Assembly: GCA_037128175.1 (NCBI GenBank)
Contig: JBAXWY010000051.1
Span: 1-18,944, forward strand
From: Methanothrix sp.
GTDB lineage: Archaea > Halobacteriota > Methanosarcinia > Methanotrichales > Methanotrichaceae
DNA: 18,944 nt
Direction: 5' to 3'
A model generated the notes under the pieces. The model had not been told where the DNA came from. It did not search any database and saw nothing but the letters and a program-made list of their open reading frames with translations. Shown one piece after another: positions 1 to 18,944 of this stretch. Numbering within the stretch: position 1 is the first letter of the stretch; each line of letters begins with the position of its first letter. The translations under genes and the position numbers were made by a program.

Positions 1-724
1 CTTCCATCTGGGCGATCTCAGCCTCGTGGTGAGGGAAGATCAGGTCCATAGCTCCGCCATGGATATCGTACTGCGCTCCGAAGTAGGTCTCGGTAATAGC
101 CGTATCCTCGATATGCCATCCGGGCCGACCTTTGCCCCAGGGCGAGTCCCAGGTCACCTCAACTCCATCTTGCCGCTTCTTCCAGAGCGAGAAGTCTCCC
201 GGATTTTTCTTGGTCGGGTCCGGCTCAATTCTGTGCTTCATTAGATCCTCAACACTCTGATGCGACAGCTTGCCAAAATCCTGGAAACGAGACTCATCGA
301 AATAGATGCCGCTCTGTGTCTCATAAGCAAAGCCCTTCTCGATCAATCTCTCGATCTGGCTGATGATCTCTGGGACATGCTCGGTGGCGCGAGCATAATA
401 GTTGACGTTTGTGACGCCCAGCGCATGCATGTCCTCCAGGTATCTCTGCTCGAACCTCCTGGCCAGCGACCGGGGCGATGCACCCGCCTCTGCAGCTCTC
501 TGGATGATCTTGTCGTCTACATCGGTGATATTCTGCAGGTAGAAGACGCTAAAGCCCTTGTATTTGAGATAGCGTGCCACCACATCAAAGGCGATGTAGG
601 TTCTGGCATGACCTATATGCGAATTGTCATAGACAGTGGGACCGCAGACAAATAAATTGATGCGATTATTATGTATGGGCTGGAAATTCTCTTTATTTCC
701 AGTCATGGTACTTTGGATTTTCAT
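1..724 (-). CDS. cysS: Cysteinyl-tRNA synthetase (class I), N-terminal ~241 aa; runs off the left edge
   Basis: Manual translation of the minus strand from ATG at 724: MKIQSTMTG...LFVCGPTVYDNSHIGHARTYIAFD...NITDVDDKII...ARATEHV...KKNPGDFSLWK...WDSPWGKGRPGWHIEDTAI...YDIHGGAMDLIFPHHEAEIAQME. It contains the CGPTVY, HIGH, DIHGG and FPHHE motifs. The ORF track misses it because there is no stop codon in the window. Confidence 0.98.
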   Translation of the reverse strand, partial: MKIQSTMTGNKENFQPIHNNRINLFVCGPTVYDNSHIGHARTYIAFDVVARYLKYKGFSVFYLQNITDVDDKIIQRAAEAGASPRSLARRFEQRYLEDMHALGVTNVNYYARATEHVPEIISQIERLIEKGFAYETQSGIYFDESRFQDFGKLSHQSVEDLMKHRIEPDPTKKNPGDFSLWKKRQDGVEVTWDSPWGKGRPGWHIEDTAITETYFGAQYDIHGGAMDLIFPHHEAEIAQME

Positions 725-726
725 GA

Positions 727-797
727 GGCCGGGGTCGGGAGTCGAACCCAATTCTCGCGGTCTGCAGCCGCGCACTTAGCCGGTCAGTCACCCCGGC
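727..797 (-). tRNA. tRNA-Cys (anticodon GCA), atypical; CCA not encoded
   Basis: Minus strand folds as GCCGGGG-TG-ACTG-ACCGGCT-AAGT-G-CGCGG-CT GCA GA-CCGCG-AGAA-TTGGG-TTCGACT-CCCGA-CCCCGGC-C. It has a perfect 7-bp acceptor stem, a 5-bp anticodon stem, a TTCGA T-loop and G37. Confidence 0.92.
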
Positions 798-875
798 ACC
801 TCTGCTTCTCATCTATTGCATAAGATGCACTAATACTTACGGATTGCGGCAATGAACCCCCCTGGCAAAAAGTCG

Positions 876-953
876 TCTCCGTTCGTTCGTCCTTCGTGCG
901 CTCTCGCCTCTGCGGTTGTATTCCGTAACCGCCTTGGTTTAATTATTCAGCTA
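876..953. repeat. Copy A of a ~75-bp dispersed intergenic element (CTCTG-type ~9-mer iterations + AT-rich block)
   Basis: tctccgttcgttcgtccttcgtgcgctctcgcctctgcggttgtattccgtaaccgccttggtttaattattcagcta aligns end to end with 14111-14188. Confidence 0.85.
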
Positions 954-1010
954 CGAATGCATTCGCCTTATTTTTCTCTATAATTGTACACGGTATAAAT
1001 TTCCTGCACC

Positions 1011-3626
1011 CTAGCCGCCCAACTTTCGAGGTGTGACTGTCTTTTCCTGCCCGACGGTGCTGTTAATTTTTCCCAGAACCACGTTGGCGTTTGTGCCATT
1101 GACTGAGGCTACCCGAATGTCAGAAGACTTCTTTTTCATAAGCTCATCTATCTGCTGATCTATCTCGGAGATAAGAGAGAAAACCGCATCCATAGAGCTG
1201 TCAAAGGAATCCTCAGAGGCATGCTTGCCGTCTCTGGCCAAAACCCGGATTTTGTAGTCTCCTGGAGCCAGATCCCGAGAGGACCATTTCCAGCTTGCAA
1301 GCTCTGACCATCTGCCCATATCCCTGCCATTGAGCTGGAATTTGTAGAGGATTTTGTCGCCTTCCGGATCCTGAGCCTTTGCCTTCCAGATCACTGTCGC
1401 ACCCTGGACCTGTGGACTGGCAATATCCGGCACAAGGGACTTCAAGACCGGCGGCTGATTGGAGTCTACAATAGTAATAGCGATGATCGCGTCTTTGAAG
1501 CTGTCAAATGAATCCTCAGGGGCATGCCTGCCATCCCTGGCCTGAACTATAATCCTATATTCACCGGGCGTGACGGAAGATGTATCCCATACCCAGGAAT
1601 TCGATGACGACCATTCCCTGACTTCTTTGTCATTGGCCAGGAATTTGTAGGAGATCTCGTCACCATCAGGATCAACGGCAATCGCGGTCCAGGTTATGAC
1701 GCTGCCTCTGGCCTGAGGACTGGACCGGTCCACTTTTAGCGCTGTGACTTCCGGGATATTATTGGGCAGCAGCAGAGTAAATGTGCCATCCATAGAGCTG
1801 TCAAAGGCATCCTTCGATGCGTGGAAATCGTCCTTAGCCAATACGGCAATCCTATAGTCTCCAGGCTTTTCCAAAGAGGTATCCCAGACCCAGGAGTTGG
1901 ACGTTGACCAGCCGGTCACACCTTCGTCGTTCTTCATAAACTTATAGTAAATCGTGTCGTTATCCGGATCGTTGGCGCTGGCCGTCCAGGTTATCATGAC
2001 GCCTTTGCTCTGAGGACTGGCCTTGTCCGATTTGAGCTGCTGTAGAACTGGAGCCTGGTTGGGGCGACTTAAGGTGAAGCTCACGTTTATAATGCTATCA
2101 AATGAATCCAAAGAGGCGTGCTTGCCATCTATTGCTAGAACTGTGATCTGATAGTCTCCCGCCGGCAAGCCTTGAGATAGCCAGCTCCAGCTATTGGTCT
2201 TGGACCATTTCCTCACTTCCTGGCCATCCAGGAAAAACCTGTAAAGGATTTTATCGCCCTCTTCATCTGTTGCCTCTGCCTTCCAGAAGATTGCCGCCCC
2301 CTGTTGCTGGGGGCTGGCTCTATCAGGCACCAGGGCCTTCAGGACAGGGAGCCGATTGGAATTGGCAATTCCTTGCCCTTGAGACTCATCAATCTTTATA
2401 ACGGATTGTTTGACGGCGCGAGATAGGTTGGATTCACTAGATTTAGACGATTTATTAGACATGATAGGCGGCTTGGATGCAACTAATTTCGAAGAGGTAT
2501 TTGCGTCTAACGAGGGAGCTCTCACTGGCGCTGCAGAAGCTTGTACATATGTCAAGTTCTCTGCAGTAGCAGCTTTAGTCTTCTCTTGCGTGCCGGACCT
2601 ATTTAGAGTCAGATTATCCTTCAAAACATCTTTTCCGGCAATTGAGGTGTTGTTCTGCACTTTGCTGATTGCTGTGCTGACTGCTGCGCTGGTCGCATTT
2701 GGAGGAGAACTTGCCGTTTTTACGGGCTGCAAAGCCTTCTTAGATGCGGGCTTTTTAGCTGCAGTTTGACTACTATCCGATGAGCTGCCGCCCCCATTAC
2801 CGATTACCTTGCTTTTAGCTTCAAAAATTACGGAAGAATTGTTCTTATTGGTATTGATCTTTGTGGAGTTTATATTGAATATTGTAGAATTGATACCAGT
2901 TGAGTTCACGACTTTAGATTTACTGCTTGACGGATCGGAATTATTTAAGGAGTAATTCAGTGGCTTTTTTTCATAATTTATTATCCTTGTCTTGGTGAAT
3001 AGCTTTTTTCCTTCCTCTAAATATGAAGATAGAGGGCTTAATGCTTCTTGGGGCCATGTGACCTCAAGCTTTGTGGTCGCTTCGCCGGAAGAACTCTGAT
3101 ATGAGACAAAGGCAAAAGCCAGGGCAGCTATTAAACATACCGCCAACAGGAGGATTACCAGTGCGGCACGCCTGCTCCTGATGTTTGCCCAGTAAATGCG
3201 GGGAAAGGCCCGCGCCGATCCTAGTCCCCTCTTTGGCAAAAGAAGAAATCTTCTCTTGCGGGGCAGATTCGACCAGCGGCCATAGGCCACCGCCGCCAGT
3301 AATATGGCCAGAAGAGAGATAATTGTGGCTAAAGACGAAACCTGCAGTCCTCGGGGAGTAGCCGTCAAAATGAAGCTGAATAGCCCGGCTAGCATTGCAG
3401 AAAAGGCCAGACAGAGAAATATGCGCCTGTGCCCACATAGGTCGCTTTTGCCGGGAAATAACGATAGTGTGGCAAGATATCCGGAAATGAGGAGCACGAA
3501 AATAAGGGCGGGGAGCGATAGGATGCCCTGCAAGGATGAGGGCGACAAATGGACTAGGGCCAAAGCTATTAACGGGATCAACACAGAAATAATTAGATGC
3601 CAGGGCGGTGGCCAGGCCAGCCTCAT
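1011..3626 (-). CDS. Membrane-anchored surface protein: N-terminal DUF1616-like multi-TM region, Ser/Asn/Ala/Lys-rich linker, four tandem Ig/PKD-like beta-sandwich repeats
   Basis: 871-aa ORF with about five hydrophobic helices in the first ~175 aa (SGYLATLSLFPGKSDL...R, typical of archaeal DUF1616). The linker has many N-x-S/T sequons, and four ~99-aa repeats follow. A purine-rich SD (GAGGAAGGA) lies upstream. Confidence 0.8.
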   Translation of the reverse strand: MRLAWPPPWHLIISVLIPLIALALVHLSPSSLQGILSLPALIFVLLISGYLATLSLFPGKSDLCGHRRIFLCLAFSAMLAGLFSFILTATPRGLQVSSLATIISLLAILLAAVAYGRWSNLPRKRRFLLLPKRGLGSARAFPRIYWANIRSRRAALVILLLAVCLIAALAFAFVSYQSSSGEATTKLEVTWPQEALSPLSSYLEEGKKLFTKTRIINYEKKPLNYSLNNSDPSSSKSKVVNSTGINSTIFNINSTKINTNKNNSSVIFEAKSKVIGNGGGSSSDSSQTAAKKPASKKALQPVKTASSPPNATSAAVSTAISKVQNNTSIAGKDVLKDNLTLNRSGTQEKTKAATAENLTYVQASAAPVRAPSLDANTSSKLVASKPPIMSNKSSKSSESNLSRAVKQSVIKIDESQGQGIANSNRLPVLKALVPDRASPQQQGAAIFWKAEATDEEGDKILYRFFLDGQEVRKWSKTNSWSWLSQGLPAGDYQITVLAIDGKHASLDSFDSIINVSFTLSRPNQAPVLQQLKSDKASPQSKGVMITWTASANDPDNDTIYYKFMKNDEGVTGWSTSNSWVWDTSLEKPGDYRIAVLAKDDFHASKDAFDSSMDGTFTLLLPNNIPEVTALKVDRSSPQARGSVITWTAIAVDPDGDEISYKFLANDKEVREWSSSNSWVWDTSSVTPGEYRIIVQARDGRHAPEDSFDSFKDAIIAITIVDSNQPPVLKSLVPDIASPQVQGATVIWKAKAQDPEGDKILYKFQLNGRDMGRWSELASWKWSSRDLAPGDYKIRVLARDGKHASEDSFDSSMDAVFSLISEIDQQIDELMKKKSSDIRVASVNGTNANVVLGKINSTVGQEKTVTPRKLGG
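1175..2360 (-). repeat. Four intragenic tandem repeats of ~297-303 bp (~99 aa)
   Basis: Repeats start near 2357, 2060, 1763 and 1460. Consensus: NxxP.l..L..D..SPQ..G..I.W.A.A.DpeGD.I.YkF...g.ev..WS..nSW.W.t....pGdY.I.VlA.DG.HA..DsFDS. Confidence 0.93.
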
Positions 3627-3665
3627 ATTCCTTATCCTTCCTCAATTACTGATAAAACCTTTTTC

Positions 3666-4451
3666 CTACGATCTTTTGTCGATCTCGATCTCAATGCCCA
3701 CCGGACAGTGATCGGCGCCTGTGACATCTTTAAGGATAAACGCCGACGAGACGGCACCTCCCAGATTTTCACTCACGAAGAAGTAGTCGATCCTCCAGCC
3801 CACGTTTCTCTCGCGAGCTCTTGTCTTCAGATCCCACCAGGAGTAGTTCTCACCCTTTGCATGAAAGATACGAAATGTGTCTAAAAAGCCCTTTCCTACC
3901 AGCAGGTCCATCCAGGCCCTCTCCTCCGGCAAGAATCCTGAGATCTTCTCGTTGGCCTTGGGCCGGGCCAGATCGATCTCCTTGTGGGCAGTATTGATGT
4001 CCCCGCAAATCACAATCCTCCTACCATCGGCCTTGAGCCTATCGATGTGCTCTAAAAAAAGATCATAGAACTTCAGCTTGTACTCCAGCCGCTCCGGGGA
4101 GGCTTTGCCGTTGGGAAAGTAAACATTGAAGAGCAAGAACAGTCCATAATCGGCCACAATAGCTCGATGTTCGTCATCAAAGCCTTCGAAACCCAGAGTG
4201 TATTTTACGCTCAGGGGCTCTGTTTTAGAGAAGAGAGCCACTCCGTCCCGCCCTTTTCTCTCCCCCGTGCCGAAGTAGGAAAAGTAGCCCTGCATGCATT
4301 TTAACTCAGCAGGAACCTGATCGGCAGCCACCTTGGTCTCTTGCAGGCAGAGCACATCAGGCAGATCTCTTCTAAGCCAATCAACAAAGCCCTTTTTATA
4401 AATGGCTCTCAGACCGTTCACATTCCAGGAGAGAAGTCGCAAGGTTGGCAT
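3666..4451 (-). CDS. xth: Exodeoxyribonuclease III / AP endonuclease (ExoIII family)
   Basis: Motifs LSWNVNGLRA, LCLQETK, VYFPNG, CGDINTAH, SGFLPEER, YSWW, GWRIDYF and DHCPV. Start moved to ATG 4451 (MPTLRLLSWN) because the longer ORF overlaps the upstream gene. Confidence 0.96.
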   Translation of the reverse strand: MPTLRLLSWNVNGLRAIYKKGFVDWLRRDLPDVLCLQETKVAADQVPAELKCMQGYFSYFGTGERKGRDGVALFSKTEPLSVKYTLGFEGFDDEHRAIVADYGLFLLFNVYFPNGKASPERLEYKLKFYDLFLEHIDRLKADGRRIVICGDINTAHKEIDLARPKANEKISGFLPEERAWMDLLVGKGFLDTFRIFHAKGENYSWWDLKTRARERNVGWRIDYFFVSENLGGAVSSAFILKDVTGADHCPVGIEIEIDKRS

Positions 4452-4456
4452 TGCAT

Positions 4457-4849
4457 CTAGGAAATGTTGACTGGGAATATCTTTCTCTCTTCTACGGTGC
4501 TGTTCTTCCAGGGCTGGAGCAAGAGCATGATAACATCCGTGCTGCCGGACTTTTTGGCGCTGAATACAAAGAGCTTTTTGCCGGGCACACCAACCCACCC
4601 CGGCAATGCATTGCCAGACTGTTCGGATGCGTCAACAAGGCTCAGGTACTCGGCATCGAACTGGTTCCACCATTCAAAGCCTGTTGAGCCGGCGTTGGAC
4701 TCCAACTCGATGGTAAAATTCTCTCCAACCGTGACATTGACCGCATCTTCGCAGGGGGCATTGTCGCAGATGCTGCCGGCAGAAGTTGTGGCCAAGGCTA
4801 ATAAGACGGCTGCGACAACAGCCAGAAATATGCTCGCTAGTCTCTTCAT
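4457..4849 (-). CDS. Secreted protease inhibitor I42 (chagasin) family protein
   Basis: Signal peptide MKRLASIFLAVVAAVLLALA, then VNVTVGENFTIELESNAGSTGFEW, VGVPGKKLFVFSAKKSG and QPWK, matching the chagasin NPxTGYxW / GxGG / RPW loops. Start set at ATG 4849. Confidence 0.88.
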   Translation of the reverse strand: MKRLASIFLAVVAAVLLALATTSAGSICDNAPCEDAVNVTVGENFTIELESNAGSTGFEWWNQFDAEYLSLVDASEQSGNALPGWVGVPGKKLFVFSAKKSGSTDVIMLLLQPWKNSTVEERKIFPVNIS

Positions 4850-4943
4850 GTTATATGCCTCAAGTCTAATAGGAAATACGGAATACTTGTATGCAAACAT
4901 TATATTTAGATCTATTGAGTGCAGAGCGAAAGTAATCATCTCT

Positions 4944-5618
4944 TTACTCGCAGTATCCGTATTCATTGCATGGCTCAGAGCAGCATTTGTCTTTGCAGGA
5001 ATACTGCCACGATAAACATGTTTCTGGTGGGGTGCAGATATTCCTATAATTAGGCATCAATTGTATGGATTTAAATACATCAATAAGCATCTGGGCATCC
5101 ATATCGAATTGATCCGCTGGGGCAAAGATCCCGGCGACAAATTCCACGGTTGTACCATAACCCATCAGCTCATTTGTTACAACTGTAAAAGAGCCTCTTG
5201 CGGGGATGCCGTTAACTGCGAACGAACAGCTCATTGACTTTCCAGAAGCCATAAAGCCGGTATACGAAGCAAACGCATTTGCTAAATCCTGATTATCTTC
5301 GTATCCGATGATTCTCATGTCTGTTACCCGGCTTTCGCCGAGACTGAAATCCTGTGGCATATAATTCTCCAAGTAAGTCTTTGGAGTGGTATACGCCGGT
5401 AGCATATTGAAGCCTTGATGTAAACGGTTCAGGGCAATTATCCCCCTTGCCGGGTTAGTAGAATCTGATGCAGATATCCCGCAGCATCCCACGCCAACAA
5501 TGCTCCAGCCCTCCGGCGCAGAAATGGTATAATATACCTCTCCCATGGGACAATCTATGTCTCCAATGCATGTGCCCGCCGTCGCCATCAGAAGCATCAA
5601 TGATAATAAATATTTCAA
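4944..5618 (-). CDS. Secreted hypothetical protein with Cys-rich C-terminal tail
   Basis: 224-aa ORF with a TTG start preceded by AGGAGG and a signal peptide. It has a YTISAPEGW motif and the tail CTPPETCLSWQYSCKDKCCSEPCNEYGYCE. Confidence 0.82.
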   Translation of the reverse strand: MKYLLSLMLLMATAGTCIGDIDCPMGEVYYTISAPEGWSIVGVGCCGISASDSTNPARGIIALNRLHQGFNMLPAYTTPKTYLENYMPQDFSLGESRVTDMRIIGYEDNQDLANAFASYTGFMASGKSMSCSFAVNGIPARGSFTVVTNELMGYGTTVEFVAGIFAPADQFDMDAQMLIDVFKSIQLMPNYRNICTPPETCLSWQYSCKDKCCSEPCNEYGYCE

Positions 5619-5664
5619 GGGTCTATCCTCCTATTATTGCCTGTGGATTTCATATATGCGATTA

Positions 5665-5690
5665 CGTGCGAGGGATGAGAACCCCGCACG
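5665..5690. other. Intergenic hairpin (possible terminator/processing signal)
   Basis: CGTGCG-A-GGG-ATGAGAA-CCC-CGCACG lies between two co-directional genes, with no clear U-tract. Confidence 0.35.
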
Positions 5691-5733
5691 CTAAAGGATG
5701 TTATGCAACTGTTTTCTTACAGGAGTAGGCCGT

Positions 5734-7329
5734 TCACCAGTCGGCTATCCATGTTCCGCTCCAGGTGGCGCCATTCCAGTTCCAGGTGACACTGCCACCC
5801 ACATGGTTGCCTGTCAGTACGCCTTCATATCTGGCTGTCAATCCTGCGGATGACCCTGCTATGTCCTGGCGAGTAATTACTACGGCATTGTTATCGAACT
5901 GCTCAACATTCAAAGTTGCCTCTGCCCCATTATCCCAGACCGCATTGATCTGGCTTCCTTGCACAGTCCACGTACCGCAGATCTCAGATGTATACGTCTC
6001 GCATTCTTGCAGGCTATTGGGAACCGAAATGCTTGGTTTGGATTGAACGGTATTAGAAAAGTCGTCAACTTTATCATTTCCTTCGGGGCTGACGTATGTC
6101 GAACCTCCTGTTGTCTGGCCGATCGTCGTTATCGGTCCTATTCCGTTTGAGCTTACCCCTACTTGCTGACCGCTGCCAAGGGTGAAAGGTGCCTGGTTAG
6201 CAGGCTGTACGAGGAGCGAGTTTTGATATGCAGTCACAAAACTCGTATCGCTGTCCGGATCGTAGGCGACCCCGAAGGTGTTCCGACCCTCTGATCGAAC
6301 GGTTGTCGTTGGAGTGTTTACATCCAAGGAGACTTGATCGTTTACCACTTCTGCGCGAAGAGGGCCTTGTTGCAGCTCTATTTTCATTTCGACAGGAGAG
6401 CGTGTGCTGGTGAGTACGCCGTCGAAATCTGCAACTTTTCCTAGATAATTCTCGCTAAGCAATTCAGAGCAACCGAGGTTTTTCATGGCGACCAGCAAGG
6501 ATAGTACGTGAAATTGGACGCCTACATCCAAATAATAGAAATCACTATAAGCTAGTCTAATCAGATCCAGCTTAGCAGCTAAATTATCACATTTTGCCCT
6601 GATTTCCGCCTGCCCACCGGATTGAAGGGTAACTTTTGTCTTGTCTCCTAGCTTCGCAGACGTGGTGCCCTGCATAGTCGCCACTTCGATCCGACCTGAG
6701 GATTCGCCGCTAGTCCCGGATTCGCTCGTGATAGGCACACAATTCAGGCCATTCGAATCGAATTCGTAACCTTTTTCGCAGACGCAATTGCAGTAGGGAT
6801 ATTCATCCTTTCCGTTCCATATAGCATTGCGGGCCTTGCATTCAGCTGGGCAATATTGGGCAGCATTAGCAGAAGTGTTTAGGTTCTCGGGTTTTGTCGC
6901 CATATCTTTGCAGTTGAACTCGCCTAAGCTACTGTCTTTGGTCTTTCCGCTTGCAGCAGCACAAACCTCTCTGGGGGTATTAAATGATCCCAGGGCTTGG
7001 TCAATGCTATAAGTGAAAGTTCCGCCCATGCCATCTGGAAGTTCTATGAACCCATTTTTAGGTTGATTTGAATGCAAGAACCACCAGTCGTCGCTACGGG
7101 GACCGTCCATTGTGCCGTGCCCTGTAGCATGAAGCAAGTATTGCGGCGAGCTGAAAGGCTTGTCCCAGATAGAATTCTCATCGGCTGGTTGCGAGCCTGC
7201 AAGCTGCAACAATATCAGAGACGTAACAAAGAAGATTATGAAGATAAGCATCGCATTGTTTCCCAATAATCGGCGCTTATTAAAGCAAAACTTCAGTTTG
7301 CCTAACAGATTCTCAATAACCCTGTTCAT
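5734..7329 (-). CDS. Secreted/anchored multidomain protein: Cys-rich EGF-like segment, FecR-like domain, C-terminal beta-rich domain
   Basis: Long ORF with hydrophobic signal MLIFIIFFVTSLILLQLAGS. CNCVCEKGYEFDSNGLNC is EGF-like, and ELQQGPLRAEV...VNTPTTTVRSEGRNTFGVAYD...FTLGSGQQVGV resembles FecR. Start is uncertain (7344 TTG, 7329 ATG or 7251 ATG). Confidence 0.75.
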   Translation of the reverse strand: MNRVIENLLGKLKFCFNKRRLLGNNAMLIFIIFFVTSLILLQLAGSQPADENSIWDKPFSSPQYLLHATGHGTMDGPRSDDWWFLHSNQPKNGFIELPDGMGGTFTYSIDQALGSFNTPREVCAAASGKTKDSSLGEFNCKDMATKPENLNTSANAAQYCPAECKARNAIWNGKDEYPYCNCVCEKGYEFDSNGLNCVPITSESGTSGESSGRIEVATMQGTTSAKLGDKTKVTLQSGGQAEIRAKCDNLAAKLDLIRLAYSDFYYLDVGVQFHVLSLLVAMKNLGCSELLSENYLGKVADFDGVLTSTRSPVEMKIELQQGPLRAEVVNDQVSLDVNTPTTTVRSEGRNTFGVAYDPDSDTSFVTAYQNSLLVQPANQAPFTLGSGQQVGVSSNGIGPITTIGQTTGGSTYVSPEGNDKVDDFSNTVQSKPSISVPNSLQECETYTSEICGTWTVQGSQINAVWDNGAEATLNVEQFDNNAVVITRQDIAGSSAGLTARYEGVLTGNHVGGSVTWNWNGATWSGTWIADW

Positions 7330-7407
7330 ACCGGTCAACCCCAACGAGAATGTCTTTGACTTGCATAGCCCCTTCTAGTGGACTATAATCCTAATAGTAG
7401 TCATATG

Positions 7408-7477
7408 TATTTAAATCGACCTCCTGTTCGAATTATGATTTAGGAAATCTATATTTTTTGATCACCAAATATAAATA
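7408..7477. promoter_or_regulatory. Divergent archaeal TATA boxes
   Basis: TTTAAATA on the minus strand at 7408-7415, and TATAAATA on the plus strand at 7470-7477, about 29 nt before ATG 7506. Confidence 0.5.
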
Positions 7478-7505
7478 TTCCGCCGTCCTGTTCATATTGA
7501 GTTTT

Positions 7506-8033
7506 ATGAGGCAGTTTGCAAAGCCGAAGGTAGTTATCAGCAAGTGCATCGAGTTTGACCATTGCCGATATGATGGCAGCATGATCCCCAGTGATTTCGT
7601 CAACGCTCTCAAGCCCTATGTGGATTTCCTTCCGGTTTGCGCCGAAATGGAAACGGGTCTAGCAGTTCCCAGAGATACGGTGAGGATAGTATCGGTTGAT
7701 GGTGAGATTCGGCTCATGCAGCCGGCCACAAACCTGGATGTGACAGACAAAATGAGGGACTTTTCCAGCCGCTTCCTGGCCTCTTTGCCAGAGGTGGATG
7801 GATTCATTCTCAAGTATCGCTCGCCCTCTTGCGGCATGAAGGATATCAAGGTCTATTCTTCCGCAACCGGAGCGGGAGCTATATCGAAAGCATCAGGATT
7901 CTTTGGAGGTGCAGTGGTAAGTTCATTTCCCGATCTTGCCATTGAAGACGAAGGCAGGCTGAGAAATTTTAACATCAGGGATTCGCAATGCGAATGGGCG
8001 GGAGAAGAGCTCTTCTTAGGTCGAGGGATATAA
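7506..8033 (+). CDS. DUF523 (2-thiouracil desulfurase/TudS-like Fe-S) domain protein, possibly a truncated DUF523-DUF1722 (YbgA) fusion
   Basis: Motifs ISKCIEFDHCRYDG, PVCAEMETGLAVPR, GFILKYRSPSCG, GFFG and EDEGRL. The recognisable sequence ends at EDEGRLRNFNIR. Confidence 0.85.
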   Translation: MRQFAKPKVVISKCIEFDHCRYDGSMIPSDFVNALKPYVDFLPVCAEMETGLAVPRDTVRIVSVDGEIRLMQPATNLDVTDKMRDFSSRFLASLPEVDGFILKYRSPSCGMKDIKVYSSATGAGAISKASGFFGGAVVSSFPDLAIEDEGRLRNFNIRDSQCEWAGEELFLGRGI

Positions 8034-8089
8034 AGAAGGAAAAATGCATATTTGCTGATAACATAATTGACTAATAGGAGGAAATTGCT

Positions 8090-8713
8090 TTGGATAATTT
8101 TTCGCTCTACATAGCTCTTTATCTTGTCGGCTTTGCAGCCTTGCACAGCCTTCTGGTCAGCCTGCCGGCAAAGAAGATGGCAAGAAGGCACTTCGGCCCC
8201 AAGGTGGACCCCTGGTACCCTGTGCTCTTCAGCACGATTGCAGTTATTACTATAATTCCTCTTGTGATTATGCTAATACAGTCTCCCGGCCCGGTGCTTT
8301 ATGCGGTCCCCCATCCATGGATTTGGCTTTTCTTTCTGGCCCAGTTCCTCATGGGAATTGCCACCCTGAGGGCTTTCCTGGACGCACCTCACCGATTCCT
8401 GATTCGTGCCCAGCTTGCCAAACCTCAGAGTCCGGACGCATTGGCTATGGGGATAAAAGGGATCTATTGCTGGGTTCGTGATCCTTTCCTGCTGTCCGGC
8501 CTTATCCTCATCTGGTTCACACCCTTTATGACCGAGAACTTATTGTTAGTTTACTTTATCGCCTCAGTCTATCTATTCCTGGGATCGCTTCATTGGGAGA
8601 GCAGGCTTCTCTTTCAGTTCGGCGAGGATTACATCGCTTACCAGAATGAAGTTCCTCGCATGATCCCCCACAGGAACAAAAAGTGGCACGGGTGTAGCAG
8701 TACCAAAAAATAG
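8090..8713 (+). CDS. Integral membrane protein, NnrU/nurim/isoprenylcysteine carboxyl methyltransferase-like
   Basis: FAALHSLL, several TM helices, GIYCWVRDP (family motif GxYxxVRHP) and ESRLLFQFGEDYIAYQNEVPRMIP. AGGAGG precedes the TTG start. Confidence 0.82.
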   Translation: MDNFSLYIALYLVGFAALHSLLVSLPAKKMARRHFGPKVDPWYPVLFSTIAVITIIPLVIMLIQSPGPVLYAVPHPWIWLFFLAQFLMGIATLRAFLDAPHRFLIRAQLAKPQSPDALAMGIKGIYCWVRDPFLLSGLILIWFTPFMTENLLLVYFIASVYLFLGSLHWESRLLFQFGEDYIAYQNEVPRMIPHRNKKWHGCSSTKK

Positions 8714-8784
8714 CACCAGTATAAACAGATACATTAACTTTAAATCGTTTAAGCTCGTAATTATATGATAGGTAGGTGGAAAAA

Positions 8785-9066
8785 ATGGCGAGTACAATAG
8801 ATGAATATAAAAGGCTCTTTCGAGAGGCTCACGTCTCAGACCAGATGAAACTGTTCCAGCTTCACATAGCAATCTATCTGGTAGTGAACATTATTTGGCT
8901 GGCCCTTAACATGATGGGCACAATAAAGATTGAGCCATCCTGGGCAATGTACTACTCCCCAGTTGGATGGGGTCTGCTGGTAATTGTACACTACTGGTTC
9001 TATGTACGCGGCGCAGAGAACCTGTGCAAACTCAGGGAAGAGATGGTGGAGGCAAAGATCAGATAG
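8785..9066 (+). CDS. 2TM domain-containing small membrane protein
   Basis: FQLHIAIYLVVNIIWLALN...W...GWGLLVIVH fits the 2TM pattern (FxxHxxxYxxVN...WGxxLxxH). SD AGGTGG precedes ATG 8785. Confidence 0.8.
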   Translation: MASTIDEYKRLFREAHVSDQMKLFQLHIAIYLVVNIIWLALNMMGTIKIEPSWAMYYSPVGWGLLVIVHYWFYVRGAENLCKLREEMVEAKIR

Positions 9067-9144
9067 ATCTGAAAATTGACTCTACCAATTATTATATTTT
9101 TCAGCGTGTTTGACGGCATTACAGGGCCACTAAACCAGAAGCAA

Positions 9145-9399
9145 TCACACTACCCCTAAGGCATAGGGCAATATATCCAGCGAAGTTAAGGCGATTATGG
9201 CTGCCATCCAGTAAAGAGGCCTGTTGAAATACCATGTTCTACTTCCGCGAGCATAAATGTAGACAATATAGGGGAGAAGCGGTACAAAGGATATCAAAGG
9301 ATGGGGCTCAACCTTCAAGATGAAAGAGAAGATATAACCCTGGCAAAGGAGACAGACAACAGTTACCAGCCCAACTTTGGCTTGGTTGTTAATTCTCAT
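9145..9399 (-). CDS. Small hypothetical membrane protein (~3 TM)
   Basis: Hydrophobic ORF filling the gap downstream of polX. Start is uncertain (9438, 9423 or 9399). Confidence 0.65.
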   Translation of the reverse strand: MRINNQAKVGLVTVVCLLCQGYIFSFILKVEPHPLISFVPLLPYIVYIYARGSRTWYFNRPLYWMAAIIALTSLDILPYALGVV

Positions 9400-9448
9400 A
9401 ACGCCTAGCTTCCCTTTCCCCATTAATAAGCCTTTCATGACTCTTCCT

Positions 9449-11170
9449 TTAGTGCTTCAGCTCAGATAATAGCTCCTTTAGGGACAGGGCATTGAGCACA
9501 TCCTTCTTTTCCAGCCAGGCCCGCCTGGCTACATTCACGCCGTACTTCATAGTCAAGAGCTGCTCTGCATCATGAGCATCGGAGTTGATGCTTATTTTTA
9601 CACCCATCTCCCGGGCGGCTTTGGCATTGATATCGTTCAGGTCCAGGCGGCTGGGATGTGAATTTATTTCCAGGGCCGTATTCGTCCTGGCTGCCGTCTC
9701 CAGGATTGCCTGCATATCCACTTCATAGGGCTCGCGCTGATCGATGATCCTTCCTGTGGGGTGGCCGATGATATCCACATTCTCGTTTTCAATGGCCGTG
9801 ATTAGTCTTCCTGTTATGGCCCGCTCCGTTTGCTGCTGGCTCATGTGCACGGATGCCACCACCACGTCGCATCTGGCCAGGAGATCATCGGCATAGTCCA
9901 GTCTGCCGTCCGCCTTGATGTCCACCTCCGTTCCTGCCAGAACGGTGATGCCCATGCCCTCCAGCTCCTCATTGACAGCAGCTATGGCCTCGATCTTCTG
10001 CACCAGCCTCTCAGGCGTCAGGCCCCCGGCTATGCCAATCGATGGGGAATGGTCGCATAGAGCGATGTACTCGTAGCCCAGAGCCAGAGCGGCATGAGCC
10101 ATCTCCCGGATGGAAGCCCTTCCGTCCGACCAGTCGCTGTGAACATGCAGATCGCCACGCACATCTTTCTGCTCCACCAGTCTGGGCAGATTGCCCTGCA
10201 AGGCCGCCTCGATCTCGCCGCGGTCCTCTCTCATCTCGGGAGGGATGTAGGGCAGCCCCAAAGCGGCGTAGACCTCTTCCTCTCGATCGAAGAACAGGTC
10301 CCGGCTGTCTGCCAGGCGGGTGAGAGAGTACTCACTCAGAGAGTAGCCGCGACCCAGAGCCAACTGGCGCAGCCGGACGTTATGCTCCTTGGAGCCGGTA
10401 AAATACTGCAGCACGGTGCCGAAAGATTGGTGCTCTACGATTCTCAGATCCACCTGAATTGTCTCTTTCACTATGACGCTGGCCTTGGTGGGTCCAAGGG
10501 CCAGCACCTCCTCCACCAGGGGCATGCGTACGAAGGCGGCAACGATCTCCTCCGGCCTGCCGGCGGTAGCCAGAATATCGATGTCGCCTACGGTTTCCCG
10601 CGCCCGGCGAAAGCTGCCCGCCGCGGTGATGTGCTCCAGGCCTTCCATGCCTCGCAGATAGGCCAGAATATCGTTTACAATGGGCTCGGCTGTGCTGAAG
10701 AGAATGCGAGTGCTGCGCTTTTTGTACCTTTCAATGGATTTTAAAATATTGGTCTCGCGCGTCGGCCCCATTCTGGGAAGCCTTCTGATGCGATGTTCTT
10801 TGGCCGCATTCTCCAGCTCCTCCAGGTTGGTTATGTTCAGCTTTTCGTGCAGCATAAAAACGGTCTTGGGACCCAGCCCCGATATCTGAAGAAGCTTTAC
10901 CAGGCCGGGAGGTGTTTTTGCCAAAAGCTCCTCATGGGCCAGAATCTGTCCGGTTCTAAGGTATTCTTCCACCTTCTGGGCGATGGCTTTTCCCACCCCG
11001 GGAATGGACTGCAGTCTCTTCTCCCGGCAGACTTTTGAGATGTCTTCCGGCAGAGATTCAATGGCCCGGGCGGCTTTGCTGAAGGCTATGATCTTGAAGC
11101 GGTTCTCGGCATGCAGCTCCAATAGCTCTGCCATCTCGTAAAGAAGGCCGGCAACCTCGCGGTTTTTCAC
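9449..11170 (-). CDS. polX: DNA polymerase X with C-terminal PHP (3'-5' exonuclease) domain
   Basis: HhH motifs (IPGVGKAIA, ISGLGPKT), AGSFRR..ETVGDIDIL, VDLR, YFTGSKEHN, and PHP motifs DLHVHSDWSDG, CDHS, GHPTGR and NSDAH. Confidence 0.97.
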   Translation of the reverse strand: MKNREVAGLLYEMAELLELHAENRFKIIAFSKAARAIESLPEDISKVCREKRLQSIPGVGKAIAQKVEEYLRTGQILAHEELLAKTPPGLVKLLQISGLGPKTVFMLHEKLNITNLEELENAAKEHRIRRLPRMGPTRETNILKSIERYKKRSTRILFSTAEPIVNDILAYLRGMEGLEHITAAGSFRRARETVGDIDILATAGRPEEIVAAFVRMPLVEEVLALGPTKASVIVKETIQVDLRIVEHQSFGTVLQYFTGSKEHNVRLRQLALGRGYSLSEYSLTRLADSRDLFFDREEEVYAALGLPYIPPEMREDRGEIEAALQGNLPRLVEQKDVRGDLHVHSDWSDGRASIREMAHAALALGYEYIALCDHSPSIGIAGGLTPERLVQKIEAIAAVNEELEGMGITVLAGTEVDIKADGRLDYADDLLARCDVVVASVHMSQQQTERAITGRLITAIENENVDIIGHPTGRIIDQREPYEVDMQAILETAARTNTALEINSHPSRLDLNDINAKAAREMGVKISINSDAHDAEQLLTMKYGVNVARRAWLEKKDVLNALSLKELLSELKH

Positions 11171-11209
11171 AGGGAAGAATAAGATCGTATAGGTAATAAT
11201 AATTTCTCG

Positions 11210-11887
11210 TCAACATCTCATGACATCTTGCGCGCTGCCGGTGAGCGTAATCTTCCCCTTCTCCAGAAGGGAGGCCCGATCTCCGATGCAGGCCACATCT
11301 CTCAGGTCATGGGTCACGATGATGCAGGGAACGCAGGCGGAATGAATCATCTCTCGCAGCTCTTTTCTCATGTGGGCTTGCCTATGAACATCCAGTGCAG
11401 ACAGCGGCTCGTCCAATAGCAGAAGCACCGGGTCGATGATGAGAGCTCGGGCCAGCGCTATCCGCTGCTTCTGGCCGCCTGAGACATCAACGGCTTTGGC
11501 TTTCCGAATCTCCCATAGGCCTGCGGCTTCTAGATGATCTTTCACCATGAGCAGGATGTCGCTCTCTGGGAGCCTTCGGGTGCATAGTCCAAAGGCCACA
11601 TTATCGTAGACGCTCATATGAGGAAAGAGGGCGTAGCTTTGAAAGACATATCCGATATTCCTTGTCTCGGGAGGGATGTTCACCTTCAAGGCTGAATCAT
11701 AGAGCACTCTGCCGTCCAGAGCGATCCTGCCGGCATCGGGATCTTGCAGACCGGCCACCAGATTAAGCAGTGTGGTCTTTCCGCAGCCGTTATCTCCCAC
11801 CAGCATGAGAATTTCACCCCTGGCCACATTCAGCTTCACCTCCAGGCTAAAGTCTCGCAGCCTCTTTCTGATATCAATTTCTAACAT
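11210..11887 (-). CDS. modC: Molybdate/tungstate ABC transporter ATP-binding subunit
   Basis: Walker A GDNGCGKTT, signature VSGGQKQR, Walker B LLLDEP and VTHD. It lies in an operon with modAB and is short (225 aa, no TOBE domain). Confidence 0.92.
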   Translation of the reverse strand: MLEIDIRKRLRDFSLEVKLNVARGEILMLVGDNGCGKTTLLNLVAGLQDPDAGRIALDGRVLYDSALKVNIPPETRNIGYVFQSYALFPHMSVYDNVAFGLCTRRLPESDILLMVKDHLEAAGLWEIRKAKAVDVSGGQKQRIALARALIIDPVLLLLDEPLSALDVHRQAHMRKELREMIHSACVPCIIVTHDLRDVACIGDRASLLEKGKITLTGSAQDVMRC

Positions 11888-12767
11888 TTTTATACACCCG
11901 CCGGGTCAGGATCTTCACCAGGACTATGACCACAAAGGAGATGGCCACCAGAATTATGGCCAGGCATAGCGATACATCCAGATCTCCTTGCATAGCGGTA
12001 TAGATGGCCAGGGGCATGGTCTGGGTGCGGCCCTGGAAGTTTCCAGCAAACATGATGGTAGCTCCAAATTCTCCCAGCGAGCGGGCAAAGGCCATAATGG
12101 CACCGGAGATGAGGCCGTTCATGGCTATGGGCAGGATAACATGAAAGAAGGTGTAGACACGAGAGGCACCTAAAGTACGGGCAGCATTCTCATAGGCCAG
12201 ATCCACATCCTCAAAGCTCGTCCTGGCCTGGCGAATGTAAAATGGCGAGGAGACGAAGACCTGAGCGATGATAACCGCCAGAGTGGTAAATGCTATGCTT
12301 ATTCCCAGGGCGTTCAGGTGTTGTCCCACAATCCCCATCCTGCCGAAGGCCATGAGCAGGGCAATGCCGGCCACGGCAGGAGGCATGATCACCGGCAGAT
12401 CGATAAGAGAGTCGGCCAGCTCTTTTCCAAAAAAATTGAAGCGAGCGCTGACGTAGGCTATGGGTGTGCCCATGACTACGACTATGATGGTGGTTATGGT
12501 CGAGGTCGTCAGGCTGAGCCGGAGTGCATCCATCACCACGGGATCGTGCAGAGATCTGAGGATAGTTTCCGGGGGGCTCTTGAGGAAGAGCGCGACTACG
12601 GGCAATGCGATAAAGGTCATGGCCAGTGTCAGCAGAAGGGCCAGACCGGCTTTAAGAGCCACTTCTCGGGTCCGGGAGGAGAGGCCGATGGTTTCGTTCT
12701 CTTTATTCACCAGCTCAGCTATGCTTCTTTTACACAAACGGCCAGTATCAGCTTGATTGGATGCCAT
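11874..12767 (-). CDS. modB: Molybdate ABC transporter permease
   Basis: DLPVIMPPAVAGIALL, EAA loop ENAARTLGAS, and FARSLGEFGATIMFAGN...TQTMPLAIY. The true start may be downstream of 12767. Confidence 0.94.
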   Translation of the reverse strand: MASNQADTGRLCKRSIAELVNKENETIGLSSRTREVALKAGLALLLTLAMTFIALPVVALFLKSPPETILRSLHDPVVMDALRLSLTTSTITTIIVVVMGTPIAYVSARFNFFGKELADSLIDLPVIMPPAVAGIALLMAFGRMGIVGQHLNALGISIAFTTLAVIIAQVFVSSPFYIRQARTSFEDVDLAYENAARTLGASRVYTFFHVILPIAMNGLISGAIMAFARSLGEFGATIMFAGNFQGRTQTMPLAIYTAMQGDLDVSLCLAIILVAISFVVIVLVKILTRRVYKNVRN

Positions 12768-12861
12768 CGATCACTCTATTATCTGCAATTCTTCAGGCAA
12801 AAAGGTTTTGGAGCCAGGGCCTTTTTATTCCACCCCCCTGCCCAAAAGAAAGACCTTTCGG

Positions 12862-13710
12862 TTAAGCTGCAGCTTTTGCTGTTGGAGCGGTAGCAGTTCC
12901 TTCGGATTTGGCAGGCTCGCTCTCCACGGCAGCAAAGCCGTATTTTTCCAGAATGGCCTTACCCTCATCCGACAATACCAGATCCATGAACTCCCTACTC
13001 TCGGCCGGATACTTGGATTCCAGCAATATTCCCAGGGGGTACTCGGCGATGATATTGTATTCATCCGGGATGTTTATCCTATCCACTTTGCTTGCCAGAT
13101 TCTCGGTGATATCGGAGACATAGGCAAATCCGACATCCGCCTCTCCCAGAGCCACCTTGGTCACAACGTAATTGACATTTGTCTCTTGAGAGATGACATT
13201 GGCCAGCACCTTTGTCTTATATTCCGGACCGTATGAGGAATTGTTGCAAAGATTGCTTATGATCTGCAGGGCATAGTCTCCCACCGGCACATCCTTCGTT
13301 CCCATGACGATTTTGAGGCCAGGCTTGGCTAGGTCTGAAAGGCTGCTGATATTGGCGGGGTTATCCTTGGGAACGATGAGCGAGAGCTTGTTTTTTGTGA
13401 AGATGACGACGCTGCTGTTGTTCATCAGCCCGTCATTCTTTAAGGCATTCATCTGCTTCTTGTTGGCAGAGGCGAAGAGATCAGCGTAAGCTCCGTTCTC
13501 GATCTGGGTGCGAAGCGCCTGCGAGCCGTCGAAGTTTATGACTACATCAATGCCGGTTTCATTCTCATACATCTGTCCTATCTCGCCAAAAGCGCCTGTT
13601 AGCGAAGCTGCTGCAAAGACGGTGATCTCTTTTTGCTCTTTCGCCAATCCTGCAGACGAGGCCAAAACCAGGACTGCAATCAAGGCTAACAATACATGTT
13701 TATCGATCAT
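12862..13710 (-). CDS. modA: Molybdate ABC transporter substrate-binding protein
   Basis: Signal peptide, then VFAAASLT, FDGSQAL..QIENGA.ADLFASAN, VPVGDYA and GEADVGFAYVSD. Confidence 0.95.
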   Translation of the reverse strand: MIDKHVLLALIAVLVLASSAGLAKEQKEITVFAAASLTGAFGEIGQMYENETGIDVVINFDGSQALRTQIENGAYADLFASANKKQMNALKNDGLMNNSSVVIFTKNKLSLIVPKDNPANISSLSDLAKPGLKIVMGTKDVPVGDYALQIISNLCNNSSYGPEYKTKVLANVISQETNVNYVVTKVALGEADVGFAYVSDITENLASKVDRINIPDEYNIIAEYPLGILLESKYPAESREFMDLVLSDEGKAILEKYGFAAVESEPAKSEGTATAPTAKAAA

Positions 13711-13811
13711 TGCTGTTTCTTCCCTCTGGATTATCGCTTATCATATTGTCGGTTATATTCGGGACTACGTAAGCACATGTGATTACTATTATCGAATATG
13801 TGAGCATTTAT

Positions 13812-13832
13812 GGAAAACTTATTAAACTTTGC
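13812..13832. promoter_or_regulatory. Putative BRE/TATA for modABC, possibly bidirectional
   Basis: Minus strand reads GCAAAG-TTTAATAA; plus strand reads GGAAAA-CTTATTAA. Confidence 0.45.
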
Positions 13833-14110
13833 GCTCTGCCAAATGGAAGGCCCATGTCCTCCTTTTAGACCCTTGGTCGCAAGCCCATACGGACACGCTC
13901 TTACGTGGCGAAGTTGCCGACAGCTCTTGCCCACGGGCACCGGACCTCCGAGCGCGAGCCCGAAGCGAGGATGCGGCACGGTCGATGGACTGCCGGGCAC
14001 GTCTAGCCCACCGCTCACAAAGATCGCAAAGCTGGAGACTACCTTGAAGTCTACCAAAACGTCTCTGTGCACTTCGCTCACCTCTGCGTTTTTCTTCTGA
14101 GCAATAGGCT

Positions 14111-14188
14111 TCTCCGTCCGTTCGTCCTCTGCGTGCTCTGCGCCTCTGGTGGTTATATTCGTAATTGTTCGGCTATAATTATCAGCTA
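14111..14188. repeat. Copy B of the ~75-bp dispersed element
   Basis: tctccgtccgttcgtcctctgcgtgctctgcgcctctggtggttatattcgtaattgttcggctataattatcagcta. A partial extra copy lies at 14061-14090. Confidence 0.85.
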
Positions 14189-14497
14189 ATAATATAGCAA
14201 GCTGCCATCGTCTCCAAAAATCCAATCCCAGGAAAAGCTTCCTTCGTTGAACTCCATCCTCTCCTGGCCCTCAGGCCCGACCGGCCCCCAGGCTTTATCC
14301 CCACGCGGGAACGCGCGCGCCCATGCGGGAGTCCGCCCGCACGAGCACTCGCCCGGAAGACGACGAAACTGCCCGAACGGCCCAGCCCACAGGCAGCACC
14401 CAAGGAGCCAGGGTAAGTATGCGGCACGGTCGATGGACTGCCGGGCGCGGCTGGGCCACAGCCCGCAAAAATCGCAACGTTGGAGGACCGCCACGAA

Positions 14498-14569
14498 TCT
14501 CTTTGTGCGTCCTTTGTGCCTTCGTGCCTTTGTGGTTGGCAGTAGCTGCTTGGTTATAATTATCTGCTA
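14498..14569. repeat. Copy C of the ~75-bp dispersed element
   Basis: ctttgtgcgt-c-ctttgtgc-cttcgtgc-ctttgtggtt...ttggttataattatctgcta shows the same layout with CTTTG in place of CTCTG. Confidence 0.8.
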
Positions 14570-14772
14570 ATAGTAAGAGAGAAATGACGCGGTTTCCAAA
14601 ATCTAGCGCCCGGAAAGCTACCTATCCCAAAGGCAAGCGCCCCCTGACCGCAGGCCAGACCGGCCCCGCAGGCAGCAGGCCCACATGCGGGCAAGCGCGC
14701 TCCCGCTTGGGTGCGAGGCATGCCACGTGCTGCCCGACGGGCCTGCTGCCAGCTCTTCAAACCCCTGGCAAT

Positions 14773-15156
14773 CTACTGGCCACCCAAACCTAGCGCCTTT
14801 ATAAACTGAGCAAATTCATCACGTCCAACGCCCATCCTCTGCAAGACAGAAAGCAGCTTTCCATCCTCGATCAAGCGCACTATCAGTCCTTCCATAGCCC
14901 GGTAGGCTCTGTCGTGATGGTCAATTTCTACAAAGATGACAAGGTCCTTGAAAATAATATACACCACAACAAAATGATCGGAGATATGCAAACTACGAAG
15001 ACCTTTTAATTTATGTGTTTTGGGCACGCCAATCTCCGGATTCAAAGCTATGCCTTTGATCTTTTTAGCGGCCTGAGCCTTAAAAACTGCATTTTTCCGG
15101 GTTAGTTTGGAGAATTGCTTATCGAAATGGTTGGAAGTAATCGGAAAAAATGCCAT
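14773..15156 (-). CDS. Type II toxin, RelE/ParE/YafQ superfamily, with a ~40-aa C-terminal extension
   Basis: FDKQFSKL...KKIKGIALNPEIG.PK..KLKGLRSLHISDHFVVVY....VIFVEIDHHDRAY is a typical archaeal RelE/YafQ-like pattern. It lies directly downstream of a small acidic ORF. Confidence 0.85.
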   Translation of the reverse strand: MAFFPITSNHFDKQFSKLTRKNAVFKAQAAKKIKGIALNPEIGVPKTHKLKGLRSLHISDHFVVVYIIFKDLVIFVEIDHHDRAYRAMEGLIVRLIEDGKLLSVLQRMGVGRDEFAQFIKALGLGGQ

Positions 15157-15178
15157 ACTGAATCAGAAAAATATGCAA

Positions 15179-15346
15179 CTACAGGCTTAGCAAATATTCT
15201 TCCAGCTCATCAGCATCCTTGAAGCACCTGCAACGTCCCTCAAGAAAGTCTTCTAGACCTTCAGTTATTCCGGAGATGAAATCCTTATCCTCCGGTGATT
15301 CCTTTGAAGGCATTACAGCCTTTAATTCACAGTCAGAACATGCCAT
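15179..15346 (-). CDS. Putative RelB-like acidic antitoxin
   Basis: FISGITEGLEDFLEGRCRCFKDADELEEYLLSL is an acidic tail typical of RelE-cognate antitoxins. ATG 15346 is preferred over 15385 because a TATA box lies only 3 nt upstream of the latter. Confidence 0.75.
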   Translation of the reverse strand: MACSDCELKAVMPSKESPEDKDFISGITEGLEDFLEGRCRCFKDADELEEYLLSL

Positions 15347-15388
15347 GCTAACGCCTTTCCGTTCTACATTTAACAGTGCACTCATAAT

Positions 15389-15406
15389 TATTTAAATCTT
15401 GCTTCT
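15389..15406 (-). promoter_or_regulatory. BRE/TATA promoter of the antitoxin-relE pair
   Basis: Minus strand reads AGAAGCAAGA-TTTAAATA. Confidence 0.6.
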
Positions 15407-15559
15407 CCGCACCCATCAACTCCATCCCCCATCACCTTCAATCGGCCCTCGGGCAACAACTCCAGGAACGAAAGCTGTGGACACGAGGACGAGGAAGACG
15501 CAAGAAAACGACTGCCTGAGACAGGCTGACCTACCGCCCGCAAATCCACTTATTCCGGC

Positions 15560-15778
15560 CTGGCTCTTCCTGGCCACAGGCCCGACCGGCCTCCTGCACA
15601 CGAATACGATCGCTTGTCCGGCAAGCCAGCCCGCCCTGATGACATCGCAGCAAGCCCGGACGGCCCGGCCCACAGGCTACAGGCACAAACACAGCCGAGA
15701 GCCGGGCAAGGCAGCCACAGTCGAGGGGCTGCCGGGCGCTGCTGCCGTAAGTCGTCGGATCGCAAAGATGGAGACTGC
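15560..15778. repeat. Unit 4 of the GC-rich repeat family (between the two TA pairs)
   Basis: Shared blocks in the same order as unit 2: CCTGGCC.CAGGCCCGACCGGCC (15577), GCCCGGACGGCCCGGCCCACAGGC (~15654; compare 14371), hairpin variant GGCAGCCACAGTCGAGGGGCTGCCGGGCGC (15710) and GATCGCAAAGATGGAGACT (~15758; compare 14022). Confidence 0.85.
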
Positions 15779-15815
15779 AATGAGTGTTCTTTTTTGGTCG
15801 TTTGGTTTATGATTG

Positions 15816-16055
15816 CTAAATCATTTCTATCAAGGTATCCTCTGAAATCCCATTCCAGATGGATACCTGAGACAAAATGTCGTTTAATGTACCCTTCGCC
15901 AGCTCGTCATGCAATGGAACAGTGATATTATGATCTCCTGCGGCAGTTAGCTTTCTCAGCCTAACGTGACTTCCTCTCTGGCGAATGATTTCATAGCCCA
16001 GTCGAACGAGCACTTTGAGAAGCTTCTCGCCGCTAACAACCGGACGCTTTCGCAA
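15816..16055 (-). CDS. hicA: HicA family mRNA interferase toxin
   Basis: PVVSGEKLLKVLVRLGYEIIRQRGSHVRL...ITVPLHDELAKGTLNDIL contains the catalytic GSH. TTG 16055 is preceded by GAGGTG. Confidence 0.92.
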   Translation of the reverse strand: MRKRPVVSGEKLLKVLVRLGYEIIRQRGSHVRLRKLTAAGDHNITVPLHDELAKGTLNDILSQVSIWNGISEDTLIEMI

Positions 16056-16266
16056 GAGGCTGCACCTCAAATTCAGAAATCGATAAGATCTTCAGCTCTT
16101 CACCAGATTCAAGAATATCTTCAAAATGCAGACTAGTAGCCTCTTTTATATTTTCAGTTAGCTCATCAAGGGTTTTTCCTTGTGTGAATATACCGACACT
16201 TATTCCACGAGCGCACCAGTTCTCTCCATCAAAGTAAACCTCAAACTTCACAAGCAACCAAACCAC
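16033..16266 (-). CDS. hicB: HicB family antitoxin (short; no DNA-binding domain)
   Basis: WCARG...IFTQGKTLDELTENIKEATSLHFE is the HicB partial RNase H fold motif (TQGxTxxExxxNxxEA). It overlaps the hicA start; its own start may be 16257. Confidence 0.9.
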   Translation of the reverse strand: MVWLLVKFEVYFDGENWCARGISVGIFTQGKTLDELTENIKEATSLHFEDILESGEELKILSISEFEVQPLAKASGC

Positions 16267-16360
16267 CGCTTCCTTCTGCTAAGATTATTGCTACTGCTTA
16301 ATATTTGTATGGTCCGGGGACCGGATTTGATGGACCGTAGAATTCCGGTAAGCTCGACTC

Positions 16361-16460
16361 CAACTCATCCTGACATCAGGCCCAACCGGCCTCCCGGACC
16401 CCAGGCCTCAACCCCACGCATGCCCGCGCGCCCATGCGAGAGCTCGCACGCGCCCCGCGT
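16361..16460. repeat. Partial unit 5 of the GC-rich repeat family
   Basis: aactcatcc...tcaggcccaaccggcc...cccaggc...ccccacgc...cgcgcgcccatgcgagag aligns with 14250-14345. Confidence 0.8.
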
Positions 16461-16477
16461 GGCGGCTCAGCTATAAT

Positions 16478-16490
16478 GCAAACTTTTAAG
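16478..16490 (+). promoter_or_regulatory. Putative BRE/TATA upstream of fdhA
   Basis: GCAAACTTTTAAG about 140 nt upstream of the start, plus an AGGAGG SD just before TTG 16630. Confidence 0.45.
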
Positions 16491-16629
16491 ACATCAGGCG
16501 GAATGAGCATGACGGCAGGGATGATATGCTGGGAGCAATGATAGCATTTGGCGCAAACCGTCGGCGACAAAGGCCCGATCGTCTTTCTCTCAGACTGAAT
16601 ACTCGCCACTTACTTTAGGAGGATTTGAA

Positions 16630-18669
16630 TTGTCTACCAAATTAGTGCCTTCTCTTTGCCCCTATTGTGCAGTAGGTTGCGGTATGTACCTTGCTGTAGA
16701 GAAGGGCATTGCTACCGGCATTGAGTATATGACCGACCACCCCGCCTGTGAGGGCGCCCTCTGCCCCAAGGGCAATGCCGTCCTGGAGGTCTTGAATCAT
16801 GAGGAGAGGCTCAAGTATCCCCTGAAAAGAGTAGGCGAGAAATTTGTGAGGATCTCCTGGGAGGAAGCCCTGGATCTGGTAGCCTGTGGCCTGTCCCGCA
16901 ATATCAAGAAGCACGGGCCTAAATCCCTGGGCTTTTTGGCCTCATCCCGCTGCAATAACGAAGAGAACTACCTGATGCAAAAGCTCTCCCGCCTTCTCGG
17001 CTCGCCCCATGTGGACAACTGCGCCCGCCTCTGCCATTCGCCTACTGTGGTAGGTCTTGGTGCGGTCCTGGGAACGGGAGCTATGACCAACAATCTCAAT
17101 GACCTGCAAAACTCCAAATGCATCTTTGCCATAGGCACAAACTTCGCCGAGGCTCACCCCATCGTCTCCCGCTGGGTGCAAGAAGCCAAAGACAACGGAG
17201 CAACTGTGATTGTAGCCGATCCGCGCATCACCTCCACCACCTGGATGGCGGATCTGCACCTGCAGATCAATCCCGGCAGCGACATAGATCTGCAAAGAGG
17301 CATGATGAAGGTGATAGTGGATGAAGGGCTGACCGATAAGAAGTTCATCAAGGAGAGAACGGAGGGCTTTGCAGAGCTCCTGGCTAACCTTTGCGATTTT
17401 TCCCTGGAGAAGGCGGCAGAACTGACAGGGGTCCCGGCAGGGCTGATCGTCCGGGCGGCGCGTGCCTATGCCCGGTCCCCTGCATCCTCTTTGCTCTACT
17501 CCATGGGCATAACTCAGCATGTCTGCGGTACAGATAATGTGAAGACCTGCGCCACCATAGCTTTGATCTGCGGCCAAATAGGCAGACCGGGCGCTGGAGT
17601 GTGGCCCATGCGCGGACAGAACAACGTCCAGGGAAATTGCGATATGGGAGGCATGGTTGAGTATTATCCCGGCTACAGGAGTGCCTCAGATCCGAAGTCC
17701 GTGGAGTTTTTCAAGGCAGCCTGGCATGCCGATGATCTGCCCCTGGGACCTGGTCTGACCTCCACAGAGATGACACAGGCAGCGCTGGAAGGCGCCATAA
17801 AGGCAATGTACATCATCGGAGAAGATCCCGTCGTCTGCGATGCCAATACCAATAAGACCAAAGCTGCCCTGGACAGCCTGGATTTTCTCGTGGTGCAGGA
17901 GATCTTCATGACGGACACGGCCAAGATGGCCGATCTCGTCCTGCCCGCAGCCGCCTGGGCAGAGAAGGACGGCAGCTACACCTCCATGGAGAGGCGGGTG
18001 CAGTGGATCGACCGGGCTGTTCCCCCGGTGGGCGAAGCTCGGGAGGGGGTGTGGATCATCAATGAGATCGGTAAGAGGATGGGGCTCAATCTCAATGGTG
18101 GCAGCGCCGCAGATGTGCTGGAGGAGATCAACCGGACTGTGCCGCAGTATGGTGGTATGACCCGGGAGAGGATCGCCAAGATCGGAGGCCTGCGCTGGCC
18201 CTGCCCGGATGATAGGCATCCAGGAACGGACATTTTGCACCGGGAGAGATTCTCCACCCCCAGCGGAAAGGCAAATATCGCCTCTGTAGAGAACAGGCCG
18301 GCAGGCGAGCAGACCAGCCCGGAATATCCCCTACTGCTCAGCACCGGTAGGATTGCGGTTCACTACAACAGCGGCTCCATGACGCGTCGCTGTCCTTCGC
18401 TGCTGGAAAGAGACTTTGAGCTTTACGTTGAGATCAATCCCGAGAACGCAGCCCTGCTGAAGGTGCGCCACGGAGATCTGGTAAAGGTGAAAACGCTTCG
18501 TGGAGAGACACAGGCCCGGGCAAGGGTGACGGAGAAGGTAAAGCTTGGCATGGTCTTCATGCCCTTCCACTGGCAGGGGACCAACATCATCACCTCCGAT
18601 GCCCTGGATCCCGTGGCCAAGATCCCGGAGTACAAGATGGCAGCCTGCCGGATAGAAGCGATGGGGTGA
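16630..18669 (+). CDS. fdhA: Formate dehydrogenase alpha subunit (Mo/W-bisPGD, cysteine type)
   Basis: [4Fe-4S] motif CPYCAVGC...LCPKG, SSRCNNEENY, active-site DNCARLCHSPT, MRGQNNVQG.CDMG, and C-terminal PEYK. Confidence 0.96.
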   Translation: MSTKLVPSLCPYCAVGCGMYLAVEKGIATGIEYMTDHPACEGALCPKGNAVLEVLNHEERLKYPLKRVGEKFVRISWEEALDLVACGLSRNIKKHGPKSLGFLASSRCNNEENYLMQKLSRLLGSPHVDNCARLCHSPTVVGLGAVLGTGAMTNNLNDLQNSKCIFAIGTNFAEAHPIVSRWVQEAKDNGATVIVADPRITSTTWMADLHLQINPGSDIDLQRGMMKVIVDEGLTDKKFIKERTEGFAELLANLCDFSLEKAAELTGVPAGLIVRAARAYARSPASSLLYSMGITQHVCGTDNVKTCATIALICGQIGRPGAGVWPMRGQNNVQGNCDMGGMVEYYPGYRSASDPKSVEFFKAAWHADDLPLGPGLTSTEMTQAALEGAIKAMYIIGEDPVVCDANTNKTKAALDSLDFLVVQEIFMTDTAKMADLVLPAAAWAEKDGSYTSMERRVQWIDRAVPPVGEAREGVWIINEIGKRMGLNLNGGSAADVLEEINRTVPQYGGMTRERIAKIGGLRWPCPDDRHPGTDILHRERFSTPSGKANIASVENRPAGEQTSPEYPLLLSTGRIAVHYNSGSMTRRCPSLLERDFELYVEINPENAALLKVRHGDLVKVKTLRGETQARARVTEKVKLGMVFMPFHWQGTNIITSDALDPVAKIPEYKMAACRIEAMG

Positions 18670-18695
18670 AAGCAGGCAAGGTTCATAAAAAGTTT

Positions 18696-18722
18696 ATTTG
18701 TGCAAGCAACTCTTGCACAAAT
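18696..18722. terminator. Perfect 11-bp inverted repeat downstream of fdhA
   Basis: ATTTGTGCAAG-CAACT-CTTGCACAAAT. On the minus strand a T-tract follows 4 nt later. It could also be a protein-binding site. Confidence 0.55.
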
Positions 18723-18724
18723 TC

Positions 18725-18854
18725 TTACATATTCCACTTGACGCTATCGCCCTTGACCTTTATTATTCCCTTCTTCTCCAGCGACCTGGGCCAGCTCCTC
18801 CGCCGCTCTCCTGCCATTTATCTCCAGAACATGAGAAAGAAATACGCCTCGCAT
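18725..18854 (-). pseudogene. Possible frameshifted 3' remnant of a gene (winged-helix-like tail)
   Basis: Removing one C from the CCC run near 18788-18790 joins EINGRRAAEELA to RSLEKKGIIKVKGDSVKWNM*. Confidence 0.3.
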
Positions 18855-18909
18855 GCTTAAGAAGGTTTTTGGTTCCTCGCTATTTCGCATGGGTAATAGA
18901 ATAATCGAG

Positions 18910-18944
18910 TCCTCTGTGAGTCCTCCGTGCGCTCTGTGTCTCTG
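18910..18944. repeat. Copy D (cut by the window edge) of the ~75-bp dispersed element
   Basis: cctctgtgagtcctccgtgcgctctgtgtctctg has the same iteration and orientation as copies A-C. Confidence 0.7.

What the first reader, a model, noticed from the sequence alone, without database searches (positions are those of the whole stretch)
722..800. tRNA-Cys(GCA) with a C73 discriminator and non-canonical core, directly upstream of cysS
Seen: after the 7-bp acceptor stem (GCCGGGG/CCCCGGC) the next base is C, then TC-ATG. The D-stem opens with A10-U25, the D-loop is short, and the 15/48 positions read as C and A. Known: U73 and the GCA anticodon are the main identity elements for both CysRS and SepRS, and C73 is characteristic of prokaryotic tRNA-His. 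Some Methanosarcinales carry both Cys pathways plus several tRNA-Cys isoacceptors. Inference: this may be a private isoacceptor for the adjacent CysRS that SepRS ignores (a natural orthogonal pair), an anticodon-shifted tRNA, or a tRNA-like regulatory leader. All stems remain paired, which argues against simple decay.
Basis: partly seen in the sequence, partly recalled or inferred. Interest (0 to 1): 0.78.

Follow-up and report, generated by a model that had tools for sequence, protein, structure and literature searches.

The report
Cysteine tRNA with C73 beside cysS
This methane-making archaeon carries, two bases in front of its cysteine-charging enzyme gene, a second, intact cysteine tRNA whose key recognition base is C instead of the usual U; tRNA and enzyme seem to have changed together, a kind of pairing already noted briefly in print for other methanogens.

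Summary
Window 727-797 (-) is a 71-nt tRNA-Cys(GCA) with discriminator C73. Two bases (TC) separate it from the ATG of cysS.

The genome is a Methanotrichaceae MAG. It also has SepRS, SepCysS and a canonical U73 tRNA-Cys.

C73 is not an error. All 48 cysS-linked tRNAs read in Methanotrichaceae loci have it, as do 10 of 11 in Methanobacteriaceae. The cloverleaf shows compensatory changes.

All 36 cysS-positive genomes among 101 family genomes carry the tRNA. SepRS is in 97 of 101.

One otherwise invariant CysRS tyrosine (E. coli Tyr152) tracks the linked discriminator: F with C73, N with G73, I/V with A73.

Best reading: a co-inherited, co-transcribed tRNA/CysRS module that SepRS probably ignores. 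Strict two-way orthogonality is doubtful, because F-type CysRS occurs with only U73 tRNAs in four genomes.

Non-U73 tRNA-Cys in SepRS methanogens is already in print (PMC8762117). This is a new member of a known kind, with some new detail.

The parts
727..797 (-). tRNA-Cys(GCA), 71 nt. It has G37, a G13.A22 mismatch, a 4-nt variable region and the T-loop UUCGACU. CCA is not encoded.
   Evidence: ARAGORN. Rfam RF00005 48.4 bits. Covariation: 100% of 440 cells paired, 8 of 20 pairs with double changes.
727..727 (-). Discriminator base C73 (G on the + strand).
   Evidence: Direct reading. C73 in all 48 cysS-linked tRNAs read in Methanotrichaceae loci (8, 37, 3). No variant was listed at 727 in four RNA-library runs, three of which cover it.
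725..726 (-). Two-base spacer (TC) between the discriminator and the cysS start codon.
   Evidence: The spacer is 1-5 nt (mostly 2) in the Methanotrichaceae cassettes with a recognisable start.
2..724 (-). cysS, N-terminal 241 codons. The gene runs off the contig and continues in frame on G000:C84:1-750, about 472 codons in all.
   Evidence: TIGR00435 positions 1-241 on C51 and 225-463 on C84. 55-nt contig overlap. Frame-1 open ORF on C84. Pfam tRNA-synt_1e 302 bits.
275..277 (-). Codon 150 (TTT, Phe) of CysRS. It aligns with E. coli CysRS Tyr152 in the motif (D/E)-Y-G-K-L-S.
   Evidence: Y in 66 of 66 CysRS that are U73-linked or unlinked and lie outside the C73 clade. F in 24 of 25 C73-linked, N in 5 of 5 G73-linked, I/V in 5 of 5 A73-linked.
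824..852 (-). Conserved promoter-like element TTGCCGCAATCCGTAAGTATTAGTGCATC, 27-55 nt upstream of the tRNA 5' end. It contains a TATA-like GTATTAGT.
   Evidence: Alignment of 40 distinct upstream regions; 80% consensus TTGCCGC.A.C...A..TATT.GTG. Promoter function is inferred, not shown.

Best explanation
This is a working tRNA-Cys isoacceptor with a C73 discriminator. It belongs to a two-gene module: one promoter-like element, the tRNA, two bases, then cysS.

The module was inherited, and exchanged between Methanobacteriaceae and Methanotrichaceae, as a unit. It sits in a host whose ancestral route to Cys-tRNA is SepRS plus SepCysS acting on a separate, canonical U73 tRNA-Cys.

The CysRS of the module has adapted to the altered discriminator. 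An otherwise invariant tyrosine of the connective-polypeptide region (E. coli Tyr152) is Phe here.

The C73 tRNA lacks U73, G15, A47 and A59. It is therefore probably not a substrate of SepRS or SepCysS, and the cell probably keeps a CysRS-only tRNA pool beside the SepRS pool. Insulation is probably one-way, because the Phe-type CysRS likely also accepts U73.

Only two bases separate C73 from the ATG, so cysS must be transcribed through the tRNA. A tRNase Z cut after C73 would make the tRNA 3' end and an almost leaderless cysS mRNA in one step.

What is shown: the gene anatomy, its conservation and covariation, co-occurrence with cysS, the residue/discriminator correlation, and the presence of both pathways.

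What is inferred: who charges what, co-transcription and processing, and a direct contact between residue 150 and N73.
For: 1. It is a real tRNA.
- In 22 aligned relatives, 440 of 440 stem cells pair, 8 of 20 pairs carry double changes, and 0 of 500 shuffles reach this.
- GCA and G37 are invariant.

2. C73 is conserved.
- All 8 Methanotrichaceae loci.
- All 37 further 71-nt cysS-linked copies called tRNA-Cys.
- All 3.
- 10 of 11 Methanobacteriaceae loci; the exception, L034, has U73.

3. Both routes are present in this genome.
- SepRS 760 bits, SepCysS 550 bits, and one cysS split over two contigs.
- A second tRNA-Cys with U73. U73 holds in all 30 genus loci read.

4. Linkage, in one sample of 101 family genomes.
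- cysS in 36 of 101.
- The tRNA/junction DNA in 39 of 101, including all 36 cysS-positive genomes.
- SepRS in 97 of 101.
- U73-type tRNA in 81 of 101.

5. Tree.
- C73-linked CysRS of Methanobacteriaceae and Methanotrichaceae form one clade (SH-aLRT 99).
- This clade spans two classes of archaea, so the pair moved together.

6. Co-evolution.
- Of 69 columns at least 90% conserved among 66 U73-linked or unlinked CysRS, only one is replaced in all three non-U73 groups. It is Y150, and the replacements are F, N and I.
- The U73 revertant L034 has Y again.

7. The same layout recurs. It is SepRS plus a U73 tRNA plus a cysS-linked non-U73 tRNA.
- It is found in all 5 G73/A73 genomes tested.
- It is found in both C73 Methanobacterium genomes tested.

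8. Co-transcription.
- There is no room for a promoter in 2 nt.
- A conserved promoter-like motif lies upstream of the tRNA.
- RNA-library contigs of three runs from three studies bridge the junction with at least 31 nt on each side: X18 606-795, X19 596-797, X20 521-803. This is a weak hint only.

9. Identity elements.
- Passages of PMC9976931 and PMC8762117 name U73, G15, A47 and A59 as elements for, or shared with, SepRS.
- The same passages name U73 as a determinant for SepCysS.
Against: - No charging data exist. All assignments of enzyme to tRNA are inference.
- Phe at the tracking site is not tied to C73 alone. Two Methanobrevibacter genomes have F-type CysRS of the same clade, no SepRS (best hit 69.5 bits) and only a U73 tRNA-Cys by my pattern search.
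- Two genus-g10 Methanotrichaceae genomes have F-type cysS behind a truncated tRNA remnant, and only U73 tRNAs were found.
- One C73-linked CysRS (L026) has Y.
- The pattern search can miss tRNAs with a different anticodon loop or T-loop.
- Only the missing A47 and the non-U73 base are common to all linked tRNAs. The Methanobacterium C73 tRNAs keep G15 and A59.
- The SepRS identity set comes from other methanogens.
- I could not verify from coordinates that the Tyr152 equivalent touches N73. Its location in the acceptor-binding CP domain is recalled, not tested.
- The RNA-library contigs may derive from contaminating DNA, and a contig across two genes does not prove one transcript.
Confidence: 0.68

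Rival explanations
1. C73 is a tolerated, neutral variant. CysRS of this clade has relaxed discriminator reading, SepRS and SepCysS also cope, and both enzymes use both tRNAs. The gene linkage only reflects shared descent, and there is no functional partition.
For: F-type CysRS occurs with only U73 tRNA-Cys in four genomes. L026 pairs Y with C73. The review notes that archaeal SepCysS accepts a G73 tRNA in vivo (PMC8762117 passage).
Against: - The discriminator departed from U at least twice, and three different bases are found, in CysRS lineages of SepRS-bearing methanogens. Each departure comes with replacement of the same invariant Tyr.
- The linked non-U73 tRNA was not found in the two genomes without SepRS.
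- C73 is kept in all 48 Methanotrichaceae copies read.
Confidence: 0.2
2. The tRNA-shaped sequence serves mainly as a leader or processing signal for cysS expression and is not used in translation. The signal would be an RNase P or tRNase Z entry site that creates a leaderless mRNA, or a sensor of charging.
For: The spacer is 1-5 nt in the Methanotrichaceae cassettes. In genus g10 the tRNA 5' half is lost, yet the T-arm, the 3' acceptor strand, C73, TC and ATG are kept.
Against: The anticodon GCA, G37 and all four stems are maintained by compensatory change. In Methanobacteriaceae the same tRNA lies 32-148 nt from cysS. An orphan copy without cysS exists in G067.
Confidence: 0.06
3. The tRNA has histidine-like identity. 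With C73 and an acceptor stem like that of tRNA-His, it would receive G-1 from the Thg1-like enzyme and be charged by HisRS, or it descends from tRNA-His by an anticodon change.
For: - Only two tRNAs in the genome have C73: His and this one.
- Their acceptor stems differ only at pair 7:66. Some relatives carry GCCGGGA/UCCCGGC, which is identical to this genome's tRNA-His stem.
- A Thg1-like gene is present (65.9 bits), and the tRNA-His gene does not encode G-1.
Against: - The body of the tRNA is that of the other cysS-linked tRNA-Cys genes, which carry A73, G73 or U73 in other lineages.
- It is always tied to cysS.
- Histidine at cysteine codons would be harmful.
Confidence: 0.03
4. It is a sequencing or assembly artefact, or a decaying pseudogene.
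For: - The locus lies near contig breaks.
- Degenerate extra copies exist in relatives: L128 with anticodon GTA, L129 with ACG in place of ATG and a cysS with in-frame stops, L126 with a frameshift.
Against: Identical or near-identical copies occur in dozens of independent assemblies. Pairing is perfect. cysS is intact across the contig overlap.
Confidence: 0.01

Closest known systems
Non-U73 tRNA-Cys with altered CysRS in SepRS-using methanogens. C73 in some Methanobacterium, G73 in Methanospirillum and Methanoregula, A73 in Methanolobus and Methanocella. Source: PMC8762117 Discussion, citing Perona, Rauch and Driggers 2018. I saw passages of the review; the book chapter is not held.
   Same: - Non-U73 discriminator.
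- SepRS and CysRS coexist.
- CysRS is changed where it meets the acceptor end.
- The orthogonality idea is the same.
- My tree puts the Methanotrichaceae CysRS in one clade with the Methanobacteriaceae C73 type.
   Different: - Methanothrix and Methanosaeta are not named in that paper (0 occurrences).
- The passages seen do not mention gene linkage, the 2-nt junction, or the single residue that tracks N73.
- The chapter, or supplements I could not open, may cover these points.
Methanosarcina mazei tRNA-Cys isoacceptors preferred differently by SepRS and CysRS (Hauenstein and Perona 2008, as summarised in PMC9976931 and PMC8762117; the original paper is not held).
   Same: Two routes to Cys-tRNA in one cell, with a partial division of tRNA substrates.
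   Different: There the isoacceptors all have U73 and differ in the tRNA core. Here the main identity base itself differs, and the tRNA is fused to the synthetase gene.
Two PylRS/tRNA-Pyl pairs in one archaeon (HMET1). [quoted passage not shown] 2022, as described in a PMC9499178 passage).
   Same: A natural pair of synthetase/tRNA systems for the same amino acid in one cell, separated by N73 and a small change in the enzyme.
   Different: That case was tested biochemically and involves two homologous enzymes. Here the two enzymes are unrelated (class I CysRS and class II SepRS) and nothing has been tested.
Mitochondrial 'tRNA punctuation' of polycistronic transcripts, and haloarchaeal tRNA-like elements in front of leaderless mRNAs (both recalled, from no call).
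   Same: A tRNA abuts a coding region, so tRNA 3' processing would define the mRNA 5' end.
   Different: Here it is a single tRNA/synthetase module in a methanogen chromosome. Processing is inferred only.

Membership tests
tRNA (Rfam RF00005) | Cloverleaf that matches the covariance model above the gathering score. | tested here: met
   48.4 bits against 29, full length 1-71. ARAGORN agrees.
tRNA (Rfam RF00005) | Stems maintained by compensatory change among homologues. | tested here: met
   22 sequences, 440 of 440 cells paired, 8 of 20 pairs with double changes, 0 of 500 shuffles as high.
Canonical tRNA-Cys | GCA anticodon, with G37. | tested here: met
   Both are invariant in 22 of 22 relatives.
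Canonical tRNA-Cys | U73 discriminator, the major identity element for CysRS, SepRS and SepCysS (passages of PMC8762117 and PMC9976931). | tested here: not met
   C at window 727. The genome's other tRNA-Cys (C81:12-83) has U73.
Canonical tRNA-Cys | Charged with cysteine and used at UGU/UGC codons. | not testable with these tools
   Needs aminoacylation assays or tRNA-seq.
Non-U73 tRNA-Cys/CysRS pairs of SepRS methanogens (PMC8762117, citing Perona 2018) | The genome has SepRS, SepCysS and CysRS. | tested here: met
   760 bits, 550 bits, and a split cysS (320 + 208 bits).
Non-U73 tRNA-Cys/CysRS pairs of SepRS methanogens (PMC8762117, citing Perona 2018) | A tRNA-Cys with a discriminator other than U, beside a U73 tRNA-Cys. 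| tested here: met
Non-U73 tRNA-Cys/CysRS pairs of SepRS methanogens (PMC8762117, citing Perona 2018) | Accompanying substitutions in the acceptor-binding region of CysRS. | tested here: inconclusive
   The Y-to-F change at the E. coli Tyr152 equivalent tracks N73. That this residue lies at the acceptor end is recalled, not measured.
Non-U73 tRNA-Cys/CysRS pairs of SepRS methanogens (PMC8762117, citing Perona 2018) | Functional separation (orthogonality) from SepRS/SepCysS. | not testable with these tools
   Indirect evidence only. The tRNA lacks U73, G15, A47 and A59. F-type CysRS with only U73 tRNAs argues against two-way separation.
tRNA-His | GUG anticodon. | tested here: not met
   The anticodon is GCA.
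tRNA-His | C73 with G-1. | tested here: inconclusive
   C73 is present. Position -1 in the gene is T. Post-transcriptional G-1 addition cannot be tested; a Thg1-like gene exists.
tRNA-punctuated (co-transcribed and processed) tRNA-mRNA unit | The tRNA abuts the ORF, with no room for its own promoter or ribosome-binding site. | tested here: met
   2-nt spacer. The first ATG is the true start by N-terminal homology to solved CysRS.
tRNA-punctuated (co-transcribed and processed) tRNA-mRNA unit | One transcript spanning both genes, cut at the tRNA 3' end. | tested here: inconclusive
   RNA-library contigs of 3 runs bridge the junction. These are contigs, DNA carry-over is possible, and no ends were mapped.

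The most novel reading that the evidence does not exclude
The tRNA(C73)-cysS unit is a self-contained, laterally mobile decoding module.
- A single transcript is cut once by tRNase Z after C73. That cut yields both the private tRNA and a leaderless synthetase mRNA, so the two are made in a fixed ratio.
- C73, together with the loss of A47, makes the tRNA invisible to the host's SepRS/SepCysS.
- A one-residue switch in CysRS (Tyr to Phe, Asn or Ile/Val) retunes the enzyme to whichever discriminator the module carries.

The cell would then run two chemically separate Cys-tRNA pools, one fed by free cysteine and one by phosphoserine plus sulfide. The Tyr152-equivalent position would be a simple natural dial for building orthogonal CysRS/tRNA pairs.
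Probability: 0.25. Interest if true: 0.7.

Novelty: new member of a known kind. Interest (0 to 1): 0.45.

Why it matters
U73 is treated as a near-universal identity mark of tRNA-Cys. Lineages that change it show how a synthetase and its tRNA can drift together without breaking the code.

This case adds a whole family (Methanotrichaceae, important acetate-using methanogens) to the few groups noted in print.

It shows that the tRNA and cysS move as one cassette between archaeal classes.

It also points to a single CysRS residue that changes with each discriminator (Y/U, F/C, N/G, I or V/A). That is a directly testable rule and could help engineer orthogonal pairs for genetic-code expansion.

The 2-nt junction offers a clean natural example of tRNA processing defining an mRNA 5' end in an archaeon.

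The central idea is already published as a suggestion, so the gain is in detail and testability, not in kind.

Tried and rejected
- Sequencing error or pseudogene: rejected on conservation.
- Mobile-element attachment site: considered because C18:1-55 repeats the tRNA 5' part. The two copies also share the upstream promoter-like motif, and no integrase or transposase lies nearby (Pfam). I read it as a second cassette copy or a strain branch, not an att site.
- Similarity of the tRNA to other tRNAs of the genome by global alignment: uninformative, because long tRNAs score highest. Dropped.
- BLAST with the Methanobacterium C73 tRNA to find further tRNA-Cys genes: it found only T-arm fragments. 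Replaced by a pattern search.
- Read laying. All four runs are RNA-library contigs, not reads, so no ends, strands or levels can be told. Stretches without cover (for example 186-481 and 815-851) say nothing. No DNA run was laid, because the cap is one call, so the depth test for a collapsed second cassette copy could not be made. The runs' habitats (lake, freshwater, sediment, wetland, ice metagenomes) were not used as evidence.
- Literature. Searches for an experimental test of C73 tRNA-Cys, for Tyr152 of CysRS (0 papers), for Methanothrix with CysRS or SepRS (none holds Methanothrix) and for tRNA-led leaderless mRNAs in archaea (listing only, nothing on this case) found no such report in the held library.
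- PMC5424206 has no mention of discriminators.
- The Perona 2018 chapter and PMC2494925 are not held. Supplements are closed and may list these tRNAs.
- Complex prediction, structure prediction and fold search were not used. None of them can place RNA, so none could test the Tyr152-N73 contact.
Full report
WHAT IS THERE

Window 727-797 on the minus strand is a 71-nt tRNA with anticodon GCA. ARAGORN finds it, and so does Rfam RF00005 at 48.4 bits against a gathering score of 29.

Read on the minus strand, the acceptor stem is GCCGGGG/CCCCGGC. The next base (window 727) is C. Then come TC and the ATG at 724-722.

The ATG opens a CysRS frame. Pfam tRNA-synt_1e scores 302 bits and TIGR00435 matches positions 1-241. 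Its first residues, MKIQST, align with the N-termini of solved CysRS structures. The first ATG is therefore the real start, and the spacer is two bases.

The frame runs off the contig. Contig C84 overlaps the start of C51 by 55 nt, and its frame-1 open ORF carries TIGR00435 positions 225-463. Codon phase is continuous, so cysS is intact at about 472 codons.

The 15/48 combination varies among relatives.

THE HOST

The genome has 2.96 Mb in 98 contigs at 50.8% GC. Its CysRS is 95-76% identical to those of Methanotrichaceae, Methanothrix and Methanocrinis records.

It encodes:
- SepRS (760 bits).
- SepCysS (550 bits).
- One cysS.
- Two tRNA-Cys genes. One is the C73 gene. The other, C81:12-83, is canonical with U73, G15, a 5-nt variable region with A47, and A59.

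That canonical tRNA has U73 in all 30 genus loci read (one spurious long-intron call in L158 was ignored).

CONSERVATION AND LINKAGE

C73 was found in:
- All 8 Methanotrichaceae loci from the public genome collection.
- All 37 further cysS-linked 71-nt copies called tRNA-Cys in family genomes.
- All 3 more.
- 10 of 11 Methanobacteriaceae loci. The exception, L034, has U73.

The spacer to the start codon is 1-5 nt, mostly 2, in Methanotrichaceae. It is 32-148 nt in Methanobacteriaceae.

In an alignment of 22 of these tRNAs, 440 of 440 stem cells form standard pairs and 8 of 20 pairs show changes on both sides. None of 500 shuffles reach this, and slid controls pair at 29-48%.

One sample of 101 family genomes gave these counts:

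| Feature | Genomes of 101 |
|---|---|
| cysS | 36 |
| tRNA/junction DNA | 39 (includes all 36 cysS-positive genomes) |
| SepRS | 97 |
| U73-type tRNA | 81 |

The three tRNA-positive, cysS-negative genomes are:
- G067, with an orphan copy (see below).
- G023, with a contig-edge fragment.
- G021, a weak partial hit (E 6e-4).

CysRS is therefore an accessory gene in this family, and it comes with its own tRNA.

THE ENZYME HAS CHANGED WITH THE tRNA

A tree of 84 CysRS puts all C73-linked enzymes of Methanobacteriaceae and Methanotrichaceae in one clade (SH-aLRT 99). The G73-linked enzymes of Methanoregula and Methanospirillum form another (SH-aLRT 100).

I then sampled the class. This found cysS-linked tRNA-Cys genes with A73 in five genomes of two Methanosarcinaceae genera. 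The five form their own clade (SH-aLRT 100).

I scanned the alignment of 104 CysRS. There are 69 columns at least 90% conserved among the 66 enzymes that are U73-linked or have no linked tRNA. Only one of these is replaced in all three non-U73 groups.

That column is residue 150 of this CysRS. It aligns with E. coli Tyr152 in the motif (D/E)-Y-G-K-L-S. Counts at this column:

| Group | Residue at the column |
|---|---|
| U73-linked or unlinked, outside the C73 clade | Y in 66 of 66 |
| C73-linked | F in 24 of 25 |
| G73-linked | N in 5 of 5 |
| A73-linked | I in 4, V in 1, with a one-residue insertion |

The window's codon is TTT (275-277). L034, the U73 revertant inside the C73 clade, has Y again. 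Its sister L026 has Y with C73.

[quoted passage not shown] That this residue lies in the acceptor-binding connective-polypeptide domain is my recollection. I could not measure its distance to nucleotide 73.

IS THE PAIR ORTHOGONAL?

From the SepRS side, probably yes. Review passages name the anticodon, U73 and m1G37 as shared determinants. They name G15, A47 and A59 as weaker elements, or elements specific to SepRS, and U73 as a determinant for SepCysS.

This tRNA keeps GCA and G37 but has C73, C15, no position 47 and C59. Across all linked tRNAs, the constant differences from the canonical ones are the non-U73 base and the missing A47.

The same three-part layout is SepRS plus a U73 tRNA plus a cysS-linked non-U73 tRNA. 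It recurs in all 5 G73/A73 genomes tested and in both C73 Methanobacterium genomes tested.

From the CysRS side, probably not strictly.
- Two Methanobrevibacter genomes have a CysRS of the C73 clade with F, no SepRS (best 69.5 bits), and only a U73 tRNA-Cys by my pattern search.
- Two genus-g10 Methanotrichaceae genomes have an F-type cysS behind a truncated tRNA remnant, and only U73 tRNAs were found.

The Phe enzyme therefore very likely accepts U73. I read the system as insulated one way: a CysRS-only tRNA beside a shared or SepRS-served tRNA.

EXPRESSION

Two bases cannot hold a promoter or a ribosome-binding site. A conserved element, TTGCCGC.A.C...A..TATT.GTG, lies 27-55 nt upstream of the tRNA (window 824-852). 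It is seen in 40 distinct upstream regions. It looks like an archaeal TATA/BRE region with an extra conserved TTGCCGC.

I infer one transcript, with RNase P making the tRNA 5' end and tRNase Z cutting after C73. That cut would leave a cysS mRNA with a 2-nt leader.

Contigs from RNA libraries of three runs in three studies span the junction with at least 31 nt on each side: X18 606-795, X19 596-797, and X20 521-803 and 521-782. Two of them stop at 795 and 797, the tRNA 5' end. These are contigs, DNA carry-over is possible, and no DNA run was laid. This is a weak hint only.

No run shows a variant at position 727.

RIVALS

- Neutral relaxation with no partition remains possible (0.2).
- A pure leader function is unlikely, given full tRNA covariation and the long spacers in Methanobacteriaceae.
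- A histidine-like identity is worth one experiment. Only tRNA-His and this tRNA have C73 in the genome, and their acceptor stems differ at one pair. The tRNA-His gene lacks an encoded G-1, and a Thg1-like gene is present. But the tRNA body and its cysS linkage say cysteine.
- An artefact is excluded.

WHAT IS KNOWN

PMC8762117 (2022), citing a 2018 book chapter, states the following. Some Methanobacterium have a C73 tRNA-Cys. Methanospirillum and Methanoregula have G73. Methanolobus and Methanocella have A73. CysRS is mutated in its acceptor-binding region. The two systems may be orthogonal.

The paper does not name Methanothrix or Methanosaeta. I found no experimental test in the held library. 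The chapter and the supplements were not available to me.

VERDICT

This is a new member of a known kind.

New details are the family-wide cassette, the 2-nt junction, transfer of the cassette between classes, and a single residue that tracks the discriminator. Interest is moderate.

Noticed in passing
window 866-960: A dispersed intergenic repeat of about 95 nt lies between the upstream gene and the tRNA promoter region. Its core is TCGTCTCCGTTCGTTCGTCCTC..G.GCTCTGCG.CTCTGCGGTT. The 34-nt core has 20 copies with at most 6 mismatches in this genome. In all but one of the four RNA-library runs, contigs match only 871-904 and then run on into unlike sequence. Nature unknown (MITE-like element or small RNA).
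   Followed up: partly
G000:C18:1-55 against window 749-803; window 1-55 against G000:C84:1-55: Contig C18 begins with 55 nt identical to the tRNA 5' part plus 6 nt upstream. It then diverges but keeps the promoter-like motif, and its upstream flank matches the cassette context of relatives G051 and G092. The genome, or the population behind the MAG, therefore holds a second cassette copy or a second insertion context. The cysS gene itself is broken over two contigs.
   Followed up: partly
L128 (G061:C5), L129 (G017:C68), L126 (G092:C1), L121 (G026:C5): Several relatives carry a second, decaying cassette. L128 has anticodon GTA and a disturbed acceptor stem. L129 has ACG in place of the ATG, and its cysS has in-frame stops. 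L126 and L121 have frameshifted cysS. Other genomes (G019, G004, G092, G100) hold two or more apparently intact cassettes of two sequence types.
   Followed up: partly
L257 = G067:C94:1-400: An orphan C73 tRNA-Cys (Rfam 53.4 bits) sits at a contig start, followed directly by CCA and with no cysS downstream. No cysS was found in that genome (90% complete). An encoded CCA is unusual here. It could be chance, or the trace of a retro-copy or rearrangement.
   Followed up: no
L261 = G010:C46:5150-6750 (also G023): In genus g10 the linked tRNA has lost its 5' half. The T-arm, the 3' acceptor strand, C73, TC and the ATG of an intact F-type cysS remain. The kept half may still serve cysS expression.
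   Followed up: partly
G000:C42:15548-15621 and G000:C59:3394-3696: tRNA-His has acceptor stem GCCGGGA/UCCCGGC with C73. This differs at one pair from the C73 tRNA-Cys and is identical to the stem of the tRNA-Cys in some relatives. Its gene has T at -1, and a Thg1-like gene is present. How the G-1-adding enzyme and HisRS avoid the C73 tRNA-Cys is an open question.
   Followed up: partly
L026 and L034 (Methanobacteriaceae): These are sister CysRS genes. L026 has Tyr with a C73 tRNA and L034 has Tyr with a U73 tRNA. This looks like a stepwise reversal: enzyme first, tRNA second.
   Followed up: no
one search hits in genera g8 and g5 (for example G022:C1:802085-802190): The canonical tRNA-Cys of some family genera matches in two pieces about 20-25 nt apart. 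This suggests an intron in that gene.
   Followed up: no
G090:C14:79803-81212, G056:C1:806678-808021, G092:C1:159018-160184: cysS copies with a single in-frame TAG. They are probably pseudogenes or assembly errors. Not examined.
   Followed up: no
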